Assembly (NCBI GenBank): GCA_900757715.1
Contig: CAAEOZ010000090.1
Coordinates: 2,740-66,739, forward strand
Length of the DNA: 64,000 bases
From: an uncultured Veillonella sp.
GTDB taxonomy: Bacteria > Bacillota > Negativicutes > Veillonellales > Veillonellaceae
Direction: 5' to 3'
Part shown: piece by piece, positions 1-64,000 of the stretch
Layout of the letters: each line of letters opens with the position of its first letter
Numbering within the stretch: the first letter of the stretch is position 1
The notes under the pieces: model-generated
Database searches by the model: none
What the model saw: the letters and a program-made list of their open reading frames with translations, nothing else
What the model was told of the DNA's origin: nothing
Translations under genes and position numbers: made by a program

Positions 1-686
1 TCGGACTTATTTTCAGCTGGTGCACCTTCGAGGTCGCCCAATACAGCTGCTTTGAAAGCCTCTAAACCAATGCGGTCGATGAATTCGCCCATGCGTTCGA
101 TTTGTGCGTTTTCTTTATAGTATGCGATGATTCGATCAACTAATGCAAGAGCTTCTTTTTCTGTTTTAACTTCTGCGATGAGGTCGCCGATGCGAGGATG
201 CGCACCGCCGCTACCGCCAGCGTATACATTCCAACCGTCTACAGTACCGATAACGCCCACATCTTTCATACGGCTTTCAGTACAAGAGTTTGGACAACCG
301 GATACGCCGATTTTCATTTTGCTTGGCATTTCAAGGGACAAGTACTTGCGTTCAATTTGCATGCCAAGATGTACGCTGTCTTGTTTAGCGCGTTTACAGA
401 AGGTGGTACCTGGGCAGATTTTTACGCTGCGTACGCGGTTGGATACAGTGTATGCTGGCTCCATGCCAAGCATTTCCCATGCTTTATCTACGTCTTCTGC
501 TTTCAAATTTGTAATCATAATGCGTTGGCTGCCAGTTAATTTAAGAACAGCGCCGAACTCATTCGCTACGTCGATATATTTTTGTAATTGATCTGGTTGA
601 ATGAAACCTGCTGGAACGCGAGGTGTAATTGCATAACGGCGTTGACCGTTTTTTATGCGTTGTAAATTTGCTGCAATTTGTGCCAT
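1..686 (-). CDS. nitrite/sulfite reductase family protein (siroheme/[4Fe-4S] domain); C-terminus lies beyond the window start
   Basis: Minus-strand translation from ATG 684-686 reads MAQIAANLQRIKNGQRRYAITPRVPAG... with Cys clusters CPGTTFC and GCPNSCTES typical of sulfite/nitrite reductase Fe-S/siroheme sites. The ORF is open to position 1; the 127..591 and 198..539 plus-strand ORFs lie antisense to it. Confidence 0.6.
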   Translation of the reverse strand, partial: MAQIAANLQRIKNGQRRYAITPRVPAGFIQPDQLQKYIDVANEFGAVLKLTGSQRIMITNLKAEDVDKAWEMLGMEPAYTVSNRVRSVKICPGTTFCKRAKQDSVHLGMQIERKYLSLEMPSKMKIGVSGCPNSCTESRMKDVGVIGTVDGWNVYAGGSGGAHPRIGDLIAEVKTEKEALALVDRIIAYYKENAQIERMGEFIDRIGLEAFKAAVLGDLEGAPAENKS

Positions 687-1075
687 ATTAAATCCTTTCT
701 CGAGCCCTCTCTGCGGAGAATAGTGGCTAAACTACTTAGTTAATCTATAAAACTCTTTATATATTAATTATTTACGCCTTAGGGTTTTGTGAAAGCTTCG
801 CACATATATACGGACAAGTGGGATGAGATCAACTAGGCGATGCCTCATCAAAACCCGGCGTAATGATCAGTATGGGTATTTAGAATACTGACCCGACGCT
901 CTTAGTATAAACTATTTTAACAAACAATAATGTAACCCAAGCTACAAAAATAGAACTTTTTAATATTAATTATTGATTGTTACTAACTATAATTATATAT
1001 GATACTGTTTATAGATGAAACCCAAGGGTAACATATCGTATAATAGATACATAGAATATTCTTGATGTAGGAGAT

Positions 1076-2341
1076 ATGATGAAAGTCCTTTACGATACTA
1101 TTTTAAAAGCAACATATATAGGTCGCCCGAATCGTTTTGTGGTGACTTTAGATTTGAATGGTGAAAGTGTGCTTGCTCATTTGCCTAACCCAGGACGCAT
1201 GTGGGAGCTCTTATTCACTGGCGTAACGATGTACATCGTACCTCACGATAAGCCTGGTGCGAAAACGAAATACCGCGTGGTAGGCATCGAGCGTGAGGGT
1301 GTTGTGATTATGCTCGATACAAACTACAGCAACGATGTGGCACAGCATTTAATCGAAAATAAACTGATCCCTGGTTGGGAAGAATGGCGCGTAGTTAGAC
1401 GAGAGTATACGGTTAAACTACACGGTACATCTTCCCGTTTTGACTTACTCCTCACTAATGATAAGGGCGATGAGTTCTTACTAGAGGTTAAGTCCTGTAC
1501 CTTGTTCTCCAAGACGGGAGCCATGTTCCCTGATGCGATTACAGAGCGAGGCCGCAAGCATTTATTGCATCTGAAAGAATTACAAAACGAAGGTTACCAT
1601 ACAGGCGTTCTATTCCTCGTACAATGGGACCAAGCGCAGTGGTTCTTGCCAGATTATCATACGGATTTGGAATTTGCCAAAACCTTTAAAGAGGTGGCAC
1701 CTTTGTTAGATTGGAAAGCTGTTGCTGTGGCGTGGAATGAGACTTTCACCATGCCTATGGTGACACATGAATGTTCCTATCCTAGTGGTATCCTCGATAT
1801 AGAGGCTCATGATAGTGGCGTGTATGTGATGGTCATGCACCTCGATCACGATCTAGATCTCGAAATCGGTTCTAAAGGGATAATGCATTTTAAATCTGGT
1901 TATTATATGTACGTTGGTTCTGCGAAGGCAAATTTAACAAAACGTATTGAACGTCATAAACGAAAACGGAAGAAAATGCACTGGCATTTAGATTACTTCC
2001 GCGGTCACTGTGAAATGATAGCGGGCTTGCCGATTCGTACTAGTGGGCGGCCGCAGGCTATGACAATTTCTGCTCAGGAACGGCGTAAAGGTAAATTCTC
2101 TGACGATGACTCGGCTGCTTGTGAAAGCGCAGATGTAGATTTAACTAAAATTGACGTAGAATGTGCTCTCGCTGATGCGGTGCGAGCTATTGCGGAATGG
2201 AATGTACCGAACTTTGGGTGCAGCGATTGTGACTGCAACAGTCATCTATTCGGAATGAGAGAGAACCCGATACATAATAAAAAATTTATGAATGTGATAG
2301 AAGATTTTCGTATGAATAAATTGGATGCGCTAGTTAAGTGA
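1076..2341 (+). CDS. sfsA: SfsA-family (sugar fermentation stimulation) protein fused to a DUF123/GIY-YIG-like domain with a Cys-rich tail
   Basis: The N-terminal ~230 aa look SfsA-like (MKVLYDTILKATYIGRPNRFVV... LEVKSCTLF). The C-terminal half carries GYYMYVGSAKANLTKRIERH...HWHLDYF, which matches the DUF123 signature, followed by CSDCDCNSH. The RBS aggaga sits 3-6 nt upstream of the ATG. Confidence 0.75.
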   Translation: MMKVLYDTILKATYIGRPNRFVVTLDLNGESVLAHLPNPGRMWELLFTGVTMYIVPHDKPGAKTKYRVVGIEREGVVIMLDTNYSNDVAQHLIENKLIPGWEEWRVVRREYTVKLHGTSSRFDLLLTNDKGDEFLLEVKSCTLFSKTGAMFPDAITERGRKHLLHLKELQNEGYHTGVLFLVQWDQAQWFLPDYHTDLEFAKTFKEVAPLLDWKAVAVAWNETFTMPMVTHECSYPSGILDIEAHDSGVYVMVMHLDHDLDLEIGSKGIMHFKSGYYMYVGSAKANLTKRIERHKRKRKKMHWHLDYFRGHCEMIAGLPIRTSGRPQAMTISAQERRKGKFSDDDSAACESADVDLTKIDVECALADAVRAIAEWNVPNFGCSDCDCNSHLFGMRENPIHNKKFMNVIEDFRMNKLDALVK

Positions 2342-2409
2342 TTGTTGTTAATGGCGAATAACCGAAAATAGTATGGATGGGGCCCGAATACAAATCTGCG
2401 AGATTGTTA

Positions 2410-2479
2410 AAAAAGGGATTCCCTTATCTCTTCGCTCCAAAGCGAGCTAAGTCGCTCATCAATAAGGGAATCCCTTTTT
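2410..2479. repeat. hairpin repeat and terminator: 18-bp perfect inverted arms around a conserved loop (gctccaaagcgagctaagtcgctc)
   Basis: aaaaagggattcccttat ... ataagggaatcccttttt, directly downstream of the sfsA stop, followed by a T-run. The loop matches the motif found at 6661, 39166 and 39340. Confidence 0.7.
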
Positions 2480-2697
2480 ATAACGTTAAATGTGAATTCG
2501 TCCCATCCATACCTATGTTTTCTATTAACTAGTTGCTTCGACCATTAACAACAAAAGCCCTTTTCCTTTCGCATGGGGCGGGGCCCTTGTTGGGGAAGGG
2601 GTGTGAAGTAGAGTATCAACAATCAGCTGATTTTATCAATAATTGTGGCTACATATTTGATAGAATTATTTGATACACATGGAATATTTGGAGAGAG

Positions 2698-3516
2698 GTG
2701 TGGTTGTGTATGCCTTTGTTTGTTAGGTTTATGTTGTTGGTTTTGGTGTGTGTTTGTAGTGTTGTATTGAGTGGTTGTTCTTTCATTTGGACGACGGAGA
2801 ATGGTGATCCTGCTACACCAGAGGATATCAAGTCTAGTGTGGAGAAGGAGTTTTCGGTTGTGCATCCGAATCTTGTTCTCCAGTCGTCTGTGGTAGAGAA
2901 GGAGAAGCCATTCCAGCGAAATGTGTATGTGTTTTATGATGAAAATAATGGTTTTTCCTTTACCACAAATTCTGTAGTGAAGTGGCCAACCTTGCCGGCC
3001 CCTGGTGGGGAGCGAAAAAATGATGCGGACTTTACGTATTCACAAGCGTATTTAGTTCATTTGAATGGTTCGTTAGTGGAGCGTGCTAAGCAGTATGGCA
3101 TGCGGATGGCGACGCACGAGGAAGCCTTGGAGTTAGCTAAGTCTAAAGCGACACGTGTGGCAGGTACTAATAAGATATCTTTATTCACATATGATGAGAT
3201 TATCTTTGTAGATGAATCTGTAAAGGGTGAAGATATTCTAAACTTTATGAAATCAATATATAGCCAATATAAACCTCAAGACAGTCCAGCTTTGTTGCAC
3301 CCTCGTTCTGATAGAAGCGTCGGCTTTTACTATTTGCCTAAGGGGGAAGAAGATAAAACAAAAGCTAAGTATTTGATAGCTTTCCGTTTTATGGCAAAAA
3401 ATGACTGGAAAGAAACGATGTTAACAGGCATTGGCAGTACTGGTAACGACACTTCGGCTGTGGAACGAGACTTTGTTAGCATTTTAGATCATATGATACA
3501 ACATGCTGCTCATTAA
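2698..3516 (+). CDS. lipoprotein of unknown function; start uncertain (GTG 2698, TTG 2704 or ATG 2710)
   Basis: Hydrophobic N-terminus ending in the lipobox LSGCS. RBS gagagagg at 2690-2697. Confidence 0.6.
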   Translation: MWLCMPLFVRFMLLVLVCVCSVVLSGCSFIWTTENGDPATPEDIKSSVEKEFSVVHPNLVLQSSVVEKEKPFQRNVYVFYDENNGFSFTTNSVVKWPTLPAPGGERKNDADFTYSQAYLVHLNGSLVERAKQYGMRMATHEEALELAKSKATRVAGTNKISLFTYDEIIFVDESVKGEDILNFMKSIYSQYKPQDSPALLHPRSDRSVGFYYLPKGEEDKTKAKYLIAFRFMAKNDWKETMLTGIGSTGNDTSAVERDFVSILDHMIQHAAH

Positions 3517-3658
3517 TGAATTTTGTAGATTGTAAGAATAGGTGAAAGCATCTTTCACAAAAATACAGAAAAATACCTATAAAATTAGCGTTTAGCCCTT
3601 AAAAATGCTATAATATTAAGATGAATTGTAATCAGTGTTAGTAAAATGAGGTGAGATT

Positions 3659-6127
3659 GTGGCAGACCAACAATGGTCCCACGGGAATATTCATCCCGTT
3701 CAGATTGATAAAGAAATGAAGAACGCGTATATCGATTATGCAATGTCTGTAATCGTTATGCGTGCGCTTCCAGATGTGCGCGATGGCTTGAAACCAGTAC
3801 ATCGTCGTATTTTGTATGCGATGCACGAAACAGGCATGACGCCAAATAAACCGTACAAGAAATCCGCTCGTATCGTCGGTGACGTACTCGGTAAGTATCA
3901 TCCACATGGTGATAGCTCCGTTTATGACGCGACGGTTCGTTTGGCGCAAGATTTCAATACGCGCTACCTCTTGGTTGACGGTCACGGTAACTTCGGTTCC
4001 ATCGACGGCGATAGTGCTGCTGCGATGCGTTATACCGAAGTACGTATGGCGAAGATTACAACAGAAATGCTTGCTGATATCGACAAGGAAACTGTTGATT
4101 TCATGCCGAACTATGATGAAAGCTTGCAAGAACCAACTGTATTGCCAGCGAAGATTCCAAATCTTCTCATCAATGGTTCCAGTGGTATCGCTGTAGGGAT
4201 GGCGACAAATATTCCACCACATAACCTTAACGAGGTATGTAATGGCCTAGCGATGCTCATCGACAATCCGGATGTGACTGTAGATGAATTGATGACGCAA
4301 ATCAAAGGTCCAGACTTCCCGACTGGAGCGCTCATTTTGGGCCGAGACGGCATCAAAAAAGCGTATTCCACAGGTCGTGGTAGCGTTAAAATGCGTGCTC
4401 GTGCAACCATCGAAGAGATGTCTAAAGGCAAGCATAAGATCGTAGTGACTGAGATTCCTTACCAAGTGAATAAGGCTCGCGTAATTGAAACAATTGCAAA
4501 CTTGAGCCGCGATAAGGTAATCGATGGCATTACAGCACTTCGCGATGAATCTGACCGCCAAGGTTTGCGCATCGTTATCGAATTGCGCGCCGATGTGCAA
4601 CCAGACATCGTACTTAATAAATTATATAAACACACTCAACTTCAAGAAACATTCGGCGTGATTATGCTAGCTCTCGTAGATGGACATCCTCGCGTATTGA
4701 ATTTGAAAGAAGTATTGGGTTACTACTTAGATCATCGTCTAGACGTTATCGTACGCCGTACTCAATTCGAGCTTAACAAAGCCGAAGCGCGTGCACACAT
4801 CTTAGAAGGCTTGTTGATTGCTCTCGACCATATCGATGAAGTGATTGCCACAATCCGTAGTTCTCAAACTGACGAAATTGCACGCAACGCATTAATGCAA
4901 AAATTCGGGCTTTCAGAGAAACAAGCGGTAGCCATCCTCGACATGCGTTTACGCCGTTTAACAGGATTGGAACGCGAGAAGATCGAAGACGAATACAAGG
5001 AATTGTTGGCATTGATCGAAGACTTGAAAGCTATCTTGGGTAGCGAAGCGCGTCAACGTCAAATCATCAAAGACGAACTCGATGATATGAAGAAAAAATA
5101 CGGCGACCCTCGCCGTTCTGAAATCACAATCGATACGTCCGACCTTGATGTAGAAGACCTCATCGCTGACGAAGAGATGGTGATTACCTTGACTAAACAA
5201 GGTTACATCAAACGGATGAACGCGAACGTATATCGCAACCAACATAAAGGCGGCGCTGGCGTTATCGGCATGAAGACGAAGGAAGACGATTATGTAACGC
5301 AAATTATGCATGTGCGGACCCATAATACATTGTTATTCTTCACATCTACAGGCCGTGCATATCGCCTCAAGGCATACGAAGTGCCGGAAGCAGGTTCCCG
5401 CAACTCTCGCGGTACCGCTATGGTTAACGTATTGCCACTCGCGGTAGGTGAATCCGTTACGACTATGATCGACCTTGAACGTGTCCATGAAGATGTAAAT
5501 TTATTTATGGTCACTGAATTTGGCGTTGTAAAACGTACGGCTATTGAAGAATACCGTAATATCCGTCGTTCTGGCCTCAATGCGATTAACCTCGACGAAG
5601 GCGATCGTTTGATTTCCGTTAACGTAACGACTGGCAATCAAGACATCTTGATTGGTACTAAGTTGGGTATCGCTATTCGCTTTAGCGAGCATGATGTGCG
5701 CCTTATGAAACGGGCGGCTCACGGTGTGCGTGGCATTAAATTGAATGCAGGCGACGTAGTTGTAGGTGCTGGTGTTCTTAATACTGATGAAAGTGAAGCA
5801 CAAGTGTTTACTATCTCTGAAGAAGGTTTTGGTAAACGCAATGATGCGGAAGCTTATACATTGCAAAAACGCGGTGGTAAAGGCTCTAAGAACTTCAAGA
5901 TTACGAATAAAACAGGCGACGTAGTGGCCGTAGAGGTTGTTCATAATGATGATGAAGTTATGCTTATTTCTGAGCAAGGTAAAATCATCCGCTTCAACAT
6001 GAATGACATCGCTGTGAAGAAGGGCAAAGCTATTTCTGGTGTGAAAACACAAAACCTCGACGAAGGCGATAAGGTAGCTAGTATTGCTGTTATTCCAGGC
6101 GCTGAAATCGAAGAAGAAGTAGAATAA
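3659..6127 (+). CDS. gyrA: DNA gyrase subunit A
   Basis: 822 aa with a GTG start; [55 protein letters not shown]. The active-site region, QRDR-like motif ([11 protein letters not shown]) and C-terminal beta-pinwheel repeats are present. Confidence 0.97.
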
Positions 6128-6206
6128 TATAAAACACTATATTAACTATTGAGTAACCATGGGCGACCATCTAAGATGGTCGCCTCTAGTGTTGGGGAGT
6201 TTAAAA

Positions 6207-6578
6207 ATGAAAAAATGGCTAGCTGCTATGTTTGCAGCAGGAGTTTTCTTTGTAGGTGGCTTTGGTCAAGCTAGTGCTGCTGACTGGTACTATATCGATG
6301 CTGATGCTGACGATGCGGCATGGTTTATTGACAACTCTTCTGTATATAAAACAGATGATGCGGCTACAGTACTTGTTAAAATTAACAATGTAGAAGGCTT
6401 TACATATATCTACACAGTACGGATCGATCGCAAAGAAAAAACATGGACAGAACTTGATACAACAGTATATAGCAATGCTGGTATAGCATTACTATCCAGT
6501 AAAGAAACACAAAAACCTACGAAAATTGAACCGGATACCATGGGGGCGGAAGTTATGCAGGCCCTATGGGGAAAATAA
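6207..6578 (+). CDS. small secreted protein, AxW(Y) family (paralog of 7118..7492)
   Basis: MKKWLAAMFAAGVFFVGGFGQASA|ADWYY...ends QALWGK. Signal peptide and RBS ggggag present. The ORF-track start at 6159 is upstream of the signal-peptide Met. Confidence 0.6.
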   Translation: MKKWLAAMFAAGVFFVGGFGQASAADWYYIDADADDAAWFIDNSSVYKTDDAATVLVKINNVEGFTYIYTVRIDRKEKTWTELDTTVYSNAGIALLSSKETQKPTKIEPDTMGAEVMQALWGK

Positions 6579-6640
6579 TCCAACAATTTAATAGAAGCTG
6601 ATATTCGCTCTGTCTATTTAGATACGCAGAACGTATAAGT

Positions 6641-6707
6641 AGCCCCGAACTATCCTGAAAGCCTCCATAGTGACCTAAGTCGGTTTCAGGATAGTTCGGG
6701 GCTTTTT
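6641..6707. repeat. hairpin repeat and terminator with conserved loop gcctccatagtgacctaagtc
   Basis: agccccgaactatcctgaaa [loop] tttcaggatagttcggggct plus ttttt. Downstream of the 6207..6578 gene. Confidence 0.7.
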
Positions 6708-6933
6708 ATATCATTAGTACTCTTACCGGGCGAATATCAGCTTTCAAATCCGTTGGATTATTTAATCCCCTTAGGGGTCTTGCTAGACGTTCCTAGGAGG
6801 TCTTATATCATTTATGCATTTAATAGAGTTTTTATTAGCATTTTGCAATTATGATGAAATCATGATGAATTATACTATGTGAAATGCATAGTTAATTTAG
6901 GGTACAGTAATGTACAGATAGGAGAGAGTCATT

Positions 6934-7071
6934 ATGAAAAAATGGTTCGCGTGTTTAGCAGTGGCAGGTTTATTGTTTGGTGCTGGTGTGAGTGTATCTC
7001 AGGCTGAGAGTTGGTATTATGTTGAAGGTGGAGATCCTAGTATCAGGGCTTTCATAGAATATTTATTTTAA
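6934..7071 (+). pseudogene. truncated 45-aa paralog of the AxW(Y) small secreted protein family
   Basis: MKKWFACLAVAGLLFGAGVSVSQAESWYYVEGGDPS... then stops early. Good RBS ggagagag. Confidence 0.35.
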
Positions 7072-7117
7072 TCTTATATACTATTCCTGTATTTTATTTT
7101 TTACGAGAGGTATTATT

Positions 7118-7492
7118 ATGAAAAAAACATTGGCAGCTGTTTTGGCAGCAGGCGCATTATTAATCGGCGGTATTGGTAGTGTTGATGCGGCTAATTGGTA
7201 TACAGTAGGCACTGATAGCAATGGTGTTACTTGGTCTATCGACAATGATTCTGTTAAAAAAGACGATAAAAAAGCGGTAATGGACATTAAAGCTATGGAC
7301 TACGAAGGTTACCACTACATCGTGACTGAAGAGTTCAATCACAAAAAACAGGAAGTTAAAGATCTTAAGGTGACTCTTTATAACCCACAAGGTTATGTTG
7401 TGAAAGAGGAACAAGTTAATAAAGATAGCCGTAAAGTTGAGCCAGGTACACCTGCGTACGCTGTATTCCAACTTATTTGGGGCGGTAAATAA
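7118..7492 (+). CDS. small secreted protein, AxW(Y) family
   Basis: MKKTLAAVLAAGALLIGGIGSVDA|ANWYT... C-terminal QLIWGGK. Aligns with the 6207 product (W.IDN.SV.K.D, EP.T, WGxK). Confidence 0.65.
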   Translation: MKKTLAAVLAAGALLIGGIGSVDAANWYTVGTDSNGVTWSIDNDSVKKDDKKAVMDIKAMDYEGYHYIVTEEFNHKKQEVKDLKVTLYNPQGYVVKEEQVNKDSRKVEPGTPAYAVFQLIWGGK

Positions 7493-7587
7493 TCTAATCG
7501 TATAGACGAGCACAGGGCTTAGCCGTAATACACTGTTGAACGGTCATATCTCGTTTAGATTGATTATTTTTGTGAAAGCTTCATATA

Positions 7588-7618
7588 CGCACGTTCTCAC
7601 AGAGGACGTGCGTTTTTT
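7588..7618 (+). terminator. rho-independent terminator
   Basis: cgcacgt tctcacagagg acgtgcg ttttttat. Confidence 0.6.
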
Positions 7619-7926
7619 ATATTTTCATTGGAATATATTATATTTACCTAACATATGTTGTATTATATAGGATTAATTTCTGTTCACGGGCTTTTAATTC
7701 CTTTAAAATAGGTGAATTATTTAGCTATTCGTGGTAAAATGTGATTTATATTACACTTTTTGCATGATTTTTGTACCAAAGTGTAACAATTTTACATAGT
7801 ATAAACTTTCACTATAGCGTATACTATAGGTAAGATGCAGAAGTATAGCTTGGGCGCAGTGCTCCGTAGTTTGGCATATTTCGCCCCAATAGGTTTGGTA
7901 GTTATAGTTTGTTAGAGGAGGTCCTC

Positions 7927-9357
7927 ATGTCTCAATACGAATTTATCGATAAACGCGTGCCGATTGCACTAGACAATCCATCCATTTATCACGACATTTC
8001 CAAGTGTAAAAACTGTACGTTATGCCGTCGCGCTTGTGCGGATGTAATGAGCGTACTTGATTACTACGACCTTGATGCAAATGGCGATGTGCCTGTATGT
8101 ATCCATTGCGGTCAATGTGCGGCAGCATGCCCATTCGACTCTATGCATGCTAAATCCGAGCTTGAAAAGGTAAAAGCAGCCCTTACTGATCCTGAAAAAA
8201 TCGTCGTAATTCAAACGGCTCCTGCTGTTCGTGTAGCAATTGGTGAAGGCTTCGGTTATGAACCGGGCACATTCTTGGAAGGTAAAATGGTCGGTGCCTT
8301 GCGTGCACTTGGTGCAGACTATGTAGTAGATACTAACTTTGGTGCGGACTTAACCATTATGGAGGAAGCATCCGAGCTTGTAGAACGCCTTAAAAATGGC
8401 GGACAAATTCCTCAGTTTACAAGCTGCTGTCCAGCGTGGGTACGCTTTGCGGAAATCTATTTCCCTGAGTTGATTCCTAACTTGTCTTCTACACGTTCTT
8501 GTATCGCTATGGAAGCGGCTATGATTAAAACGTACTTTGCAGAGAAAAAAGGCATCGATCCTCGCAACATTGTGTCCGTATCTGTAAACCCTTGTACTGC
8601 TAAAAAAGCGGAAACAAAACGGGAAGAAGAAAATGCAGCGGCTCGTTATCATAATGATGACTCCCTTGGCATGGATACAGATATTTCCATCACAACTCGT
8701 GAGTTCATCCGTTGGATCCAAGAGGAAAACCTCGACTTCAATGCCATTGAAGATTCTAAATTTGATGATTTAATCGGTATGGAAACTGGTGCATCCATCA
8801 TCTTCGGTAACACCGGTGGTGTTATGGAAGCAGCGATGCGTACGGCTTACAAGCTCATCACTGATAAAGAGCCACCTCCATATGCGTTGACTCACCTCGA
8901 GGACGTTCGTGGTATGGAAGGCGTAAAAGAGGCGACTGTTCAATTGGGTGATGATGTAACATTGTCGGTTGCCGTTGTTCACGGTGGTAAAAACACACGT
9001 GACTTTTTGAATGCTTTGAAAGAAAACGGTAAACATTATGACTTCATTGAAGTTATGGCGTGCCCAGGTGGCTGTATCGGTGGCGGTGGTCAACCGCGTA
9101 CTAAATTGCCTCAAGCGGTTAAAACTAAGGAAGCTCGTATCGGCGGCCTTTACGAAGCTGACGAAAACTATAAATGGGTTGCGTCTTATGAAAATGAAGA
9201 AATCCAAACATTGTACAAAGATTTCTTAGGAGAACCATTGGGTCACAAGGCACACGAACTTTTACACACACACTACACAGACCGTAGCGCGGTTCTTGGT
9301 ACTCGTAAAGACGTAACACCTGAAACATGTCCAACATCCCCTAAATTTAAAGGTTAA
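7927..9357 (+). CDS. [FeFe]-hydrogenase catalytic subunit with an N-terminal 2x[4Fe-4S] ferredoxin domain
   Basis: H-cluster motifs FTSCCPAW, NPCTAKK and EVMACPGGCIGGGGQP. N-terminal motifs CKNCTLCRRAC and CIHCGQCAAACP. RBS gaggagg precedes ATG 7927; the ORF-track TTG at 7909 is unlikely to be the start. Confidence 0.9.
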   Translation: MSQYEFIDKRVPIALDNPSIYHDISKCKNCTLCRRACADVMSVLDYYDLDANGDVPVCIHCGQCAAACPFDSMHAKSELEKVKAALTDPEKIVVIQTAPAVRVAIGEGFGYEPGTFLEGKMVGALRALGADYVVDTNFGADLTIMEEASELVERLKNGGQIPQFTSCCPAWVRFAEIYFPELIPNLSSTRSCIAMEAAMIKTYFAEKKGIDPRNIVSVSVNPCTAKKAETKREEENAAARYHNDDSLGMDTDISITTREFIRWIQEENLDFNAIEDSKFDDLIGMETGASIIFGNTGGVMEAAMRTAYKLITDKEPPPYALTHLEDVRGMEGVKEATVQLGDDVTLSVAVVHGGKNTRDFLNALKENGKHYDFIEVMACPGGCIGGGGQPRTKLPQAVKTKEARIGGLYEADENYKWVASYENEEIQTLYKDFLGEPLGHKAHELLHTHYTDRSAVLGTRKDVTPETCPTSPKFKG

Positions 9358-9452
9358 TGATAGCCGATTACTTAAATAGCACAGACTAAGCAATCAAATG
9401 CTTATACACTCATTGTAAAGTTAGCCATTTAGGGTATAACAACATAACATAG

Positions 9453-9537
9453 AAAATCCTACGGGTCATGAGTGACTTGATACTCACGTAGCCTTTGTTA
9501 CAGTGCGGTCACTTTTAAATGATTCGTAGGATTTTTT
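9453..9537 (+). terminator. long compound hairpin followed by a T-run (terminator)
   Basis: aaaatcctacg ... cgtaggatttttt encloses an inner catgagtg/actcacg hairpin. Downstream of the hydrogenase stop. Confidence 0.55.
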
Positions 9538-9763
9538 ATATAATTATTCAAAATTCACATATTTTTACTGTATAACTTTATTATAATAATCCAGTATAAA
9601 AAAATTATTTTATTATGAGGAAAAGATGAATCATTTAGTGTATAATATAAAAATATACTGTACGGATCAAAGGGGGGAATTATGGGTGTTGCATTGGGAG
9701 AGCAACATAAAAAGCCCATAATATTCATAATATTGCGTAAGTATTAAGGAGCTTTTAGGAGAG

Positions 9764-10912
9764 ATGAACCAGTTTTTTCGGCGGGTCCTGAGTGGCCTTG
9801 CCTTACTAGTTGCTGTCGTTGGTACAACTGGATGCCAACATGAGAGTCAGGCAGAACAAGAAACGGTACGAACCGTATCGTACCGTGCCGTCATGGAGTC
9901 CAACAAACCCGTGTCTGAAAAGGTGGACACTTGGATTGCGGCCATGTCTCAAGAGGATAAGGTGGGGCAGCTGATGATGATCAGCCTTCATGGCAGTACG
10001 ATAGGACAATCCCAAAAGGATGTGATCCGAAAATACCGTGTCAGTGGCGTTATGCTAACGAATGAAAATCTTATTAATAAGAATCAAGTGAAAACTTTCA
10101 CCAGCGATATTATGCAAACGGCGATAACCTCTAGCATGGTGACACCCTATATCGGGGTACATCGTGATCGCATATTGCATGGGAATGAAAGTTTCTTGCG
10201 GTTGCCGAAGCCCAATCGGTGGGGGCAATTGCCTATGGATCGTATCATCAACTTGGCCACGCGATCTGCTATTGAAATGCGGGATATGGGTTTTAACCTA
10301 GTTATTGGGCCTAATGCTAATCTTGGTGTACCTAATATGTCCTATACATCCGATCCCACGTGGGCAGGCCATATAAACCTTGCCATGGTGGAGCGTTACC
10401 AAATTAATCATATGTGGTTTGCTTATAACTACTTTCCGGCGGTGACCTTAGGGGATGCATCCTTTGGATCTGCTAATGAGGCGAAAGCGTATCTCAGTAA
10501 TAATGATGTAGCCGTCTTTAAACGTCTCATTGCACAGACGACGGCGAATAGCTATATGCTCGTGATGAGCCATATTCAAATTCCCGCTATCGATAACGAG
10601 AATTTGGCGAGCTCCTCTAAGGCGATTATTGATGGTTGGCTTCGCAAGGAGCTTGGCTATAAAGGTATCGTTATGACAGACCGTATCGATGTGGGTGCGT
10701 TGCAATCCAATCAAAAGATAGGCGATTACGCTGTGGCCTCTATCTTGGCGGGCAGTGATCTTATTCTTGTTGATGCGGATACGATTCATATCGATGAAGT
10801 CCATCGTGCGCTGACTCAGGCGGTGGCGGATGGAACGATTACGACCGAGCGCCTCAACGAATCAGTTAAGCGCATTTTATTGATGAAAATGCAAACTCAA
10901 ATTGAACCATAA
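9764..10912 (+). CDS. glycoside hydrolase family 3 N-terminal domain lipoprotein (NagZ-like beta-hexosaminidase family)
   Basis: Lipobox VVGTTGCQ. KVGQLMMISLHGS and GIVMTDRIDVGAL (catalytic Asp region). Paralog of the disrupted gene at 47872. Confidence 0.75.
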   Translation: MNQFFRRVLSGLALLVAVVGTTGCQHESQAEQETVRTVSYRAVMESNKPVSEKVDTWIAAMSQEDKVGQLMMISLHGSTIGQSQKDVIRKYRVSGVMLTNENLINKNQVKTFTSDIMQTAITSSMVTPYIGVHRDRILHGNESFLRLPKPNRWGQLPMDRIINLATRSAIEMRDMGFNLVIGPNANLGVPNMSYTSDPTWAGHINLAMVERYQINHMWFAYNYFPAVTLGDASFGSANEAKAYLSNNDVAVFKRLIAQTTANSYMLVMSHIQIPAIDNENLASSSKAIIDGWLRKELGYKGIVMTDRIDVGALQSNQKIGDYAVASILAGSDLILVDADTIHIDEVHRALTQAVADGTITTERLNESVKRILLMKMQTQIEP

Positions 10913-11026
10913 AATATGTAGATATATCAGATTATGTAATCAGAAATTTACGAATTAGATATTTACTATTAAGAAGCTTAGTATAAGAACATTCAGTAAC
11001 AATTTAATATACTTTACATGCAAATG

Positions 11027-11063
11027 ACGTGCTATACCTTTTGGTAAGCACGTCATTTTTAAA
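11027..11063 (+). terminator. rho-independent terminator
   Basis: gacgtgcta taccttttggta agcacgtc attttt. Confidence 0.6.
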
Positions 11064-11325
11064 ATATATAGATTAAATATATGGCTTATCATATATAACT
11101 TATATAACTATGTCTTATATGATATGTTGATATCAAACGTATATGAGAATAAAGTAATCATAAGGCCTTTTATGATAGTAAGGCAATACGTATCACATGA
11201 AAGCTCTGATTTGATGGGTAAAAAAATTAACATAAAAAAAAGCTATGTTAATGATATGAAAAAAATTTTAATAATGATTTAAAATTATGATATAATAATT
11301 TTCGTAAATAGTTGGAGGTGAGTAT

Positions 11326-12390
11326 ATGAATTTTGTGGGACGTGCTGAGATTATAGAGAGTATCCAGTCCCGTATTGCATTGGGTCAAATGAGTTTATGT
11401 GTTGTATATGGTCCTCATCGCAGTGGTAAATCATATGTGGCTTCGCAGCTTGTACGCCGTCATAAGGCGGTATACTTGGCGGGGCGCATGGCCAATGAAT
11501 CAGTCCATGTGGCTGATATAAATAGAGCTCTTGAGGCACGTTTTGTTCCTGCTGATGCTCAAGACAAGTTTGAGCCTGTAGAGACCTTGCATGAGGCCTT
11601 TGTAAGACTTTTTGAAAGCAGTGTGAAAATACCTCAGACTGTGGTGATTGATGATTATCCATTCTTGGTGGAGGCTGTACCTCAGTTCCCAATTCACTTG
11701 CGTGATTTATTAGATACCTATAAAGATACGAGCCGATTAAACATCATTTTGATGGCTAATGGCATGGAACAGCTCGATGGCCGCATCATTGGCAATCGCA
11801 GCCTTATCGGACCTTTCGTGTCCGAATATCTCGAGGTGAAACCATTTTCCTTGGTTGATATGAAATCCTTGGGCCTTCACTATGCAAAGGATGATTTGCG
11901 CACCGTCTTTGCTGTAACAGGTGGTTTGCCTGCCTATGTACAATACTTTGATAATGGTGAAAGCATCGATACGAATATTATTAATTTGTTCTTCTCAGTA
12001 ACGGGAGCTCTCTTTGAAGAAACACAGTATATCTTGCATCGAGATATGAAAAATATAACCGGTGCCAATGCTATTTTAACGGGCCTTGCTAGCTTGGAAA
12101 GACCGTACTACGTGGAGCTTTTACAAGAAAGCCAAATTAAAAGTGGCACGTTCACATCTCGTTTGAACGATCTCATCTCTATGGGGCTCGTGGGCCGCAT
12201 TCAGGCAAGTAACCGTGGGAACGCGAAGTACGCGGATTACCATTTCACGAATAGTATGTTCCATTTCTGGTACCGCTATGTATATAAATACTGGGGCGAT
12301 ATCGTACGCGGTTATGGCGCTGATGTATATTATAATCATGTAAAACCGCAGCTAAAGGACTTTGTCCAAGCCGCGTGTATTGCGATGTAA
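11326..12390 (+). CDS. P-loop ATPase (archaeal-ATPase/DUF234-type ATP-binding protein)
   Basis: Walker A VYGPHRSGKSY and a Walker B-like VVIDDYPF. RBS ggaggtg. Confidence 0.7.
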   Translation: MNFVGRAEIIESIQSRIALGQMSLCVVYGPHRSGKSYVASQLVRRHKAVYLAGRMANESVHVADINRALEARFVPADAQDKFEPVETLHEAFVRLFESSVKIPQTVVIDDYPFLVEAVPQFPIHLRDLLDTYKDTSRLNIILMANGMEQLDGRIIGNRSLIGPFVSEYLEVKPFSLVDMKSLGLHYAKDDLRTVFAVTGGLPAYVQYFDNGESIDTNIINLFFSVTGALFEETQYILHRDMKNITGANAILTGLASLERPYYVELLQESQIKSGTFTSRLNDLISMGLVGRIQASNRGNAKYADYHFTNSMFHFWYRYVYKYWGDIVRGYGADVYYNHVKPQLKDFVQAACIAM

Positions 12391-12464
12391 TTAGACAATT
12401 TCAGATTGAATACTATTACTTAAAGATTGAATACTATTACCCAATGATAGTATATATTTCCTCT

Positions 12465-12505
12465 AAAAAATGACACCACATTGTGTATGTGGTGTCATTT
12501 TTAGT
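12465..12505 (+). terminator. rho-independent terminator
   Basis: aaaaatgacaccaca ttgtgtatg tggtgtcattttt. Confidence 0.7.
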
Positions 12506-12683
12506 AATAATATATTTTCAGCAATTACCCTTTGAATCTCATACTTATGTTGTACTTTGGATAGAAATTAAGGCTCAAGTATAACAGAATATAGGGAAAT
12601 TCCAAGGAATTGCCGATTTGTCAAAAAACTCTTTCCGCGGTATTGTGTACATAAGCGCTATGCCATGGCAGGAAAGGGGATTT

Positions 12684-13550
12684 ATGTTATATACAAACGA
12701 AGAACCTTTAGTACAAAAAACATGTATTAAAACTGCAAACTTACAACATGACAACTATCAGTCAAAAAAATTAGAAACACAGGCATTACCATCTCATTCT
12801 TTATTATCGAAAGCTGATGAGTCTAGCCGAAGTATTCCAGAGAAACTGAAATTACAGACCCTCGTCTGTGGTCATCAAGTCTTATCGTCCTTGTCGGACA
12901 AGAGTCTCGTGTCCATTTGTCAAAAGCCAAATATGAGGATTCAGACGGTAGGGTATCAACCGTGGTCCGTTGATGAGCTTCGTCATGATGCGGCACAAAT
13001 CGAGCTCTGTCGTAGGTATCGACCGCTCATCTTGCACTATACGAATCGTATGGGAAACCGTGAGTTCCGCGAGGACGTAGAAAGCTATCTATGGGCCATC
13101 CTCATAGAATCGATTTATAGCTTTGATTTGGACGGACCTGTACCGTTCCCAGGCTTTGTGAAAGCGGGCATCATGTACGGTTATATGCGGTACTGGAAGC
13201 GTGAGCGATTGCGTTATCGCCGTGAAATTCACATCCCAGATCGCACTACCGATGATGGAGAAGTCGCCTTTGGTATGGATATCTTCGCATCTGGCGAGAA
13301 TGTGGCGGATATGGTGATGAGTGCCGACGAAGAGCATAGGATACGAGCTCGTCTAGTGTGGGCTTTAGGCAGACTATCTCCTGATCAACGGGACCTACTG
13401 CGCCGTGTCTATGGTGAGTGTCAAAGCTTGGTATCGGTTAGTGAAGAACTGAACTGCAGCCGCCAAGCCATCCAACGGCGTCACGAACGAGCCATTCGAA
13501 AGCTGCGTAGATATTTGAGTACGGACTTTGAAGACTTGCGTGTACATTAG
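12684..13550 (+). CDS. sigma-70 family RNA polymerase sigma factor; start uncertain (ATG 12684, alternatives ATG 12660 or TTG 12618)
   Basis: The C-terminal region-4 HTH LSPDQRDLLRRVYGECQSLVSVSEELNCSRQAIQRRHERAIRKLRRYL; a region-2-like segment lies upstream. Confidence 0.65.
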   Translation: MLYTNEEPLVQKTCIKTANLQHDNYQSKKLETQALPSHSLLSKADESSRSIPEKLKLQTLVCGHQVLSSLSDKSLVSICQKPNMRIQTVGYQPWSVDELRHDAAQIELCRRYRPLILHYTNRMGNREFREDVESYLWAILIESIYSFDLDGPVPFPGFVKAGIMYGYMRYWKRERLRYRREIHIPDRTTDDGEVAFGMDIFASGENVADMVMSADEEHRIRARLVWALGRLSPDQRDLLRRVYGECQSLVSVSEELNCSRQAIQRRHERAIRKLRRYLSTDFEDLRVH

Positions 13551-13869
13551 TTATTATAATTTAATTTCTTATTTATATCCTATATATTGCATATTTCTTT
13601 TAATCTCGATTAACGAATATACATAAAATATGCAATTCTCAATTTAAATGAGAAAATAATGACACATCAAGGTATAGTTAACTTTTACAAGATCATAAAG
13701 TCTTTAATTATACGTAAATTTCTATAGTTTTGTATATATATTTACAAATTATACAGGCTGATATACAATTAAATCAGCAGCAGATTAAAGCATGCTAATC
13801 TGCTTTCACAGAACACGTGTTCATTGTATTGTTGAAAGGAATGTTCCTGATCAGATTGGAGAGGATTCC

Positions 13870-14478
13870 ATGGCAATAGATGATAAACTAACAGATTTGA
13901 TGGCCGCTCGGCTATCTAAGGGAGAAGATTTGGATTTGATCTACACGAATCCAAAGAATCACATTGTTTGTTTTATTCCTACCTATCAACCTAGTGGTGG
14001 GGACAGTACGAAGTGTTATTTTGTGGATGGACGCGAAGAAATGGTCCATTTGCCGATGCGAACGATTACTCGAGAGCTGGCGATGCAGGAAGGGCTGAGA
14101 CCCAATTACATCATGACCAGCGATGGTCGGCGCAGCAGCTATACTGCGCCTAAGACCTATGGTCCGCATCTAACCTTTGCGCATATTAAATGTCGCCGCT
14201 CTATCGGCAAGGACGTGGTGTACGGCCTCTTTAACGTGGCTATACCCTATGAATATATCGTTACCGAAGGTCCGGAACCGGATACGAGCTATATTCATGT
14301 GGCGGACTTTGCACCGATCTTGGTGTACCAATCCCCGCGTCATGTCAAACACAAACTGAATGAAGCAATGCTAGAACACTGCAACTACGTGCGAAAAATG
14401 CTAGCCCGCATCAAACTCAGCCAAAACCCTCAAGTCGTGGCCGAACTATTTATCGCCTGGAGAGACCTAACGAGATAA
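13870..14478 (+). CDS. hypothetical protein
   Basis: ORF with RBS ggagagg 6 nt upstream of ATG 13870. The ORF-track start at 13792 is less likely. Confidence 0.45.
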   Translation: MAIDDKLTDLMAARLSKGEDLDLIYTNPKNHIVCFIPTYQPSGGDSTKCYFVDGREEMVHLPMRTITRELAMQEGLRPNYIMTSDGRRSSYTAPKTYGPHLTFAHIKCRRSIGKDVVYGLFNVAIPYEYIVTEGPEPDTSYIHVADFAPILVYQSPRHVKHKLNEAMLEHCNYVRKMLARIKLSQNPQVVAELFIAWRDLTR

Positions 14479-14599
14479 TTCGTTGGATGGTGAAAGTAGA
14501 AGTAGGAGGGTGGAGAGAAATCTGGGAAAGGAGGATAGTCGTATAAGAAAAAGAAGAAACTGCGGGAGCAGTAAATATTAATATTAGATACTAAAATTA

Positions 14600-14630
14600 G
14601 AACCACCCCTGGTTAGGGGTGGTTTTTTTG
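14600..14630 (+). terminator. rho-independent terminator; left boundary of the AT-rich defence island
   Basis: aaccacccct ggtta ggggtggtt tttttg. Confidence 0.75.
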
Positions 14631-14863
14631 TATGTGTAAACAATGAAGAAATCTTCACATAATGCTTGAAATTACATGAGTAAAAAAATACGCGTCTTAT
14701 ATGATAATATATAAAGTAATATTTAGATTGCGCAAATTCATAAGCAATTATTCTGTTAAAATCAAATTTATTACATGAAAATAATGTGAATTTAATCATA
14801 AATTATGATAGAATGAGAGTAATTATAACCGGCATTATAAATTTCATATAAGGGGCATAAGGT

Positions 14864-16315
14864 ATGAATGTTCAAGTTGTTGAGCCTAGAGCAGATATTT
14901 TAGTTGAATCGACACGATCTATTGGATATACATTTGAATCTGCATTGGCAGATATTATTGATAACAGTATTGGTAATGGTGCTACGCATATAGATGTTAG
15001 ATTTTCTAGTATCATTCCTAGATATATAGCTATATTAGACGATGGTTGTGGCATGACACCAGATGAATTAATTATAGCTATGCGTTATGGTAGTAAAAAC
15101 GTGAATGACCAACGTGCTGACTCAGATTTGGGGCGATTTGGCTTAGGTTTAAAGACAGCCTCTTTATCACAATGTAGAAAGTTAACTGTTATTAGTAAGA
15201 AAAATAATGTTATATCCGCAGCATCATGGGATCTAGATTTTATAATTGAGCAACAAGGTTGGTCATTAAAGGTTTATGATTATGATGAAATGGTAAGTCA
15301 ATATAATAAAGCTATTCCTGGAATTTTAGATCAACTTAATGCTTATGAAACGGGCACTATTGTTATTTGGGAAGATTTTGATAAGATGCTTGAAGGTGCT
15401 AGTGAGCCGGATAATCTATTTGATGAAAAAATATCTATTGCTCGATCACACTTAGAACTTATTTATCATAATTTTTTAGATAAAACTAGTAAGAATCTTA
15501 TTGAATTAAGATTTAATTGGATTCCGTTGGTAGCTAAAGATCCATTCTTAACAAGACATCCAGGAACACAGCCTTTATCAGAAGAATGTATTGAGTTAGA
15601 AGGACATAATATTAGGGTAAAACCATATATTTTGCCTTATATAAATAAATTAAGTCCAGAAGATATTAATTTATTAGGCACACTTGATGATTTGCGTAAT
15701 AAACAAGGGATATATGTTTATCGAAATAATCGTTTAATCATTTGGGGAACTTGGTTTAGACTTGATACTAAAAATGAGTTGAATAAACTAGCTCGTATTA
15801 GAGTTGATATACCTAACTCATTAGACCATATTTGGGATATTGATATAAAAAAATCTACAGCAAGTTTACCTAATTCGATTAAACAAAACTTAAAGTATAT
15901 TGTAAAACGCGCTATAGGCTCTAGTGAACGTGTATATACTAATCAAGGCAATAAATTGATTAATGATGAGTATGATCATGTATGGGAATTGCGGAAAAGA
16001 AAGGAAGAGACTCTCTTTGAAATCAATAAGGAACTTTTTATTTACAAAGCTTTTTTACAATCTTTATCTATAGATCAAGCAAAACAATTTAAAGCACTTA
16101 TAAAGCTTATAGAAGCTACAGTTCCGTTTAAAGCTGCATATACTTTGTTAGCAAAAAATGAAGAAACATTTGATAAAGATTATTCAGATGAGGCTAAAAG
16201 TATAATTGCTAATTTATCAGGATTGCCTGGTATCGATTCTGAAAAACTATATGAAGAATTAAATAAAATAGACTTTTTTGCAAAATATTCTAAAGCACTT
16301 AATTTGGGGAGATAA
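14864..16315 (+). CDS. GHKL-superfamily ATPase (MutL/MORC-like, HATPase_c_3 type); first gene of the defence operon
   Basis: Bergerat-fold motifs: N-box ESALADIIDNSIGNGATHIDV, G1 LDDGCGMTPDEL and G2 GRFGLGLKTASLS. Confidence 0.85.
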   Translation: MNVQVVEPRADILVESTRSIGYTFESALADIIDNSIGNGATHIDVRFSSIIPRYIAILDDGCGMTPDELIIAMRYGSKNVNDQRADSDLGRFGLGLKTASLSQCRKLTVISKKNNVISAASWDLDFIIEQQGWSLKVYDYDEMVSQYNKAIPGILDQLNAYETGTIVIWEDFDKMLEGASEPDNLFDEKISIARSHLELIYHNFLDKTSKNLIELRFNWIPLVAKDPFLTRHPGTQPLSEECIELEGHNIRVKPYILPYINKLSPEDINLLGTLDDLRNKQGIYVYRNNRLIIWGTWFRLDTKNELNKLARIRVDIPNSLDHIWDIDIKKSTASLPNSIKQNLKYIVKRAIGSSERVYTNQGNKLINDEYDHVWELRKRKEETLFEINKELFIYKAFLQSLSIDQAKQFKALIKLIEATVPFKAAYTLLAKNEETFDKDYSDEAKSIIANLSGLPGIDSEKLYEELNKIDFFAKYSKALNLGR

Positions 16316-16318
16316 GCT

Positions 16319-19066
16319 ATGAATGAGATGTGTAAAGGTATAGTAGATCTTGTTATATCAGCAATTCGTGCAATGAGTAAAGCTGATGAGGCGGTAGATG
16401 AAAAACTTATTGATGGGCTCATTTATCGTATGAGCTCAGTCTTAGCATACGAATTGAATGAAGAAGAGTTTGAAGCCGTTAGAAAAGAGCTACATCATAG
16501 ACAAACTATAGTTATGGATCCAGGTATAGCTATTTCTAGTGATCCTAATTTTAAAAACTGGTATAATCCGATTGATATAGAGCCTAGAAACTCTTACTGG
16601 GAGAGATATAAAAAGTATTTATCTTCTGATTTATTAATTCCAGAAAAAGTTATTCAATCGATCGATATCTCTACAACCGATATCGTAAATTTATTAGGTG
16701 AGCCAGTTGAAAATGAAATTTTTGCAAGAAAAGGATTAGTAATTGGTGATGTTCAGTCAGGTAAGACTGCAAATTATATTTCTGTAATTAATAAAGCTGC
16801 TGATGCAGGATATAAAGTTATAGTTCTTTTGACTGGCACAATTGAAAAATTGAGACAGCAGACTCAAGCACGTATTGATGAAGGTTTTATTGGAATTGAT
16901 ACATCTGATTTAGAAAGAGAGCGGCGTAATAATCCAATAGGCGTAGGTCTTATTAATGGAGGGATATCAGTATCATCTTTCACTTCAATTATTAAGGATT
17001 TCAATAAATCAGTTTTAACTAATTCAAATGTTCCGTTAGACTCTTTATCTATTCCTTTGATTTTGGTTGTAAAGAAAAATAAGGCGGTTTTGGATAGTAT
17101 ATATAAACTATTTAATGGTGAAAAGAAAGACCAGACTTATAATAAAATAAATCAATCGCTTTTATTTATTGATGATGAGGCAGATAACGCTTCAATTAAT
17201 ACGAATAGTCAGGTTGATGATCCTACATCCATTAATAAAAGTATTAGACGTATTCTAGGCTTATTTATGAGATCTAGTTATGTAGGCTATACAGCAACTC
17301 CATATGCTAATGTGTTTATTGAACCTAATACAAAAGAAGATATGGAGAATGAAGACTTATTCCCTAAAGATTATATTTATGTGTTACAACCACCTAGTAA
17401 CTATATTGGCGCAAGAGAAATCTATTCTGAAGAGGGTCAATACAAGACCATGTATAGAGTGATTGATGACTTTGAAGAGTTTTTACCATTAAAGCATAAA
17501 AAAGATTATGAATTACCTTTAGATATACCATTATCTTTGAAGAAGGCAATTTTATCTTTCCTTATTGCTAATGCAATTAGAGATTTACGTGGTGATTTAA
17601 CAACACATAGATCAATGCTTATAAATGTAAGCCGATTTATTTGCATTCAGAATGATTTGAAAGATTTAGTTAATGATTATTTCTTGTTAGTAAGAGATAA
17701 GATTCAGCATTATTTACATAATCCAGATTATACTAAGTATTCATTACTAAATTTATTAGAGGATGTTTATAATGAAGAATTTAAAAATGTAGGTAGTTTT
17801 GAAGAGACAAAAGATATAAACTGGCAATCTATTAGAGCACAATTATTTAATTCTATTAAAAATATTAGAGTAGAATCTATTAATGGTGGTAATGCATCTA
17901 AGCTATTAGACTATAAGGGCTATGACAATGGTCTTAGATTAATTGCTATTGGTGGTTTAAGTCTCTCGCGTGGTTTGACTCTTGAAGGATTATGTATTAG
18001 TTATTTTTATCGCAACTCTGTTATGTATGATACATTAATGCAAATGGGGCGTTGGTTTGGTTATAGACGTAATTATGAAGATTTGTGCCAAGTTTGGATG
18101 TCCGAGGAGTCATATAGTTGGTACCAACATATTTCTGATGCAACTGATGAGCTTAGAGATGAAATTAATCGTATCTATTATAGTAATTTAACACCTTTAG
18201 ATGTAGGTATTAAGGTTCGTTCTAGCGAAGGGGCTTTAATTGTTACGGCAAAAAATAAAATGAGAAGTGCTGGTGACTATATAGCAGATTTATCTCTTAG
18301 TGGTGATTATATAGAGGCACCACATTTTTCTAAAAACTCTCAAACTATTAATAGTAATATAGAGGCCGTTAAAAATCTTATTAATGTATTACAAGTGAAT
18401 GGATATACAGTAGCTGATCCGAACGAATTATCCCTTGCATATAAAAGTGCTAAGCAGATACTTGATGTAAAAAAAGAAATTATAGTGGAGTTTTTAAAAC
18501 AAGTAGATACACATCATAGAAACACTAACTTTATTGCCCCTAAAGTTGCTGAATTGATAGAGTGTAGTAGTGAAGAACTTTTAGATACTTGGGATATTGC
18601 TTTTGCTCAAGGTAAGTCAAGAAATGAATTTAATATCTTGGGGAAAACAATTAATCGGGTTGAGCGTAGTATAGAAAATACAACTAGTAGTATAATTACC
18701 CTAAGAAAATATCGTATAGGTAGTTTGGGTATGGCTACATGCGGTCTTACAGAGGCTCAATGCACTCAAATTGAAGAATGGATTAAAGATAAAAATGAAA
18801 AGTATTCTGAAAAAAGAGCACCAGATAAAGAATATTTTAAAACAGACATTAAACGAAATCCTCTTTTAGTAATCTATTTAATTGATGTGAAATCTTCTGA
18901 AAATATTACTCATAACCAACCTCTAGTTGGTCTTGGAATCGGTATTCCAAATTTAAAAGAACCGAGAGAACTTAGCTATGCATATAAAGTTAACACAACT
19001 TGGTTAAAAGAAAACTATGATGAAGATGAGTTTGAAGCAGATGATATTGGAGAATATGATGACTAA
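16319..19066 (+). CDS. Z1-domain protein (SF2 helicase-like ATPase)
   Basis: 915 aa. Walker A LVIGDVQSGKTANY and Walker B/DEAD-like LLFIDDEADNAS. Size and motif spacing are typical of Z1 proteins found next to Dcm methylases. Starts 4 nt after the GHKL stop. Confidence 0.8.
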   Translation: MNEMCKGIVDLVISAIRAMSKADEAVDEKLIDGLIYRMSSVLAYELNEEEFEAVRKELHHRQTIVMDPGIAISSDPNFKNWYNPIDIEPRNSYWERYKKYLSSDLLIPEKVIQSIDISTTDIVNLLGEPVENEIFARKGLVIGDVQSGKTANYISVINKAADAGYKVIVLLTGTIEKLRQQTQARIDEGFIGIDTSDLERERRNNPIGVGLINGGISVSSFTSIIKDFNKSVLTNSNVPLDSLSIPLILVVKKNKAVLDSIYKLFNGEKKDQTYNKINQSLLFIDDEADNASINTNSQVDDPTSINKSIRRILGLFMRSSYVGYTATPYANVFIEPNTKEDMENEDLFPKDYIYVLQPPSNYIGAREIYSEEGQYKTMYRVIDDFEEFLPLKHKKDYELPLDIPLSLKKAILSFLIANAIRDLRGDLTTHRSMLINVSRFICIQNDLKDLVNDYFLLVRDKIQHYLHNPDYTKYSLLNLLEDVYNEEFKNVGSFEETKDINWQSIRAQLFNSIKNIRVESINGGNASKLLDYKGYDNGLRLIAIGGLSLSRGLTLEGLCISYFYRNSVMYDTLMQMGRWFGYRRNYEDLCQVWMSEESYSWYQHISDATDELRDEINRIYYSNLTPLDVGIKVRSSEGALIVTAKNKMRSAGDYIADLSLSGDYIEAPHFSKNSQTINSNIEAVKNLINVLQVNGYTVADPNELSLAYKSAKQILDVKKEIIVEFLKQVDTHHRNTNFIAPKVAELIECSSEELLDTWDIAFAQGKSRNEFNILGKTINRVERSIENTTSSIITLRKYRIGSLGMATCGLTEAQCTQIEEWIKDKNEKYSEKRAPDKEYFKTDIKRNPLLVIYLIDVKSSENITHNQPLVGLGIGIPNLKEPRELSYAYKVNTTWLKENYDEDEFEADDIGEYDD

Positions 19067-19958
19067 TTCAGTTAACGGGATACGTTTGATTAATCCTTCT
19101 TGGCCTTTAAGGGTTTATAAAGGGGATAATAGTGAAGGATATCGTACTTATGTTGTGGTAAGTAAATATGAGCCTTCTAATTTATTATCAACAAAATTAA
19201 TTGTTGTTAATAAAGTTTATGACCCAAGTCGGAGTGAGTGGCAACTTCAGTTTAATTTAACTTCTTCAAGTAATAGTAGTGAAGATATGTTTAAATATAT
19301 TTTCAAAGATATTTTTAACACTATTGATTTTAATGGTACTGAACAAAGTGCATTTAAGGCGTTGTGTCATAGGTATGAACATTGGCAACAATTATTATCT
19401 AGGCTACCGGATTCGTTTGGACGGTTAAAACAGCAAGGTCTTTTAGCTGAGTTATTAGTTTTAAAAGATAATCTAATTCCTAATTATGGTGTAGATAAGG
19501 CTTTAGAAATGTGGCAAGGCCCAAAGGGGGCAAAACAAGATTTTATTCTTCCTAAAAGTTGGATTGAGGTAAAGTCCACAAATTTTGGTAAACGTGAGAT
19601 TTATATATCATCATTAGAACAATTAGACGCTCCGATTAATGCGGGCGAATTGACTGTAATAACTTTACAAGAATCTAATGCTTATGATTCTTCTGCAATT
19701 TGTCTATCCACTGTAATTGACGAGATTGAATCTGAGATTAATGATGATTTGATTGCTATAGATTTCAAGGAGAAACTTTTACTCGTAGGTTACGGACAAA
19801 ATAAAGAAAATGAACTTTATTTTAGAGTTTGTGATATAGAGCGTTATAGTGTTAATGAAGAATTTCCAAAGATCAAACGGAATAACATATCTACTGCTAT
19901 TACAAAAGTTTCATATACTTTAAATTTAGAAGCCATTTCTAATTTTAAAATTAAATAG
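19056..19958 (+). CDS. PD-(D/E)XK-family putative nuclease (DUF4420-like)
   Basis: Candidate D...E-x-K motif in KQDFILPKSWIEVKSTNFGKRE. The ATG overlaps the Z1 stop (translational coupling). Confidence 0.65.
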   Translation: MMTNSVNGIRLINPSWPLRVYKGDNSEGYRTYVVVSKYEPSNLLSTKLIVVNKVYDPSRSEWQLQFNLTSSSNSSEDMFKYIFKDIFNTIDFNGTEQSAFKALCHRYEHWQQLLSRLPDSFGRLKQQGLLAELLVLKDNLIPNYGVDKALEMWQGPKGAKQDFILPKSWIEVKSTNFGKREIYISSLEQLDAPINAGELTVITLQESNAYDSSAICLSTVIDEIESEINDDLIAIDFKEKLLLVGYGQNKENELYFRVCDIERYSVNEEFPKIKRNNISTAITKVSYTLNLEAISNFKIK

Positions 19959-19970
19959 GGAGAAAATGGT

Positions 19971-22025
19971 ATGGGGTTAGTAGAATATAAACAAGACTTT
20001 GATGAAGAGATTAAGACGAGTGTATATGGAACAGGTGTTAGTACGAAAGCAGCTTTTTTAGAGGCTGCATCTGGATTACTAGGAGATAATGAACTTGAGT
20101 CTGAGTTTCAAATTGTCGAATATGAAGGTATAGGATATCGTCAACATAGATTACAGTTAGATGGATATGTTTATGGTGAGTTATCCAATTGTATGTCATT
20201 AGCACTTGTAGATTACCGTCATGATGATAGTGTAGTTACAGCTACAGATATTGACACAATAGTAAAACGTGCTAGATTTTTCCTTGAAGATATTGACTAT
20301 ATACTTAGTCATGCGGAGGAGAGTTCACCAGGATATGGATTGGCATTAGATATAAAGAATAATGTTTTTGATATTCAAAAATATAAAATTTATCTTTTTA
20401 CTAATAATCCAATGTCTAATCGTATTAAGACTCTTGAAGCAGATCAAATTGGAGGTATTCCTATAGGATACCATGTATGGGATATAGCTAGATTATATGA
20501 ATTATCTCAAAATTTGACTATGAAGGAAGATTACGAGATAGAATTTAGTGAGTTTAGCGATAAATCAATTCCTTGCTTATCAGTTACGAGTGGTGAAGAT
20601 TATCAAGGCTATATGGCTTGTATTCCAGGAATTGTATTAGCAAAGTTATATATCAAGCTTGGTGCTAAACTATTAGAGAGCAATGTACGTTCTTTCTTAC
20701 AGATTAGAGGAAAAGTTAATAAAGGTATCAGAAATACTATTATAAAAGAACCTAATAAGTTTTTTGCATATAATAATGGTATTACATGTACTGCGGATTC
20801 TATCAAAATTGATAGTGATAATGGTACTCCAATATTAATATCCTGTCAAAATCTTCAAATTGTAAATGGTGGACAAACTACAGCTTCATTGGCATCAGCT
20901 CTTTTAGACAAAAAAGAACATTTAGAAAAAAATATTAATGATATTTATGTACCGATGAAGATTTCTGTAGTTACAGATGAAAACTCGGCAGAGCTCGTTG
21001 CCAATATTTCTAGATATGCTAATAGTCAGAATAAAGTAAATGAAGCCGATTTATCTGCTAACCACCCGTATCATGTTAGAATTGAGCAATTGTCGAAAAC
21101 AACTAGTGCTCCTGCTCTACATGGTCAACAGTTTGGTACATATTGGTACTATGAGCGTGCGCGTGGATCATATGCTCAAGAAACGCATAAAGCTACAGTA
21201 TCTACTAAAAAGAATTTTGAAGCAAAATATCCTAAAAAACAGAAGTTTGATAAAACTGAATTGGCAAAACTTGTTAATATATTTTCAAGTCGCCCACATA
21301 TAGCTAGTGCCGGGGGGCAAAAAGCTTTTGTTCATTTTATGGAAGATATCTCTAAGGTATGGGACCGTAATCCTAAAGATTTTGGACCAAGTTATTTTAA
21401 AGAGCTAATTTGCTATAAAATTTTATTTAGAGAGACTGATAATGTTGTAAAGTCTTCAGAATGGTATGGTAGTTATAAGGCGAACATCGTAGCCTATACA
21501 TTGAGTAAGCTTTTTGATATTATAGAAAAACGTTATAAAGGTAAGTCTATTAATTTTAACTATATCTGGAAAAATCAAAATATTAGTTTAGCGATGCGTA
21601 ACCAGTTAAAAATTTTGACAAAATTCACACATGACTATTTGATTGATGATAGTAGAGATGTACAAAATGTTACAGAATGGGCTAAAAAAACTAATTGTTG
21701 GGACCGCTTTAAAATGATGCCTTTTTCTCTAGAAGGAGATTTCATTGATGAATTAGTCTTGACCTCTGAGCTAATAGCTGAAGGACCTAATACGACGGAG
21801 TGGACTGAAGATCTGGCTATGATTGAGGTTTTTAAGATAAAAGCATCTTTATGGTACAATTTAAAAAGTTGGAATAGTAACCATTACGTGTTAACTCAAA
21901 AAGAAATAGATTTTATAGATTGTGCTATAAAAATCAATACTAAAGGATGGTACCCAAGTGCTAAACAATGTATTAAAATTTTAGAAACTCTTGACCGTGC
22001 CCGTTCAGAAGGTTTCCCTGAATAA
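19971..22025 (+). CDS. AIPR (abortive-infection phage resistance) family protein
   Basis: Hallmark QNLQIVNGGQTTASLASAL motif and FFAYNNGITCTADSI. 684 aa. Confidence 0.85.
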   Translation: MGLVEYKQDFDEEIKTSVYGTGVSTKAAFLEAASGLLGDNELESEFQIVEYEGIGYRQHRLQLDGYVYGELSNCMSLALVDYRHDDSVVTATDIDTIVKRARFFLEDIDYILSHAEESSPGYGLALDIKNNVFDIQKYKIYLFTNNPMSNRIKTLEADQIGGIPIGYHVWDIARLYELSQNLTMKEDYEIEFSEFSDKSIPCLSVTSGEDYQGYMACIPGIVLAKLYIKLGAKLLESNVRSFLQIRGKVNKGIRNTIIKEPNKFFAYNNGITCTADSIKIDSDNGTPILISCQNLQIVNGGQTTASLASALLDKKEHLEKNINDIYVPMKISVVTDENSAELVANISRYANSQNKVNEADLSANHPYHVRIEQLSKTTSAPALHGQQFGTYWYYERARGSYAQETHKATVSTKKNFEAKYPKKQKFDKTELAKLVNIFSSRPHIASAGGQKAFVHFMEDISKVWDRNPKDFGPSYFKELICYKILFRETDNVVKSSEWYGSYKANIVAYTLSKLFDIIEKRYKGKSINFNYIWKNQNISLAMRNQLKILTKFTHDYLIDDSRDVQNVTEWAKKTNCWDRFKMMPFSLEGDFIDELVLTSELIAEGPNTTEWTEDLAMIEVFKIKASLWYNLKSWNSNHYVLTQKEIDFIDCAIKINTKGWYPSAKQCIKILETLDRARSEGFPE

Positions 22026-22052
22026 GTTATATAGTAGTAAGGAGTAGTATTA

Positions 22053-23291
22053 ATGTTAAATGTAGTTGAAGCCTTTAGTGGCATTGGCAGTCAGGCTAAA
22101 GCATTAAAAAAATTAGGCATTGACTATAAAGTGGTTAATATACTGGAGTGGGATATATCAGCTTTTGTTGCTTATGATTTTATACATAATGGTGCTCCAG
22201 ACATAACTCCTTATAAGAATCTTACAAAACTAGAGTTATTAGAGCGATTAGTTCCACTCAATCTAAGTAGTGATGGTAAGAATCCTGTCTCTAGAATTGC
22301 TTTAAAGGCGTGGTCAGTAGAAGCATTGCGAATTATATGGGCTGCATATAATAGAACTCGTAATTTAGGTGATATTCAAAAAGTAGATCATCTTACTTTC
22401 CCGAGTGATGTTGATATATTAACATACTCTTTTCCTTGCCAAGATTTGTCTATTGGTGGTGCATGGCATAACAATCATTCCGGTATCGATCGTGATGCCA
22501 ATAATCGATCAGGCTTACTTTGGGAGGTTGAAAGAATCTTAGAGTCCATTCAAGAGAATGGAAAAGAATTGCCTCGTTTTCTATTAATGGAAAATGTTAG
22601 TAATATTCTTTCTAAGCGACATGCATCTAATTTCAATGACTGGAAAAATCAGCTAGAGCGATTAGGTTATTACAACAAAGTATATACATTAGATGCATCT
22701 AATTTTGGTAGTCCACAGCGGCGTGTAAGAACCTTTATGGTTAGTGTTTTATTATCGAATAATGATGCTCAGGCTTTGGTGGAGCAATATTTTAAAGATA
22801 ATGATTTAGAAGAAAGGTTTAAGAATAAGCCTAAAAAACCTAAAAAGCTTGAACGTTTTTTACGAATGGATTACTCCAACACAATTTATAAAGAAGAGGC
22901 TAATATCTCTAATCCAAATGATACGCCATCTCGTCGTAAAATATATGAGGGGAATGATATTCTTAATAAGCCCATAGGTTTTAATGAATATATTGGTACT
23001 CTAACGACTAAACAAGATCGACATCCCAACGCTGGTATTCTTGAATTTCCTGAACATCGTACAGGAGGTAGCCCTTATCGAAATCTAACTCCTAGAGAAT
23101 GCTTCCTATTAATGGGATTTGATGAGTCTGATTATAATAGAATACTGAAATACAACCCCCAACTACAAAAAAATAAGAAGCTTTATTCTCGTGAACGATT
23201 AGAACGTCTTGCAGGTAATAGTATAGTTATTGATGTATTAATTAAAATCTTTGAACAAATTAATGAGTTAAAATTTTTAATTTATCGTTAA
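22053..23291 (+). CDS. DNA (cytosine-5)-methyltransferase (Dcm-type)
   Basis: Motif I AFSGIGS, motif IV SFPCQDLS, motif VI LMENVSNIL, motif VIII QRRVRTF and C-terminal AGNSIVIDV (motif X). Confidence 0.9.
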   Translation: MLNVVEAFSGIGSQAKALKKLGIDYKVVNILEWDISAFVAYDFIHNGAPDITPYKNLTKLELLERLVPLNLSSDGKNPVSRIALKAWSVEALRIIWAAYNRTRNLGDIQKVDHLTFPSDVDILTYSFPCQDLSIGGAWHNNHSGIDRDANNRSGLLWEVERILESIQENGKELPRFLLMENVSNILSKRHASNFNDWKNQLERLGYYNKVYTLDASNFGSPQRRVRTFMVSVLLSNNDAQALVEQYFKDNDLEERFKNKPKKPKKLERFLRMDYSNTIYKEEANISNPNDTPSRRKIYEGNDILNKPIGFNEYIGTLTTKQDRHPNAGILEFPEHRTGGSPYRNLTPRECFLLMGFDESDYNRILKYNPQLQKNKKLYSRERLERLAGNSIVIDVLIKIFEQINELKFLIYR

Positions 23292-23293
23292 CA

Positions 23294-23350
23294 TTAAAGG
23301 GGCTGTAACAGAATGTGGTTTTAACACATTCTGTTACAGCCCCTTTAATG
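23294..23350. terminator. bidirectional terminator (24-bp perfect stem); right boundary of the defence island
   Basis: ttaaaggggctgtaacagaatgtg gtttta acacattctgttacagcccctttaa. Confidence 0.8.
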
Positions 23351-23368
23351 TTTTATACATTTATTAAT

Positions 23369-23533
23369 TTAAGGCTGCCATTTCGAATATCCAAATCCCA
23401 TCATAATAATGCTCACGACAAGCATGCCGTTACCAAGGGTAATGGTGCTTTCAGTTGTGGCTAGACAGGTGATAAAGGATCCGATACCCATAATGATTGT
23501 CCCTAGTATAGCAGATAGTTTATGAATTGCCAT
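23369..23533 (-). CDS. possible 54-aa hydrophobic small protein
   Basis: MAIHKLSAILGTIIMGIGSFITCLATTESTITLGNGMLVVSIIMMGFGYSKWQP. Starts 6 nt after the permease stop. No strong RBS. Confidence 0.25.
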   Translation of the reverse strand: MAIHKLSAILGTIIMGIGSFITCLATTESTITLGNGMLVVSIIMMGFGYSKWQP

Positions 23534-23538
23534 GATAA

Positions 23539-24843
23539 TCATCCCTTGCTTTCACTAACAACATTAGGTTTAACAATATACGTAATGAGTGCGTACAGTA
23601 GGGCACCGATTACAATCCCGTTCAGCGAAGCCAGTCCGAATGGTATGAATTTAACACAGACCAATGCGATGGCCCATGTAATCCATGGAACTAGATTCCA
23701 TTTTTTGAAAGTCGCTTTGTTGTAATCGATATATTTTCCGCGATGAACCAGGTAAAAGTCTGCTAAGATAATGCCGCATAGTGGCGGAACGATGATGCCT
23801 AGTGTACTTAAGAATACAAAGAGGGAGTCAATTTTATATGGCTGTGTCATTGTTGCTAATGCAGAGATAGCAATGAGCACGGCTAGCATAATATTTCTGT
23901 TTAGTTTGAAAGAATTTGCTAGGTTTAATGATGTGGAATACAGGTTCGCACCATTTGTGGTAAAGATATTTGTAGTCAACAATAGTAAGCTTGGGAATAC
24001 AAGACCAAAGCTTAATAGTACGTTGATTAAGTCACCATCATTCATAGCAACGCCTGCGATAGCACCGCAGCTGATCATTAAGGTATTGCCGCCTAATAGA
24101 CCAATTGTGCTCGCTGTAATAACATCTTTCTTGCTTTTACCATAGCGCATAATATCGGCGATACATGTAGCAGTAGACAAAATCCATGTACCGATAACGA
24201 TGGTAATGCCTGACAGTAAATCGATAGGTTGCAATGGCACATAGTTAAATAGTTCTTGCCAGCCACCGATTGTTTGAACCGAGCGAGCCGCTGTTCCTAG
24301 TGAAAGGAATACGATAGATGGAATCGCAATATAGCCGAATACGGCGAGGGATTTAATGCCGAGAACTGCAAAGATACCCATGATAACGGCGCTAAGCATC
24401 ATCGCAATGATTTCGCCTGTGTAGGAAAGGTTAAAAACTTGAGCAATAAAATGTCCATATAAAGCCGCTTGAATCGTGTACCAACCTAGATTGACGATAG
24501 GTACAAAGAGAGAGGCAATTCTAGATCCTTCCTGACCGAAGCTGTATCTCGTCAAAAGGGCAAAGGTAAGGCCTGTTTTATAGGCGATTACACTCACTAG
24601 CCCTGCGATGATACATAAGAAAATGTTGCCTAGAATCATGGCTAATAGTAATTCGTTAAAAGTTAGCCCTGCCGCTAATCCACCACCAGCCATCATACTA
24701 GTTACAAGAAAAACGAATCCAGTCCAAACAATGGTGAGAGAAAAGCACGACTTCCTTGCTCCTAACGGGACAGGCTCTCTAGAATACTCATTATCTGTGT
24801 TCGTATCAACTGGTTCAACAAACTCTAATTTCTCCTTACTCAT
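23539..24843 (-). CDS. NCS1-family nucleobase:cation symporter (cytosine/purine permease-like)
   Basis: 434 aa, multi-TM, CodB-like N-terminal region (RKSCFSLTIVWTGFVFLVTSMMAGGGLAAG). Confidence 0.8.
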   Translation of the reverse strand: MSKEKLEFVEPVDTNTDNEYSREPVPLGARKSCFSLTIVWTGFVFLVTSMMAGGGLAAGLTFNELLLAMILGNIFLCIIAGLVSVIAYKTGLTFALLTRYSFGQEGSRIASLFVPIVNLGWYTIQAALYGHFIAQVFNLSYTGEIIAMMLSAVIMGIFAVLGIKSLAVFGYIAIPSIVFLSLGTAARSVQTIGGWQELFNYVPLQPIDLLSGITIVIGTWILSTATCIADIMRYGKSKKDVITASTIGLLGGNTLMISCGAIAGVAMNDGDLINVLLSFGLVFPSLLLLTTNIFTTNGANLYSTSLNLANSFKLNRNIMLAVLIAISALATMTQPYKIDSLFVFLSTLGIIVPPLCGIILADFYLVHRGKYIDYNKATFKKWNLVPWITWAIALVCVKFIPFGLASLNGIVIGALLYALITYIVKPNVVSESKG

Positions 24844-25225
24844 ACATCTATACTCCTTTACGTAATAAAAAAGCTACCATGATGCGTTTTAAGATTTATA
24901 TAAGCATGGTAGTAAAGACCTATTATGTAGTGTAAATATAGTGGATTTCTCTAATAAAGGATACATATTTAATTTGTCATAAACGAATGGTATTTGTCTT
25001 CATTAAAACATACGGGGAATGAATATTCAATATGTATACTATGCATATTGAGCAATGTTGAGAATGATCGTTTCTTTGCTATTGATATTGGTTGGATACA
25101 TTAAGTTTTAAAGGAGAATGTAATAGACATGCCGTTGAAACAAAAATAAGTGAGACTTATAATTGTAATATATTAAGTAACTATATTTATTATTTAGTGT
25201 GTAAGGTGTATTAGGGAGATTAAAA

Positions 25226-25957
25226 ATGAAAGAAAAATTGAAGTTATTTGTTTGTATGTGTTTTAGTATTGTGTGCTTAGTTTCTGCATTAACTATTGAA
25301 GCAGCTCAAGTGCCATTAGATAGTGTTATCCGTACATCTCAAAAGGTTGCAGGCGATTGGTATGATGCTAGTGGTAATAAGGTATTGAGTATTTCCAATG
25401 GGTATATTAATGGCTGTCGTATTGTTGATGGTGCTGATTTTGTTGGTGGCTATCCTGGTGCAGGCGTTTTTATTATTCAAGAGGCTCAAGGTAGAAAAGC
25501 TATTCATTTACAATGGTTAGGTAATGGTGATCATAAAACCTTAATCATGAATAAAAAAGAACAACTAACCAATAAGCTACAAAAAGAGCATTATGAATCT
25601 GTTAATGGAGTTTATTTGGGGATGAATCAACAAGCAGTTATTGATTTACTAGGTACGCCAAGCTCCAGTGAAAAGATGTATAGTCGTGAAACATTAAAAT
25701 ATTCGAATTTAGGACTTAAAGTAGTGACTGAGCATTATATGGTTACAGTTATTACTCTTACTGGTAAAAATGCTCATTTTGCAAAATCTGGATTGAGTAT
25801 TGATTCATCAATGCTAGATTATTACAACTTCTATCAATTTAATAGAATGCCTTCGGAGCTTTCAAAAGATAAATACCAAGGACCATTCTCCATTGGTCAT
25901 GGTGAATATATATTCTTTGATGGTAACGAGGTTTCTCTCACTATGTATAATACTTAG
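25226..25957 (+). CDS. secreted hypothetical protein
   Basis: Signal peptide MKEKLKLFVCMCFSIVCLVSALTIEAA. The gene is AT-rich. Confidence 0.5.
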   Translation: MKEKLKLFVCMCFSIVCLVSALTIEAAQVPLDSVIRTSQKVAGDWYDASGNKVLSISNGYINGCRIVDGADFVGGYPGAGVFIIQEAQGRKAIHLQWLGNGDHKTLIMNKKEQLTNKLQKEHYESVNGVYLGMNQQAVIDLLGTPSSSEKMYSRETLKYSNLGLKVVTEHYMVTVITLTGKNAHFAKSGLSIDSSMLDYYNFYQFNRMPSELSKDKYQGPFSIGHGEYIFFDGNEVSLTMYNT

Positions 25958-26082
25958 TATGGCTAGAATAATTTGTCATTTAGATTATACTGTATCAGAG
26001 TAGTATGGATTATTGCTTGGGTTTCAAAGGTTAGATGTTTATTTAGTAAGATATTTAATTTATATAAAGGAATATCAGAATA

Positions 26083-26936
26083 TGGGATATATTGAGTTTA
26101 TATTAATGTACATAACAGATATATCAAGATCTTTTAAAGAGGTAATAAACTTTATAGGAAGTCTTTCTGCATCTGTTATTACGATTTATTTAGGATATTT
26201 AACGCTAAGAAAGTCAGTGAGATTTATTGGATATACTTCTTATAATAGTGTGTGGAATGGTAGTAGTTATGGTATTACTCTTTTTAATAATAGTTTGACT
26301 GCAGTGTGTATTAATGAAATTTTATTGGTATTCGATTCAAATAAATATTTACCAATACTATTAAGAAACTTCAATGAACCACTTACAATTGAGCCTCGCC
26401 GTATTATAGAGGTCAAGTCTAATCCTATTAGTAAATATATTAATATAAATGATGATAAGTTAAGTGTTAAAGGCGTTATTATTAAATATGCTACTGGAGA
26501 ATATGTATTTTGTAATTTTAGATATAATGGTATATTTCAATGGGTAAGAAATAAATTAAACTGTCATATATGGATAAATAAAAAACAAAATAGATATGTA
26601 TGGTTAAATAAAAAACTGCATAGATGTACATGGATAAATAAAATAGTGAAAGACTTTAATGAGATTCAAAGTATTCGTAAGACCTTTGGTGATACAGTTA
26701 TTGGTTGTGCTGTTAAATATATTGTTAATATTACCTATAATGATACTAATACAAGTGAGCGTATTTATATATTACGAAATGGTACATTAAGTCAATCGAT
26801 TAGCAATAGTAATATAAGTATTGGATGTATAGATAGTCAATATCTAAATAGTGATAAACAATTATACGATTTTTTAAAAACTATGTTTACGTCAAATGAA
26901 AATATTTGTATATCTATTGATGATATGGATAAATAA
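26083..26936 (+). CDS. hypothetical protein with internal W(I/L)NKK repeats; start uncertain
   Basis: Very AT-rich ORF. CHIWINKKQNRYVWLNKKLHRCTWINK repeats. One N-terminal hydrophobic segment. Confidence 0.4.
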
Positions 26937-27018
26937 TTTGAATATCTATTTTTAGATATGTAGATTAAATTTATTTAAATACTTTATGTGACTATTTATA
27001 GTCTTAAGTCTTATTTGC

Positions 27019-27075
27019 AGGCACGTTCTCACGAGTGTAGTATACTTATACTAATGAGAACGTGCTTATTGTTGT
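27019..27075 (+). promoter_or_regulatory. leader hairpin with a conserved loop (tagtatacttatactaat) 15 nt upstream of the RBS of paralog 1
   Basis: 5' arm gcacgttctca pairs with 3' arm tgagaacgtgc, then cttattgttgttt and RBS gagagg. Compare 30731..30790. Confidence 0.5.
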
Positions 27076-27089
27076 TTGAGAGGTGTTAT

Positions 27090-28313
27090 ATGAAATTAAA
27101 AAGTATATTGTTGGGATTGGCTGTAGCGCTAGCTTTTACCATGCCTATTTATGCGGCGCAGTATACTGTTCCTGAAGGGCAACCACCTGTGCCAGGGGCT
27201 GATGCAAGTATTCCAGATAATGCGTATCAGAACTATCGTTATGGTGATATTCGTAAAGCGCCTAATTTTGAAATACAAGAGGTACTTAAGCTTAGATATA
27301 AAGAGATAGATGAGCTTGTTCGTAATCGCAAGATAAGTGTAGAAGATGCAGAAGCACTTAAGAAAGTAAATGTTAAGTATATGGATTTGACTTCTCATGA
27401 TTCTACGGTCATACTACTACATGAAGATGGCTTTAATGCTAAGATGACGGCACCTATTAGAGCTGTAACTGGGATATTTACTCCTTTAAAGTCTGATGGT
27501 ATTACGTCTTTTGCTGTAGACCGTTATGCACTTGCATCGCTTTCAGGTACTATAGTAACAACTGAGGACAACTATAATGAAAATAGCGAATTGCGTAAAG
27601 GTATGTTTATTTATCCTGGTTTTAAATCGGCCTATTGGAGCATAAGTGATGAATCAGTAAGAAATGATAGTCCTATGATTTTAGCTTATGTTACATTTGA
27701 TAGTGATTCTAATCGACATTATATTGTTGGATTAAGTAAATTTCACCAACCAAATGTAAAGGAACTAGAAACAGAAATGGCTAATGTCGTGATTCCCTCT
27801 ATCCAGCTGTTAGATGAATTAGCACGTATTAGTAATCTTGTTAAATGGGATAATATTACGTATCGCTTGCCTAAAGGGATGATGTTGAAAGCGGAAGAAA
27901 AGGTTGATTCTGAGTATAGTAGGCGAGTATATTATGGTCAAGGGTTAGAGTTAGTTATTGATAGAGGTCCTATTGTACATGATGATAGTGCAATGAGTGG
28001 ATACTTTAATCGTATTTTTGCGGATTACCTCTATGGTTCTTCATCACCTTTATTACGAGATATACCAATTCAATCGGCCATAGTCTGGAATAACGGTGTA
28101 CCTACATATCTTATGGATCAACATAATCCAGGTAAACAATCACATATATTCCAATTAATACAAGACAATCAGTATGAATATGATATGCATCTTACCTATG
28201 AGGATGGAAAGGCAAAATATAATCATATTGAACTACGCAATATAATGGAATATTTAGATTTTAAAAATGCTAAAGAGTTAAGAAGAAAAGCAGAAATAAA
28301 GACAAAGAAATAA
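27090..28313 (+). CDS. secreted protein, paralog family member 1 (unknown function)
   Basis: Signal peptide MKLKSILLGLAVALAFTMPIYA. Motifs VPEGQPPVPGADASIPDNAYQNYRY, VIPSIQLL, WDNITYRLPK, VWNNGVP and LRNIMEYLDF are shared with the 30808 and 33709c products. Confidence 0.75.
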   Translation: MKLKSILLGLAVALAFTMPIYAAQYTVPEGQPPVPGADASIPDNAYQNYRYGDIRKAPNFEIQEVLKLRYKEIDELVRNRKISVEDAEALKKVNVKYMDLTSHDSTVILLHEDGFNAKMTAPIRAVTGIFTPLKSDGITSFAVDRYALASLSGTIVTTEDNYNENSELRKGMFIYPGFKSAYWSISDESVRNDSPMILAYVTFDSDSNRHYIVGLSKFHQPNVKELETEMANVVIPSIQLLDELARISNLVKWDNITYRLPKGMMLKAEEKVDSEYSRRVYYGQGLELVIDRGPIVHDDSAMSGYFNRIFADYLYGSSSPLLRDIPIQSAIVWNNGVPTYLMDQHNPGKQSHIFQLIQDNQYEYDMHLTYEDGKAKYNHIELRNIMEYLDFKNAKELRRKAEIKTKK

Positions 28314-28329
28314 GCAAAAGAAATACATA

Positions 28330-28358
28330 AAAGGCCGTACCTTTTGGTACGGTCTTTG
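28330..28358. terminator. terminator hairpin
   Basis: aaaggccgtacc ttttg gtacggtcttt, with A/T runs on both sides. Confidence 0.55.
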
Positions 28359-28395
28359 CTACATTTATCTATATATTCCTATTATTCGTTCCTTA

Positions 28396-28424
28396 TTGTA
28401 TCGTATATTAGTTCGTTCTATAAT
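28396..28424 (+). promoter_or_regulatory. sigma-70-type promoter for the small toxin-like ORF (-35 ttgtat, 17-bp spacer, -10 tataat)
   Basis: Consensus-like -10 tataat at 28419-28424. Conserved in copy 3 (32621-32649). Confidence 0.5.
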
Positions 28425-28485
28425 AGACTTAGGATAGTTAGATGAGGTTGGGCCTCTCTTCGTCATCGAAGGGAGGGATAAGCCT

Positions 28486-28587
28486 ATGAGTGATTATGAA
28501 ATAATCATGCTCTTATTACAGGTAATAACGGTTGTTATTGCCTTTGGGGCATTAATAGCGCTTATTTGTCTCACAAAAGACAAATAG
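28486..28587 (+). CDS. 33-aa hydrophobic peptide, type I toxin-like (resembles Fst/holin-like-toxin small membrane peptides)
   Basis: MSDYEIIMLLLQVITVVIAFGALIALICLTKDK: one TM helix with a charged C-terminus. The SD gggagg is buried in the 5'-UTR hairpin cctctcttcg/cgaagggagg (28453-28476). Confidence 0.55.
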   Translation: MSDYEIIMLLLQVITVVIAFGALIALICLTKDK

Positions 28588-28687
28588 CCCTCCGTTGCCT
28601 AGTGTAACTAGATAACTGAAAGGCCATTTCCTAATCTTTTTTTTCAATTTCGAGATGCGCCTGACGTTTCGACTCGTCTGACTATCT
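28560..28687 (-). ncRNA. putative cis-antisense RNA (type I antitoxin candidate); 5' end inferred, 3' end unknown
   Basis: Minus-strand promoter: -35 TTGACG (28717-28722 revcomp), 17-bp spacer, -10 TATAAT (28694-28699 revcomp). It points into the 3' end of the peptide ORF and is conserved in all three copies. Confidence 0.4.
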
Positions 28688-28878
28688 TCTTATATTATAG
28701 TAAGGTTATTATATATCGTCAAATTATGATGAACACGTGTATGGCATACAGTTTGATGAGGGTATTGTAAAATGAGAAAACTCCTATTGGCTTTCACCGA
28801 TAGGAGTTTTTGGTTTTATAATTGTAATTTTATAGTACTTTTAGGCCTATTATTAAGTCACAGATTATAACAAACTAA

Positions 28879-30297
28879 TTATATTTCTTTTACATCATCA
28901 GGTATAGCCGGAGGAGCGGGTGGTTTACCCATAGATCTTTCAATGAACACCACAGCCACAAAGACGATGAGGCTGACGATGGAACCAAAGATGATGGACA
29001 TGATGCCATATGGATTGCCAACAAATTCCCAGTACACGCCTGCGATGGAGCCGAGTACGATGGACCAAATGCCAGCGCCAGCTGTTGCATTTTTCCAAGT
29101 GAGGCCAAGTAGGAATGCAGCGAATGGGCCAGCGGATCTCATTGTGAAAGCAAATACGAGCATCGGAATGATGGCTTTGCTTACGAGGGAGATGATGATG
29201 GCGATGATGCCGAGGAATAGCACGCACAGACGGCTGTAATTTGTGAGCTGAGCGTCAGTGAGGCTTTTACCAAAATGATGTTCCACAATATCCTTGGTAA
29301 ATACTGTTGCGGCACCTAAGAGGTCGCCTGCGCCTGATGAAAGCGTAGCCGACACGACCGCAGCCATAACGAAGCCTGCCATTACAGGAGGCATGAGGTT
29401 AAGCGCTACCGTTGCCACCGCATTGTTCGCTTCGATGTTCGGGAATTCAGCCAATGCTACGAGGCCTAAAACCGCAGGAACAAAGGCGAATAGAGCCATG
29501 ATAATACCACAAATGATAGAACCGAGAACGGCCGTTCTCTCATCCTTCGCTGCAAAGTACCGTTGTACGGATTCTTGGCCGGTGGAGAAGGTCATGAAGT
29601 ACATAATGATGAGGCCGATGATGGTTTTCCAACCAACCTTCGTAAATCCTAATTGTTCAGGCGGCAATTTCGCCACTACCGATTCCCAGCCGCCCACATT
29701 GTGCAATACGAATGGCACCGCGAGGGAGAAGCCCCCAACGAGGACGAAGAAATGGATAACGTCCGTCATCGTAACGCTCCACATACCGCCGGACATGGTA
29801 TAAATTACGAGTACCGCGCCGCAGATGAGGATGGCGAGCTCTGTTGAAAGCCCTGTGAGAACGCTAATAATAGTTGCAGTTGCTGTAATCTGTACGCCTG
29901 CTAGTGTGATTGTTGCCAGCATGGACAGAATGGAAGTAATGAGATGGCTAGATGCGCCGAAACGACGGCCGATGATCTCTGGCACTGTTGTTGCCATGGC
30001 ACGCCGTAAGAGCGGTGCAATGAAAGCAACGAGGATAACACCAATCCCTGCAGATACTACGTACCAACCTGCAGATAAACCCCAAGAACCATACGCTTTC
30101 GCTGCTACACCTACGGTGCTCCCACCACCGATTTCTGTAGCTGCTAATGTGCCTGCCGTCATAAGAACCCCAATACGACGACCTGCGAGTAGATAGTCAG
30201 TACTATCTTTTACACGAATATGACAATACACGCCGACTAATAAATTCAGTAATAAATAGGCGCAAACAATAATCCAAATAATAGTCAGAGAATCCAT
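28879..30297 (-). CDS. sodium:solute symporter (SSS family)
   Basis: 472 aa, ~13 TM; N-terminal YLLAGRRIGVLMTAGTLAATEIGGGSTVGVAAKAY is typical of SSF transporters. Confidence 0.8.
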   Translation of the reverse strand: MDSLTIIWIIVCAYLLLNLLVGVYCHIRVKDSTDYLLAGRRIGVLMTAGTLAATEIGGGSTVGVAAKAYGSWGLSAGWYVVSAGIGVILVAFIAPLLRRAMATTVPEIIGRRFGASSHLITSILSMLATITLAGVQITATATIISVLTGLSTELAILICGAVLVIYTMSGGMWSVTMTDVIHFFVLVGGFSLAVPFVLHNVGGWESVVAKLPPEQLGFTKVGWKTIIGLIIMYFMTFSTGQESVQRYFAAKDERTAVLGSIICGIIMALFAFVPAVLGLVALAEFPNIEANNAVATVALNLMPPVMAGFVMAAVVSATLSSGAGDLLGAATVFTKDIVEHHFGKSLTDAQLTNYSRLCVLFLGIIAIIISLVSKAIIPMLVFAFTMRSAGPFAAFLLGLTWKNATAGAGIWSIVLGSIAGVYWEFVGNPYGIMSIIFGSIVSLIVFVAVVFIERSMGKPPAPPAIPDDVKEI

Positions 30298-30457
30298 ATG
30301 ACACCTCCAAAAATTTACACTATCTAGAGATTCATACTAAATCACCCTTACTACTTGCGGTGCATATATCAAGTATAGTTTAATTATCCATAAAAACTGG
30401 GGAAAATACAAAGAGGAGTTTTATTGCTTGTTGGAGAATATATATACATTGGGAATA

Positions 30458-30485
30458 AAAAAGCCCGTTATTAACGGGATTTTTG
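30458..30485. terminator. small bidirectional terminator hairpin (gcccgtta/taacgggat)
   Basis: aaaaagcccgtta ttaacggg atttttg. On the minus strand it would terminate the copy-2 antisense transcript. Confidence 0.5.
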
Positions 30486-30526
30486 GGGCATTAATAGCAC
30501 TTATTTGTCTCATAAAAGACAAATAG
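30483..30526 (+). pseudogene. 5'-truncated remnant of the type I toxin-like peptide ORF (copy 2)
   Basis: Only ...FGALIALICLIKDK* remains (tttggggcattaatagcacttatttgtctcataaaagacaaatag). The promoter, SD and N-terminus are missing. Confidence 0.5.
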
Positions 30527-30624
30527 CCCTTCGTTATCTTAGATGATTCGATAACTGAAAGGCCATTTCTCAAGATTTTCTGTTTTTAGAGATGCGCCTG
30601 ACGTTACGACTCGTCTGACTATCT
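30500..30624 (-). ncRNA. putative cis-antisense RNA, copy 2 (downstream conserved element retained)
   Basis: Minus-strand -35 TTGACG (30654-30659), 17-bp spacer, -10 TATAAT (30631-30636). The conserved block gatgcgcctgacgt...actcgtctgactatct is present. Confidence 0.4.
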
Positions 30625-30730
30625 ACCTATATTATAGGGATAAAGATTTATATCGTCAAATTGAGATGAACCTCATATATTAAATAGAAACAAACCTCAT
30701 GCATAGTGAAATATAAAGTTATAAATAATA

Positions 30731-30790
30731 GGCACAATCTTATTTGCATAGTATACTTATGCTAATAAGATTGTGCTTATTTATGTTGTA
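30731..30790 (+). promoter_or_regulatory. leader hairpin with the same conserved loop (tagtatacttatgctaat) upstream of paralog 2; arms covary relative to copy 1
   Basis: 5' arm gcacaatcttatt pairs with 3' arm aataagattgtgc, then cttatttatgttg and RBS gagaggg. Confidence 0.5.
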
Positions 30791-30807
30791 AATTTAGAGA
30801 GGGTTTT

Positions 30808-32067
30808 ATGTTACGTAAAAGTTTCCTACTGATGACAGCGATAGCTGCTTTCACCATGAATGCAAGCGCTGTGCAGATCGAAGTGCCAAAAGGGCAACCA
30901 CCTGTGCCTGGAGCGGATGCAAGTATTCCTGCTAATGCGTATGAGAATTATCGTCATGTTAATGAGGTAGCGGAGAAAAAAGCAGAGTCATATAGTCAAT
31001 TTGTAAAATCAAAACCTACAAATCCTCCATCTGCCTTTGATAAGCTGAATTTGGAACACCCTGGTTTTGCTAAGGCTTTGGAGCTTGCAGATTATTCGCA
31101 GTCTACAGTGGTATTGATTCATGAAGGAAATAAAAATATCAGGCTATCTGTACCAAATGTCAGCTTTCGCGGTGATGTTGTAGAGTCTCCATCTGGAAAA
31201 GAAGGTCCTTTTTTTGCTATTAGAAGCTTAAGTACATTTTTGGTAGTAGGCCCGCCTCATGGTAAAGCACTTGATGCATATTCTGAAAGTAAAGGAAAAT
31301 ATATGTATCCAGAATTAAGGAATGCATCTTGGAAGTTTATGTCGAACAGTGCTCGTGTGATGTATACGGAATTCACACCGAATGATACAAAAACTGCCTA
31401 TGGCATTACCTATGGTGGTTGGGTAAATACGGAAGATCCGTACCAAGATCAAGCACCTGAAGTGGTAATGAGTAATTATATCATTCCGTCCATAGAATCC
31501 TTAGCTGGATTAGATAACTATAGTCAGATTGAGCATTGGGACAATTTTAACTATCGTATTCCTAAGACGGCTAAGCTTGTGAGTGTATCTGTAGAAAATG
31601 AGATACATGAGGTGAGAACCTATGAGGATACAGGGGTTAAAATACGGGTAATACGTAGCGCAATCAGGAGTAAAGAGACAGATAACACGCTGATTAAGGT
31701 TCCAATAATATATTATTTACATAAATATAATGATTTGGAGACACCTACACAGTACGCCGTAGTGTGGAATAACGGAATTCCTGGTTCTTTAGTTGATGAC
31801 TATAAACCCAATCGTGAATCCTATCTTCGTCATGTTATGAAAGATTCTGTATACTATTACAGTTATCGCATTAATTATGATGAAAGTAAAACGTCTTATA
31901 CACATAAACAGCTAAGAGATATGATTGAATATGTGGGATTTGATGATGCGGCAAGATTACGAAAAGAGCCACAATGCCGAGAGAAAGGGTCATATAAGGA
32001 GAGACTCGAAAATAGCCCAGTATTTATCCCTTGGTATATGGAATGGGTTAAACTGTTGACTCAATAG
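30808..32067 (+). CDS. secreted protein, paralog family member 2
   Basis: Signal peptide MLRKSFLLMTAIAAFTMNASA, then VPKGQPPVPGADASIPANAYENYRH, IIPSIESL, WDNFNYRIPK, VVWNNGIPGSLVDD and LRDMIEYVGF. Confidence 0.75.
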   Translation: MLRKSFLLMTAIAAFTMNASAVQIEVPKGQPPVPGADASIPANAYENYRHVNEVAEKKAESYSQFVKSKPTNPPSAFDKLNLEHPGFAKALELADYSQSTVVLIHEGNKNIRLSVPNVSFRGDVVESPSGKEGPFFAIRSLSTFLVVGPPHGKALDAYSESKGKYMYPELRNASWKFMSNSARVMYTEFTPNDTKTAYGITYGGWVNTEDPYQDQAPEVVMSNYIIPSIESLAGLDNYSQIEHWDNFNYRIPKTAKLVSVSVENEIHEVRTYEDTGVKIRVIRSAIRSKETDNTLIKVPIIYYLHKYNDLETPTQYAVVWNNGIPGSLVDDYKPNRESYLRHVMKDSVYYYSYRINYDESKTSYTHKQLRDMIEYVGFDDAARLRKEPQCREKGSYKERLENSPVFIPWYMEWVKLLTQ

Positions 32068-32115
32068 AAAATTTTGCTTTTTTAAGCTTGTATAATATTA
32101 GATAGGAGAGAGCCA

Positions 32116-32517
32116 ATGAGTAAACTCAAATACATCAAAATTATATTAGTGCTTTTGCTTAAGGCTTATCTCATTTATCTATGGGTCAACTTCGTAGGGG
32201 CGTTTACTCATCTACTCTATTATATTTATATATTGAAAGTTTTTTCATTGGAGGATTTCGGATTATTTCTATTCTTTCTCTTTGGTAATATATGTTGTAT
32301 TCTGTGGCTTGTTTTATGGTGTAAGCGATTACCGCCGGCTTTTAATAAGCCCAAAATATATTATGAAATTAAAGACTGGATTCGATCTAAGAAAGAAGAA
32401 GCACCTATCTATAAAGTTTTATTTGGCAGTTTATTGCTTTTGCTAAAGCTATGTCTTGTAGTGTATATCTTAATTACAGCTTTCATGATTTTAAGCATTC
32501 CAGTAATATACCTTTGA
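32116..32517 (+). CDS. small multi-TM membrane protein (hypothetical)
   Basis: 133 aa, 3-4 hydrophobic helices. RBS aggagagag before ATG 32116. Confidence 0.45.
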   Translation: MSKLKYIKIILVLLLKAYLIYLWVNFVGAFTHLLYYIYILKVFSLEDFGLFLFFLFGNICCILWLVLWCKRLPPAFNKPKIYYEIKDWIRSKKEEAPIYKVLFGSLLLLLKLCLVVYILITAFMILSIPVIYL

Positions 32518-32620
32518 ACTTCTATCAAATGTTAAATAGACTAAAAAGCCGAGCTACTATGTTGATTAAGTAGCTCGGCTTTTATTAGTTTATTCATATA
32601 TTTATATAATATGGTTTTTA

Positions 32621-32649
32621 TTGTATCGTATATTAGTTTGCTCTATAAT
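32621..32649 (+). promoter_or_regulatory. promoter of toxin-like ORF copy 3 (-35 ttgtat, 17-bp spacer, -10 tataat)
   Basis: Same sequence context as copy 1 (tattgtatcgtatattagtt.g.tctataatagacttaggatagt). Confidence 0.5.
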
Positions 32650-32708
32650 AGACTTAGGATAGTCAGACGAGGTTGGGCTTCTCTTCGTTTTTGAAGGGAG
32701 GGGTGCTT

Positions 32709-32837
32709 ATGAGTGGGTATAAAATTATTATGGTTATCCTTGGGATTTTATCAGTCATGATATCCTTTGGAGCACTTGTGGCGCTTATTTGTCTAGAAAT
32801 AGCAAAATGGCCCTTCGTTTCTTCGGAAATTAGATAA
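32709..32837 (+). CDS. 42-aa hydrophobic peptide, type I toxin-like (copy 3; C-terminally extended because the ancestral stop is lost)
   Basis: MSGYKIIMVILGILSVMISFGALVALICLEIAKWPFVSSEIR. Where copy 1 has tag, this copy reads tgg. The SD is sequestered by cttctcttc/gaagggagg (32678-32701). Confidence 0.5.
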   Translation: MSGYKIIMVILGILSVMISFGALVALICLEIAKWPFVSSEIR

Positions 32838-32908
32838 AACGAAAAGGCCATTTCTACATATTATTAGTTTGTGAGATGAGCCTGACGTCACTACTCGTCT
32901 GACTATCT
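32800..32908 (-). ncRNA. putative cis-antisense RNA, copy 3
   Basis: Minus-strand -35 TTGACG (32938-32943), 17-bp spacer, -10 TATAAT (32915-32920). Hairpin aaatggcccttcgtt/aacgaaaaggccattt at 32810-32858. Confidence 0.4.
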
Positions 32909-32966
32909 ACCTATATTATAGGGGTAAAGATTTATATCGTCAAATTGAGATAAACTGGAGGTCCTT

Positions 32967-33503
32967 ATGAAACCATTTGAAACGAAGGATTACAAAGCTT
33001 TTACCATATTCGAGGAGCGTTGGGCTCTTGTTACGGCCGGTACGCCTGATGATTTCAACACTTGTACGGTTAGTTGGGGCAGTATGGGCAACGTGTGGGG
33101 CCCGAATGGCGGCGATATGTCTACGGTGACGGTGTACATTCATCCAGCCCGCTATACGCAGGAATTTATGGCAAAATACGATACCTTTACCGTTAGTTTC
33201 TTCCCTGAAAGCTATCGCAAGGCGCTTGGTTACTTAGGATCTCATTCTGGTCGAGACGAAGATAAGGTAGCTAACTCTGGACTAACACCAGTTGCAGCAG
33301 GTGATGGCGTGACTTTCAAAGAAGCAGAGTTAACATTTGTATGTAAAAAGCTATATGAACATCAATTTGACGAATCTCATTTAGCAGCCCATGTAAAGGA
33401 ATATTATGCAGCGAATCCGTCCATGTATACCCAAGCTGGTAAGGATCGTTGGGAACCTCATTATATGTACATCGGCGAAGTAGTTGATGCCATAGAGGGC
33501 TAG
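32967..33503 (+). CDS. flavin reductase-like (FMN-binding split-barrel) family protein
   Basis: 178 aa; WALVTAGTPDDFNTCTVSWGSMGNVWGP is typical of flavin-reductase-like domain proteins. RBS ggagg. Confidence 0.7.
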   Translation: MKPFETKDYKAFTIFEERWALVTAGTPDDFNTCTVSWGSMGNVWGPNGGDMSTVTVYIHPARYTQEFMAKYDTFTVSFFPESYRKALGYLGSHSGRDEDKVANSGLTPVAAGDGVTFKEAELTFVCKKLYEHQFDESHLAAHVKEYYAANPSMYTQAGKDRWEPHYMYIGEVVDAIEG

Positions 33504-33708
33504 TCTGTCCACATAACAAATGAAGACATACATACAATTCTTTGGGATACCGTGAATGCTGTATCTTAACTAAGTATATTTTAGTTTTCTAGTACTAAAA
33601 AAGTCGAGCTTCTATCGTTTAGTTGCTCGACTTTTGTTAGTTAATTTATATATTTGTATAATATAATGCTTATGAAAGCTATTTTATAATGGTGTTGATA
33701 TAGATCGT

Positions 33709-35043
33709 CTATGCTTCTGGAAATAGAACATGTTCTTGCATTTTAAAATTAGGATTATTGGTAGAATCAAAGAACTCAATCATATTCCGTAATTTTTGAA
33801 CTTCCTCAGCACTTAAAAAACTTGGATAGAAGATAGTATAAGTAAAACTATATATGCCATCATAGGAGTTAAAGTTTAGAATGTGATCATCCTTATTAGG
33901 TTCATAGCTGTGTATGGATAGACCAGGGATGTTATTGTTCCATACAACTGAGTAATTGATATAGTCTGATGCTGATGGATGGTAACGGTAAATATCCCAG
34001 AACGTATTTAAATCAGTTTTAAAATTGTAATGACCATTTATAACAAGTTCACGGGCATATGGGTTTTTAGGAACATTGTCAGTAGAAATAAAGAATGTTA
34101 TGTCTCCTTTTTTGTAGTATCTAATATCTTGGTGGTCGGTGCCCTTACTTTCACCTTCGTATATGGCGTCTTTTGGTACGCGGTATTGTACACCGTTTAA
34201 GCTTTCTATGCGTGAATATTGATTTAATTCATTTAGGTTTTGTACAGAGGGAAGCACATAATTAGCCAATAATTTATCTGTAGGAACCTTATTCAGAACG
34301 GGGTTGTTATCATAATAGACAAACCCTGCGTGATATAAGGGATGACGCATGTTATAGCCCTTAAATTTAAAATTTATTGTGTCGATGGTGAGCGTTGTTT
34401 TTTTACCGTTTTTAAGGTGTGGCATTTTCATGCTATCCCAAGTGCTGTAGGTAACAGTAGGATATGAAAATACAGTGCCTTTTATATCAGAAATGTGTTT
34501 TGCTGGATTACGTTTTGCCATGTCCTGAAAGAAATCACGAACATTCTTGTCGGTTAGTTTTTCATAAGCTATTTTTGTGTTACGCCAGTCATAGTCTTTG
34601 TAATCAGCATAGTCAATTTCTAAATTGAGACTTCCGTTATCGGTTAATACTCGATAGTCCTCAATGGTTCGACTTGGATTTTTGTAACGTCTTATATTAT
34701 AATCACTTTTTATGCCTGCAACGGGGAATGAAAGCCGAATTTGGTTGTATTGATCATGAATGGAGATGACTGTATTATGGTAATGTTGACCGCGATATAT
34801 AGAGGCTGCTTTAGCATACTTAATTTCGTTTTTACTAATACCGTTAGCCTTGTCAGTTGCTTTTAATGTTTCCACATAGTTTACTACATCCTTTTCAATA
34901 TCAGGGTTTGTGGCTTGGTAGTTTACGTAGGCATCCTTTGGAATCTTCGAATCTGCACCAGGGATATTAACATCGATAGCTCCTACTGGTGATAATATAG
35001 TGCTTATCATGAAAGCACCCGCTAATAATGGTAGTTTTGTCAT
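33709..35043 (-). CDS. secreted protein, paralog family member 3
   Basis: Signal peptide MTKLPLLAGAFMISTILSPVGA, then NIPGADSKIPKDAYVNYQ, VLPSVQNL, YSVVWNNNIPGLS and LRNMIEFFD. Confidence 0.75.
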   Translation of the reverse strand: MTKLPLLAGAFMISTILSPVGAIDVNIPGADSKIPKDAYVNYQATNPDIEKDVVNYVETLKATDKANGISKNEIKYAKAASIYRGQHYHNTVISIHDQYNQIRLSFPVAGIKSDYNIRRYKNPSRTIEDYRVLTDNGSLNLEIDYADYKDYDWRNTKIAYEKLTDKNVRDFFQDMAKRNPAKHISDIKGTVFSYPTVTYSTWDSMKMPHLKNGKKTTLTIDTINFKFKGYNMRHPLYHAGFVYYDNNPVLNKVPTDKLLANYVLPSVQNLNELNQYSRIESLNGVQYRVPKDAIYEGESKGTDHQDIRYYKKGDITFFISTDNVPKNPYARELVINGHYNFKTDLNTFWDIYRYHPSASDYINYSVVWNNNIPGLSIHSYEPNKDDHILNFNSYDGIYSFTYTIFYPSFLSAEEVQKLRNMIEFFDSTNNPNFKMQEHVLFPEA

Positions 35044-35492
35044 AGTAGTATCTCCCGTTTACACTCTCATATCTATTGGTATTGTAGTAATCCATAGGTT
35101 ATGTTATTAAGTATAATTATATAACTGAATGACTATATTGATTCAAGTATTCATCAAAATAAGTCATAAATTTGATGAAAAATAAGTATACAAAAGCTAA
35201 GTGTAATGAATGGCTTATATAGGGAACTCTTTTATTGATAACTACTATAAATAGCATGAATTGATAAAATTTTTATAAAATATAATCCCACAAAAACTGC
35301 AAAATCTGATATAATATTAGTATGAAAATCGACGTATGTAAGGACTAAAAAATGGTGTGTATGAAGTGATTTTCTGGCCTAGAAAATCACTATATTCTTA
35401 GTATTCAGTCGATATAATCGGAATGTTGTATATATGAAATGACTACGCAAATGCGTAGTTTTTATTATTTTTTGTTTGGTGTAGGTAGTCCC

Positions 35493-35936
35493 ATGAGTGT
35501 AGTAAAGCCCTTATTATGGCTATTAGAACCGTATATCGTATACAAGGCCTATTTGTGGGGCGTCCGTTTCATGGCACAGCCTTTTACATGGGAAGGCGAA
35601 TTAGATTGGTTCGCTTTTATGCTAACCATACTGCTCGTCATTGATGTGGTGGCGTTGCCCTTGGTGATCTTCTATTGCCCTGGTTTGAATCCTGGGGTAC
35701 GTGTTCCGGACTGGATTCGCCGTTTAGGAACACCTATTTATGCCGTCCATAATTGGCTTGATGATAAGGTTGGTGGCGATACATCTACACCGGTTGTATG
35801 GCTCCGTAAAGCCTTGCATTCCTTACTTTTATTCATTTATTATCTAGTGCCATTTTACGTGGGTGGTCATCTCGTAATGGGGCTCGTAGTAGCGCTCATG
35901 TATGACGTCCTTGTATGGGCCCATGGAGGTGTATAA
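35493..35936 (+). CDS. membrane protein (hypothetical)
   Basis: 3-4 TM segments. The ORF-track start at 35439 lies inside a hairpin plus T-run (gactacgcaaatgcgtagttttttatt), so the later Met at 35493 was chosen. Confidence 0.45.
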   Translation: MSVVKPLLWLLEPYIVYKAYLWGVRFMAQPFTWEGELDWFAFMLTILLVIDVVALPLVIFYCPGLNPGVRVPDWIRRLGTPIYAVHNWLDDKVGGDTSTPVVWLRKALHSLLLFIYYLVPFYVGGHLVMGLVVALMYDVLVWAHGGV

Positions 35937-36541
35937 TGAAAAAGATTACTTGTGAATGGCCGACGACGCCTTTATATCATGAGTACCACGATTATGAGTG
36001 GGGCCGACCAATTCATGATGATCAACTTCAATTTGAACACCTTTGTCTTGAAAATCTCCAATGTGGACTTAGCTGGCTTACGATCTTAAATAAACGAGAT
36101 ATCATTCGAGCATGCTTTGATCATTTTGATATTGATACAGTTGCTGCTTATGGTGAAAGCGACATCGAACGAATCATGCAGACGGAGGGGATGGTTAAGT
36201 ATCGCCTTAAAATCGAAGCTATCATCAATAATGCTTCTGCCTTTAAACGTATTCAATCTGAATTTGGTTCATTTTGTAACTATATTTGGGGATTTACAAA
36301 TCATAAAACGATTATTTATGAAAATCATCCTGAAGGGCATTTCCCTACTAAAAATGGTCTATCTACGCGGATTAGCAAAGACCTAAAGAAACGGGGATTT
36401 AAGTTTGTAGGGCCTGTAACAATTTATTCACACCTACAAGCTAGTGGTCTCATCAATGATCACGGTAAAGACTGCCCTTGTTTTGAGGAGATTAATAAAA
36501 CAGCAGATATCGTACGTTTACCTGTAGACGATGAAGCTTAA
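35936..36541 (+). CDS. tag: DNA-3-methyladenine glycosylase I
   Basis: MKKITCEWPTTPLYHEYHDYEWGRPIHDDQLQFEHLCLENLQCGLSW; Cys/His zinc ligands near the C-terminus (CPC). Confidence 0.85.
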   Translation: MKKITCEWPTTPLYHEYHDYEWGRPIHDDQLQFEHLCLENLQCGLSWLTILNKRDIIRACFDHFDIDTVAAYGESDIERIMQTEGMVKYRLKIEAIINNASAFKRIQSEFGSFCNYIWGFTNHKTIIYENHPEGHFPTKNGLSTRISKDLKKRGFKFVGPVTIYSHLQASGLINDHGKDCPCFEEINKTADIVRLPVDDEA

Positions 36542-36751
36542 GGGAGATAAGCAGAGATTAGTTAACAATAGTTTTTGCGCATGATTGAGTTTACATAATT
36601 GAATTTGTTGTTATGTGGAATTGGGTGTACACTAAAATCGATGAGGCGATAGCGACTCATCTCATGTTGGCCCGCTTTATATAAACACATATACTCTCTC
36701 TCTCCTAAGCGGGTCTATCATTAGTTCTCTCTCAACGCTATAAACTATACA

Positions 36752-36784
36752 GAGCCTCTACCTTATTGGGTAGAGGCTTTTTGC
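36752..36784 (+). terminator. rho-independent terminator
   Basis: agagcctctacc ttattgg gtagaggcttt ttg. Confidence 0.7.
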
Positions 36785-36990
36785 TGTATATAATGTTATA
36801 AGAGGAGCAATACTGTATTAGGGAGCCATATAACAGCATTAAACAGGCTATATGTATGGTCTTAAAGAATCTTTAATTAATCCAATTTCATAGTATATAT
36901 TTTATACCATATAAATTGATTTCTTTCGATGTAGTTGTTATACTGAAGTAAATTGATAGTGTTACTTTCACAATTAAAGAAGGGAAATAT

Positions 36991-37707
36991 ATGATTGGTT
37001 TGGGAACGGCCATTAACATTGGTCTCATTATAGCTGGTAGCCTATGTGGCCTCGCGTTTGGTCGCTTTATGAAAGAAAATTTAAAGCAGACGCTCATGAT
37101 TGTGAGCGGTATTATCGTGCTCCTCCTCGGCATGAGCGGGGCCATGCGGTATATGCTCGTCATTGTCAACGGATCTCTACAAACAACGGGGCCGCTATTG
37201 ATGATTATTAGCATGGTCGTAGGCGCCGTGATTGGCGAAATTATCGATCTTAATCATTGGATTACCGTATTTGGCGATTGGGTAAAAGCTCGCACTGGCA
37301 ATGCTGGTGATCCAAAGTTTACACATGCTTTTATTACTGCATCTTTGACGTTTACTGTAGGTGCTATGGGGGTACTGGGCTCTATTCAAGACGGCCTTAC
37401 TGGAAATTATCAAACGCTATTATTGAAAGGCATCCTCGATGGTATTATCGTTATGGTTATGGTATCTTCTATGGGAAAAGGGGCGCTGTTCTCCTTTATT
37501 CCTGTAGGTATTACGCAATGGCTCATCACGGCAATGGCACATATTGCAGCGCCTCTGATGACACCTAGTGCCATCGATAACCTATCCTACGTCGGATCTA
37601 TTCTGATTTTCTGCGTTGGTATCGACCTCATCTGGCCTGGTAAAGTACGTATTGCAAACCTTTTGCCAGCCATCTTCATGGCAATGGGGCTTACATTTTT
37701 GCTATAA
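36991..37707 (+). CDS. DUF554-like (YqgA-type) membrane protein
   Basis: 238 aa, 6-7 TM, Gly-rich helices (MIGLGTAINIGLIIAGSLCGLAFG). Confidence 0.6.
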   Translation: MIGLGTAINIGLIIAGSLCGLAFGRFMKENLKQTLMIVSGIIVLLLGMSGAMRYMLVIVNGSLQTTGPLLMIISMVVGAVIGEIIDLNHWITVFGDWVKARTGNAGDPKFTHAFITASLTFTVGAMGVLGSIQDGLTGNYQTLLLKGILDGIIVMVMVSSMGKGALFSFIPVGITQWLITAMAHIAAPLMTPSAIDNLSYVGSILIFCVGIDLIWPGKVRIANLLPAIFMAMGLTFLL

Positions 37708-38062
37708 TTAGCATTACAATAATATATAGATTTTTATAAGAGACCTATATTCTCTGAACCTTTGATGTGTACTTTGTACATGATACGGTCGAGGATGTAG
37801 GTCTTTTTACTTTTCAAAATCAATTTAGTAGATGTGCGAATTAATGATAGTTTAAATTCAATTATGACAATAAGGTAAATTTATTACATTCCGAAATAGG
37901 TGACCAATAGAGTCATCGCAAGTGTAGGATTTAAATGATGTTTTATAGAATTCTTTTACCAAAATTGTTTGTAGAATAATTTCAATTCTATGTATAGTTA
38001 TTCTTCAAGTATATGTTATTGAATTATACCTGTTTAACAGGTATAATCAAAGGAGAGATTCT

Positions 38063-38347
38063 ATGATTATCGGATTTAAAGATAAGGAAACAGAAAAAGT
38101 TTACTATCAAAGCTTTTCCAAACGCTTTTCTCCGTTTATACAAAGGCTAGCTCTTCGTAAATTACTATTGTTAGATAATGCTGAATCATTACAAGATTTA
38201 CGTTGGCCACCAGGTAATCGCTTGGAGTTGTTGCAAGGAGATCGATTTGGACAGTATAGTTTGCGAATTAATAGTCAATATAGACTATGTTTTAAAGTGA
38301 AAGATATTAGTAGTTTTTATGATGTAGAAATTGTAGATTATCATTAA
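38063..38347 (+). CDS. higB: type II toxin HigB (RelE/ParE superfamily)
   Basis: MIIGFKDKETEKVY...LDNAESLQDLRWPPGNRLELLQGDRFGQYSLRINSQYRLCFKV...YDVEIVDYH matches the HigB consensus. Confidence 0.85.
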   Translation: MIIGFKDKETEKVYYQSFSKRFSPFIQRLALRKLLLLDNAESLQDLRWPPGNRLELLQGDRFGQYSLRINSQYRLCFKVKDISSFYDVEIVDYH

Positions 38348-38363
38348 TAGAGAGGAAATTAAT

Positions 38364-38684
38364 ATGGAAAAGTTTATTCCTACACCTACCATTAGTGAAA
38401 TATTAAAGGAAGAGTTTATGGATCCATTAGGACTATCTGCATATCGATTAGCTAAGGATATACATGTGCCTGTTTCACGGATTCAAGAAATATTGAATGG
38501 TACACGGTCTATTTCAGCAGATACATCGTTGCGTTTAGCAAAATACTTTGGTGTTTCGGAAGGGTATTTCTTGCGTTTACAGATGGATGTTGATTTGCGT
38601 ACCGCAAAACTTAGTGAGGGTATGGATGAAGTATTATCCTCTATTACACATTGTGCTTCATTAGAACCCGTAGACTGTCAATAA
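38364..38684 (+). CDS. higA: type II antitoxin HigA (XRE-type HTH)
   Basis: PTISEILKEEFMDPLGLSAYRLAKDIHVPVSRIQEILNGTRSISADTSLRLAKYFGVSEGYFLRLQ. Starts 16 nt after the higB stop. Confidence 0.85.
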   Translation: MEKFIPTPTISEILKEEFMDPLGLSAYRLAKDIHVPVSRIQEILNGTRSISADTSLRLAKYFGVSEGYFLRLQMDVDLRTAKLSEGMDEVLSSITHCASLEPVDCQ

Positions 38685-38770
38685 GAGATTGATAATTTTC
38701 GATGTATTTGGTAAAATTAACTTAAATAAGTAAGTTGTTACAACATTGAATATTGATATAAGGAGAACCT

Positions 38771-39124
38771 ATGTTATTCGTTGAATATCCTAAATGCACA
38801 ACATGCAAAAAAGCAAAGAAATTCTTAGATGATCACAAAATTAAGTATACAGATCGTGACATCAAGTCCGAAAATCCTACAGCAGAGGAAATCGCTGCTT
38901 GGTATCCACAATCTGGCAAGGATTTGAAAGCATTCTTTAATACTTCTGGTATGATTTACCGTGAACAACAATTAAAGGATAAATTGCCAAACCTTAGTGA
39001 AGAAGAAAAACTAGCTTTATTAGCATCTAATGGCATGCTTGTAAAACGTCCTATCTTGGTTCTTGAAGACAAAGTACTCGTTGGATTTAAAGAAGCAGAA
39101 TGGATTGAGGCGTTGAAGCTCTAA
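38771..39124 (+). CDS. ArsC/Spx/MgsR-family thioredoxin-fold protein
   Basis: 117 aa. The N-terminal PKCTTCKK motif and overall pattern match the ArsC/Spx family. Confidence 0.75.
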   Translation: MLFVEYPKCTTCKKAKKFLDDHKIKYTDRDIKSENPTAEEIAAWYPQSGKDLKAFFNTSGMIYREQQLKDKLPNLSEEEKLALLASNGMLVKRPILVLEDKVLVGFKEAEWIEALKL

Positions 39125-39144
39125 TTTCATATTGTATTGGGTTG

Positions 39145-39214
39145 GAACGGACCTATCTCTAAAAGCCTCCATAGCGAGCTAAGTCATTTTTAGAGATAGG
39201 TCCGTTCCTTTTTT
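39145..39214. repeat. hairpin repeat copy C (21-bp perfect arms; conserved loop gcctccatagcgagctaagtca)
   Basis: ggaacggacctatctctaaaa [loop] ttttagagataggtccgttcc plus tttttt. Confidence 0.75.
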
Positions 39215-39243
39215 ATACAATTTATGAAATTAGAGCAACAACC

Positions 39244-39296
39244 GGGGGCTATAGGGAGGCTAAGTCATTTTTAGAGATAGGGGCTTTTCCTTTTAT
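39244..39296. repeat. degenerate hairpin repeat copy D (5' arm largely lost)
   Basis: ...ggggctatagggaggctaagtca tttttagagataggggcttttcc. Confidence 0.55.
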
Positions 39297-39317
39297 ATGA
39301 AATTAGTATCTTCAAAT

Positions 39318-39380
39318 AGGACCTATTAAAATAACCTCCATAGCGAGCTAAGTCGTTTTTAGGGACCTGTTCTTTCTTGT
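39318..39380. repeat. hairpin repeat copy E (imperfect arms; loop acctccatagcgagctaagtcg)
   Basis: aggacctattaaaataa [loop] tttttagggacctgttc. Confidence 0.6.
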
Positions 39381-39706
39381 TTTCAATAAAGAAATTAGAG
39401 CTCACGACTAGGATCTCTTTTACGGTTAAGATATTTTTCATTTATCAAAAATTTTGATTTGTATATAACTTATATATTTTGTATAATATTAACACAATAG
39501 ATATACCCCTATGGGTAATATAAAATTTAGAATAGAAACAAAAGGTACTCCAGATCGGTAGTTGATTACTGTTAGGTTAATATTAGTACGATATTAACAC
39601 AAGATTAGTGTCATATTGCATGGGTGTACCTTACTATTTAACAAATTGTTTTGTATTTTATTTCCGGATTAAGTAAGGCCGGTATCTCATTTATAGAGAG
39701 GTCTAT

Positions 39707-40480
39707 ATGAAGTTTTTACAGTATTTATCAGCGCAGGTTTCTCTGCGTACGCAGGGGGCTATTTTGGCACTCGGCTTGTTATTTATTATATTAGATGCGC
39801 TTACGGAGCCTATGAACCCAGCTATTGATTTGGCGTGGGTAACGGTCATCATTTGTGGCTTGCCATTGCTCATTAACAGCGTGCAAAGTATTTTGGATCA
39901 TTTAGAGATTCATGCTAATTTTCTCATCGTGATAGCCATGGTGGCGCTTATTGCGATTGGAGATTATCATACGGCGGCTTATGTAGGACTCATCGTACAT
40001 GGTGGTTTTTTCTTAGAGCAGCTTATTACGGGCGACGTACATTATACATTGGATGATGATATGTTGCCGACCATGCCTACACAGCTTGTAGCCTTGCGTC
40101 AGGGCATCAACAATTATTCATCTGTTATTGTTGTGGCTGTCATGTTGCTTTCCATGGGTTCCTATGCATTGACGCAGAACTTTATGCATACCATTACATT
40201 GCTAGTTATCCTTTGCCCGTGCTCTTTGGAACTCGTTCTTGTGGCACTTATGATGGGTTCTCTCGTAGATGAAAACTCTCCAACAGCGGGGCTTTCAAAA
40301 GAGGCGAAACAATGTCATTTGGGCTTACTCATCGTGTCCATTTTGTTCCACGTTGCCATTATCGGTGCTGGTGTGTTAGGATCTATCAATCCTGTAACGG
40401 CCGCTGCATTGCATGGCTTGGCGCGACTTGGTCTCGTGTATAATTTGAAAGTATTAAACGGCTCCTTGTGCATCGCATAA
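39707..40480 (+). CDS. membrane protein with patchy similarity to the transmembrane regions of heavy-metal P-type ATPases (possible degenerate remnant)
   Basis: LIVIAMVALIAIGDYHTAAYVGLIVHGGFFLEQL resembles a TM3-4 segment. LVILCPCSLEL is CPC-like. The C-terminus resembles TM7-8. There are no actuator, P or N domains. Confidence 0.45.
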   Translation: MKFLQYLSAQVSLRTQGAILALGLLFIILDALTEPMNPAIDLAWVTVIICGLPLLINSVQSILDHLEIHANFLIVIAMVALIAIGDYHTAAYVGLIVHGGFFLEQLITGDVHYTLDDDMLPTMPTQLVALRQGINNYSSVIVVAVMLLSMGSYALTQNFMHTITLLVILCPCSLELVLVALMMGSLVDENSPTAGLSKEAKQCHLGLLIVSILFHVAIIGAGVLGSINPVTAAALHGLARLGLVYNLKVLNGSLCIA

Positions 40481-40485
40481 ATAAT

Positions 40486-40530
40486 TAAACTCCCCTAGTA
40501 ATCATAAGTATTACTAGGGGAGTTTTGTAT
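40486..40530. terminator. bidirectional terminator
   Basis: aaactcccctagtaat cataag tattactaggggagttt tg. Confidence 0.8.
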
Positions 40531-40547
40531 ATACAACAGTGAGTTGT

Positions 40548-40604
40548 ACAGTACGTATTTATACATTACGTATTATACAGTACGTATTATACAGTACATA
40601 TTCT
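40548..40604. repeat. 4 x 14-bp imperfect tandem repeat (acagtacgtattat)
   Basis: acagtacgtatttat / acattacgtattat / acagtacgtattat / acagtacatattct, immediately 3' of the glpT stop. Confidence 0.7.
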
Positions 40605-41925
40605 ATTGTTGTCCTTTGTCTCCAAGGGTGAGGAGTAGGAATACGATGGATAGGATACATGCACCAACGAGGGCAATGAAACCACCATCCCAACCGTAGA
40701 GGTCAACCATGAGACCCATGAAAGCACCAGCACCGGCAGAACCGATGAGGTAACCAAGAAGGCCTGTAAGGCCAGTAGCACCACCTGTTGCTACGCGTGG
40801 CACCATATCTGCTGCTTGAAGGCCAATCATCATAACAGGACCGTAGATGAGGAAGCCGATAGCGATGAGTGCTAAGTTATCGATGAGAATATTGCCTGCA
40901 GGGTTAAACCAGTACACGAGGATCGCCAAGATAACGAATAACATAAAGCAAATCGTAGCTGGAGCACGACGGCCACGGAATACGCGGTCACTCAAGTAGC
41001 CACTTACGAGCATGCCTGGAATACCAGCCCATTCATATAAGAAGTAAGCCCAACGGGAACCTTCTTTTGTGAAGCCTTTCACAGCGGTTAAATAGGTCGG
41101 AGCCCAGCTAACCACGCCGTAACGGATGAAGTATACAAAGATATTTGCAATCGCAAGATACCATAAGTATTTATTATGCAAAATATATTTGTAGAAGATT
41201 TCTTTGAAAGTACTTTTTTCTTCATTTTCTGTATGTGTATGAACGACTTCATGTTTGTATTCTTCGATAGGCGGTAAGCCACAGGATTGAGGCGTATCTT
41301 TTAACAATACAAAGGTAATAATCGCTAGCACGATAGAGATAAGGGCCGGGAAGAAGAAGATACTATGCCATGTACCGAATAGGTAGATGCCAAGCGTAGC
41401 AAGAGGAGCGATGATGCCGCCACCTAGGTTGTGGGAAACGTTCCACCAGGACCACCAAGCACCGCGTTCGGAACGGGAGAACCAAGTTACCATGTTTTTC
41501 GCATATGGAGGGTAGCCCATACCTTGGAACCAACCGTTTAATAAGGCAAGAACGCACATGATAGGAATACTGCTCATAACACCTGGTAAGGTGCCGAATA
41601 ATAACATAACTAAAGCACTAAGCAATAGACCTACTGTGGAGAAGTATTTTGGGTTAGAGCGGTCAGACGCATTACCCATAACAAATTTACTTACGCCGTA
41701 AGCTACGGATAAGATGGTCATAACTATACCAAGATCCGCTTTGGTGTAGCCGTACTCAGCAATCATGTACGGAACAGCTAAACTAAAGTTTTGACGGATC
41801 AAATAGAATGTAGCATAACCAATAAATGTACCTGCAAAGACTTCGCGTCGAAGACGTTTGTAGGTGGAATCGATTTGCGCCTCTGGTAAACGTTCAATAT
41901 GAGGAGCAGGAGAGAAAATCGACAT
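40603..41925 (-). CDS. glpT: glycerol-3-phosphate transporter (MFS, organophosphate:Pi antiporter family)
   Basis: MSIFSPAPHIERLPEAQIDSTYKRLRREVFAGTFIGYATFYLIRQNFSLAVPYMIAEYGYTKADLGIVMTILSVAYGVSKFVMGNASDRSNPKYF is nearly co-linear with the E. coli GlpT N-terminus. Confidence 0.9.
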   Translation of the reverse strand: MSIFSPAPHIERLPEAQIDSTYKRLRREVFAGTFIGYATFYLIRQNFSLAVPYMIAEYGYTKADLGIVMTILSVAYGVSKFVMGNASDRSNPKYFSTVGLLLSALVMLLFGTLPGVMSSIPIMCVLALLNGWFQGMGYPPYAKNMVTWFSRSERGAWWSWWNVSHNLGGGIIAPLATLGIYLFGTWHSIFFFPALISIVLAIITFVLLKDTPQSCGLPPIEEYKHEVVHTHTENEEKSTFKEIFYKYILHNKYLWYLAIANIFVYFIRYGVVSWAPTYLTAVKGFTKEGSRWAYFLYEWAGIPGMLVSGYLSDRVFRGRRAPATICFMLFVILAILVYWFNPAGNILIDNLALIAIGFLIYGPVMMIGLQAADMVPRVATGGATGLTGLLGYLIGSAGAGAFMGLMVDLYGWDGGFIALVGACILSIVFLLLTLGDKGQQ

Positions 41926-42238
41926 CGTTACACATCCTTTCTACAACATGTCATTTGTAATGATACCACGTAGGGTATGTAGTCGACTATACTTAATTTT
42001 TTATTATAATAAATAGTTATTAGAAAACTGAATTATGGATAACATTAATTAGGGTGAAATAGTATTGAATAGGTTGAAAATATCAGAATATCTTCTATGT
42101 AAAAATTATCAATTTGCAAATATATATATGAATAACTGTTCATGCATTTGCGTAATGAGGCTATGCATGAATAATATAATCTTATTGAATCCGCATTTTT
42201 CCTGTACTTTTGAGTGTATATGAATAATTGTACATATT

Positions 42239-43270
42239 TTGTTATTGACACAAGGTAATGCGAAAATCGTTAGCTTGGCTGACCGTTGGGCCACATGGAT
42301 TGTAGTGATTGCGTTATTGGCCGCGGTTGGCACCTATGTGGTAACTGGAGAAATCATTCGTGCCGTAACCATCCTCGTTGTGTTCTGTCCTTGTGCTCTC
42401 GTATTGGCAACGCCGGCAGCGATTATGGCGGCTATTTCTAATGCGAGCCAACACGGTTTTCTCGTGCGCCGTGGTAATATTATGGAACGCTTGGCGAAGG
42501 TTGATACGATGACCTTTGATAAAACAGGTACCTTGACCTATGGTACACCTGAGGTGACCGCCGTTGAGACTGTGGGTTCCATGCCTACTGATGAGTTGTA
42601 TCGATTGGTTGCTTCGGTAGAGACTAAATCTGAGCATCCATTGGGCAAAGCTATCGTGAATGGCTTTGCTACTCGTTATGGTGAAAGCTTCGATTCCATA
42701 GATTCCTTCCGTATGGTTCCTGGCAAAGGCTTAGAGGCGACTTTACAAGATAAAGCCGTTTTGGCTGGTAATGAAGCAATGATGACCTTGTCTAATATTT
42801 CTATTGCTGACTCTGTGAAAGAGGCTGTTCATGAGCATTTGAATCGAGGTGCATCCATTGTATATGTTGCTGTGGATGGTGTAAACGATGCACCAGCCCT
42901 TAAAAAATCCGATGTGGGTATCGCCATGGGCGGTGTTGGTAGCGATATCGCGGTAGAGGCAGCAGATATCGTTCTTGTAAACGATAATGTAAAGGAAATT
43001 CCTCACTTAGTGGCATTATCTAAACGCATGATGACTACTATTAAAATTAATCTTTCTTTCTCCTTTCTTTTGAATTTCGTAGCTATCATTTTGGCTATGA
43101 TTGGTACATTATCCCCAGTTTGGGGCGCCCTCGTTCATAACGGTGGTAGTCTTCTCGTAGTAGCGAATTCTACACTACTCTTACGATGGGCTTACAAATC
43201 TAATCACATAGTAGATGATGATCATTCCGTTCTCATGAACGCAGCTCGTAAACGCGTGTTTGAGGCTTAA
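42239..43270 (+). pseudogene. heavy-metal P-type ATPase, C-terminal half only; the N-terminal metal-binding domain, TM1-4 and actuator domain are missing
   Basis: Begins at the TM5 region ([16 protein letters not shown]...). Carries CPC ([12 protein letters not shown]), DKTGTLT, the hinge [20 protein letters not shown], and TM7-8. No upstream in-frame partner is present. Confidence 0.7.
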
Positions 43271-43356
43271 TAGTAGTTCATTATAAATATGAGTATGGAG
43301 TGTGTGTATCGATTTGATTACTAAATCGATGAGCGTTAAAAAATAATATAGTCAAT

Positions 43357-43418
43357 AAAAAGCGCTATCTATCCCTAAGGAAACTCAAATAGAGTTGTGG
43401 GATAGATAGCGCTTTTGT
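43357..43418. terminator. bidirectional terminator (18-bp perfect arms)
   Basis: aaaagcgctatctatccc ... gggatagatagcgctttt. Confidence 0.8.
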
Positions 43419-43456
43419 TTCACTTATAGTATGAAATCGATGGTTTCTAGTGTTGA

Positions 43457-44047
43457 TTAATCAATATATGTTACAGGATAACCTTTGGCTTCGATTTCAC
43501 GGCGGTTAAGACCATTTGGTAGATCTGGGTAGCCGATAGCGAGGCTAGCGTAGACTTTTTCGTCTTCGCCGAGGCCGAGTTCACGCATTTTAGCTTGAAT
43601 GCGTTCGTTGTCTTGGAGGTGTCGAATTTGATTAACCCAGCAACTGCCAAGGTCGAGTTCATTGCAAGTAAGCATCATGTTTTGCATAGCACAAGATACA
43701 TCAGCAAAGTTATTAGCATAGTTTGCTTTACTAGCTAATACGATGAGCACAGGTGCATTATAGTGGAATACAAATTTGCCTTCGGCGGACATCTTAATGA
43801 TATTCACCATGTAAGGTAAAGTATTTTCTGTAATCGGCATTTTGCCGTATTCTTCTTGAATGAGTGTTACTAGTTCTTGAAGCACATCTTGGTTTGTAAT
43901 GACCATGAAATGTGTTAATTGTGTATTACCGCCAGATGGAGCGCGGCGCCCAGAATCAAGGACTTGATTGATAAGTTCTCGAGATACTTGATCTACTTTA
44001 AATTTACGTGTACTATGACGAGTTTTGATGCACTCTAAGGTGTTCAT
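43457..44047 (-). CDS. nitroreductase family protein
   Basis: MNTLECIKTRHSTRKFKVDQVSRELINQVLDSGRRAPSGGNTQ is the classic nitroreductase N-terminus. Confidence 0.85.
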   Translation of the reverse strand: MNTLECIKTRHSTRKFKVDQVSRELINQVLDSGRRAPSGGNTQLTHFMVITNQDVLQELVTLIQEEYGKMPITENTLPYMVNIIKMSAEGKFVFHYNAPVLIVLASKANYANNFADVSCAMQNMMLTCNELDLGSCWVNQIRHLQDNERIQAKMRELGLGEDEKVYASLAIGYPDLPNGLNRREIEAKGYPVTYID

Positions 44048-44427
44048 ATAGGCCTCCTATTATAAGTTAGCTTTGATATAGAATTTCTTTTATTATACTA
44101 CAAGGAAGGTCCTAGTAGGGGGCGTATTTTTACTAAGTCATTTATTAGGAGACGGGCCTGCAACGAAAGAAGATTTCATTGAAAACAGAAGTTATAACTT
44201 TCTAATTTAATATCAAATTAATTTATAAATAAAGTAACAACTTTATGGTATGATTTTTACCCATAAATTCTATAGAAGCGTCTAATTCTTAACGAATAAG
44301 AAAATAAATATTAATTAATTGACAAATTTAAAAATATCTGTTCAAAGTGGGCTTTTTGCGTTGACTGTTTACCGTAAAATTGTGTACAATTAATTAGTAG
44401 ATAATTGTGTGCATATGGAGGTAGAAT

Positions 44428-44946
44428 ATGGCAGAAATTGGTGTACTTGAAGGGTACAAACATAAAGAAGATGTTCCTGATTCAGAATATTTAAGATTGG
44501 AAAATCAATTGAGCTTTCCACTCTATGTAGTGGCAAAGGAAATTGTTAATGCATATCGTAGTCACTTAGATCCTTTAAATTTGACATATACTCAATACAT
44601 CGTAATGATGGCATTGTGGCAATATGGTGATTTATCCGTTAAGGAATTGGGACAAGTATTGCGCCTTGATTCCGGTACATTAACACCGCTTTTAAAGAAA
44701 TTAGAAGCCAAAGCATTCTTGAAACGCAAACGCAGTCGTCAAGATGAACGCGTAGTTATGGTAACCCTTACTGATACGGGCAAAGCATTACGTGATGTAG
44801 CGGTTCATATACCACGCCGCTTGGCTGAATCGTCAGGTCCTATATTTGACGTAGAAGAGACACGTCAATTGCGTATGTTGCTTAATAAATTGCTAGAAGC
44901 AATCGATAACGCAAATGCAAAAACAGCAGAGAACATGAAGGGCTAA
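44428..44946 (+). CDS. MarR-family regulator, OhrR-like
   Basis: LENQLSFPLYVV...LTYTQYIVMMALWQYGDLSVKELGQVLRLDSGTLTPLLKKLEAKAFLKRKRSRQDERVVMVTLTDTGKAL aligns with OhrR, but the LENQLCF cysteine is a serine here. Confidence 0.8.
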   Translation: MAEIGVLEGYKHKEDVPDSEYLRLENQLSFPLYVVAKEIVNAYRSHLDPLNLTYTQYIVMMALWQYGDLSVKELGQVLRLDSGTLTPLLKKLEAKAFLKRKRSRQDERVVMVTLTDTGKALRDVAVHIPRRLAESSGPIFDVEETRQLRMLLNKLLEAIDNANAKTAENMKG

Positions 44947-45100
44947 TTTGATACAATCTCATATGCATATATTCTGTAACCTTGGAAATCTAAAAATTTT
45001 ATTAAAAATGTGATATACTATACATATAGCGTATTGTATTCAAGTCATGTGAGAGTATGACTGATTCGTGATTTGCTCTCGTGGCACAAAGGAGATCATT

Positions 45101-45499
45101 ATGAATAAAAATTTATTAGGTGCATTTGTATTAGCCGGTACATTATTAGTAGGTGGTGTTGCAAACGCAGCAAACTGGAATGGGTTAGCTAACTACCCAG
45201 AGGTTCCAAATAGTGCAAATGGTACAGAAACGTATTTCTTTGATAAAGCATCTGAGTTTAAAGGTATCGATAGCAGCCGTAACAACGTATTTGGTGTTAA
45301 TGTAATTAACATGCATAATAACCAATACGGGGAAGCTACATTGTTCAAATATCTTGTTAATCCAAGCTTACATACTGTATATCGTTACGCTCCAGATGGT
45401 CAAGTTTACCAAATTCAACCTGGAACAAATGAGTTCAATATGTTCATGGCTGCTTGGAAAGAAGTATACGGCACAACTTTCGAATTTCCAGCGTTATAA
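45101..45499 (+). CDS. small secreted protein, AxW family (distant paralog of 6207 and 7118)
   Basis: MNKNLLGAFVLAGTLLVGGVANA|ANWNG... RBS aaaggaga. Confidence 0.6.
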   Translation: MNKNLLGAFVLAGTLLVGGVANAANWNGLANYPEVPNSANGTETYFFDKASEFKGIDSSRNNVFGVNVINMHNNQYGEATLFKYLVNPSLHTVYRYAPDGQVYQIQPGTNEFNMFMAAWKEVYGTTFEFPAL

Positions 45500-45536
45500 T
45501 CTGATGGCCCGTGCCGTAATAATTACATAACTATTG

Positions 45537-45576
45537 CTGGTGAAAGCTCCTTTTGGGCTTTCACCAGTGTTGTTTA
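45537..45576 (+). terminator. rho-independent terminator
   Basis: ctggtgaaagc tcctttt gggctttcaccag tgttgtttat. Confidence 0.6.
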
Positions 45577-45588
45577 TGGAGGTTTTTT

Positions 45589-46359
45589 ATGTCTAAATCT
45601 GAATTTGCTCAAGCCTATACGGAGCGTATGTTCCCTGATATTGCAGCCCCAGCAGGTTATATTGATCCAGAGTTTGAAATATTGTTTGATAATTTTGCCT
45701 TTGATGAAGTCATCACCGAAGAAGGCCGTAATGTACCGGCAAAGGATCGCTTCTTAGCCATTCTCGCTACATTAGTAGGCGCCTCAGCTGTTGATGAATA
45801 TGCATTAATGCTACCGGCAGCATTAAACTTTGGTCTTATTCCTGATGAAGTGGTAGAGCTCATTTATCAAGCGGTGCCCTATCTTGGCATCGGACGTGTG
45901 CGCCCATTCTTTAAGGTGACCAATAAGATTTTTGACTATCGAGGAGAGGCTATTGTTGATTCCTCTCGCAGCACTATTACTAGTGAGTCTCGTCTAGAAA
46001 AGGGCGTAGAAAAACAAGTGGAAATCTTTGGGGAGTCTATGCGCAATTCTTACCAAGAAGGGCCAGAAGATACGCGTCACATCAATAAATGGCTTGCCAA
46101 TATGTTCGGTGATTACTATACTCGTAAGGGGCTTAGCGTGGCTCATCGTGAAATGATTACCTTCTGTTTCCTCGCAGCTCAAGGGGGCTGTGAATCTCAA
46201 CTCAAGGCTCATGTAGAAGGTAATTTGAACGTAGGGAACAGCAAACAATATTTGATTAATATCGCATCCCAATGCGTGCCGTATATCGGCTATCCCCGTA
46301 CCTTAAATGCCCTTCGTTGCATTCAAGAGGGCTTTACTGCATGGGAAGCCAAACAATAA
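45589..46359 (+). CDS. carboxymuconolactone decarboxylase (AhpD-like) family protein
   Basis: Two CMD-like halves (FLAILATLVGASAVDEYALMLP... and EMITFCFLAAQGGCESQLKAHVEGNL). RBS ggagg. Confidence 0.75.
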   Translation: MSKSEFAQAYTERMFPDIAAPAGYIDPEFEILFDNFAFDEVITEEGRNVPAKDRFLAILATLVGASAVDEYALMLPAALNFGLIPDEVVELIYQAVPYLGIGRVRPFFKVTNKIFDYRGEAIVDSSRSTITSESRLEKGVEKQVEIFGESMRNSYQEGPEDTRHINKWLANMFGDYYTRKGLSVAHREMITFCFLAAQGGCESQLKAHVEGNLNVGNSKQYLINIASQCVPYIGYPRTLNALRCIQEGFTAWEAKQ

Positions 46360-46368
46360 AGGAGTTTT

Positions 46369-47001
46369 ATGTTATTTTCTGGTATTAGTTTAACGATGAT
46401 TTTAGCGTCTATTCCAGCGCTTATCATTGCAGCTGCAGGGCATGAATTTGCTCATGCCAAGGTAGCAGATATGCTCGGCGACTCTACGCCGCGCTCCATG
46501 GGCCGCTTGACATTGAATCCCGTGGCTCACCTTGATTTAATCGGCTCTATAGCATTTCTTATCGGTGGGTTTGGATGGGCTAAGCCTGTAATGGTTGATA
46601 CGTCTAACTTCCGCGATCCTCGCACAGACTATACCTTAGTATCTATTGCGGGACCTGCGTCTAATGTGCTGATGGCCTTTTTAGGCTACTTAGCACTTCG
46701 TTTTCTTGAAAGCTACGTCTTGTTGACAAATGAATCATTAGAGTTAGTACTGACACTGATTGTTGTATATAATATTAACTTTGCCATTCTCAATATGATG
46801 CCTATACCACCACTTGATGGTAGTCGCATTATTACAAGCTTGTTGCCTAGGGATTTGCAATTTACATTGGAACGGTTAAGCTTTGTCAGCTTGATTGTAC
46901 TTATCTTATTGCTTAATACACCTATTGCAGATAAGATTTTCATTCCATTACAACAAACGATTTTACAATTCTTTGACCGTATCGTGAGCATTATTTTATA
47001 G
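46369..47001 (+). CDS. site-2 protease (peptidase M50) family membrane protein
   Basis: HExxH motif GHEFAHAKVA in the first TM region. Conserved NxxP/LDG motif (LNMMPIPPLDGSRI). Confidence 0.75.
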   Translation: MLFSGISLTMILASIPALIIAAAGHEFAHAKVADMLGDSTPRSMGRLTLNPVAHLDLIGSIAFLIGGFGWAKPVMVDTSNFRDPRTDYTLVSIAGPASNVLMAFLGYLALRFLESYVLLTNESLELVLTLIVVYNINFAILNMMPIPPLDGSRIITSLLPRDLQFTLERLSFVSLIVLILLLNTPIADKIFIPLQQTILQFFDRIVSIIL

Positions 47002-47129
47002 GATTTAGATTAAGGCTGATATGGTAAAAGCTATATGGTAATACTATGTAGAAAATACTATATAGTAAACACTTTATGGTAAGTCCTATCTTTCAAATTT
47101 TATTTTATATTCCTCACTATATTAAAAAG

Positions 47130-47316
47130 TATCGATATAATTTGCTAAGTATGATATACTAAGTACAGAAATCGTAAATTTTCGATATATTAATATTACA
47201 GTGTATTATTAGATACTATCGATAGAGTAAATTGATCTGCTACATCGATATGTAAATCAATACACTAAATTGACACGTAAATCGATATATTAAATTGATA
47301 TATTAAATCGATACAG
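47130..47316. promoter_or_regulatory. array of at least 6 ATCGATA palindromic motifs, including 3 tandem 13-bp repeats (taaatcgatatat), upstream of the BFD-like ferredoxin gene
   Basis: atcgata at 47131, 47219, 47244, 47281 and 47308; ttcgata at 47181; attgata at 47294. Tandem block 47278-47316. Confidence 0.45.
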
Positions 47317-47353
47317 TATATAGATATTCAAGTGAATACAAGAGGAATTACAT

Positions 47354-47587
47354 ATGAATTTTGAAGAAAATCAAGTGCCAGAGGCGATTCTGGACAAGCT
47401 CACAAAGGTGTGCACTTGCCGTAGCATTACGCGCAAAACGATTAAGGAAGCCATTTTAGATGGTGCTCATACATTTCCACAAGTAAAAGAAGCAACTCGT
47501 GCTGGCACGGGCGCTTGCGGTGGCAAAGGCTGTGGGCTGCGTATCGTAAAGCTCTTAGCGGAAATGAAAGAGCAAGGCAAAATTTAA
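47354..47587 (+). CDS. BFD-like [2Fe-2S]-binding domain protein
   Basis: 77 aa with Cys pattern CTC...(32)...CGGKGC, typical of the BFD/NifU-like (2Fe-2S) domain. Confidence 0.7.
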   Translation: MNFEENQVPEAILDKLTKVCTCRSITRKTIKEAILDGAHTFPQVKEATRAGTGACGGKGCGLRIVKLLAEMKEQGKI

Positions 47588-47590
47588 TTT

Positions 47591-47695
47591 GCGAAATGTA
47601 ACATACACATTTTTCACATCCAAAATGTAAGATACATAGTTTACACTCCAAAATGTAAACTATAATGTTCGCACAACAAAAATGAAACATATAAA
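47591..47695 (+). repeat. 4 direct repeats of ~19 bp (ccaaaatgtaaNatacaNa) at 28-29-bp periodicity
   Basis: Copies at 47591, 47619, 47647 and 47676. Confidence 0.6.
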
Positions 47696-47871
47696 GATTG
47701 TTATTTGATTCTCTCAATGGATATACCCGTTGGGTTCTCGAGTAACAATCTTTTTGTTTTGTAAGATACATGTACTATAATGCTGCTTGTCGTGTGTTGG
47801 TTATGTTGGGCTCGTTTATATTTTTTGATATACTATACATAATACTTTTTAGAGATTTAAGGGAGGTATGC

Positions 47872-49020
47872 ATGTTTCGACGCTTCGTAGCAGCCACTAT
47901 GATTGGTGCATTAGCACTCACAACGGGCTGCGGTTTACATAATCCATTTACTTCAAAGGCAGAACCTGTGACCTATGAGTCCGTGGCACAAAGCGAGCTT
48001 TCACCAGAGCAAAAGGTGGACAAGTTAGTGGCTAATATGTCCGATGCTGACAAGGTGGGACAATTGTTGATGATTGGCATTCACGGCACAACGCTAAACG
48101 ATGACGCTAAATTTATGCTCAACGAGTACCGTGTGGGGGGCATCATTTTGTTTGATCGAAATATGGAGTCCAAGGATCAAGTTAAAATGCTCATTGCAGA
48201 TATTAATAAGGCTGGTAAAAGCGCCGGTTTAACGCCATTGTTCCTCGGCATCGACCAAGAGGGCGGTGCAGTAGCGCGCATGGATGATAAGCTCATCAAG
48301 GTTCCTCCCGCTGAGGAGGTAGGTAAAATGCCCGTTGAGCAAGCTGTATCCTTGGCAAAACAGTCTGGTGCAGAACTAAAAGACTTGGGCTTTAACATTA
48401 ACTTTGCTCCTGTGGCGGACTTAGGATTAACCTATGGTCGCTCTTATAGTACGAGCCCTGATGAGGTCGTTCGCTATGCAGGCGCCGTTGGCAAGGCTTA
48501 TGATGAAGCGGGCTTGTAGTATTCCTATAAGCACTTTCCGGGCATTGGTAAGACCGATGTAGACTTGCACGCTGACACAAGTATCGTTCCTGTCTCTAAA
48601 GAAACATTGCTTTCAGAGGACACAAAGGTATTCGTAGACCTTATCAAACAGTCTAAATCAAATACCTATACAATCATGGTGTCTCATGCGATGTACCCAC
48701 AAATCGATCCAGATTATCCTGCTAGTTTATCGAAAGCAATTATTACCGATTGGTTGCGCAAGGACATAGGCTATAATGGCGTTGTGGTAACGGACGATAT
48801 GGACATGGGGGCCCTTGCAAATCACTATACTTTTGGCGATATGGCGGTGCAATCCATCCTCGCCGGCAGTGATATCTTGCTCGTGTGTCACGAATACGAA
48901 CACATGCAAGAGGCTTATAACGGTCTTATGAAAGCCGTGAAAGATGGTCGTATCTCGAAAGAACGACTCGATGAATCGGTGAAACGGATTTTGCTCATGA
49001 AAATGAATAAAATTTCTTAG
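47872..49020 (+). pseudogene. GH3-family NagZ-like lipoprotein gene interrupted by an in-frame TAG (48517-48519)
   Basis: The signal/lipobox MFRRFVAATMIGALALTTGCG and ...AVGKAYDEAGL* continue in the same frame as YSYKHFPGIGKTDVDLHAD...VVVTDDMDMGAL. Both halves are homologous to the 9764 gene. Confidence 0.7.
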
Positions 49021-49104
49021 AATTTCTTATTTTAAGGAAGGAATTTTAAGAGTATATCACGAATATAGACAGTGGAAATACTATTCATGGACGGCGAATC
49101 TGAG

Positions 49105-49134
49105 TTGACACTCAAGGGAGAACTTTGTTATAGT
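49105..49134 (+). promoter_or_regulatory. sigma-70-like promoter (-35 ttgaca, 18-bp spacer, -10 tatagt) for the candidate sRNA
   Basis: ttgaca ctcaagggagaactttgt tatagt. Confidence 0.5.
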
Positions 49135-49141
49135 TAATACA

Positions 49142-49211
49142 CAGAGAAACTGTGCGAAACTTACGGGTAACGCGCAACACTCGTCGACCCAAGGGTCGGC
49201 GAGTTTTTTTG
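49142..49211 (+). ncRNA. candidate ~70-nt small RNA ending in an intrinsic terminator
   Basis: The transcript would read acagagaaacugug... Terminator ctcgtcgaccc aag ggtcggcgag plus ttttttt (49180-49211). No ORF. The next gene is 300 nt downstream. Confidence 0.4.
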
Positions 49212-49519
49212 TTTGTAGGAGGGATTTATGTCTAAGCCTTTTAAGTCTTTAGATTCCCTATTACGCTTGATGAGATTATAAGTGAGTTATTACTTTTAAA
49301 AGAAAGTTTACCAATTATACAATTTAATCAAGTTCTTGCTAAAATGGAGTTAACGCTCCAGTGGAAACAAACATTAGAAGCACTAAAATAATAAAATATA
49401 TAGTGTATACATAACGTGCTATCAAGGATTTTATTAAACCGATAGAGAATTAATAAGTAAAGTGATTCTCTGTCGGTTTATTTTTTATTGTATAGTTTGT
49501 TTTGTTAGGAGTGAAGTAT

Positions 49520-50671
49520 ATGGCTCGGAGAATAATGTTGAACGGTACGTCCTATTTTGGACAAGGCGCAATTCAGGAGATTGTGAACGAAATTAAGAAT
49601 CGCCATTTCAAAAAAGCCCTCGTTACATCTACGCCAGATTTATTTGAATTTAAAGTGGCTACAAAGGTTACGGATTTGCTTGATGCGGCAGGTATTGCTT
49701 ATGAAGTCTACGACGGTATCAAACCAAATCCTACCATCGAAAACGTAACGGCTGGTGTTGAGGCTTGTAAAGCGGCTGGCGCCGATGTTATCGTTGCTGT
49801 TGGTGGGGGTAGCCCGATCGATACAAGCAAGGCGATTGCTACTATTATTACGAACCCTGAGTTCGCCGATGTACGCAGCCTTGAAGGTTTAGCGCCTACT
49901 AAGAATCCGTGCTTGCCAATCATCGCTGTTACTACTACATCTGGTACGGCTGCAGAGGTTACTATCAACTACGTTATTACAGACGTTGAAAAGAACCGCA
50001 AATTCGTTTGCGTTGATCCTCATGACATCCCAATCGTTGCCATCGTGGATCCTGATATGTCCGCGTCTATGCCAACAGGCCTTTGCGCTGCTACAGGTAT
50101 GGATGCCCTCGTACACGCCGTAGAAGGTTATATCACAAAAGGTGCGTGGGAGCTAACTGATATGCTCCATTTGAAAGCTATCGGAATCATTGGTCGTTCC
50201 TTGCGTAGCGCTGTGGCTGGCGATTATGCAGGCCGTGAAGCTATGTCTTTAGGTCAATACATCGCGGGTATGGGCTTCTCCAACGTAGGTCTCGGCATTG
50301 TTCACTCCATGGCTCATCCATTAAGTGCTGTGTACGATATCCCTCATGGTAAGGCTTGTGCGATGTTGTTAACAGCAGTATTGAAATTCAATGCCCCTGC
50401 TACAGGTGAAAAATATCGTGAAATCGCTCGCGTTATGGGCGTTCCTAATGTAGATGCTATGGATGAAGCAACCTATCGTCAAGCGGCTATCGACGTAATT
50501 CAGAAATTAGCTGATGATGTAGGTATTCCTAAATCTCTTAGCGAATCAGGCGTAAAACGGGAAGACATTCCATTCCTCGCTGAATCTGCTTTCAACGATG
50601 CATGTACACCTGGTAACCCACGGGATGCCTCTTTAGAAGAAATAATCGGCATCTATGAATCCATATTCTAA
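49520..50671 (+). CDS. iron-containing alcohol dehydrogenase (FucO/DhaT-like)
   Basis: GGGSPIDTSK NAD-binding motif; the metal-ligand motifs include HSMAHPLSAVYDIPHG. RBS aggagtg. Confidence 0.85.
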   Translation: MARRIMLNGTSYFGQGAIQEIVNEIKNRHFKKALVTSTPDLFEFKVATKVTDLLDAAGIAYEVYDGIKPNPTIENVTAGVEACKAAGADVIVAVGGGSPIDTSKAIATIITNPEFADVRSLEGLAPTKNPCLPIIAVTTTSGTAAEVTINYVITDVEKNRKFVCVDPHDIPIVAIVDPDMSASMPTGLCAATGMDALVHAVEGYITKGAWELTDMLHLKAIGIIGRSLRSAVAGDYAGREAMSLGQYIAGMGFSNVGLGIVHSMAHPLSAVYDIPHGKACAMLLTAVLKFNAPATGEKYREIARVMGVPNVDAMDEATYRQAAIDVIQKLADDVGIPKSLSESGVKREDIPFLAESAFNDACTPGNPRDASLEEIIGIYESIF

Positions 50672-50740
50672 TTAGCGTCTTTACATATTTCAAATGCCTC
50701 CGAATGTGTAAAGAAAATACATTTACACACTTGCTTAACA

Positions 50741-50780
50741 AAACTAGCCATCTCTTTTTAGAGGTGGCTAGTTTTGTGTT
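50741..50780 (+). terminator. rho-independent terminator
   Basis: aaactagccatctc ttttta gaggtggctagtttt gtgttt. Confidence 0.75.
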
Positions 50781-50969
50781 TAAAGCGCTATCTATTGTTT
50801 TGTGATTCGGATCTTTGATCTTGTGTTCCGTGAGAAAGCTATTTTTATACGTAATCCTTTCTTGAAAATGGTGGTTTACATAAGTATACTAAGGATATGA
50901 ATGCATAGTTCGTGTAGACCTATGTCGGCAGAGGAACGGTTGGTTTTGGTCACTGCTAAGGAGGATGTT

Positions 50970-52514
50970 ATGAAATTATGGAAATTTAATAAGCGTAGTT
51001 CTACCTTGGCAGATATGTCCATGAATCGGGTGCTCTTAACGGAGCTCATTGCAAAGGGTGCTCTTGTTGGGGTGATTGCAGGTTTTTTTGGGGCATCATA
51101 CCGCTATTTGATACTTGAATCAGAGCATATCAGGTGGCATTTGATGGATGATATTACTATGGAATGGGTCATAGGTTGGCTTGTGATAATGGTCATTTTT
51201 GCGTTTATTGTAGATCGATTGCTCGCATGGGCCCCATTGTCTGGTGGTTCTGGTATCCCGCAAATTGAAGGGGAGATGTTAGGTCTCTTTGATATGAAGC
51301 CCTATCGGACACTAGTATCTAAAATGATTGGTGGCGTACTGACCGGCTTTGCAGGATTTTCCGTAGGTCGTGAAGGGCCAGCCGTACAGATTGGCGGCTC
51401 TGCTGGGAAGATTGTGTCCTACTGGATGAATTCGGGACTACGAGAACAGCGTATTTTGACATCCGCAGGTGCTGGGGCAGGCTTAACAGCTGCCTTTAGT
51501 GCGCCCGTATCGGGGGCGATGTTCGTCTTTGAAGAGGTACATAAAAGCTTTTATCCGTATCTCGTTGTACCAACCTTCGTGGCAACTTTGATTTCTAACT
51601 ATATTACAGTTAGTATCTTTGGACTTACACCAGCGCTGGGCTTTACGGTGACCTCAGGGGTTCCTCTTGAATATTTCCCGATACTGCTCATGGTTGGTGT
51701 TATCATGGGGCTATGTGGCGTGTTATTTTGCCGTATGATTTTTGCTTTCAAGAGGTTCTTTGACTGGCTCAAATGTTCTCGATTCTTGAAATTAGCCCTT
51801 ACCTTTGTGGCGGTGGCAGCCATTGGCTTTGATTCGCAGCTCCTCTTGGGTGGGGGCAATGACCTTGTGGGTCAGCTTGCCTTTCAATCTCATGGCGTAT
51901 TGCTCTTAGGTGGCATCGTATTAGGCAAGATTTTACTTACCACCTTCTGCTATGGCAGTGGTGCTCAAGGGGGCATATTTTTGCCCATGCTCGTGATTGG
52001 TGCTGCAACAGGTGCTTTTTGTGAAAGCTTACTTTCAACCTTAGGACTTATTTCTCCTGATTTTGTACCACAGTTCGTTATCTGTGCCATGGGAGGGATG
52101 TTGGCCGCAGCTATGCGTACTCCCATCTTGGCGATTTTGCTCGTCCTTGAAATGACAAATAGTTTCTCTAATATTTATGCTATCGGTACCGTTACGCTAG
52201 TGGCCTATCTTGTGGCGGATCTTTTAAAAGAACCGCCGATTTACGATTCCTTGTTGCAAGCCATGAGTGGTCAAAGCAATCTAGAATCGGTGCAAACCTT
52301 CTTTCAAACGAAGGTGCCTGTGGTGGCAAACTATACGGATGTACAGCTACAAGACTTGGCATTGCCAGATGGTACATTGATCGTAAGTATTCGCCGTAAT
52401 GGTACCTACATTGTGCCATTAGGCGATGTAAAACTCGAACCAGGGGATGAATTACAAGTCTCTTGTGAACGAGGCCGGTTGAAAGCGGCGAAGACGTATT
52501 TCCAATCTAACTAG
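50970..52514 (+). CDS. ClC-family voltage-gated chloride channel/transporter with a C-terminal TrkA-C (RCK_C) domain
   Basis: Selectivity motifs GGSGIPQIEG, GREGPAVQIGG and GIFLPMLVIGAATG. RBS aaggagga precedes ATG 50970. Confidence 0.85.
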   Translation: MKLWKFNKRSSTLADMSMNRVLLTELIAKGALVGVIAGFFGASYRYLILESEHIRWHLMDDITMEWVIGWLVIMVIFAFIVDRLLAWAPLSGGSGIPQIEGEMLGLFDMKPYRTLVSKMIGGVLTGFAGFSVGREGPAVQIGGSAGKIVSYWMNSGLREQRILTSAGAGAGLTAAFSAPVSGAMFVFEEVHKSFYPYLVVPTFVATLISNYITVSIFGLTPALGFTVTSGVPLEYFPILLMVGVIMGLCGVLFCRMIFAFKRFFDWLKCSRFLKLALTFVAVAAIGFDSQLLLGGGNDLVGQLAFQSHGVLLLGGIVLGKILLTTFCYGSGAQGGIFLPMLVIGAATGAFCESLLSTLGLISPDFVPQFVICAMGGMLAAAMRTPILAILLVLEMTNSFSNIYAIGTVTLVAYLVADLLKEPPIYDSLLQAMSGQSNLESVQTFFQTKVPVVANYTDVQLQDLALPDGTLIVSIRRNGTYIVPLGDVKLEPGDELQVSCERGRLKAAKTYFQSN

Positions 52515-52526
52515 GAGTGTTAGTAG

Positions 52527-52976
52527 ATGAAGATTGTAAAAGCTACCGAGTCAGATATATTAGAATTATATCGATTACAATTGCTTACTTTTGAAAGTGA
52601 AGCGGAAATGATTGCTAGTCGAATGGTCCCTGCATTGATGGAGTCGGAAGAGGATTATAGAGGTACTTTCAACCAGTGGCATACCTATAAAATGGTAGAT
52701 GATGCGGGGAAGATAATCGGAGGCATTCGTTATCAATATGATGCTGGCGTAGTAGAGGTCGGTCGCTTGATGGTGCATCCAGACTATCGGCAACAAGGAT
52801 TGGCTCGGAAATTATTGGCATTCGTGGATGAACAATGTAGCCAAGATCGGCGCGTATTATATACATGTACAAAAAGCTGGATCAATATAAAGTTATATAC
52901 AAAAATGGGGTATAAAGCCGTTAGAGAAATACAGGATGACACGGGATTATCCTTTGTATATATGGAGAAACAATAA
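52527..52976 (+). CDS. GNAT-family N-acetyltransferase
   Basis: VEVGRLMVHPDYRQQGLARKLL acetyl-CoA binding motif. Confidence 0.8.
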   Translation: MKIVKATESDILELYRLQLLTFESEAEMIASRMVPALMESEEDYRGTFNQWHTYKMVDDAGKIIGGIRYQYDAGVVEVGRLMVHPDYRQQGLARKLLAFVDEQCSQDRRVLYTCTKSWINIKLYTKMGYKAVREIQDDTGLSFVYMEKQ

Positions 52977-52986
52977 TTCAAACGGC

Positions 52987-53796
52987 ATGGGAGGTCTTAA
53001 TGTGCTTGATAATATAGTGATATTTTATATATTCTTTACCGTAGTTGGTTTTTTAGCAGCTATGATTGGCACCATCATCGGTGCCGGTGGGGGCCTTGTG
53101 TTTGTGCCTCTCTTTATGTACTGGTTCCCAGAGTGGTCTCCATCTATGGTCGTAGGAACATCGCTTTTTTCTGTTATGTGTAACGCCATTTCTGGATCTA
53201 TAGCTTATCTTAAGCAAAAAAAGGTATACATTAACGCTGCTATCATCTTTAGTCTTGCTACCTTTCCGGGGGCTATTTTAGGTGCCCAAATGTCTGGATG
53301 GTTCTCTGGTAAAGGCTTTATGTTTGCCTTTGGATGCTTTATGCTGTGTGCATCCGTATTGATTGGTTTTAAAAATTTTAGAAAAGGGGAAAGAAAGGAA
53401 GAAAGCCTTACTCTTGAGCAGTTGAGCTATAGTAAATCTATCGGTATTAGTATTAGCTTTTTTGTTGGCTTTATTTCGAGTATCTTTGGTATCGGTGGTG
53501 GCCTCATCCATGTGCCGGCTTTGATTTATCTCATGGGCTTTCCTACCCATATGGCAACGGCTACAAGTCAATCTATTCTCGCCGTATCAACAACGGTGGG
53601 GGTTATTACACATTTAATTGAAAGCCACATCATTTTTAGTATTGCTATCCCTACTAGTATTGGCGCTATCTTTGGTGCTCAAGTAGGTGCTCGTATTGCA
53701 AAACGCCTTAAAGCAAAAGCTATCCTTGCCCTTATGAGCGTAGCTGTCTTTGCATTGGCGGTACGACTCATTCTTAAATCTGGTATTTTGGGATAA
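52987..53796 (+). CDS. TauE/SafE (DUF81) family anion exporter; start uncertain (ATG 52987 or GTG 53002)
   Basis: Duplicated GxGGG motifs (GAGGGLVFVPLF and GIGGGLIHVPALIYLMGF), 7-8 TM. Confidence 0.7.
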   Translation: MGGLNVLDNIVIFYIFFTVVGFLAAMIGTIIGAGGGLVFVPLFMYWFPEWSPSMVVGTSLFSVMCNAISGSIAYLKQKKVYINAAIIFSLATFPGAILGAQMSGWFSGKGFMFAFGCFMLCASVLIGFKNFRKGERKEESLTLEQLSYSKSIGISISFFVGFISSIFGIGGGLIHVPALIYLMGFPTHMATATSQSILAVSTTVGVITHLIESHIIFSIAIPTSIGAIFGAQVGARIAKRLKAKAILALMSVAVFALAVRLILKSGILG

Positions 53797-54294
53797 TATG
53801 GTTTTATAATTAATCTATCTTTAATAAGCATAATTTAGTAAAGCTCTCTAATGGTGATTCGTAAGCGTTTATCATTAGAGGGCTTTCTGTATTTTCAGCA
53901 TTTTATAAAAGGGTATAACTAAAAGTCATAGAGAATTATAAATGAGAATGAAAAATTTAAAATATATAAATCATACTATTTTTATGCATAATGTTGGTAA
54001 TGTATTTACTATAGAATTATAGGTAGTACGAATCGTTGTTTAGAGAGGTTTTAGCATATAATTACTGACTATATCTATACATGCTTAATAAATAAGGATT
54101 CTTGATTGTATATGAGGAAAAATGGGTACATGATAATGCTAATGAGATGTACTTTCAACTGAGGGAATAAAAAGGTAATGCATATCGATTTTTATTAGAA
54201 GAGATATAAATTATGCATAATTATAGTGAGGAGAATGAGAACGGCGTATACTAAAAGTAATAGATTCCTTAAGAAAGGATAGGAGGAAATAGAA

Positions 54295-57117
54295 GTGAGT
54301 ACACTTATTAGAGATTATGAACGTTTTGCCAAGGAGGCAAATGAGATTTGTAAAGGTCGCGTATACACCGATCATTTACGTCGTTATGCATATGGCGTTG
54401 ATGCGTCTTGCTATAGCTATTTACCAAAGGTAGTTGTTAAAGCTGAAGATGAACGAGAAGTAAGACGGCTTATTCGTTTGTGTCAACAATGTGGGACACC
54501 ATTTACATTCCGTGCGGCCGGCTCCTCCTTGTCTGGTCAATGCTCCAGTGAAGATGTGCTCATCGTATGTAATGATGGCTTCAAGAAAATGGAAGTTATC
54601 GATGATGGGAAAGCCTTAAAATGTGAATGCGGTGTTATCGGTTCCGATGCGAATGATTTATTGAAACCGTACAATCGTAAAATTGGTCCAGATCCTGCAA
54701 CGCTTGCCACAGCATTAGTAGGTGGTATCTTGAATAATAACTCCTCTGGTATGTGCTGTGGTACGGCGCAAAACTCTTATAAAACAATTCGGTCCATTCG
54801 CGTTGTGTTATTAGATGGCTCCATCCTTGATACGTCTGACCAAAAGAGTATTGATCAATTCCTTAAAGAAAAACCTCAAATGGTAGAGGATATCTTACAA
54901 TTGCGTAAGGATATTTTGGCCGATGAAGAATTGACACACTTGATTCATCACAAGTATAAAATTAAAAATACCACAGGTTACGGCTTGAACTCTCTCGTTG
55001 ATTTTGAAGATATTATCGATATCATTAATCACTTGTTCATTGGCTCTGAAGGTACATTGGGCTTTGTGTCCGAAGTTGTATATAACACGGTTGAAGACGT
55101 GCCTCATAAAGGCTGTGGACTCATGTTCTTTAGTACATTGAATGATGCATCCCTAGCGGTTGTAGCTTTGGCTAATATGGGCCGTGAAAAGGTTATTGCT
55201 GCGGAAATGATGGACTATCAGTCCTTGCGCGCTGTTCAAGCCTTAGATAATGTGCCTGACTTCGTTCGTGAAGTGCCTGAAGGCACGAGTGCCATCTTGT
55301 TCCAAACTGAAAGCTACACGAAAGAAACGGTTGATCAAAACTTGGCTTTCATTAAAGACAAGTTGAAAGATATCCCAACAGCCCTCCCAAGTCTTTACTC
55401 TCAAGACCCTGTAGAATACGATTCTTGGTGGGCTATCCGTAAAGGCATCTTGCCAATCGTTGGTGGTCAACGTAGAAAAGGCACCACTGTTATTACAGAA
55501 GACGTATGCTTCCAAATCGAAGATTTCACTAAGGGTATCGAAATGATTACCGAATTGTTCCACAAATACGATTTTGTAGACGGTGGTGTAATCTTTGGTC
55601 ATGCTTTGTCTGGTAATGTTCACTTTAACATCACACCTGACTTCAGTGACCCTAAAGATACTAAGAATTTTGCTGATTTGGTAGAAGAAATGTCCGAACG
55701 CGTATCTGGTTTCGGTGGTTCTTTGAAAGCCGAACATGGTACAGGTCGCATGGTGGCACCATTTGTTGAAATGGAATGGGGCCGCAAAGCGTACGAAATC
55801 AATCGTCGCATCAAAGCCATCTTTGACCCTGAACGCATCTTGAATCCTGATGTTATCATCACAGATGATCCAGATGTGTATAAGAAAAATCTTAAAGCTC
55901 AATGCGTTATCGATGATGCTTTTACAATCTGTATGGAATGTGGTTTCTGTGAAAAACATTGTCCAAGCCGCAATTTAACATTGACTCCTCGTCAACGTAT
56001 TGCATTGTTGCGTGAAACAAAACGCCTTGAAAACGAAGGCAATTTCACATTGGCTGCGGAACTTAAAAAAGGCTATGAATATTTTGGTGTAGATACCTGT
56101 GCTGCGTGCTCCATGTGTAAAGGTCTTTGCCCGCTCAGCATCGATACTGCTCAAATTGCATTATCCATGCGCCGCATCGATCCTCCAGCACCGGAATTAG
56201 CTAAGAAGATTTACGATAATTTCCCTACTACACTTCAAATGGCTCGTGCCGGCGTAAGTCTCGAAGGTATTGCAGGTTCTATCGTTACACAAAAAGCGAT
56301 TTCCAAGATTACAGAAGGCTTACATGGTGTAACAGGTATTACTCCGTACATTCCTAAGACTACACCTAAGGCCAATCGTTACAGATTGAGAAGCCGTATT
56401 AAACCGACTAATTTTGAAAAGGTTGTATACTTTAGTACTTGTGCGAACCGCGCCTTCAAACCTAATCAAGGTTACGACGATGAACGCAGCTTGCAACAAG
56501 TAGTGGAAAGCCTTTGCAACAAGGCCCATATCGATATTATCTACCCTCAACATATCGAAAACCTCTGCTGTGGCTTGAGTTTTGAAAACTATGATGACGT
56601 TCATGAGCGCGCTGTTAAGGACTTACACGATGCATTGATGCAAGCATCTCAAAACGGTAAATATCCAATCGTGATCGATCATAGTGCATGTTTCAACCAT
56701 GCTTTCAAACACATGCCAGACTTAGAAATCAATGATATTTCTGAATTCTTGTGTAAATACGTTGTGCCTCATCTCGATATTGAAAAATGTGATGAACGGG
56801 TCATCGTACACAAACAATGTAAGATTAAATCCTTGAATAAATCTCAATATATTGAAGATTTGGCTCGTCTATGTACAGACCATGTATTCAACATTAAATC
56901 CTTTGCATGCGATGGCTTTGCAGGTCAAAAAGGGTTCTTTACACCAGAACTTAACAAATGTGCTACCAAAGACCTTGCTGCTGAAATCGCTGAATACGGT
57001 GCAACACTAGGCGTAAGCTCCAGCTCTACCTGTGAAATCGGTCTTGGTGAAAATGGTGGCATCCCATTCGTTGGCGTTGCATTTTTATTAGATCGTTGTT
57101 CTAAGGCTAAGAAATAA
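54295..57117 (+). CDS. FAD-binding and Fe-S (CCG-domain) oxidoreductase, YdiJ/D-lactate dehydrogenase-like
   Basis: 940 aa. N-terminal PCMH-type FAD domain (FRAAGSSLSGQ). Central 4Fe-4S motifs CMECGFCEKHCP and CAACSMCKGLCP. C-terminal cysteine-rich CCG repeats. GTG start with RBS aggagga. Confidence 0.8.
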   Translation: MSTLIRDYERFAKEANEICKGRVYTDHLRRYAYGVDASCYSYLPKVVVKAEDEREVRRLIRLCQQCGTPFTFRAAGSSLSGQCSSEDVLIVCNDGFKKMEVIDDGKALKCECGVIGSDANDLLKPYNRKIGPDPATLATALVGGILNNNSSGMCCGTAQNSYKTIRSIRVVLLDGSILDTSDQKSIDQFLKEKPQMVEDILQLRKDILADEELTHLIHHKYKIKNTTGYGLNSLVDFEDIIDIINHLFIGSEGTLGFVSEVVYNTVEDVPHKGCGLMFFSTLNDASLAVVALANMGREKVIAAEMMDYQSLRAVQALDNVPDFVREVPEGTSAILFQTESYTKETVDQNLAFIKDKLKDIPTALPSLYSQDPVEYDSWWAIRKGILPIVGGQRRKGTTVITEDVCFQIEDFTKGIEMITELFHKYDFVDGGVIFGHALSGNVHFNITPDFSDPKDTKNFADLVEEMSERVSGFGGSLKAEHGTGRMVAPFVEMEWGRKAYEINRRIKAIFDPERILNPDVIITDDPDVYKKNLKAQCVIDDAFTICMECGFCEKHCPSRNLTLTPRQRIALLRETKRLENEGNFTLAAELKKGYEYFGVDTCAACSMCKGLCPLSIDTAQIALSMRRIDPPAPELAKKIYDNFPTTLQMARAGVSLEGIAGSIVTQKAISKITEGLHGVTGITPYIPKTTPKANRYRLRSRIKPTNFEKVVYFSTCANRAFKPNQGYDDERSLQQVVESLCNKAHIDIIYPQHIENLCCGLSFENYDDVHERAVKDLHDALMQASQNGKYPIVIDHSACFNHAFKHMPDLEINDISEFLCKYVVPHLDIEKCDERVIVHKQCKIKSLNKSQYIEDLARLCTDHVFNIKSFACDGFAGQKGFFTPELNKCATKDLAAEIAEYGATLGVSSSSTCEIGLGENGGIPFVGVAFLLDRCSKAKK

Positions 57118-57342
57118 GTCTTATATATCTATTGCTATTTAGGTTAACGTTGCTAGTAGTTTATGTTAAAGTAACTGGTAGTTTATATTAATGCTGCTTT
57201 AATATTGCTCGCAAATTATGTTAAAACTAGTAATAGTTTTTTAGGGGTTTTATGAGATTTATTGCTAATTCTTTATTTTTCTAAAAAATGTGGTATACTA
57301 AACGTAGGTAGTAGAGTGTATGAAATTACCTGCAATATAACC

Positions 57343-57377
57343 AAAAAAAAGGACGAGTGGCAGCTCGTCCTTTTTCT
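57343..57377. terminator. bidirectional terminator
   Basis: aaaaaaaaggacgag tggcag ctcgtcc tttttctt. Confidence 0.8.
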
Positions 57378-57380
57378 TGC

Positions 57381-57518
57381 TTATTTTTTGTTTTTATTGT
57401 TAAGCCAGTAGCTGTAGGTAGTTACAACTAAGGCAACAATAATAGGGGCAAGCAAGGTGCCCCAGAGTGCATAAAACAGCTCCTGCAATATACCACCTCC
57501 TTTCGGGAGGTATTTCAT
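57381..57518 (-). CDS. possible 45-aa small membrane protein
   Basis: MKYLPKGGGILQELFYALWGTLLAPIIVALVVTTYSYWLNNKNKK. It ends at the terminator, but there is no convincing RBS. Confidence 0.3.
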   Translation of the reverse strand: MKYLPKGGGILQELFYALWGTLLAPIIVALVVTTYSYWLNNKNKK

Positions 57519-57622
57519 ATTATATCATCATGCTATGGAGTCTAGTATATGATTAAATATCGAGTCTTACATATGATTTAAATATGGAGACTTGCATAGG
57601 ATTTAAGAATGGAGAATTCTGA

Positions 57623-58282
57623 ATGAAGAAAATTATACTTTTCTTTCTTTTAATAACAGCCCTTACGGGATGTGGATTGAATCAAAATACGAGTAGTAAC
57701 AATGGGAATGGCAATAAAACAGAATCAAATGCAATTAGTTCCGCTACTGCAACAGGCTCCTCTACATCTGGTGCGGAAAATAGTAAAGCTGTTAAGCAAG
57801 ATGACCATCTAATTACAGCAAAGCAAGCCTTATCCGCTGGTGAGTATGCGAAAGCCATAGAAGAAGCTAACATATCCATTAAGGACAATGCTAATAATGC
57901 AGAAGCCTATTCTGTACGGGGCTTTGCAACAGCATTAAACGGTGATGCGGCTAAAGGTTTGACAGATACTAAGAAGGCTTATGATTTAGATCCTAACAAT
58001 GTGACTAATTACTATAACATGGCCATGGTCTATAAGCTACAAGGTCAGTTAGATGATTCTAAACAATGGTTTGAAAAGGTATTAGAAAAGGACCCTAGTA
58101 ACACCTGGTCTGTGTATGGTATTGCTACCATTTATGCAGACCAAGGAGACGATACTAAGGCCCTTGATTGGCTAGAAAAGGCTATAAAAATTGATCCTTC
58201 TGTAAAAGCTGTTGCAGCCGAACAAGACCATTTTGAACGCTTTCACAATAACGGACGATTTAAAACATTAGTTGGATTATAG
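57623..58282 (+). CDS. tetratricopeptide-repeat lipoprotein
   Basis: Lipobox LTGCG. TPR-like repeats (AEAYSVRGFATALNGD..., YYNMAMVYKLQGQLDDSKQWFEKVLEKDP). Confidence 0.75.
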   Translation: MKKIILFFLLITALTGCGLNQNTSSNNGNGNKTESNAISSATATGSSTSGAENSKAVKQDDHLITAKQALSAGEYAKAIEEANISIKDNANNAEAYSVRGFATALNGDAAKGLTDTKKAYDLDPNNVTNYYNMAMVYKLQGQLDDSKQWFEKVLEKDPSNTWSVYGIATIYADQGDDTKALDWLEKAIKIDPSVKAVAAEQDHFERFHNNGRFKTLVGL

Positions 58283-58498
58283 ATATGGATGTGAAAGTTC
58301 CATTTTTTGTGAAGCATCTCTCCGTATATATGGCAACATTAGAGGATTGTCATAGCGTATGGTTTGATGTGTTATATGTACTAAAATTTATTGCTCTATT
58401 TCGTAACGATTCTGTGGATGCTTTGCATCATGTACCTCACTTTACCAGTTATTTTATGGACAGTAGCTCTATTTTGGCTGAGCAATTGATGATGTAAA

Positions 58499-58876
58499 TT
58501 ACATTGTTTTCTCTACTAATGCTTCTTGTAGAATTTGAGAAAAGTTAATTCCTTTAGCTAATGCTCTATCGTTTAGCCAGGCAGGAATCGTTAGGGTTTT
58601 CTTTACGGATTTACTGTTTTTAGCTAAATCAATATCTGTTTGAACTAATGTAGGATATGTTGTTTCGGTACATGGTAAGCTGCGAATAGATGTGGGGGTA
58701 GGTAGAGTTTGTCCATCTTCTAAAGCACCTAATATATAGAGCTCCATAGCCTCTTGTGCATTGGTTATTAATTCTGTTAGTGTTGAGCCGGTGCTACTAG
58801 TGTATTCGAGATCGGGAAATTCAGCCCAGAAACCATCGGCATCGTCATGGATTATAGCAGGGTATATAAATTTCAT
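58499..58876 (-). CDS. hicB: type II antitoxin HicB (UPF0150)
   Basis: MKFIYPAIIHDDADGFWAEFPDLEYTSSTGSTLTELITNAQEAMELYI is a HicB N-terminal domain. The C-terminal DNA-binding tail is NFSQILQEALVE. Confidence 0.8.
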   Translation of the reverse strand: MKFIYPAIIHDDADGFWAEFPDLEYTSSTGSTLTELITNAQEAMELYILGALEDGQTLPTPTSIRSLPCTETTYPTLVQTDIDLAKNSKSVKKTLTIPAWLNDRALAKGINFSQILQEALVEKTM

Positions 58877-58885
58877 AGGGCCTCC

Positions 58886-59062
58886 TTATTTTAGTCCTGT
58901 TCGTTTTAGAATAGCATGTAATAAACCTGTAGGAACATCTTTTTCGTGTACGGCAATGACTTCCACTTGATCATCTTTTTTCAAACGATGATGACTACCG
59001 CATTGCCGTACATCCTTCCAACCATTTTGTAGAAGTAGTTTAAGCAAATCTTTATCCTTCAT
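58886..59062 (-). CDS. hicA: type II toxin HicA (mRNA interferase)
   Basis: MKDKDLLKLLLQNGWKDVRQCGSHHRLKKDDQVEVIAVHEKDVPTGLLHAILKRTGLK. RBS aaggaga. The upstream in-frame extension in the ORF track (to 59176) was rejected. Confidence 0.8.
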   Translation of the reverse strand: MKDKDLLKLLLQNGWKDVRQCGSHHRLKKDDQVEVIAVHEKDVPTGLLHAILKRTGLK

Positions 59063-59282
59063 AGGTTCTCCTTTCACTATAACACGTATATACGTGTTAT
59101 ACAATGGATAGGCGTATAGTTTATTCATTTGTAGTCTAGCATCGTTTGTATCATTATAGTGGTGACTATTGGTCACCTATGTTCCTATTAGTCACTTGAC
59201 AATATAGTTTTGTATAATGAATAGCATGAATTGAATAAATAGGGATAAGAGGTAAATTAAATAAGTGTAATATTAGTGTGTA

Positions 59283-59325
59283 AAAAAGCTGTATCAAATG
59301 GTAATGTCATTTGATACAGCTTTTT
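59283..59325. terminator. bidirectional terminator hairpin (repeat copy 1 of agctgtatcaaatg..atgtcatttgatacagct)
   Basis: aaaaagctgtatcaaatg gtaatgtc atttgatacagcttttt. A near-identical copy is at 60721..60765. Confidence 0.75.
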
Positions 59326-59335
59326 GTATAGCTAA

Positions 59336-59686
59336 TTATTTCGTTTGCTTTGGTTGATTGGACATGGTGTATATGGCAAGTGCTATCCAAATACAGGAGA
59401 AGGCAATGATGTTTGGTATATCAAAGCTTTCTTCAAAATAGAAAATAGATAGTAAAAATATAATTGTAGGAGCTAAATATTGAAGAAAGCCTAGTAGGTT
59501 GAGTGGTAATAGTTGAGCTCCGTAGGAGAAAAGGATAAAAGGAACTGCTGTAGTTAAACCACAGCCCATGAGGAGCAAAGCAGTGTACCAGTCTGTGCTA
59601 AAATAAGACCAAGAGGTAGTATCGAAGACAGTTGTGTATAGCAAGGCTAGCGGTGTTAAGAGCCAAGCTTCAACGGCACCTAGCAC
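59336..59686 (-). pseudogene. rarD (EamA-family) C-terminal fragment; diverged partial duplicate of 60786..61682
   Basis: ...EAWLLTPLALLYTTVFDTTSWSYFSTDWYTALLLMGCGLTTAVPFILFSYGAQLLPLNLLGFLQYLAPTIIFLLSIFYFEESF... aligns residue for residue with the C-terminal 115 aa of the full-length gene. No N-terminal half. Confidence 0.65.
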
Positions 59687-59809
59687 TACCTATTCATTTT
59701 AGTTATCAAATATGATCTTTATATATTAATCCTATTCATAAAAATCATATTAGTATATAATTAATATGTATAAATTAGGTTGTGTATTGATGAAAGGAGA
59801 GGATTCATC

Positions 59810-60709
59810 ATGAAACCATTTGGTAAAAGGGTAGCAATGGCTGTGTTGTGTGCGGCGACATTAACATCACCTTTATTGTTGAGCGGTTGTAGTATGTCAG
59901 AGTTATGGCAGGGTACTGAACAGAGCCGTAAGGAAATTGCGCAACGGTCTGAGCAAGATCAGGTGCAGTTATTTAATCAATATGTGAAAGCTGTAAGCCG
60001 ATACAATCGCATGGCTGTAATGTTTGATTATGCGAATACGCCAACTCTTAATGAGTTAAAAGCTGGGCAGCATTTAACTGTTTTTAATGCGCCGAACTTT
60101 AAGCAGCTACAAAAAGAATTAGAAGAGGCTAAGCAAGCTGGTATTCCTTATGATGAAATGAAGGAGCCTTTAGATAAGTTGCTTTCAAAATTGAACGAAA
60201 TTACACCGGTGGCCGAAGAGCTCGATGCATACTATAAATCTAAAGGGTATACCACAGATAACTATGCTAAGGAGCAACAATTAGGTCCTAAATATGTTCA
60301 ATTGTATGAACAATTTGTTCCTGTTTATGCTGACTTTGATAATGTTATGCATAAAATCAATACGGAGCGCTTGCAACAACGGTTACAACAATTGCGTGAT
60401 GTAGGCAAGAAAAATGCAGCTGCAGCACAAGAGGTTCATTTGCGACTTACTGCGGTCCTAGAAAAGATTGATAGTGAAAAACAACTAGATGTAAATGCTA
60501 TCAATCAAGAGTTGCAAGCTATTGGTGATGTATCAAATGGCATTACTAGTCCTAAGTATGATTCTGTTAAGACTTCTGTAAACTCTACAATTGGTGCAAT
60601 TCGTACCTATATGGGATCAAAACAAGATAACGACTATAATCGTATGATTGAGGCCTATAACCATTATATTTCTAATATGAATACGACCAATATGAATGAG
60701 TTAGATTAA
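59810..60709 (+). CDS. lipoprotein (hypothetical)
   Basis: MKPFGKRVAMAVLCAATLTSPLLLSGCS lipobox. Acidic, coiled-coil-like composition. RBS aaaggagagg. Confidence 0.7.
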   Translation: MKPFGKRVAMAVLCAATLTSPLLLSGCSMSELWQGTEQSRKEIAQRSEQDQVQLFNQYVKAVSRYNRMAVMFDYANTPTLNELKAGQHLTVFNAPNFKQLQKELEEAKQAGIPYDEMKEPLDKLLSKLNEITPVAEELDAYYKSKGYTTDNYAKEQQLGPKYVQLYEQFVPVYADFDNVMHKINTERLQQRLQQLRDVGKKNAAAAQEVHLRLTAVLEKIDSEKQLDVNAINQELQAIGDVSNGITSPKYDSVKTSVNSTIGAIRTYMGSKQDNDYNRMIEAYNHYISNMNTTNMNELD

Positions 60710-60720
60710 TAAGTCTATAT

Positions 60721-60765
60721 AAAAGAAAGCTGTATCAAATGAGAATGTCATTTGATACAGCTTTT
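60721..60765. terminator. bidirectional terminator hairpin (repeat copy 2)
   Basis: aaagaaagctgtatcaaatg agaatgtc atttgatacagcttttt. Confidence 0.75.
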
Positions 60766-60785
60766 TAGTTGATATACGATATATC

Positions 60786-61682
60786 TTACTTTTTTAGGCT
60801 AATGCGCGTTGTAATTTGGCTTGATAAGGAGAATAATACTAAGGCTATCCAGATACAACCGAAGGCGATCATTTGTGGTGTGCCAAAGCTTTCACCAAAG
60901 TAAAAGATGGCTAGCAACAAGGCAATGGTAGGGGATACATATTGCAGGAAGCCTAGTAGGTTGAGCGGCAATAGTTGCGCACCATAGGAGAATAGCACCA
61001 ATGGAACAGATGTAGTTAGACCGCAGGCTATGAGCAGCATGGAGGTATACCAGTCTGTGCCGAAATAAGACCACACTGTATTATCGATCATGGTCGTATA
61101 TAGTAAGGCTAGCGGTGTTAATAGCCAGGCCTCAAAGGCGATGCTCGTAAAGGGAGAGATGAGTAGTTTCTTTTTTACGGCCCCATAAAGACCGAAGGAA
61201 ACGGCGAGGATCATCGATACTAACGGCAAGGATCCTACTTGATAGGTGAGTAAGGCGATGCCGATGGTAGCGATGAGGACACTCAGCTTTTTCGGTATAG
61301 ATAGAACCTCTTTAAATAGGATGACACCTAATACTACATTGAAGAGTGGGTTGATGTAATAGCCAAGGCTCGTGTTCATAACTTGATTATTGGCGATGGC
61401 CCAAATGTAGGTGAACCAGTTTACGCTGATGATGACTGCCGCAACTAAAAGTAGGAATAGTTGTGAACGTTGTTCTTTTAGTAATTGAAAGTCCTTTTTG
61501 AATTGTTTAAAATGTAGGCCAAATACAACGATCGCCATGCAAATACCTGACCAGATAATGCGTTGTGCCAGTATATTATACGGTGAAACATGGTTTAATA
61601 ATGCCCAATATAGAGGGAGTAAGCCCCAAATTATATAACAACTAAGGGCTGTGATTAACCCTTTTTTACTTGTATGGTCCAT
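60786..61682 (-). CDS. rarD: RarD (EamA/DMT family) membrane protein
   Basis: MDHTSKKGLITALSCYIIWGLLPLYW..., 10 TM, two EamA halves. RBS gaggagg. The ORF-track start at 61703 is less likely. Confidence 0.8.
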   Translation of the reverse strand: MDHTSKKGLITALSCYIIWGLLPLYWALLNHVSPYNILAQRIIWSGICMAIVVFGLHFKQFKKDFQLLKEQRSQLFLLLVAAVIISVNWFTYIWAIANNQVMNTSLGYYINPLFNVVLGVILFKEVLSIPKKLSVLIATIGIALLTYQVGSLPLVSMILAVSFGLYGAVKKKLLISPFTSIAFEAWLLTPLALLYTTMIDNTVWSYFGTDWYTSMLLIACGLTTSVPLVLFSYGAQLLPLNLLGFLQYVSPTIALLLAIFYFGESFGTPQMIAFGCIWIALVLFSLSSQITTRISLKK

Positions 61683-61883
61683 AATGCCTCCTCGTGATAG
61701 CACTTATTATATCATTAATTCTTAAATTCTTAACCCATGCATTTTAGTTATTACATATGATTTTCAGTTATAACTTTGATTTTGGCACTTATGATTAAAT
61801 GTTATGTTCATTGACTTTGTGCATATTGTTACACTATATTGGACTTAGAACAACGAATATAGAGAATAGGTGTCGTAAGACTT

Positions 61884-62012
61884 AATAGAGAAATCGGTAT
61901 AAGCCGATGCGGTCCCGCCACTGTAAGGATGAGCCTGCTTTCATATATGTCACTGGAGTAATCTGGGAAGGCGAAAGCGAGGTGATGATCCCGAGCCAGG
62001 AGAACTGCCTAT
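61884..62012 (+). promoter_or_regulatory. cobalamin (AdoCbl) riboswitch aptamer
   Basis: aatagagaaatcggtataagccgatgcggtcccgccactgtaagg matches the conserved core AATAGGGAA..GGTG.AA.TCC...GCGGTCCCGCCACTGTAA (B12 box GCCACTG). The 3' element gagccaggagaactgcc matches AGYCAGGA.ACCTGCC. Confidence 0.75.
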
Positions 62013-62105
62013 TTGATAATCACCGTTATGTACCTACGAGCGATAGGAAGGGGATTGGGGTATGCTGTCTACAGTATTTTTTAGTGTACCTTTCAATAAG
62101 AAACC

Positions 62106-62136
62106 TTACGTGTCACTTTAGGTGGCACGTTTTTTA
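62106..62136 (+). terminator. putative riboswitch expression-platform terminator
   Basis: acgtgtcac tttag gtggcacgt tttttatt. Confidence 0.5.
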
Positions 62137-62316
62137 TTGCCCTTAGAGTGGATGTTGAGTATATGCGTCAAGTTTTATAGACATTAAACCGATGGACACA
62201 TTTTGAGGTTGATGTGGTCCAATAAGATAAAGCTCGAGTGATTCATATATCTAACAATTCACAGGTACGGTGCGCTGTTTCTCGGTATGGTTTCGAGTTG
62301 AAAAGGAGGCACATAT

Positions 62317-64000
62317 ATGTCTGACAAAAAGACTTCAAAGGATGCTGAACGTGATTTATTAGCACCTGTATCCTTTGATGAGTTTAAGAAACCTACGTAT
62401 GAACAATGGCAGGCCGAGGTTGAAAAAGCGTTAAAAGGTGGCGACTTCCATAAGAAGATGTTCACTAAAACCTATGAGGGAATTACGTTACAACCAATTT
62501 ACACGCCTGCATTGCATGGAGAAAAAATTCCAAAGGGTGTATATCCTGGAGCAGGTGAGTTCCTACGTGGCACAAAGGCAAGTGGTTATATTAAAGACTC
62601 TTGGGGCGTATCCCAATATGTAGACGAATCCTTTCCTAAGGATGCTAACCATGCAAGTTTATACGAAATTGTAAAAGGTGGCACCATTCACAATATTCGC
62701 CTTGATGAAGCAACACGCCATGATCAAGATGTGCAAGTAGGCGCAGCTGTTGGTATCGGTGGTACATCTCTGTCTACTATGGATGATTGTAGCCAATTGA
62801 TTGAACGTTTTAATTTAAAGGAAAATCCTTTATACATTGAAACAGGTGCTTCTGCAGCTATCTTGCTCGGTATGTTAGCCGCTACGGTGAAAGGCTCTAA
62901 AAAACAGACCTCTGACTTGAAAGGTCTCGTTGGCGCAGACCCTATTGGTGTTTGGGCTAAAGATGGTACATTGCATATGTCTTTAGATACAGCCTTTGAT
63001 GAAATGGCACATACTGTTGTATGGGCTAAAGAACAAGCTCCAGAGCTTAAAACTGTACTTGTATCTGGCGATGTATACGCTAATGGTGGCGCTAATGATG
63101 TGCAAGAGGTTGCCTATGCATTGGCAACAGCAGTTTGCTATGTGCGTCAATTAGCACAACGGAACATCGATATTCATACTATTGCTAAAAGCATGATGTT
63201 TACATTCTCCTTGGGGGCAAACTTCTTCATGGAAATTGCTAAACTACGTGCATTGCGCGTGCTTTGGGCGCGCATTATGGAGGCCTTTGGTGCAGAAGAA
63301 GCTGACCGTGCTGTTCATGTACACGGCAGAACATCGGCTTTCACAAAGACCGTATACGATCCGTATGTAAATCTGTTGCGTAACACGACACAGGCATTCT
63401 CCGGCGTTGTAGGCGGTTTGAATAGCCTTGAAGTGTCTCCATTTGACCAACCAATTCGTAAAGCTGACGACTTCTCTCGCCGTATTGCCCGTAACATCCA
63501 AGTTATGTTGCAAACTGAATTCGAGTTGCGTCAACCTGTGGACCCTGTAGGCGGTTCCTGGTATGTGGAAACATTGGCAGCCGAATTATGTGAAAAAATT
63601 TGGGCTGAGTTCCAAACTATTGAGGCTAAAGGTGGTATCGTAGCAGCTTTGAAAGAAGGCTATCCACAAGCTCAAGTTAAAGCAGTTCTTGACGAACGCT
63701 TCAAAAATCTTGCATTCCGCAGAGATGTGGCTGTAGGTAATAACATGTATGCGAACATGACTGAAGAATTGCTTGATCCAAAACCAGAAAATCAAGAAAC
63801 ATTGCGTCAAAAACGGGTTGCTCAAATCGAGGAGTACTTGGCAAGTGCGGAGCCAGATGCGGTTGTGAAAGCACAGGCTACCCTAGAAGCAGGTACTACA
63901 GAGCCAGGCGCTTTGATTGGTCTTATTGAACTCGGTGCATTACAAAAATTAACAATACGTCAAATCCGGAAGGCTTTAGATGCTGGTGATATTGCTTCCG
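62317..64000 (+). CDS. mutA: methylmalonyl-CoA mutase small (beta) subunit; 3' end lies beyond the window
   Basis: MSDKKTSKDAERDLL...YEQWQAEVEKALKGG...GVYPGAGEFLRGT...FSLGANFFMEIAKLRALRVLWARI...FSRRIARNIQVML...GGSWYVETL is co-linear with MutA-type subunits. RBS aaaaggagg. Confidence 0.85.
   Translation, partial: MSDKKTSKDAERDLLAPVSFDEFKKPTYEQWQAEVEKALKGGDFHKKMFTKTYEGITLQPIYTPALHGEKIPKGVYPGAGEFLRGTKASGYIKDSWGVSQYVDESFPKDANHASLYEIVKGGTIHNIRLDEATRHDQDVQVGAAVGIGGTSLSTMDDCSQLIERFNLKENPLYIETGASAAILLGMLAATVKGSKKQTSDLKGLVGADPIGVWAKDGTLHMSLDTAFDEMAHTVVWAKEQAPELKTVLVSGDVYANGGANDVQEVAYALATAVCYVRQLAQRNIDIHTIAKSMMFTFSLGANFFMEIAKLRALRVLWARIMEAFGAEEADRAVHVHGRTSAFTKTVYDPYVNLLRNTTQAFSGVVGGLNSLEVSPFDQPIRKADDFSRRIARNIQVMLQTEFELRQPVDPVGGSWYVETLAAELCEKIWAEFQTIEAKGGIVAALKEGYPQAQVKAVLDERFKNLAFRRDVAVGNNMYANMTEELLDPKPENQETLRQKRVAQIEEYLASAEPDAVVKAQATLEAGTTEPGALIGLIELGALQKLTIRQIRKALDAGDIAS

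Follow-up and report, generated by a model that had tools for sequence, protein, structure and literature searches.

The bsrG/SR4 pair is a type I toxin-antitoxin system of the Bacillus subtilis prophage SPbeta (Jahn & Brantl 2013, PMC3834814). In the bsrG mRNA, the 5' and 3' regions form a helix (P1), the Shine-Dalgarno (SD) sequence lies inside a stem, and the 3' half of P1 has its complement in the antisense RNA; binding of SR4 lengthens the SD helix from 4 to 8 bp (PMC3834814). Veillonella does not appear in the main text of a survey that covers the TxpA family and counts ~2000 unnamed candidates (Fozo et al. 2010, PMC2887945). The searchable literature held no description of a type I toxin-antitoxin system for Veillonella and nothing on the module reported here, and no Veillonella transcription start site or small RNA (sRNA) study was found in it. 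We describe a chromosomal gene pair that, judged from its sequence, is real and probably a type I toxin-antitoxin module of the bsrG/SR4-txpA/RatA design, a reading to which we assign a probability of about 0.75.

The window analyzed, a stretch of 64,000 nucleotides from an uncultured Veillonella sp., holds three copies of the unit, two of them full and one without the 5' half of the ORF. In copy 1, the plus-strand promoter, SD hairpin, 33-codon ORF and convergent minus-strand promoter lie at 28396-28722, within a repeated unit of about 28364-28734. An earlier, sequence-only reading had drawn the unit at 28330-28725; the core was right, but 28330-28360 falls outside the repeat, being the upstream gene's bidirectional terminator. 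That reading also had the whole unit recurring twice more in the window, which is true of copy 3 (32589-32955), complete except for a mutated stop codon, but not of copy 2 (30482-30671), which is partial. Copy 2 has had its toxin promoter, SD and N-terminal half of the ORF replaced, and it keeps the 3' end of the ORF and the antisense gene on the minus strand (30512-30659; promoter 30631-30659, predicted sRNA from 30624 to about 30512). Copy 3 spans 32621-32943 on both strands, with a plus-strand promoter at 32621-32649, an ORF at 32709-32837, a minus-strand promoter at 32915-32943 and a predicted minus-strand sRNA from 32908 to about 32796; its stop codon is changed from TAG to TGG, which results in a 42-aa product. 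The unit adjoins terminators of unrelated genes, and its two ends are alike in inverted orientation (promoter plus GATAGTCAGACGAG). A phage holin was considered for the peptide and rejected: its neighbors are transporters, a flavin reductase and uncharacterized secreted proteins with no lysis cassette among them, and the module had no match in plasmid and phage collections.

The toxin promoter occupies 28396-28424 on the plus strand, with a -35 hexamer TTGTAT (28396-28401), a 17-nt spacer and a -10 hexamer TATAAT (28419-28424), and the predicted mRNA start lies at about 28431. Hexamers and spacer are where the sequence-only reading placed them and the hexamers are conserved, but the site is not near-consensus as had been claimed: the -10 is perfect and the -35 agrees with the consensus at only 3 of 6 positions. 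A promoter scan of the region did not list this site. Across copies, the -10 is invariant and the -35 reads TTGTAT or TTGATT, with variation in the spacer and in the stretch between the -10 and the leader. The ORF itself (28486-28587, plus strand; MSDYEIIMLLLQVITVVIAFGALIALICLTKDK) encodes a single-pass membrane peptide with an acidic N-terminus, 24 hydrophobic residues and a KDK tail, in agreement with the hydrophobic single-helix peptide of 33 residues first proposed. Lack of conservation of the ORF at homologous loci had been named as a finding that would count against the proposal; we found instead a length of exactly 33 codons in 84 of 85 full copies, a codon-position entropy of 0.57/0.20/0.83 with the second position almost invariant, and a pN/pS of 0.33. 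The ORF is under purifying selection at the protein level.

The conserved structured part of the toxin mRNA (28431-28692, plus strand) folds with a minimum free energy (MFE) of -93.7 kcal/mol, compared with -61.7 +/- 4.6 kcal/mol for shuffled sequences (z = -7.0). Its principal element is a 14-bp 5'-3' helix, P1, which closes the plus-strand transcript on itself: the 5' arm GAUAGUUAGAUGAG (28433-28446) lies 2 nt from the predicted start of the mRNA and has as its partner the 3' arm CUCGUCUGACUAUC (28673-28686), from which the first 14-15 nt of the antisense RNA would also be copied. In the leader-based (metagenome) set, from which the covariation evidence comes, 3 of the 14 pairs show compensatory double changes (U.A to C.G, G.C to A.U and A.U to G.C) and 5 of 14 show one-sided changes that remain paired (G.U or Watson-Crick); the search patterns fixed the P1 3' arm and parts of the SD hairpin in one or other data set. 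P1 cells are paired in 99.3% of cases on the plus strand, against 88.8% on the minus strand and 31-46% in a control with the partner slid. Because P1 is conserved on the plus strand, the mRNA must reach 28686. No mRNA terminator lies inside the conserved unit, and the terminator scan places the next plus-strand one at 28776-28811; a terminator-like site on this strand occurs at most 300 nt downstream in 164 of 176 full copies, at a median of about 104 nt.

The SD is buried in a plus-strand hairpin at 28453-28476 (CCUCUCUUCG / UCAU / CGAAGGGAGG); in the DNA, CCTCTCTTCG at 28453-28462 pairs with CGAAGGGAGG at 28467-28476. With 10 pairs, 99.2% of cells paired across copies and a variable loop, this hairpin bears out the earlier proposal of an SD locked in a stem. 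The predicted probability that the SD is unpaired is 0.01 in the free copy 1 mRNA, the hairpin occurs in both the MFE and the centroid structure, and the SD stays paired in predictions when the sRNA-complementary region is blocked. A bsrG-like switch was suggested by RNAalifold, in which leader GGGC pairs with GCCC just past the stop codon and leaves the SD half open. This switch is not supported: there is no compensatory change, one of its pairs is invariant and two vary on one side only, and single-sequence folding favors the full 10-bp SD hairpin with or without the sRNA.

Two further plus-strand hairpins lie downstream of the SD. The 3' UTR hairpin GUUGC/GUAAC (28594-28608) lies where the opposite strand forms the sRNA terminator, and 3 of its 5 pairs carry compensatory changes, with many G.U pairs. 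The hairpin AGGCCAUUUC / GAGAUG(N)GCCU (28621-28662) is present in the centroid structure and has a variable bulge and a U-rich loop that varies in length and sequence; 8 of its 10 pairs are invariant and 2 depart only by unpaired cells, so that it offers no covariation. A local hairpin GACG/CGUC (28665-28680) had some appeal, in that the differences between the window copies (n = 3) sit in its loop, and was discarded: it clashes with P1, which covaries, and an A.C mismatch breaks it in a divergent clade. Pairing of AGAUGAG (28652-28658) with CUCGUCU is likewise broken in that clade.

On the minus strand, the antitoxin promoter (28694-28722) comprises a -35 hexamer TTGACG (28722), a 17-nt spacer and a -10 hexamer TATAAT (28694). 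As the sequence-only reading held, it is convergent and close to consensus: it matches the consensus at 11 of 12 positions, is the best promoter-like site of the region in the scan, and keeps its hexamers invariant across copies while the spacer varies. An intrinsic terminator hairpin at 28582-28629 on the minus strand, followed by GUCUUUUGUG, forms one closed hairpin in all 184 variants. Its mean dG is -20.2 kcal/mol on the minus strand against -10.8 kcal/mol on the plus strand, the minus-strand form is the more stable in 182 of 184, and its basal stem is paired in 99.8% of cases on the minus strand versus 78.2% on the plus strand; in these folding models the hairpin is specific to the minus strand. 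Promoter and terminator together define a predicted antisense sRNA of about 113 nt, from 28687 to 28575, within the 100-170 nt anticipated for a minus-strand RNA starting near 28687. It would consist of a 5' stem-loop (28687-28653), an A-rich linker, the terminator hairpin and a U tract; the GGCC core is palindromic. The fold has a z of -4.2 and is the same in all three window copies; a consensus fold is common to 35 diverse copies, with the 5' 35 nt nearly invariant. Its overlap with the toxin mRNA takes in the stop codon, the ~4 codons before it and the 3' UTR, and its 5' end complements the P1 3' arm exactly. The predicted duplex between this end and the arm exceeds P1 in stability in all 49 copies compared (-26.7 vs -22.9 kcal/mol). 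At the sequence level, the minus-strand unit is a putative cis-encoded antisense RNA gene overlapping the toxin mRNA.

A search of the copy 1 peptide against Pfam Hol_Tox (PF16935) gave 12.5 bits (E = 0.14), below the gathering cutoff of 23.3, and direct membership in this family, which had been put forward for checking, was not upheld. Two other Veillonella subfamilies scored 14.3 and 11.3 bits, a third gave no match to Hol_Tox, and the best Veillonella-like variant (P0028) reached 21.2 bits against the same cutoff; BsrG (34.5 bits) and TxpA (31.3 bits) both exceeded it. In a search of 1.84 billion proteins, the Veillonella peptide profile matched P0062, P0065, P0066, P0067 and P0068 at E = 1.9e-4 to 8.4e-4, each of which is above the Hol_Tox cutoff on its own. 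The long-form Hol_Tox members P0067, P0068 and P0069, from metagenome/NCBI contigs, were retrieved by the profile at E = 6e-4 to 1e-3; P0067 (32.4 bits) and P0068 (24.8 bits) pass the Hol_Tox cutoff and P0069 (19.6 bits) fails it. These data suggest a plausible, distant link of the Veillonella peptide to the BsrG/TxpA family Hol_Tox, a link that is not strong for such short hydrophobic sequences. The earlier assignment to an Fst/Ldr/TxpA-class or holin-like toxin survives only as this distant Hol_Tox link: the Fst family was absent among the Pfam matches of the peptide, and an NCBIfam search returned no match at E <= 10. A protein search with the 42-aa copy 3 product matched only close Veillonella relatives, none of them named.

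Veillonella genomes and metagenomes yielded about 300 further copies, with several per genome and at least seven named species represented; the unit recurs at more than 117 loci in genomes and more than 119 in metagenomes. This recurrence is more than chance, because it comes with conserved promoter hexamers, coding-type substitutions and strand-specific RNA helices. In public records, the peptide is unannotated or entered as a hypothetical protein (e.g., Vpar_1794). The ORF is missing from 38 of the 123 copies found through the 3' region, and the antitoxin promoter is present in all 38. The ORF-less copies show more than 20 distinct junctions, all upstream of the sRNA terminator and none entering the sRNA gene, which points to at least 20 independent deletions that removed the ORF and spared the predicted sRNA gene. 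The sRNA region, in turn, is missing in only 6 of 107 copies found through the leader, with four independent deletions that keep the ORF and lose the sRNA gene. The pattern indicates that the putative sRNA gene is selectively retained. An ORF without its sRNA gene would be viable only if sRNAs from other copies act in trans or if the mRNA is inactive without P1.

A working model can be drawn from these features. The weak -35/perfect -10 promoter would transcribe the toxin mRNA from about 28431; its nucleotides 3-16 would pair with 28673-28686 and clamp both ends around the coding region, and the SD would be held in the 10-bp hairpin. With both the clamp and the buried SD, the full-length mRNA should be stable and poorly translated. 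The stronger convergent promoter would yield the sRNA of about 113 nt (~28687 to ~28575), whose full complementarity to the mRNA extends from the last four codons to the P1 3' arm inclusive. The analogy with bsrG/SR4 and txpA/RatA suggests that the sRNA may displace the mRNA's own leader from P1, and the resulting long duplex may be cut by RNase III, so that the mRNA decays while the SD stays buried. When the sRNA level falls, the 33-residue membrane peptide would, by the same analogy, be made and harm the cell. We also entertain, tentatively and as distinctly doubtful, an extension of this model: sRNA-only copies such as window copy 2 might be working trans-acting antitoxins and not debris, forming a genome-wide cross-protecting network, with strand displacement that opens the end-to-end clamp as the main action and not a block of the ribosome-binding site. 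The copy 2 sRNA matches the copy 1 target at 38 of its first 40 nt, and the sRNA 5' end resembles the leader of the mRNA itself, which is how such a network would arise. If it exists, the network may give a major human commensal genus a threshold sensitive to the loss of copies or to attack by phages.

Other explanations must be weighed against a toxin-antitoxin module. The peptide might be a benign small membrane protein, such as a regulator or a subunit of a membrane complex, with an antisense RNA that only tunes its level. ORF copies without the sRNA do exist (6/107), an SD that is always buried in predictions may mean low and harmless output, and ComI, which is a competence inhibitor and not a classic toxin, is weakly matched by part of the wider Hol_Tox-like group. 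We nevertheless regard this explanation as unlikely: loss is strongly asymmetric, with the many ORF deletions that spare the sRNA gene set against four opposite events, the module is multicopy, P1 and the SD hairpin would block translation in layers as is usual for type I toxins, and there is the distant link to TxpA and BsrG.

The persistence of the sRNA gene alone at many loci and its nearly invariant 5' end would also suit a minus-strand sRNA that acts in trans on other targets, with the plus-strand ORF as a decaying passenger. A passenger would hardly be under clear protein-level purifying selection with its length fixed at 33 codons, nor would it be expected to keep plus-strand-specific helices (P1, SD hairpin) by compensatory changes, and we consider this account very improbable. 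Least probable of all, and close to negligible, is a non-functional dispersed repeat, MITE-like with inverted-repeat ends, in which promoter and hairpin look-alikes are accidental. Multiple copies, terminators of unrelated genes next to the unit and ends alike in inverted orientation are what such a repeat would show. The similarity of the ends is accounted for by P1, however, because the leader changes, C to U and A to G, preserve pairing at the RNA level through G.U; substitutions are of the coding type, each strand conserves helices of its own, the spacers vary between conserved promoter hexamers, no target-site duplication was seen at the unit, and the plasmid and phage collections gave no matches.

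Veillonella is among the most abundant genera of the human mouth and gut and belongs to the diderm Firmicutes (Negativicutes). If the type I reading is correct, the covariation-backed RNA model provides a test case for the bsrG/SR4 mechanism outside Bacilli, and the toxin-less and antitoxin-less variants form a natural series for study. Genome annotators currently miss this small gene pair. If the peptide proves toxic, the module may become a counter-selection or regulatory RNA device in V. parvula genetics.

Among known systems, hok/sok and aapA1/isoA1 of Gram-negative bacteria are type I pairs whose antisense RNA is directed at the 5' region or the start of translation and whose activation depends on 3' trimming. 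Like them, the Veillonella primary mRNA would be locked untranslatable by a 5'-3' long-distance interaction and SD sequestration; unlike them, its antisense RNA covers the 3' end, and there is no sequence similarity. In Fst/Ldr (par-type) modules RNA I and RNA II interact through 5' direct repeats, whereas the repeated 14-mer of the Veillonella unit is inverted and forms an intramolecular helix. The long-form Hol_Tox members P0067, P0068 and P0069 are collinear with the Veillonella peptide over about 27 residues (M[ST]DYE[IM]IM..LG....ISFG.L), but their tails are longer and more basic (KKDKK / KRKRKRK). With txpA/RatA, of the B. subtilis skin element, the module shares a convergent antisense RNA that overlaps at the 3' end, and its peptides are distantly linked to the family of TxpA, the holin-like toxin of Hol_Tox; TxpA, however, has 59 aa with a long C-terminal tail, compared with 33 aa here, and no sequence-level match to RatA was found.

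The closest counterpart is bsrG/SR4. As in that system, two convergent genes, sense and antisense, overlap where the toxin mRNA has its 3' end, a long P1 formed by the mRNA 5' end and a 3' segment surrounds the ORF, a stem contains the SD, and the P1 3' half has its complement in the antisense RNA; the peptide, like BsrG, is small and single-pass, with an M-[ST]-x-Y-E start and an FG motif. The Veillonella module differs from bsrG/SR4 in a peptide of 33 aa, with a YE-to-FG spacing 7 residues longer than in the Hol_Tox model; in an sRNA of about 113 nt (SR4, ~180 nt) that starts exactly at the P1 3' arm, whereas SR4 starts beyond the mRNA terminator; in a conserved unit without an mRNA terminator; and in an SD helix that already has 10 bp before any antitoxin binds. 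Predictions bury the SD whether or not the sRNA is present, and so do not reproduce the SR4-type switch in SD pairing. The module is also chromosomal, multicopy and not prophage-borne, and its host is a diderm Firmicute (Negativicutes). Rfam RF01412 (BsrG) matched copy 1 at 22.4 bits against a gathering cutoff of 55 (E = 0.024 in a 4.7-kb search) and did not match copy 3; this hit was not accepted as identity and serves as a lead only, since it spans the full model but aligns mostly via the SD/AUG and A/U-rich stretches, with P1 misplaced. The predicted architecture is nonetheless of the bsrG/SR4 type, with P1 around the ORF, an SD stem and a convergent antisense RNA, and the arrangement named at the outset by the sequence-only reading, txpA/RatA or bsrG/SR4, is strengthened by a clamp helix as in the bsrG mRNA (PMC3834814), here with covariation. 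On sequence grounds, the module is an unannotated addition to the known bsrG/SR4-like kind of type I system and not a new kind.

Copy 1 of the module (about 28364-28734) carries on the + strand a promoter (-35 TTGTAT, 28396-28401; 17-nt spacer; -10 TATAAT, 28419-28424), a hairpin, CCTCTCTTCG/CGAAGGGAGG (28453-28476), that holds the Shine-Dalgarno (SD) sequence, and a 33-codon ORF (28486-28587) with the product MSDYEIIMLLLQVITVVIAFGALIALICLTKDK. A - strand promoter (TTGACG, 17 nt, TATAAT; 28722 to 28694) faces them. A sequence-only reading had listed all of these elements for a type I toxin-antitoxin-like module at 28330-28725, and all were found in the region. Its description of the - strand promoter as textbook held: 11 of its 12 hexamer positions agree with the consensus, and it was the region's top promoter-like site in a promoter scan. 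The "near-consensus" + strand promoter has the hexamers and the 17-nt spacer, but only 3 of the 6 positions in its -35 agree with the consensus. The stretch 28330-28360 lies outside the unit and is a bidirectional terminator belonging to the upstream gene.

An nhmmer search found exactly three module copies in the window. As for the two further copies that had been proposed, copy 3 (32589-32955) is complete, but copy 2 (30482-30671) retains only the 3' end of the ORF and the antisense part. In copy 3 (32805-32837), the stop codon TAG is changed to TGG, giving a product of 42 aa, the sole such case in the set of 85 full copies; this substitution also converts G.U to G.C in the antisense terminator stem. 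Copy 2 (30413-30526) contains a remnant ORF with a TTG start at 30428, MLENIYTLGIKKPVINGIFGALIALICLIKDK, and its own SD-like AGAGGAG, and its deletion junction lies on a bidirectional terminator hairpin (30465-30480) that would insulate the symporter gene from sRNA read-through.

A genome scan for a pattern drawn from the unit's 3' part recovered more than 117 loci, many with several copies and almost all in Veillonella (V. parvula, rogosae, atypica, hominis, infantium, tobetsuensis and dispar), and a metagenome scan with a leader, SD and start codon pattern returned more than 119, including a more divergent clade. Conservation drops sharply outside a ~370-bp unit whose edges are the two inward-facing promoters. 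Nothing resembling the module was found in the plasmid and phage collections searched, and its neighbours in the window are ordinary chromosomal genes. Two Veillonella copies on a MAG contig labelled "uncultured Mogibacterium sp." (CAKAFX010000001.1) probably reflect a binning error, not intergeneric transfer.

Several other elements were observed in the window. Near-perfect hairpins of ~50 nt at 27019-27076 and 30730-30787 (+; dG ~ -29 kcal/mol, z -5.5 and -6.8) each lie just upstream of a paralogous secreted-protein gene (27093-28313 and 30808-32067; no Pfam family). They show compensatory stem differences (GCACGUUCUCA/UGAGAACGUGC vs GCACAAUCUUAU/AUAAGAUUGUGC), and may serve as an operator or as a conserved structure of the 5' leader; the element also occurs 3' of ORF-only module copies at four loci (L174, L180, L183 and L191). 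A cobalamin riboswitch lies at 61851-62026 (+; Rfam RF00174, 102.6 bits), a 54-nt repeat (AAAAGCCTCCATAGCGAGCTAAGTCATTTTTAGAGATAGG...) occurs three times at 39161-39383 (+; spacings 81 and 88 nt), and a ~300-nt direct repeat of 74% identity (59282-59653 and 60723-61115) has a 44-nt perfect hairpin, AAAAAAGCTGTATCAAATG...CATTTGATACAGCTTTTT, before each copy.

Comparison across copies demonstrated two convergent conserved promoters and a coding peptide gene. Judged from sequence, the ORF is a real gene, and it is conserved at homologous loci: 84 of 85 full copies in the genome-scan set have exactly 33 codons, with codon-position entropies of 0.57/0.20/0.83 and a pN/pS of 0.33. There are at least three peptide subfamilies, and all of them have MS(D/G)(Y/F), a hydrophobic span, the core FGAL.ALICL without variation and a short tail with charged residues. 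Public records name the peptides only as "hypothetical" or "uncharacterised" proteins (e.g., Vpar_1794).

The mRNA was found to be clamped end to end by a long-range helix, P1, with its SD buried. RNAalifold predicted P1 from 35 non-redundant copies; in copy 1, leader GAUAGUUAGAUGAG (28433-28446) pairs with CUCGUCUGACUAUC (28673-28686) on the + strand. In the first data set, in which the search pattern fixed the 3' arm, the leader varied almost exclusively by C-to-U and A-to-G substitutions, both of which preserve + strand pairing as G.U. The leader-based set is free of this bias and contained other 3' arms, such as CUCGCUUGGCUAUC, each with a matching leader. Among 49 non-redundant sequences, the 14 pairs of P1 were formed in 99.3% of cells, with compensatory double changes at 3 pairs and one-sided, still-paired changes at 5, compared with 31-46% for slid-partner controls and only 88.8% for P1 read on the - strand. 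P1 pairing is conserved on the + strand, and therefore the + transcript must reach at least 28686. The SD is locked in its stem, as had been proposed (10 pairs, 99.2% paired, variable loop); compensatory changes are seen in a short 3' UTR hairpin, and in the hairpin AGGCCAUUUC/GAGAUG(N)GCCU the stem hardly varies, unlike the loop. For copy 1, the folding energy of the 262-nt RNA is -93.7 kcal/mol (shuffles, -61.7 +/- 4.6; z = -7.0), and its MFE and centroid structures both contain P1 and the SD hairpin.

On the - strand, the promoter hexamers are invariant across copies and the spacer is variable. The predicted sRNA starts 7 nt downstream of the -10 box, and its 5' end, AGAUAGUCAGACGAG, is exactly complementary to the P1 3' arm. 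A terminator hairpin (28629 to 28582 in copy 1; -18 to -21 kcal/mol, then GUCUUUUGUG) lies ~105 nt beyond the start; it is a single closed hairpin in 184 of 184 distinct variants with differing apical sequences, is more stable on the - strand in 182 of them (mean, -20.2 vs -10.8 kcal/mol), and has its basal stem paired at 99.8% on the - strand and 78.2% on the + strand. The consensus fold comprises a 5' stem-loop, an A-rich linker and the terminator, and is identical in the three window copies (z ~ -4.3). Promoter, strand-specific terminator and consistent fold together define a predicted ~113-nt antisense RNA gene, which overlaps the last four codons, stop codon and 3' UTR of the toxin mRNA. 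The sRNA 5' end and the mRNA leader compete for one 14-nt arm, and the sRNA always forms the more stable duplex with it (-26.7 vs -22.9 kcal/mol for P1; 49 of 49 copies). Five loci (L054, L125, L165, L167 and L212) gave apparent opposite-strand overlapping sRNA-type matches or long (143-149 nt) sRNA regions; in at least one of these cases, the palindromic GGCC core had produced an artefact.

ORF loss with the sRNA retained is much commoner than the reverse. An intact ORF is missing in 38 of 123 distinct copies of the 3'-region set, whose search pattern spans just the first third of the sRNA, whereas only 6 of 107 leader-based copies, from four events, keep the ORF without the sRNA region; about five more of the latter carry frameshifts. 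The losses comprise 5' deletions abutting different upstream terminators and internal deletions retaining the + strand promoter, and their junctions, at more than 20 different places, all lie upstream of the sRNA terminator and none inside the sRNA gene. With breakpoints even over the 236 nt upstream of the pattern, we estimate a chance of ~2e-4 that ~22 events would all miss the 76-nt terminator part. Such asymmetric loss is the pattern expected of a toxin and its antidote.

The feature is real, and the comparative evidence supports the earlier interpretation that it is probably a type I toxin-antitoxin module. By analogy with bsrG/SR4 and txpA/RatA, pairing of the sRNA would open P1 and extend to a ~113-bp duplex cut by RNase III, and transcriptional interference may contribute, the convergent promoters being just ~256 nt apart; upon sRNA depletion, the stable mRNA would yield membrane peptide and harm the cell. 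No description of a type I system in Veillonella or Negativicutes was found in the literature searched. The host genus is important, and the RNA evidence from comparing copies is exceptionally clean.

The module design is already known from Bacillus. In bsrG mRNA, P1 is formed by nt 1-35 and nt 232-262, and a stem contains the SD. SR4, the convergent antitoxin, has complementarity to the 3' half of P1; when it binds, the 5' arm is released, the SD stem becomes tighter and decay by RNase III is set off (PMC3834814). The Veillonella layout is the same, with P1, an SD in a stem and a convergent RNA complementary to the P1 3' half; the sequence-only reading had likened the convergent arrangement to txpA/RatA or bsrG/SR4. 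In contrast to bsrG/SR4, the Veillonella sRNA is shorter and its start falls exactly on the P1 3' arm, no mRNA terminator is present within the conserved unit (most copies have a terminator-like site on the + strand, at a median distance of ~104 nt downstream), and predictions show a fully paired SD both with and without the sRNA. The Rfam BsrG model scored 22.4 bits on the module (threshold, 55). The peptide, which had been likened to holin-like toxins, reached 12.5 bits against Pfam Hol_Tox (cutoff, 23.3; BsrG 34.5 and TxpA 31.3) and had no match in NCBIfam. A Veillonella peptide profile searched against 1.84 billion proteins retrieved collinear relatives such as MTDYEMIMVVLGILGLLISFGVLIVALFTFLDKKDKK (E ~2e-4 to 1e-3), five of which exceed the Hol_Tox cutoff by themselves. 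From these sub-cutoff scores and profile-retrieved relatives, the module is read as distantly related, below threshold, to the TxpA/BsrG type I systems and not as a certified Hol_Tox member.

Follow-up and report, generated by a model that had tools for sequence, protein, structure and literature searches.

To our knowledge, nearly all type I toxin-antitoxin systems described so far come from Enterobacteria, Helicobacter and monoderm Firmicutes. In hok/Sok (through its fbi-tac pairing) and in aapA/IsoA, long-distance contact between the 5' and 3' ends keeps the full-length toxin mRNA locked; there the antisense RNA is directed at the 5' region, and trimming from the 3' side brings about activation. 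In par, direct repeats make the 5' ends of the two RNAs complementary and the ribosome binding site (RBS) is masked. In the Gram-positive systems TxpA/RatA, BsrE-G-H, SprG/SprF and YonT, overlap of toxin and antitoxin genes at their 3' ends is the rule (PMC8594479), and the same paper, which presents T1TAdb, makes no mention of Veillonella or Negativicutes (PMC8594479). Experiments on the bsrG mRNA of B. subtilis showed nucleotides 1-35 at the 5' end pairing with nucleotides 232-262 at the 3' end as helix P1, and a stem that contains the Shine-Dalgarno (SD) sequence; the stop codon is within stem-loop SL3, and the terminator loop of the antitoxin SR4 makes its first contact with loop 3 (PMC3834814).

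The window analysed here is a stretch of 64,000 nucleotides from an uncultured Veillonella sp. (assembly GCA_900757715.1, contig CAAEOZ010000090.1, positions 2,740 to 66,739). It holds three copies of one repeated unit, two of them full (copies 1 and 3) and one, copy 2, without its 5' part (Table 1). We conclude that copy 2 is probably a toxin-less antitoxin small RNA (sRNA) gene, the deletion remnant of a unit belonging to a bsrG/SR4-like family of Veillonella type I toxin-antitoxin systems. This toxin/antisense-RNA module was previously unannotated, and its toxin-less copies arose dozens of times and are ordinary in the genus. A bsrG/SR4-like module is hereby placed in Veillonella, a genus of diderm Firmicutes that is plentiful in the mouth and gut of humans.

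Table 1. Positions in the window of the three unit copies, their predicted parts and the hairpin next to copy 2
Feature	Position	Strand	Details	Basis
Copy 1, full unit	28372-28752	+		profile and sequence
Copy 1, toxin promoter	TTGTAT 28396-28401 / TATAAT 28419-28424	+		promoter scan
Copy 1, closing-helix strands	28433-28446 and 28673-28686	+		covariation
Copy 1, predicted SD-sequestering hairpin	28453-28478	+
Copy 1, toxin ORF	28486-28587	+	33 aa
Copy 1, predicted sRNA promoter	28722-28694	-
Bidirectional terminator-like hairpin	30458-30485	both	stem 30464-30478 (CCCGTTATTAACGGG), CCCGTT/AACGGG; flanked by A-run and T-run	terminator scan, both strands
Copy 2, 5'-truncated unit	30481-30678	+	model positions 172-369 of 391, E = 3e-57	nhmmer
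Copy 2, toxin ORF remnant FGALIALICLIKDK	30482-30526	+	last 14 codons and TAG	sequence and ORF list
Copy 2, predicted antitoxin sRNA	30516-30624	-	~109 nt; 5' stem-loop, A/U-rich linker, terminator
Copy 2, predicted intrinsic terminator of the sRNA	30518-30571	-	GGCCUUUCAGUUAUC...GAUAACGAAGGGC then UAUUUGUCUUUU	strand-specific stability, conservation
Copy 2, nearly invariant 5' domain of the sRNA	30589-30624	-	plus-strand reading GAGATGCGCCTGACGTTACGACTCGTCTGACTATCT	conservation
Copy 2, predicted sRNA promoter	30631-30659	-	-35 TTGACG 30659-30654, 17-nt spacer, -10 TATAAT 30636-30631	promoter scan
Copy 3, full unit of another subtype	32597-32968	+		profile and sequence
Copy 3, toxin ORF	32709-32837	+	42 aa; stop mutated TAG to TGG at 32808-32810
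Copy 3, predicted sRNA promoter	32943-32915	-

When one genome per species was searched with a pattern for the right block, more than 117 stretches matched, of which practically all are from Veillonella, and the taxa with the unit include V. parvula, V. dispar, V. atypica, V. rogosae, V. tobetsuensis, V. hominis, V. infantium and many metagenome-assembled genomes. A further 119 matching stretches came from metagenomes in a left-seeded scan. The plasmid and phage collections searched contained no match to the unit, hence no sign of carriage by mobile elements in those sets. To judge from these matches, the window comes from a Veillonella chromosome, and the unit is an element present in multiple copies across the genus.

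The plus strand of a full unit runs from a promoter (TTGTAT-17-TATAAT) and a transcript start near GGATAGT through a hairpin holding the SD sequence to a 33-codon ORF, whose stop codon is directly followed by a hairpin; beyond it lie a T-rich spacer that varies and a nearly invariant block, GAGATGNGCCTGACGNNNNNACTCGTCTGACTATCT. The SD sequence is buried in a 10-bp hairpin (CCUCUCUUCG/CGAAGGGAGG) that is 98% paired and in which changes are one-sided only. The encoded peptide (MSDYEIIMLLLQVITVVIAFGALIALICLTKDK) is hydrophobic, 33 residues long and charged at its C-terminus. Among 170 full units we counted 67 distinct peptides, nearly all of exactly 33 residues, with conservative substitutions (I/L/V/M) and invariant M1, S2, F20, G21, L23, I27, C28 and K33. 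By this pattern of substitution the toxin ORF is real and encodes a hydrophobic peptide under purifying selection. Its N-terminus, MS.YE..M, presumably resembles those of BsrG and TxpA, a likeness that we treat as a lead.

In public databases the peptides appear only as "hypothetical" or "uncharacterised" (for example Vpar_1794). The closest profile is Pfam PF16935 (Hol_Tox), which 12 of 20 peptides matched at E < 1 (best E = 0.0056), all below its gathering score of 23.3 bits; the peptides had no match in NCBIfam, and a profile search of the PDB with them gave chance matches only. At gathering thresholds Rfam contained nothing for the region and no sequence-level match for the sRNA. Copy 1 did align over its full length with RF01412 (BsrG), sub-threshold at 22.4 bits against a gathering score of 55 and with many non-canonical pairs; the other matches in E-value mode (sR51, the PyrG leader and others) were chance matches on neighbouring terminators. 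A literature search for Veillonella type I systems or sRNA maps found nothing. For annotation, what current pipelines miss is a recurrent predicted sRNA gene of ~109 nt together with a 33-aa ORF.

The right block ends in the reverse complement of the mRNA 5' end (GATAGTYAGAYGAG), and RNAalifold predicted a closing helix from these segments both on 83 and on 148 unique units. The left-seeded metagenome scan had supplied units with a variable right block, in which both sides co-vary. In alignment A2 of 148 distinct sequences, whose rows are related so that counts are not independent events, 99.4% of the cells of the 14-bp closing helix are paired, compared to 39-52% when the partner is slid by 1-3 columns. 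There are four compensatory pairs (U-A to C-G, n=8; G-C to A-U, n=16; A-U to G-C, n=10; and one more), and none of 500 shuffles matched the observed doubly changed cells or the covariation score. Imperfect cells of the helix are made up of 222 G·U pairs against 12 true mismatches, and these G·U pairs would be A·C mismatches on the other strand; the closing duplex is also more stable in the plus sense in 43 of 45 combinations. This plus-sense bias in G·U pairs and stability marks the closing helix as an RNA helix of the plus-strand transcript, and the toxin mRNA must then read through the hairpin at the stop codon and reach the block's end or beyond.

That hairpin carries the opposite signature. 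In minus-strand reading it is a canonical terminator (GGCCUUUC...GAAGGGC, then UAUUUGUCUUUU) with a 13-bp stem; where pairing is imperfect, the minus strand has G·U and the plus strand C·A, and 65 of 71 unique family variants are more stable in the minus sense. For copy 2 the predicted stabilities are -16.7 kcal/mol as minus-strand RNA and -11.1 kcal/mol as plus-strand RNA. The two strand-specific signatures, helix and terminator, argue for two convergent RNAs, a toxin mRNA of ~255 nt or longer and an sRNA of ~109 nt, and strand-specific covariation thereby defines both predicted RNAs from sequence alone. The sRNA is predicted to start exactly opposite the point where the closing helix ends; it would be fully complementary to the last ~110 nt of the mRNA, and its first 14 nt are the same as those of the mRNA. 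The sequence-only reading had taken the downstream block to be the antisense half of the unit. An sRNA gene is indeed predicted there, but the plus strand of the block is at the same time the 3' strand of a covarying mRNA helix. No hairpin with U-run that could serve as a toxin-mRNA terminator after the closing helix was seen in the consensus or in the copies of the window, and the next terminators past the helix belong to neighbouring genes. A small 5' hairpin (GACG/CGUC) was considered as a conserved structure of the sRNA and rejected, since changes in the block track the partner strand of the mRNA helix instead.

The earlier interpretation of the unit as a type I toxin-antitoxin system finds support in this anatomy of hydrophobic peptide, SD hairpin, closing helix and convergent predicted sRNA. 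As judged from its predicted parts, the unit is built like bsrG/SR4, yet it is not filed in the curated BsrG or Hol_Tox families. It shares with bsrG/SR4 (and with bsrE/SR5 and bsrH/as-bsrH of B. subtilis) convergent genes, a predicted antitoxin RNA complementary to the 3' part of the mRNA, a 5'/3' closing helix, an SD sequence in the first stem-loop, a small hydrophobic peptide and a stop codon placed at a stem-loop complementary to the terminator stem-loop of the antitoxin. As in the BsrG/SR4 class, the predicted antisense RNA is located on the 3' side, where it covers the mRNA 3' end and, with its U-tract, the last ~4 codons, and a 5'/3' closing helix goes together with an SD sequence held in a stem. 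Unlike SR4, which has 183 nt, the Veillonella sRNA would have ~109 nt, with its transcription start site (TSS) just where the closing helix ends. The Veillonella mRNA lacks the terminator stem-loop that bsrG has after the helix, and the host is a diderm Negativicute in which the units are chromosomal, multi-copy, often toxin-less and, in the collections searched, not prophage-borne.

Other systems share part of this design. With txpA/ratA the unit has in common an antisense RNA that overlaps the 3' side and reaches the end of the ORF, so that decay-based control would be expected, but the Veillonella peptide is shorter and the sRNA has no Rfam sequence match. As in hok/Sok and aapA/IsoA, the mRNA would be locked by a 5'-3' helix; here, however, it is the 3' strand of that helix that the antisense RNA would cover. 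The unit recalls fst/RNAII (par, pAD1) and SprA1/SprA1as in that transcription is convergent and the overlap falls at a stem-loop of terminator type. In contrast to par, the Veillonella unit has an inverted repeat, which gives both RNAs the same 5' end sequence, and there is no shared bidirectional terminator ending both RNAs. We rejected a par/Fst model on account of the inverted repeat and of the G·U pattern, which assigns the helix to the plus-strand RNA. A model in which the sRNA pairs with the RBS in the manner of SprA1as was likewise rejected, as sRNA pairing with the first 115 nt of the mRNA was no better than with shuffled sequences (z -1.7 to +0.9).

Aligned with copies 1 and 3, copy 2 shows unbroken similarity beginning at TTTGGGGCATTAATAGC, and not a few short motifs. 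It also matches the nhmmer unit model, which has 391 columns and was built from 164 full units. Both results uphold the description of copy 2 as a 5'-truncated unit that keeps the antisense-RNA half. The window contains the block CCTGACGT..ACTCGTCTGACTATCT three times, with none expected from 100 shuffles, whereas the left promoter/leader block occurs only twice and is therefore absent from copy 2. Over the sRNA region copy 2 is identical to copy 1 at 91 of 112 positions and to copy 3 at 85 of 111. As the sequence-only reading had stated, exactly 14 codons of the peptide and the stop survive (TTT GGG GCA ... GAC AAA TAG), and in copy 2 neither a start codon nor an SD sequence or promoter goes with this remnant. 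A chimeric ORF at 30428-30526 (TTG start, SD-like GAGGAG) was set aside as a chance reading frame; the orthologous sequence of L040 has a stop codon within it.

A deletion of ~210 bp would account for this structure. It would have removed the toxin promoter, the leader and the first 19 codons from a full unit, extending from the T-run after an older upstream terminator hairpin into the T-rich GCC TTT GGG codons, so that the hairpin became joined to codon 20. Junctions of the same type are found in L001, L069 and L032, and in L040 with a diverged flank. In the same genomic slot of L063 the ORF was lost by a different, internal deletion, which is an independent event.

The predicted sRNA gene of copy 2 appears whole. 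Its minus-strand promoter, TTGACG-17-TATAAT, scores 11/12, and the corresponding sites of all three copies are the three best promoter-like sites in a 5-kb region; both hexamers are perfect and the downstream block is complete, as had been noted from the sequence. The sRNA is predicted to start at about 30624/30623 and to end at about 30514-30518, within a U-tract (30513-30525) that lies over the last toxin codons, or in copy 2 over the remnant codons. The predicted 109-nt RNA of copy 2 folds at -34.2 kcal/mol (z = -4.72 against shuffles). On the plus strand, positions 30610-30623 (CTCGTCTGACTATC) are the counterpart of the 3' strand of the closing helix in full units, a role that is void in copy 2.

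The sequence-only reading had described the hairpin at 30464-30478 as a terminator gained by the truncated copy, in place of promoter, leader and N-terminus, and had predicted an antisense RNA of ~165 nt ending there, at 30458-30485. The hairpin is, however, an older element of the genomic slot. In V. parvula UMB0371 (L063), in the same slot and with the same flank, it is followed after ~45 nt by a left promoter and leader that are intact; it also precedes an intact left promoter in the slot of copy 2 in L093 and in other slots in L117, L125, L163 and L200. Compensatory changes within it in L040 (T-A to C-G) and L117 (C-G to T-A) indicate a conserved, older, bidirectional terminator. The hairpin thus predates the deletion, which only made it adjacent. 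The hairpin does read well on the minus strand (CCCGUUAAUAACGGG and CUUUUUUAUU) and a read-through RNA of 169 nt would fold well (z = -4.89), but toxin-less copies elsewhere have no second hairpin at a fixed distance, and the sRNA's own terminator, with its 13-bp stem and U-tract, comes earlier on the transcript, is conserved in all copies and is optimised for the minus strand. It is therefore improbable that copy 2 acquired a new terminator and makes a ~165-nt RNA; the main product would be the ~109-nt sRNA, and a species of ~167 nt would represent read-through to the older hairpin. The latter would serve as a back-up terminator for minus-strand read-through before the promoter region of the symporter. 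The promoter of copy 2 was rejected as a driver of the symporter gene, two terminators intervening.

Copies that lack the toxin gene are frequent throughout Veillonella, and toxin-only copies are rare. Searched with the full-unit profile, the right-seeded genome set contained, as unique sequences, 98 full units, 59 toxin-less right halves and 10 3'-truncated copies, and the left-seeded metagenome set contained 96, 29 and 10, respectively, about half of the 3'-truncated matches being merely the left pieces of internal ORF deletions. The excess of toxin-less over toxin-only copies is a prediction of toxin-antitoxin function, although it is not absolute. About 11 unique alleles are toxin-only (for example L181/L190/L199, L187, L188, L172/L081, L042 and L014, the last of which carries an IS200-like insertion). 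Such alleles are awkward if the peptide is strongly toxic and the 3' target region is needed for its control.

The 88 unique copies that are 5'-truncated or have lost the ORF fall into about 52 junction clusters, and they include internal deletions that removed the ORF and spared both promoters (L020/L022, L040, L120/L058, L063/L093, L173 and L219). Breakpoints lie within model positions 143-210, where all wreck the ORF (ATG at 115, stop at 214-216); only 4 of 89 pass the stop codon into the sRNA gene, and a single one (1/89), between the promoter and codon 10, drops the promoter and the 5' helix strand yet keeps SD and ORF. Counted as junction classes, 3 fall in model positions 211-283 against about 48 in the equally long stretch 143-210. 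With hundreds of copies, ~50 independent toxin-destroying deletions and few toxin-only alleles, the family amounts to a natural mutagenesis series that lets one ask which RNA elements silence a type I toxin and whether toxin-less antitoxins work in trans.

The same collection bears on whether copy 2 has any function at all. The hexamers of the sRNA promoter are perfect in 190 of 190 unique full units and in 88 of 98 toxin-less copies, with variation in the 17-nt spacer; put the other way, 10 of 98 toxin-less sRNA genes have hexamer mutations and none of the 190 full units does. At strongly conserved columns, toxin-less right halves deviate at 1.04% and full units at 0.30%, a 3.5-fold difference. 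Left remnants, which are presumably dead, show a similar relaxation (2.7% against 0.73%), from which it follows that selection on toxin-less copies is weak or absent: they are at best weakly selected. Column by column, the conservation profile of toxin-less copies is nevertheless that of full units. The sequence-only reading held that loss of the toxin with retention of the antitoxin is exactly what selection should permit. The asymmetry is there, but this wording is too strong in view of the ~11 toxin-only alleles and the relaxed constraint.

It could accordingly be argued that copy 2 is a functionless pseudogene fragment, under no selection, that looks intact through recent deletion or gene conversion. 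The mutated hexamers and the raised deviation at conserved columns fit such a reading, as do slots in which only small leftovers persist (L099, L013 and L140) and copies from the same slot, such as those of L040 and the window, that are mosaics of subtypes and indicate recombination; in such mosaics recombination or gene conversion could mimic conservation. Yet ~52 junction classes almost never enter the sRNA gene, 90% of toxin-less copies keep perfect hexamers, and the junction type of copy 2 recurs in L001, L069, L032 and, with a diverged flank, L040. On balance we regard the pseudogene reading as unlikely, if far from negligible, and retain the view of copy 2 as a toxin-less antitoxin gene, albeit one that is likely to be dispensable.

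Since the sRNA promoter is never mutated where the toxin is present and is mutated in 10% of copies without it, the data fit a promoter that is indispensable only as long as its toxin gene stays intact, and they give an antitoxin role good indirect support. This also weighs against a reading in which there is no toxin, and a benign small membrane peptide (in signalling, as a transporter subunit or holin-like) is under cis-antisense control and its gene is lost neutrally. The persistence of toxin-only alleles would suit a benign peptide, as would annotation as hypothetical only and family matches below threshold. Against it stand the full set of type I hallmarks, including a sequestered SD sequence, 5'-3' helix, consensus sRNA promoter and multi-copy status, and the near absence of deletions that keep SD and ORF while losing promoter and 5' helix strand. 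We consider a benign peptide very unlikely and continue with the toxin-antitoxin interpretation.

For a full unit we propose the following sequence of events. The toxin mRNA would start with GGAUAGU... and read through the hairpin at the stop codon; covariation shows its first 14-16 nt paired with CUCGUCUGACUAUC, ~240 nt downstream, which closes the molecule, and the SD sequence is locked in the 10-bp local hairpin. From the opposite strand an RNA of ~109 nt, predicted from its promoter, strand-specific terminator and conservation, would end across the final codons of the toxin gene. If SR4 and RatA are a guide, this sRNA would pair with the 3' region of the mRNA, displace the mRNA 5' end and form a long duplex, leading to RNase III-type cleavage and decay, and the 33-aa membrane peptide would not be made. 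In predicted folds with and without the 3' part of the mRNA the SD sequence is buried either way; the unpaired probability of the mRNA 5' end rises from 0.01-0.05 to about 0.5 when the 3' part is left out.

The suggestion that the antisense RNA of copy 2 may act in trans on the other copies is plausible. Its 5' domain is identical to that of copy 1 at 35 of 36 positions and to that of copy 3 at 32 of 36, and because this 36-nt domain is nearly identical in all copies, the sRNA can probably form trans duplexes with the toxin mRNAs from copies 1 and 3 and so enlarge the antitoxin pool. Duplexes modelled between the copy-2 sRNA and the 3' parts of the two intact toxin mRNAs have energies of -134.5 and -111 kcal/mol, compared to about -200 kcal/mol for the cis pairs. 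A more far-reaching and speculative idea, which we think unlikely, is that the sRNA, being templated opposite the 3' strand of the closing helix, is a mimic of the mRNA 5' end that acts by strand displacement, and that the toxin-less copies constitute a genus-wide pool of trans-acting antitoxins, or anti-addiction network. If true, the sRNA pool would cross-neutralise every toxin paralogue, newly acquired ones included. In a strand-displacement reading, the closing helix would in most units be kept slightly weak by G·U pairs, so that the perfectly matched sRNA always wins. The 36-nt domain that would do the displacing is nearly invariant across all subtypes and species.

In copy 3 of the toxin-antitoxin-like unit the toxin stop codon (32808-32810) has changed from TAG to TGG (A32809G), so that the ORF extends to 32837 and encodes a peptide of 42 aa, whereas more than 60 relatives have 33 aa. 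This substitution, which is also found in the related Veillonella locus L001, may inactivate or alter the copy-3 peptide. It additionally alters the base of copy 3's predicted sRNA terminator, a minus-strand stem-loop with its U-tract over the last toxin codons. The last seven codons hold a small conserved hairpin, UUUGUCU..AGACAAA (UUUGC..GCAAA in other subtypes), in which the subtypes differ by at least one compensatory change.

Features in and around the three units, and elsewhere in the window
Feature	Coordinates	Strand	Details
Small hairpin, last seven toxin codons	28560-28587, 30498-30525, 32783-32810		copies 1, 2 and 3, respectively
Paralogous protein genes (three)	26988-28313, 30808-32067, 33709-35043	+, +, -	~420-445 aa
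Chimeric ORF	30428-30526		32 codons; TTG start; GAGGAG 9 nt upstream
13-bp hairpin	30732-30778		GCACAATCTTATT...AATAAGATTGTGC, then a T-run
Flavin-reductase-like gene	32967-33503
Cobalamin riboswitch	61851-62026	+	Rfam RF00174, 102.6 bits

Copy 3 (32940-32970 region) adjoins the ribosome-binding site of the flavin-reductase-like gene, and no terminator is found between the two. In locus L047 (2222-2300) a deletion joins the toxin promoter and leader straight to the ribosome-binding site of this gene. Taken together, these arrangements suggest that the flavin-reductase-like gene downstream of the unit may be transcribed from the toxin promoter.

At the toxin-less copy 2, the chimeric ORF continues in frame into the toxin remnant. 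It is probably due to chance, since it is interrupted by an in-frame stop in the related locus L040, and is thus not conserved, and its exact sequence was not found in the protein collection searched.

The three paralogous proteins have signal-peptide-like N-termini and share the motif ..PEGQPPVPGADASIP.NAY.NY.., and no family was found for them in Pfam or NCBIfam. In many Veillonella loci, toxin/sRNA units lie directly 3' of such paralogues. The 13-bp hairpin precedes the start codon of the 30808 paralogue gene by some 30 nt and could be a terminator for the unit's plus-strand transcripts or an attenuator of the paralogue gene. The toxin-only alleles L187 and L181 still carry this hairpin. 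The cobalamin riboswitch is not connected with the toxin/sRNA units.

Several related loci carry insertions or repeats at their units. In L014 (~5520-5800, minus orientation) an IS200-like element, whose transposase starts MSMNDVKSLSHSKWRCKYHIVFAPK, lies in a unit's hairpin, and in L081 and L172 a second inserted element, starting GGGTTATAGGACAAAA, lies where the toxin ORF has its 3' end. L187 has a CRISPR-like array (repeat GTTTGAGAGTAGTGTAATTCTGTAAACCTCTAAAAC) just 5' of a unit. At the L215 and L236 junctions, toxin-less sRNA genes lie directly 3' of another unit's right end, forming tandem sRNA-gene arrays.

Follow-up and report, generated by a model that had tools for sequence, protein, structure and literature searches.

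The window analysed here, a 64,000-nucleotide stretch of DNA from a Veillonella of the V. parvula group, contains three copies of a unit of about 370 nt that is quite probably a chromosomal type I toxin-antitoxin module, similar to bsrG/SR4 and belonging to an undescribed Veillonella family, with copy 3 bearing a recent lesion. The copies, and the gene that follows the third of them, lie in the window as follows:

28364-28734, + strand: copy 1, intact, with the canonical 33-aa ORF at 28486-28587 (stop TAG) and an antisense promoter at 28722-28694
30480-30671, + strand: copy 2, a toxin-less 3' remnant that retains an intact antisense promoter (30659-30631) and 3' box
32589-32955, + strand: copy 3, carrying the 42-aa ORF
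32967-33503, + strand: coding sequence of a flavin-reductase-like gene (PF01613, E 5.6e-10), a neighbour outside the unit, with the RBS GGAGG at 32957-32961

An earlier note on this DNA had described three such units and had found the promoter and SD-sequestering leader of copy 3 to match those of copy 1. The match is borne out by 84% identity between this region in copy 3 (32589-32702) and in copy 1 (28364-28477). Three repeat copies are likewise present, their 3' halves forming three-copy repeat families (28543-28734, 30482-30671 and 32766-32955), but copy 2 is no complete unit, as its toxin promoter, its leader and about the first 18 codons have been replaced. The signal lies above chance, since a 16-nt box occurs five times in the window against 0.45 expected occurrences, folding z-scores range from -2.9 to -6.6, and the unit recurs in conserved form in 71 distinct sequences of other genomes.

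Copy 3 comprises the following elements:

32621-32649, + strand: predicted toxin promoter, -35 TTGTAT at 32621-32626, 17-nt spacer, -10 TATAAT at 32644-32649
32657-32671, + strand: 5' arm of the long-range, P1-like helix, GGATAGTCAGACGAG, at the mRNA 5' end, pairing with 32894-32908
32679-32700, + strand: RBS-sequestering hairpin, in which UUCUCUUCG pairs with UGAAGGGAG; SD GGGAGG at ~32696-32703
32709-32837, + strand: toxin-like ORF of 42 codons plus TAA (32835-32837), encoding MSGYKIIMVILGILSVMISFGALVALICLEIAKWPFVSSEIR
32797-32908, - strand: predicted antisense (antitoxin) RNA of ~110 nt, both ends predicted
32805-32853, - strand: stop-codon hairpin, interpreted as an intrinsic terminator for the antisense RNA; its + strand counterpart corresponds to bsrG SL3
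32808-32810, + strand: codon 34, TGG through an A-to-G change at 32809, where the ancestral unit and copies 1 and 2 read TAG
32873-32882, + strand: near-invariant box GAGATGAGCC, whose predicted pairing partner in an mRNA with the ancestral TAG is GGCCAUUUC (32846-32854)
32894-32908, + strand: 3' arm of the long-range helix, CTCGTCTGACTATCT; the antisense RNA is predicted to begin with its 15-nt complement
32915-32943, - strand: antisense promoter, -35 TTGACG at 32943-32938, 17-nt spacer, -10 TATAAT at 32920-32915

From these elements we infer two transcripts and a mode of control. From the weak promoter, a + strand mRNA for a 33-aa membrane peptide would start at ~32656 and extend to 32908 or beyond, which gives it a length of about 253 nt or more. 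This mRNA would stay untranslated, with a 9-bp hairpin over its RBS and a 15-bp helix tying its extreme 5' end to the 3' box, while the stronger, convergent promoter would produce the ~110-nt antisense RNA (~32908 to ~32797). By analogy with SR4, binding of the antisense RNA would start at the hairpin loops and then spread, displacing the mRNA 5' end and holding the RBS closed, and the duplex would present double-stranded RNA to RNase III. In copy 3, the A-to-G change would remove the stop, add WPFVSSEIR to the peptide and make the weak + strand hairpin stable and terminator-like. The type I-like anatomy that had been recognised before, a small hydrophobic ORF with a sequestered RBS and a convergent antisense promoter, is indeed present.

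The canonical peptide is 33 aa long and consists of a single helix with a hydrophobic core at residues 5-29. Its 33 codons show no indels within the family and entropies of 0.51, 0.19 and 0.85 at the three codon positions, which together form the pattern of a coding sequence; as is generally the case for type I toxins, the ORF is small (<60 aa), hydrophobic, limited to one predicted membrane helix and under purifying selection. ATG 32709 was chosen as the start because GGGAGG lies upstream of it at a suitable distance. The in-frame upstream TTG and ATG starts used by gene callers, which would give proteins of 54 aa, 47 aa and similar lengths, were rejected, being located within the conserved leader hairpin and lacking an SD. 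Annotation either overlooks the 33-codon genes or gives them an incorrect start further upstream.

The unit is an undescribed, essentially Veillonella-restricted multi-copy family. All 195 stretches confirmed by tblastn are from Veillonella, except for one MAG labelled Mogibacterium, and there are several copies of the unit per Veillonella genome. The peptides form 219 clusters, to which 'hypothetical protein' is the sole name assigned, and an exhaustive HMMER search returned only 49 representatives at E<=1e-3. NCBIfam, PHROGs and PADLOC gave no match for the peptides or the neighbouring proteins, and the only Rfam match in the window at gathering thresholds was a cobalamin riboswitch located elsewhere. 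In the literature on type I toxin-antitoxin systems we found no description in Veillonella and, among the papers listed, no mention of the genus, and a search for Veillonella peptide motifs found nothing relevant. Veillonella, a member of the Negativicutes, is a common commensal of mouth and gut and possesses an outer membrane; the family would carry the TxpA/BsrG/BsrE superfamily beyond the classical monoderm Firmicutes and would provide V. parvula genetics with a compact, native, RNA-controlled module.

The toxin promoter has an invariant -10 and a conserved TTGTATCG across 77 distinct units, and is predicted to start the mRNA at ~32656. It is weaker than the antisense promoter and falls beneath the filter of our promoter scan, because its -35 matches consensus at only three of six positions. 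For the RNA helices, we counted paired cells, and G.U versus A.C cells, on each strand of 71 distinct natural units. The 15-bp long-range helix has 99.1% of its cells paired on the + strand (1047 of 1056, versus 882 on the - strand), and its 168 G.U cells versus three A.C cells place the pairing in a + strand RNA. Three of its pairs show compensatory double changes (UA/UG/CG, GC/GU/AU and AU/GU/GC) and six show one-sided changes; RNAalifold and single-sequence folding (z -6.55) predict the helix independently of each other. In the RBS hairpin, which has nine pairs and appears in all single-sequence folds, every one of the 639 cells is paired on the + strand, versus 506 on the - strand, with 133 G.U and no A.C cells. 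For its 5' end to pair with the 3' box, the toxin mRNA must reach beyond the stop-codon hairpin, an extension that had been overlooked before.

On the opposite strand, the TTGACG/TATAAT promoter had been placed correctly at 32915-32943. It matches consensus at 11 of 12 positions, occupies the same unit position in all three window copies and ties with its two counterparts as the best-scoring site in 28200-33100; both hexamers are conserved over the 77 units. The RNA predicted from it folds into a 5' hairpin and a terminator (z -4.37), and its sequence complements the final codons of the toxin, the stop-codon hairpin and the 3' arm of the long helix. As expected for an antisense terminator, the stop-codon hairpin is stable only on the - strand: its mean dG is -21.4 kcal/mol there versus -12.2 kcal/mol on the + strand, the - strand form is the more stable one in 71 of 71 units, and its outer stem is paired in 567 of 567 cells, versus 497 of 567 on the + strand. 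Compensatory changes also mark the inner stem. On this sequence evidence, the unit contains a predicted antisense RNA gene overlapping the toxin mRNA, as in type I systems generally, and the data indicate two convergent RNAs. From counts of G.U versus A.C in 71 natural variants, three RNA helices could each be given a strand, and the two-transcript architecture could be recovered from sequence alone. A 32-aa ORF with a GTG start on the antisense strand (32793-32891) was rejected, as the alignment shows that its start is not conserved in other copies.

The likeness to bsrG/SR4, a system of the Bacillus subtilis SPbeta prophage (Rfam RF01412, toxin in Pfam PF16935 Hol_Tox), extends to many details. 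In the probed bsrG mRNA, nt 1-35 and 232-262 form helix P1, a stem holds the SD, and SL3 carries the stop codon in its 5' portion; SR4 has complementarity to both SL3 and the 3' half of P1, and when it binds, the 5' end of the mRNA is released and the SD helix becomes longer (PMC3834814). Both systems have a small hydrophobic peptide starting M-[ST]-x-Y-E-x-x-M, a convergent antisense RNA (predicted in Veillonella) over the 3' part of the mRNA and an antitoxin promoter that is nearer to consensus than the toxin promoter. In both, a helix (15 bp in Veillonella) connects the 5' end of the mRNA to a 3' segment; the SD lies in a stem atop this helix, and the stem-loop that follows has the stop codon in its 5' arm. 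The Veillonella antitoxin would be complementary to the stop-codon stem-loop, as SR4 is, and also to the 3' half of P1 if it starts at ~32908, 6-8 nt after its -10, as predicted. The two systems differ in the length of this helix, which has ~30 bp in bsrG, and in the SD hairpin, which in Veillonella already has 9 bp in the free mRNA. Furthermore, the SL4 terminator directly follows P1 in bsrG, whereas the Veillonella unit has no terminator there, and the Veillonella antisense RNA of ~110 nt would start exactly at the end of P1, in contrast to the ~180 nt of SR4. Finally, the Veillonella host is a diderm Firmicute (Negativicutes), and its unit is chromosomal, multi-copy and absent from the prophage and plasmid records searched.

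The formal family models give sub-threshold scores. The Rfam BsrG model (RF01412) aligns over positions 1-259, P1 included, at 22.4 bits versus a gathering threshold of 55, with an E-value of 0.027 when 5.2 kb and of 0.0018 when 341 nt were searched. Pfam Hol_Tox (PF16935) scores 14.2 bits for copy 3 and 12.5 for copy 1, versus a threshold of 23.3. Sub-threshold Hol_Tox matches (E<1) were obtained for nine of 12 family members, with a best E of 0.0014, but for short hydrophobic peptides such matches are near compositional noise, other membrane families reaching E 0.05-0.1. BsrG, TxpA and BsrE pass the Hol_Tox threshold, and so does P0162, a distant match of the Veillonella profile, at 23.6 bits (core 25.6), with P0139 at 21.2; P0162 provides a transitive sequence link from the Veillonella peptides to Hol_Tox. 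The missed family thresholds, together with the paralogous secreted-protein genes that recurrently adjoin the units, would also suit a peptide that is no toxin at all, and that acts as some other small membrane protein under cis-antisense control, for instance one linked to its secreted- or membrane-protein neighbours. We consider this quite improbable, given the point-by-point agreement of the architecture with bsrG/SR4, the transitive link to Hol_Tox and the existence of unit copies at loci without such neighbours (L045-L059). A further argument against it is the recurrent disruption of the toxin in units that retain their antisense half, through four independent lesions: 5' deletions that differ among window copy 2, L002 and L037, and a 1-nt frameshift in L036; this suggests a pressure against the toxin and leads us to predict toxicity. 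The secreted-protein paralogs next to the units have 1589 homologs, with 'hypothetical protein' as the sole name shown (Veillonella MAG); they contain no Pfam domain, and the AlphaFold model built on a 10-sequence alignment is poor (pLDDT 43).

As a bsrG/SR4-like module, the unit can also be compared with other type I systems. The txpA/RatA and bsrE/SR5 systems of B. subtilis, members of the same Hol_Tox peptide superfamily, act by RNase III-dependent mRNA decay. They share the 3'-overlapping antisense RNA, and their peptides match Hol_Tox; TxpA differs in its length of 59 aa, with a long C-terminal tail, and its similarity to the Veillonella peptides is sub-threshold. In hok/sok of enterobacterial plasmids and aapA1/isoA1 of Helicobacter pylori, 5'-3' pairing (fbi/tac) locks the mRNA in a translationally inert form. 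The full-length toxin mRNA of Veillonella would be locked by end pairing in the same manner, but in these systems the antisense RNA hits the 5' region and activation requires 3' trimming, whereas the Veillonella antisense RNA would target the 3' arm of the lock. A Pfam search found no Hok/Gef match among the Veillonella peptides, and the antisense promoter lies at the 3' end and not at a 5' leader/mok region; hok/sok shares only the principle of 5'-3' locking with the unit. The fst/RNAII system (par, Enterococcus pAD1) has convergent toxin and antitoxin RNAs with a common terminator region, a layout that the Veillonella unit resembles. In par, however, direct DNA repeats give the two RNAs complementary 5' regions, whereas the Veillonella repeat is inverted, so that both RNAs would start with the same GAUAGUCAGACGAG and the complementarity comes to lie inside the mRNA.

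The island between a symporter gene and the flavin-reductase gene is rearranged among strains. Given this rearrangement, the several copies per genome and the 15-nt inverted repeat, one could regard the unit as a mobile or miniature transposable repeat with the inverted repeat as its transposition end. Such an origin seems barely credible, as the inverted repeat is internal to the unit and not terminal, and tolerates G.U but not A.C, which reflects selection on the RNA of one strand rather than DNA symmetry; moreover, no transposase is associated with the unit, and the sole IS200-like gene seen (L038) has itself inserted into one. Neither a blastn search of the unit against plasmids and phages nor an exact search for the conserved leader 17-mer in viral contigs found a match, and since RNA pairing explains the internal inverted repeat, a mobile origin is not supported. 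Of the 'mobile or recombinogenic repeat' suggested in the earlier note, the recombinogenic part remains plausible in view of the rearranged island.

Copy 3 does abut the flavin-reductase-like gene, the outer edge of the antisense -35 hexamer being 13 nt away from the RBS and 23 nt from the ATG; gene and antisense promoter are in divergent orientation. In L003-L006, L012, L031, L036, L054 and L066, too, the gene has a unit next to it at this spacing, and the ATG-to-ATG distance is 258-260 nt in at least nine other genomes, with two different toxin subtypes. This constancy would fit a second role of the copy 3 unit, as promoter and leader of the flavin-reductase gene via read-through of the toxin transcript, with co-regulation by the antisense RNA and the mRNA fold. 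Such a role, which would add to the toxin-antitoxin function and not replace it, we regard as unlikely. It would agree with the toxin promoter being the sole promoter-like site on the + strand between an upstream terminator (~32538-32583) and 32967, but simple consensus scans overlook many real promoters. The 3' box is not followed by a terminator before the flavin-reductase gene in copy 3, nor, in 67 of 91 distinct contexts, anywhere in the 320 nt downstream; L002, however, is without a toxin promoter and yet has an identical flavin-reductase protein. We likewise give little credence to a terminator-less toxin mRNA that runs into the flavin-reductase gene and makes the unit an RNA-controlled promoter/leader cassette for a metabolic gene. 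If this were true, the terminator-like hairpin created by the A-to-G change would uncouple or lower flavin-reductase expression, besides lengthening the peptide; more broadly, units in the variable secreted-protein island could then set transcription boundaries and act as recombination points.

Returning to the toxin-antitoxin module and its copy 3, the loss of the stop (tag to tgg) and the resulting 42-aa peptide are as first described. Residues 1-33 are those of the conserved single-helix hydrophobic peptide, and residues 34-42 derive from read-through. Codon 34 is TAG, closing an ORF of exactly 33 codons, in 84 of 86 units found in other genomes, including all orthologous MSGYK-type copies, which end at 33 aa; TGG occurs only in the window and in contig L001 (ENA ERZ773174). 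The latter is 100% identical to the window across 8947 bp, and thus represents the same strain and not an independent replication of TGG. The 42-aa form is therefore a recent private allele of one strain and not a family feature, so that the cross-strain comparison for which the earlier note had called supports the unit, conserved across Veillonella, but not its extended form. An unrelated 42-aa ORF that is called in L001 (36562-36690, - strand) is not hydrophobic and was set aside.

A sequencing or assembly error, with TAG as the true codon, would account for a single-base difference from every relative, the more so as the sole supporting assembly may share the origin of the window. We hold this to be very improbable, as the contig name of L001 gives ~58x coverage, a depth at which substitution errors are rare, and as comparable stop-loss alleles exist in other samples. 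These alleles encode W, Y or Q at codon 34 and are found repeatedly among the metagenomic peptide clusters (P0001-P0007, P0009 and P0014), and the remainder of copy 3 is intact, including promoter, leader, long-range helix and antisense promoter. Both observations would be compatible with the 42-aa form as a selected functional variant, which has gained a new C-terminal tail or in which ribosomes reading through the antisense target hairpin alter regulation. This, too, appears improbable to us: the form is absent from all 84 other genome-derived units and known from one strain, its extension merely tracks the downstream sequence, and extended forms are over-represented in the protein database because gene callers favour longer ORFs. 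Most likely, the A-to-G change is a neutral-to-attenuating lesion in a family in which toxin decay is common, and not a new function; copy 3 would then be a variant and possibly weakened allele, its 42-aa peptide perhaps attenuated.

At the RNA level, the change closes a conserved A.C mismatch, takes the + strand hairpin from -13.3 to -19.9 kcal/mol and is predicted to switch the fold of the mRNA 3' domain. In the family alignment, RNAalifold pairs columns 204-212 with 237-246, which correspond to the GGCCAUUUC and GAGATGAGCC boxes, and the sole commonly variable position of the 32873-32882 box (A/C) is a bulged base. The probability of pairing between 32873-32882 and 32846-32854 is 0.9-1.0 with TAG versus ~0.1 with TGG, the pairing of GGCCAUUUC with GAGAUGAGCC being predicted from columns that are essentially invariant. 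The long-range helix of copy 3 carries a C-G pair where most copies have U-G. The location of base 32809 in an RNA stem had escaped the earlier note. Taken alone, the copy 3 allele is of minor interest, but as a natural single-base mutant, in which reading frame and conserved RNA fold change together, it constitutes a ready-made test case.

A repeat search bore out the presence of three copies of the unit in the window. The leader and promoter of copy 3 (32589-32702) are 84% identical to those of copy 1 (28364-28477), and the 3' halves form three-copy families at 28543-28734, 30482-30671 and 32766-32955; in a three-way alignment, copy 2 has just this 3' half in common with copies 1 and 3. The features at copy 3 are:

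ATG at 32709 to TAA at 32835-32837, + strand: toxin ORF, product MSGYKIIMVILGILSVMISFGALVALICLEIAKWPFVSSEIR
Start at 32967, direction opposite to the antisense promoter: flavin-reductase-like gene (PF01613, E 5.6e-10)

The earlier note was correct in reading a lost stop codon here, as codon 34 (32808-32810) is TGG in copy 3 and TAG in copies 1 and 2. The antisense promoter that it described, TTGACG-17-TATAAT, is likewise present on the minus strand at 32943-32915 (11/12 positions matched); it ties with its counterparts in copies 1 and 2 as the top-scoring site in 28200-33100, occupies the equivalent place in all three copies and adjoins the flavin-reductase-like gene, with 23 nt from the edge of the -35 hexamer to the start at 32967. 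A near-palindrome, CCTATATTATAGG, in 32909-32966 contains the antisense -10. The sequence observation on copy 3 is thereby confirmed, while its proposed interpretation is partly supported.

A profile of the two window peptides found 219 peptide clusters, with no Pfam domain in any of them and 'hypothetical protein' as the sole name. When prokaryotes were scanned at one genome per species, the unit proved to be conserved beyond the window, with 195 tblastn-confirmed stretches, all from Veillonella (V. parvula, rogosae, dispar, atypica, infantium, denticariosi, hominis and fallax) with the exception of one MAG labelled Mogibacterium. Genomes carry multiple units, V. parvula f34 at least four. 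Exhaustive HMMER searching of 1.84 billion representatives gave only 49 matches at E<=1e-3, nearly all being the Veillonella family or its broken versions, and the open-access literature yielded nothing relevant on Veillonella type I systems or the peptide motifs. The absence of indels in the 33 toxin codons of 71 distinct units, together with entropies of 0.51/0.19/0.85 at codon positions 1/2/3, argues that the toxin ORF is coding; on inspection of the sequences, residues 5-29 of the peptide make up a hydrophobic core between MSDYE and KDK-type ends. The unit appears to represent an undescribed bsrG/SR4-like type I toxin-antitoxin family, almost confined to Veillonella, whose functions we infer from sequence, conservation and analogy. 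Seven clusters (P0027, P0047, P0069, P0108, P0141, P0145 and P0151) have the same foreign tail, GYRTKSV..., entered at different codons, which suggests one element inserted repeatedly, or recurrent rearrangement, within or after the ORF.

The sequence of the leader box, GGATAGTCAGACGAG (32657-32671), recurs in reverse-complement form at 32894-32908, and leader box and 3' box co-vary across the family. RNAalifold independently predicted this 15-bp long-range helix from the 71 distinct units. Pair counts in the same alignment gave 99.1% of cells paired, with two-sided changes at three pairs (UA/UG/CG, GC/GU/AU, AU/GU/GC) and one-sided changes at six, while a control with partners shifted by 1-3 columns reached only 35-50% pairing over the whole structure. 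Non-Watson-Crick cells of the helix comprise 168 G.U versus 3 A.C, and 1047/1056 cells pair as + strand RNA versus 882/1056 as - strand RNA; these asymmetries argue for selection on the + strand RNA, not for DNA symmetry, and the toxin mRNA would therefore have to reach at least 32908. The ribosome-binding-site hairpin (32679-32687 with 32692-32700) is paired in 639/639 cells on the + strand versus 506 on the - strand. For the outer stem of the stop-codon hairpin (32805-32853) the figures are 567/567 on the - strand versus 497/567 on the + strand, where the A of TAG stands opposite C; its mean folding energy is -21.4 kcal/mol (- strand) versus -12.2 (+ strand), and it is more stable on the - strand in 71/71 units. 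Since pairing and stability both favour the - strand, this hairpin is predicted to be the terminator of a minus-strand RNA begun at the conserved promoter, so that an antisense RNA of ~110 nt is expected (fold z = -4.37). Folded singly, the extended mRNAs of copy 3 (z -6.55) and copy 1 (z -5.93) both form the long-range helix.

Probing of bsrG mRNA revealed a helix P1 formed by nt 1-35 with 232-262, the SD in the SL1 stem and the stop codon in the 5' part of SL3; upon SR4 binding, nt 1-33 become single-stranded and the SD helix grows from 4 to 8 bp, and decay of the mRNA is RNase III-dependent (PMC3834814). This probed layout is the same as the one predicted for the Veillonella unit, whose architecture clearly matches bsrG/SR4. 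In contrast to bsrG, however, the Veillonella long helix is shorter (15 bp) and has no terminator after it, the SD stem has 9 bp already in the free mRNA, and the predicted antisense RNA begins exactly at the long-helix end; in 67/91 distinct downstream contexts, there is no terminator within 320 nt. BsrG was the sole Rfam family above noise, with an alignment covering the full model, long-range helix included, at 22.4 bits versus a gathering score of 55. Pfam Hol_Tox scored 14.2 and 12.5 bits against the window peptides, under its cut-off of 23.3, and was matched at E<1 by 9/12 family members; BsrG, TxpA and BsrE sequences passed with 34.5, 31.3 and 50.9 bits. By curated thresholds, the unit thus formally belongs to neither BsrG nor Hol_Tox. 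A distant match of the Veillonella profile, peptide cluster P0162 (E 5.8e-4 against 1.84 billion proteins), does pass Hol_Tox (23.6 bits, core 25.6), and distant homology between the Veillonella peptides and the Hol_Tox/BsrG group is probable. A distant relative on metagenomic contig L083 (448-624; core MTAYEIVMIVLGIIGIIISFGGLLVALIAFLDKKDKK) passes the Hol_Tox threshold and has a hairpin straight after the stop codon, like the Veillonella units. In hok and aapA1, the 5' end is locked to the 3' end and the antisense RNA works at the 5' end; the locking principle is common to the Veillonella unit, but not the site of antisense action. The direct-repeat logic of par/fst does not fit, because the Veillonella repeat is inverted.

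Among 88 toxin ORFs found by regex scan in the fetched loci, 87 have exactly 33 codons and one, on contig L001, has 42. Of the 86 units with full flanks, 84 have TAG as codon 34. TGG is confined to the window and L001, and because L001 matches the window at 100% identity over 8947 bp, it belongs to the same strain. In other genomes, all orthologous MSGYK-type copies terminate as ...CLEIAK-stop, so the 42-aa form is not conserved elsewhere. Metagenomic clusters P0001-P0007, P0009 and P0014 do contain W, Y or Q stop-loss variants at codon 34, but these are over-represented among such clusters because gene callers prefer longer ORFs. Together, these findings point to the 42-aa peptide being a private, recent allele.

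Apart from abolishing the stop codon, the A-to-G substitution at 32809 repairs the conserved A.C mismatch and shifts the + strand hairpin of copy 3 from -13.3 to -19.9 kcal/mol, which makes it more stable than any other among the 71 units. We compared partition-function folds of the full mRNA for TGG and a back-mutated TAG version. With TAG, GGCCAUUUC pairs with the near-invariant GAGAUGAGCC (probability 0.9-1.0) and the outer stem of the hairpin is open, which is the RNAalifold family consensus; with TGG, the hairpin forms (~0.9) and the GGCCAUUUC/GAGAUGAGCC pairing drops (~0.1), the long-range helix remaining at 0.99 in both. These folds predict that TGG gives the toxin mRNA an internal hairpin resembling a terminator, with a U-rich stretch behind it. 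Copy 3 carries a single-base allele of one strain, with a longer peptide and a predicted refolding of the mRNA, a change that is most likely neutral or attenuating.

Four independent lesions, three 5' deletions and one frameshift, break the toxin while leaving the antisense promoter and 3' box in place:

Window copy 2, 30480-30671: promoter, leader and ~18 codons missing
Contig L002, 1-400: 5' deletion at another junction; its flavin reductase and that of the window are identical
Contig L037, 2480-2720: third 5' deletion
Contig L036, 2440-2730: 1-nt frameshift at codon 9

These units look like orphan-antitoxin remnants, and their sparing of the antisense half may be taken as evidence of pressure against the toxin. 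Over their first ~40 nt, the predicted antisense RNAs of the window's three copies are almost the same (82-92% identity over 88 nt), which makes cross-protection between copies possible. On contig L038 (2600-2900), an IS200/IS605-like transposase gene (MSMNDVKSLSHSKWRCKYHIVFAPKYRR...) sits directly after the unit's TAGCCCTTCGTT and takes the place of the stop-codon hairpin and antisense half.

The three units lie in an island; further features in and around it are:

28879-30297, - strand: sodium:solute symporter gene, bounding the island together with the flavin-reductase gene
26988-28313 (+), 30808-32067 (+) and 33709-35043 (-): secreted-protein paralogs with signal peptides, 24-31% mutual identity
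32116-32517, + strand: small membrane protein, often found after a paralog

Its modules consist of a ~420-440-aa secreted-protein paralog, a small membrane protein and a unit, in agreement with the described setting among paralogous secreted-protein genes. Gene order and paralog content vary between strains; of the suggested 'mobile or recombinogenic repeat', the recombinogenic part accordingly remains plausible, while the mobile part lacks support, as searches of plasmid, phage and viral-contig collections gave no match to the unit. An MSGYK- or MSDYE-type unit abuts the flavin-reductase gene at loci L003-L006, L012, L031, L036, L054 and L066, with a constant ATG-to-ATG spacing of 258-260 nt, and further units lie at unrelated loci. 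Public contigs with a flavin reductase identical to the window's are of metagenomic origin. Between unit and RBS (32909-32966), there is no recognisable + strand promoter for this gene, and because the toxin promoter is the sole + strand promoter-like site from the upstream terminator to 32967, the toxin transcript may read through into it; L002, however, with its identical flavin reductase, lacks the toxin promoter.

The secreted-protein paralogs have 1589 homologs, with zero Pfam, PHROGs or PADLOC matches; a single name is shown among them, 'hypothetical protein' (Veillonella MAG), and the AlphaFold model is poor (pLDDT 43). Two paralogs are preceded, about 20 nt before their start codons, by copies of a 58-nt repeat (27019-27076 and 30730-30787, 76% identity) that forms a long hairpin, GCACGTTCTCA...TGAGAACGTGC, with a T-rich stretch after it; the repeat could be a terminator, attenuator or leader element. 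Elsewhere in the window, a 54-nt element occurs three times at 39161-39383, spaced 81-88 nt; the first two read as long palindromic hairpins with T runs behind them (GGAACGGACCTATCTCTAAAA...TTTTTAGAGATAGGTCCGTTCC TTTTTT), and the elements resemble tandem REP-like terminators. A ~370-nt segment is duplicated 1.4 kb apart (59282-59653 and 60723-61115), with a 44-nt hairpin 93% identical and 300 nt 74% identical, and one further element was annotated:

61851-62026, + strand: cobalamin riboswitch (RF00174, 102.6 bits)

Follow-up and report, generated by a model that had tools for sequence, protein, structure and literature searches.

Introduction

The element reported here has its closest described counterpart in Veillonella parvula DSM 2008, namely the 'V. 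parvula mutA' riboswitch (NC_013520.1, 2018714-2019166; strains KK705 and KK1359), the targets of which, Vpar_1761-1763, are mutA/mutB/meaB (Kennedy et al. 2022, mBio 13:e01121-22, PMC9600662). The mutA leader with its native ribosome-binding site was fused to GFP in that work, and repression by Cbl, pCbl, Cbi and CreCba was observed in Bacillus subtilis. The riboswitch was entered as 'Transcriptional' and was used as the Fig. 3B example of the 'promiscuous' type. Out of 86 riboswitches 38 were functional, meaning that GFP was repressed, and 37 of these 38 had an intrinsic terminator. Table S1B of the same study lists the mutA riboswitches of V. parvula, Selenomonas sputigena and Desulfobulbus propionicus, two in tandem in the latter, under 'Corrinoid-dependent isoenzyme'. 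Oral metatranscriptomes have also been reported to contain a Veillonella riboswitch that precedes the gene for methylmalonyl-CoA mutase (Ram-Mohan & Meyer 2020), and riboswitches near cobamide-dependent isozymes, among other gene types, were described in skin genera including Veillonella (Swaney et al. 2022).

The OFF switches of B. subtilis btuF/yvrC and Priestia megaterium metE resemble the element found in the window, that is the whole 64-kb stretch of DNA analysed here. In each of them an RF00174 aptamer is followed by a P13/L13 hairpin, the loop of which is of the CGAG(N)GA type, and by a purine-rich segment after P13 that faces the pyrimidine-rich arm of an intrinsic terminator, and corrinoids repress expression. 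These switches control uptake genes or a B12-independent isozyme, whereas the one in the window controls a B12-dependent enzyme and its chaperone, and a structured spacer of another 180 nt separates its terminator from the gene. EutX/Rli55 of Enterococcus and Listeria are B12 riboswitch-controlled regulatory RNAs for B12-dependent catabolism, and AspocR is an antisense RNA of Listeria pocR that is likewise under the control of a B12 riboswitch. They share with the window the link between a cobalamin riboswitch and a B12-dependent pathway, but act in trans or as antisense so that the pathway is expressed only with B12, while the riboswitch in the window is read here as acting in cis, with B12 lowering expression.

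Results and Discussion

Identity of the riboswitch

A cmscan of the window against Rfam 15 was performed in order to identify structured RNA, and RF00174 (Cobalamin, clan CL00101) was the sole Rfam match within the 64 kb. The match at 61851-62026 on the + strand scored 102.6 bits with E=1.5e-24, the gathering score being 31.5, and its alignment spanned model positions 1-189 of 189 and was not truncated. This bore out the cobalamin riboswitch claimed in the initial annotation, for which an Rfam search had been named as the check. A permissive Rfam scan of 61700-62400 gave no second family, only chance-level microRNA and sRNA matches. The aptamer and the site preceding it are as follows.

61811..61840, + strand: promoter-like site, TTGACT, 18 nt, TATATT, with 10 of 12 consensus matches
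61851..62026, + strand: cobalamin (AdoCbl-type) riboswitch aptamer, P1 to P1, assigned by RF00174 and by identity to the published V. parvula DSM 2008 mutA riboswitch

The strings on which the initial claim had been based were located where it had placed them, aatagagaa...ccactgtaagg at 61884-61931 and gagccaggagaactgcc at 61994-62010. The start that it had given, 61884, drops roughly 33 nt of the 5' strands of P1 and P2, as the 5' end of the aptamer is at about 61851. Conservation was evaluated in an alignment of the window and 24 non-redundant Veillonella leaders (25 in all), the latter being 79-99% identical to the window. The aptamer was near-invariant over the 25 leaders, with few changes in loops and a variable P6 extension. 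GCCACUG and the B12 box AGCCAGGAGA(A/C)CUGCC both fell on invariant consensus positions in the cmscan alignment, and both were unchanged in the 25 leaders. The B12 box we take, from the consensus, to be the 3' element GAGCCAGGAGAACUGCC and not GCCACUG. The 'B12 box' was placed on the 3' sides of P3 and P6 by Barrick & Breaker (2007, PMC2258182), and the label "B12 box GCCACTG" of the initial annotation is, on both grounds, probably wrong.

Comparison of window positions 61864-62262 to the 'V. parvula mutA' riboswitch of Kennedy et al. (2022) showed identity at 397 of 399 nt. The two mismatches to the DSM 2008 leader, 62068 T (published G) at the apex of hairpin P14 and 62261 A (published G) in the spacer hairpin, were both in variable parts; element, operon, P13/L13 and terminator were otherwise the same. 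Judged by its sequence, the window element is the already published and experimentally characterised V. parvula mutA-mutB-meaB riboswitch in a different strain. Its placement before a B12-dependent enzyme, which had been called unusual, is so in comparison to the textbook targets but was already documented in Table S1B of Kennedy et al. (2022) and by Ram-Mohan & Meyer (2020).

The 5' end of the aptamer lies only a few bases past the promoter-like site, and the transcript is predicted to start at about 61847, just ahead of the aptamer. The -10 region TACACTATATT was unchanged in the 25 Veillonella leaders. The upstream neighbour is a divergent rarD/EamA transporter gene (60786-61703, - strand), and as a result the riboswitch can serve only the mutA side.

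The mutA operon

The open reading frame that starts at 62317 belongs to the methylmalonyl-CoA mutase family (Pfam PF01642, MM_CoA_mutase, 454 bits). It is on the same strand as the riboswitch, and only short unsupported open reading frames, and no supported gene, were found between the terminator and mutA. The riboswitch is located in the mutA leader, as had been proposed.

62303..62319, + strand: Shine-Dalgarno sequence AAGGAGG and mutA start codon ATG (62317), unchanged in the 25 leaders
62317..64000, + strand: mutA, methylmalonyl-CoA mutase beta ('small') subunit, assigned by PF01642 and running off the end of the window

A search of one-genome-per-species contigs gave a MutA relative in Veillonella parvula (locus L001) with 99% amino-acid identity. 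The operon order at that locus, as assigned with NCBIfam, was mutA, mutB, meaB. The best NCBIfam match of the 720-aa mutA product was the mutase small (beta) subunit, with the C-terminal domain model scoring weakly, while the 729-aa mutB product matched NF006944 with 1296 bits and the 417-aa meaB product matched the mutase-associated GTPase with 492 bits. Two mutase annotations are present in V. parvula, and its heterodimeric mutase, Vpar_RS09005/RS09000, allowed an S. meliloti mutase mutant to grow as well as the native enzyme did (Sokolovskaya et al. 2019). Based on subunit sizes and gene order this heterodimer very probably corresponds to the operon in the window.

Terminator and expression platform

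Four elements were distinguished between the aptamer and the end of the terminator.

62033..62047, + strand: P13/L13 hairpin, CCUA-CGAGCGA-UAGG, in agreement with the published alignment and unchanged within Veillonella
62038..62051, + strand: candidate antiterminator 5' strand, running from the L13 3' half over the P13 3' strand into the purine tract GGAAGG, with a predicted pairing to 62104-62118
62058..62091, + strand: variable hairpin P14 (GGGUAUGC... / ...GUGUACCU), 8 pairs, 98.5% of cells paired
62108..62136, + strand: intrinsic terminator with a 10-bp stem (62108-62130), a UUA loop and U6

The hairpin and U-tract noted earlier downstream of the aptamer proved to be the riboswitch terminator, its 10-bp stem at 62108-62130 being followed by T6 to 62136. 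Three terminator-like sites were counted in the surrounding 1 kb compared to 0.5 expected from shuffles. Both arms and the U-run were unchanged in the 25 Veillonella leaders while the loop varied (TTTA, TTTTG, TCTCG, TCCAG). The 3' end of the published 'V.p.mutA-minimal-riboswitch', ...GGTGGCACGTTTTTT, corresponds to window position 62136 and therefore to the same terminator (Kennedy et al. 2022, PMC9600662). A terminator of unrelated sequence was present at the same position, 62-71 nt past the aptamer, in L006, L009 and L005, three loci from outside the alignment. The element between the aptamer and the regulated gene is accordingly a conserved intrinsic terminator, one of the features expected of a transcriptional OFF switch. 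Another candidate, a small hairpin with U6 at 62062-62085 that was at first taken for the terminator, was rejected: L156 and L103 have lost it and L175 and L125 carry it twice, with the enclosing P14 helix kept. Within P14, 4 pairs were altered on one side only, and the apex was deleted or duplicated in some Veillonella.

In cobalamin riboswitches of this class L13 kisses loop L5 of the aptamer. The linker and P13/L13 were unchanged in the 25 Veillonella leaders. Data Set S1 of Kennedy et al. (2022, PMC9600662) puts P13/L13 at ACCUA-CGAGCGA-UAGG, which is window 62032-62047. Every P13 cell was paired in 6 distinct Negativicutes sequences, compared to 37-58% in slid registers. Two positions varied, one as U-A/C-G/U-G and the other as A-U/G-C/G-U, and one change was double-sided; 157 of 500 shuffles equalled these pairing values, six sequences giving low statistical power.

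The purine tract that follows P13 may act as part of an antiterminator. For a nascent transcript ending at 62118, pairing of 62038-62051 with 62104-62118 was the minimum free energy (MFE) structure, and the terminator became the equilibrium fold once the 3' arm was made. The predicted duplex had an energy of -11.0 kcal/mol, which was equalled by 7.4% of shuffles of the window; in four relatives 15-51% of shuffles did so, and only L004 was clearly beyond chance. L006, L009, L005 and L004 nevertheless all had a purine-rich stretch 3' of P13 that is complementary to the pyrimidine-rich terminator 5' arm or its flank. Both strands were unchanged in Veillonella and hence offered no covariation to evaluate, the only variable base being U62107, which is A in three divergent leaders (L156, L103 and L157) at the cost of one predicted pair. 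The pairing is therefore put forward as a modelled and still unproven antiterminator. A pairing of GCCACUGUAAGG in the aptamer with CCUUACGUG in the terminator 5' flank was also considered; it was good in the window, and it was set aside as no equivalent was seen in L006 or L009.

Distribution of the riboswitch-mutA linkage

In order to evaluate how widely the arrangement occurs, metagenomes were scanned for the P1-3'/linker motif. The scan gave 120 loci, and 88 matches had a MutA homologue downstream. The layout of riboswitch, terminator, mutA, mutB and meaB was shared by the 25 non-redundant Veillonella leaders and by distant Negativicutes, Synergistales and a single Clostridiales metagenome-assembled genome (MAG), so the orthologous leaders, the comparison of which had been suggested in the initial annotation, carry the same element within the genus and beyond it. 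The linkage was identified with Rfam in L001-L009. In the 'Veillonella-like' MAGs L006-L008, where MutA identity was only 51%, a cobalamin riboswitch was found upstream of the mutA homologue, and the same was observed in L009 (Negativicutes MAG), L005 (Selenomonadales MAG), L004, L013 and L057 (Synergistales) and L018 (Clostridiales). The published mutA riboswitches of S. sputigena and D. propionicus are similar in that a Cbl riboswitch and a terminator precede mutA/mutB/meaB; they differ from the window in lineage and in platform sequence, and Selenomonadales add a second terminator-like hairpin.

No riboswitch was found upstream of mutA at 24 other mutA loci (L010-L012, L014-L017, L019-L033 and L036), among them loci from Verrucomicrobiota, Chloroflexota, Bacillaceae and Cloacimonadota. 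The linkage is on this account recurrent but lineage-restricted and found mostly in anaerobes. Two complete riboswitches roughly 750 nt apart were found in tandem at L121 (2355-2537 and 3106-3288) and L092 (5298-5479 and 4547-4728, minus strand), in both cases upstream of a MutA homologue with 41-48% identity. This arrangement resembles the published pair of D. propionicus (mutA-1, mutA-2).

Mechanism of control and alternative explanations

The cobalamin (corrinoid) riboswitch of V. parvula mutA-mutB-meaB is, with high confidence, a transcriptional OFF switch, a reading that rests on the published repression in B. subtilis, that is from a foreign promoter in a heterologous host, and with which the anatomy of the leader agrees. 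Transcription would begin at about 61847. Binding of an adenosylated corrinoid to the aptamer (61851-62026) would then hold P13/L13 (62033-62047) through the L5-L13 kissing loop, leaving the terminator 5' arm free to pair with the 3' arm (62108-62130 and U6) so that RNA polymerase would halt ahead of mutA. Without ligand the 4-bp P13 would open and 62038-62051 would pair with 62104-62118. This would block the terminator, resulting in read-through across the structured 180-nt spacer into mutA, mutB and meaB. Kissing-loop cobalamin switches usually work in this way, and by analogy the ligand would lock P13, the terminator would form and transcription would end. The transcript that terminates before mutA, listed in the initial annotation as an option of its own, would describe the ligand-bound state; it is not a separate option, since an ordinary OFF switch does the same.

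An ON switch, in which corrinoid binding prevents the terminator and restricts mutase synthesis to conditions with available cofactor, would be the more intuitive physiology, and cobalamin does raise mutA/mutB transcripts in Xylanibacter ruminicola, though no riboswitch is near those genes. This suggestion of the initial annotation is contradicted, at least in the heterologous host, by the repression of GFP from the full native leader with four corrinoids (Kennedy et al. 2022, PMC9600662). The terminator is furthermore outside the aptamer and comes after a standard P13/L13, a layout shared with the OFF switches assayed in that study, and we regard an ON switch as extremely unlikely. A decoy or small RNA, also proposed earlier, fared little better. 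In such a case promoter, aptamer and terminator would make up a stand-alone gene comparable to EutX/Rli55, its long and short forms would act in trans, and mutA would be read from another promoter. The roughly 180 nt between terminator and mutA, the structured spacer, the terminated RNA of about 290 nt that should accumulate when cofactor is abundant and the riboswitch-bearing Veillonella transcripts of oral metatranscriptomes (Ram-Mohan & Meyer 2020) would all fit this. A consensus scan, which could miss a weak promoter, gave no promoter-like site in 62137-62316, however, and the permissive Rfam scan gave no other family in the leader. Across phyla, mutA-mutB-meaB always comes next after the riboswitch and reads in the same direction, and the leader is kept together as a single unit. 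The promoter scan and the strict mutA synteny thus speak against an independent transcript with the genes under a promoter of their own, and repression in cis was demonstrated with the native leader (Kennedy et al. 2022, PMC9600662). We consider a stand-alone RNA very improbable.

What the OFF switch senses is a further matter. It might respond mainly to non-native or incomplete corrinoids from the community (Cbl, pCbl, Cbi) and lower mutase synthesis, which would spare the enzyme poorer cofactors. Almost all riboswitches assayed responded weakly to p-cresolylcobamide, V. parvula's own cofactor, and the promiscuous type, the V. parvula mutA riboswitch included, also responds to Cbi (Kennedy et al. 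2022, PMC9600662). The V. parvula mutase (VpMCM) binds Ado[Cre]Cba tighter than AdoCbl (Sokolovskaya et al. 2019), and V. parvula cobamide biosynthesis genes were reported to be without riboswitch control (Swaney et al. 2022). Against this, the affinity of VpMCM is similar for several cobamides, the lower ligand has a minor effect on catalysis by the S. meliloti enzyme, with turnover differing by 3-fold at most, and none of the cobamides was inhibitory to that mutase (Sokolovskaya et al. 2019). Sensing of this kind appears improbable to us.

Under the transcriptional OFF switch, repression by B12 of a B12-dependent enzyme and its chaperone is counter-intuitive, and no explanation for it was found in the literature on these riboswitches and the mutase. 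Our best guess is compensation: when cofactor is scarce, more apo-mutase and MeaB chaperone would be made, which would let the central enzyme of the succinate-to-propionate pathway capture what cofactor is available, and when cofactor is plentiful fewer, saturated enzymes would suffice. Unrelated anaerobes that rely on the mutase (Veillonella, Selenomonadales, Synergistales, Desulfobulbus) would repress mutase and chaperone when B12-type cofactors are abundant, and the recurrence of the arrangement across phyla, sometimes with tandem riboswitches, argues that this logic was selected rather than accidental. An explanation of mutase repression would inform how gut and oral bacteria allocate scarce corrinoids.

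The spacer between terminator and mutA

RNAalifold predicted one large structure in the part of the leader that is transcribed upon read-through.

62148..62262, + strand: predicted long imperfect stem-loop of roughly 115 nt in the read-through 5' UTR

In the 25 Veillonella leaders 89.9% of the cells of this hairpin were paired, compared to 31-53% in slid registers, and 12 pairs were altered on both sides. A total of 35 double-sided cells was obtained, compared to 15.9 +/- 2.7 in shuffles, and 0 of 500 shuffles reached 35; these counts may be inflated by the relatedness of the sequences, and the structure was derived from four of the tested lineages. Spacer MFE z-scores were not significant in any of six taxa, ranging from -0.1 to -1.7. 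The covarying hairpin appears to be undescribed, given that no account of it was found in the literature on these riboswitches and that it had no Rfam match, and it is treated here as a lead.

A hairpin at 62270-62312 that would sequester the Shine-Dalgarno sequence was also predicted by RNAalifold. It was rejected, the inner helix being broken in the CCCCTG/TCAAG clade and the outer helix lost in L157. The last 45 or so nt before the mutA start (62271-62316, + strand), from GTGCGCTGTT through the Shine-Dalgarno sequence, were nearly invariant across Veillonella while the spacer upstream varied.

A second terminator-like GC hairpin with a U-run was observed between the riboswitch terminator and mutA in Selenomonadales, both at L005 (5867-5893) and in the published S. 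sputigena leader (GCCGCCCTCGACTGCAGGGCGGCTTTTTG), and a weaker one was observed at L006 (5785-5809). These may constitute a second attenuation step. The mutA leader could be viewed as a two-layer regulator, in which the B12 OFF switch is combined with a stem-loop at 62148-62262 that answers another signal or serves processing, and in which the B12 paradox reflects a strategy of cofactor allocation. The Selenomonadales hairpin, being at the same leader position, is cited within this reading, which we hold to be doubtful. If it were true, cofactor supply and a second input would jointly set the levels of mutase and MeaB.

Additional riboswitches and neighbouring genes

The 13.7 kb of the Selenomonadales MAG at L005 contained three cobalamin riboswitches, at 790-974, 5504-5688 and 12642-12850. 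Downstream of the first are genes for a CobN-like chelatase and a BtuR/CobO adenosyltransferase. The second is followed by mutA-mutB-meaB, and the target of the third is beyond the locus. At L004, a MAG which is labelled Bacteroidaceae and has a MutA 50% identical, the riboswitch (4665-4839) precedes mutA at a distance of roughly 1050 nt that holds no convincing gene, and past meaB there is another riboswitch at 11697-11829, this one of the AdoCbl type (RF01482). Two to four riboswitches each were found at L119, L151 and L091.

Upstream of the riboswitch in the window, two stretches on the - strand, 58499-59176 and 59336-59686, stood out on reading of the translations. They account for an apparent HicB-like/HicA-like toxin-antitoxin pair and for a 116-aa open reading frame, probably a truncated paralogue of the adjoining RarD transporter (60786-61703), the C-terminal third of which it resembles.
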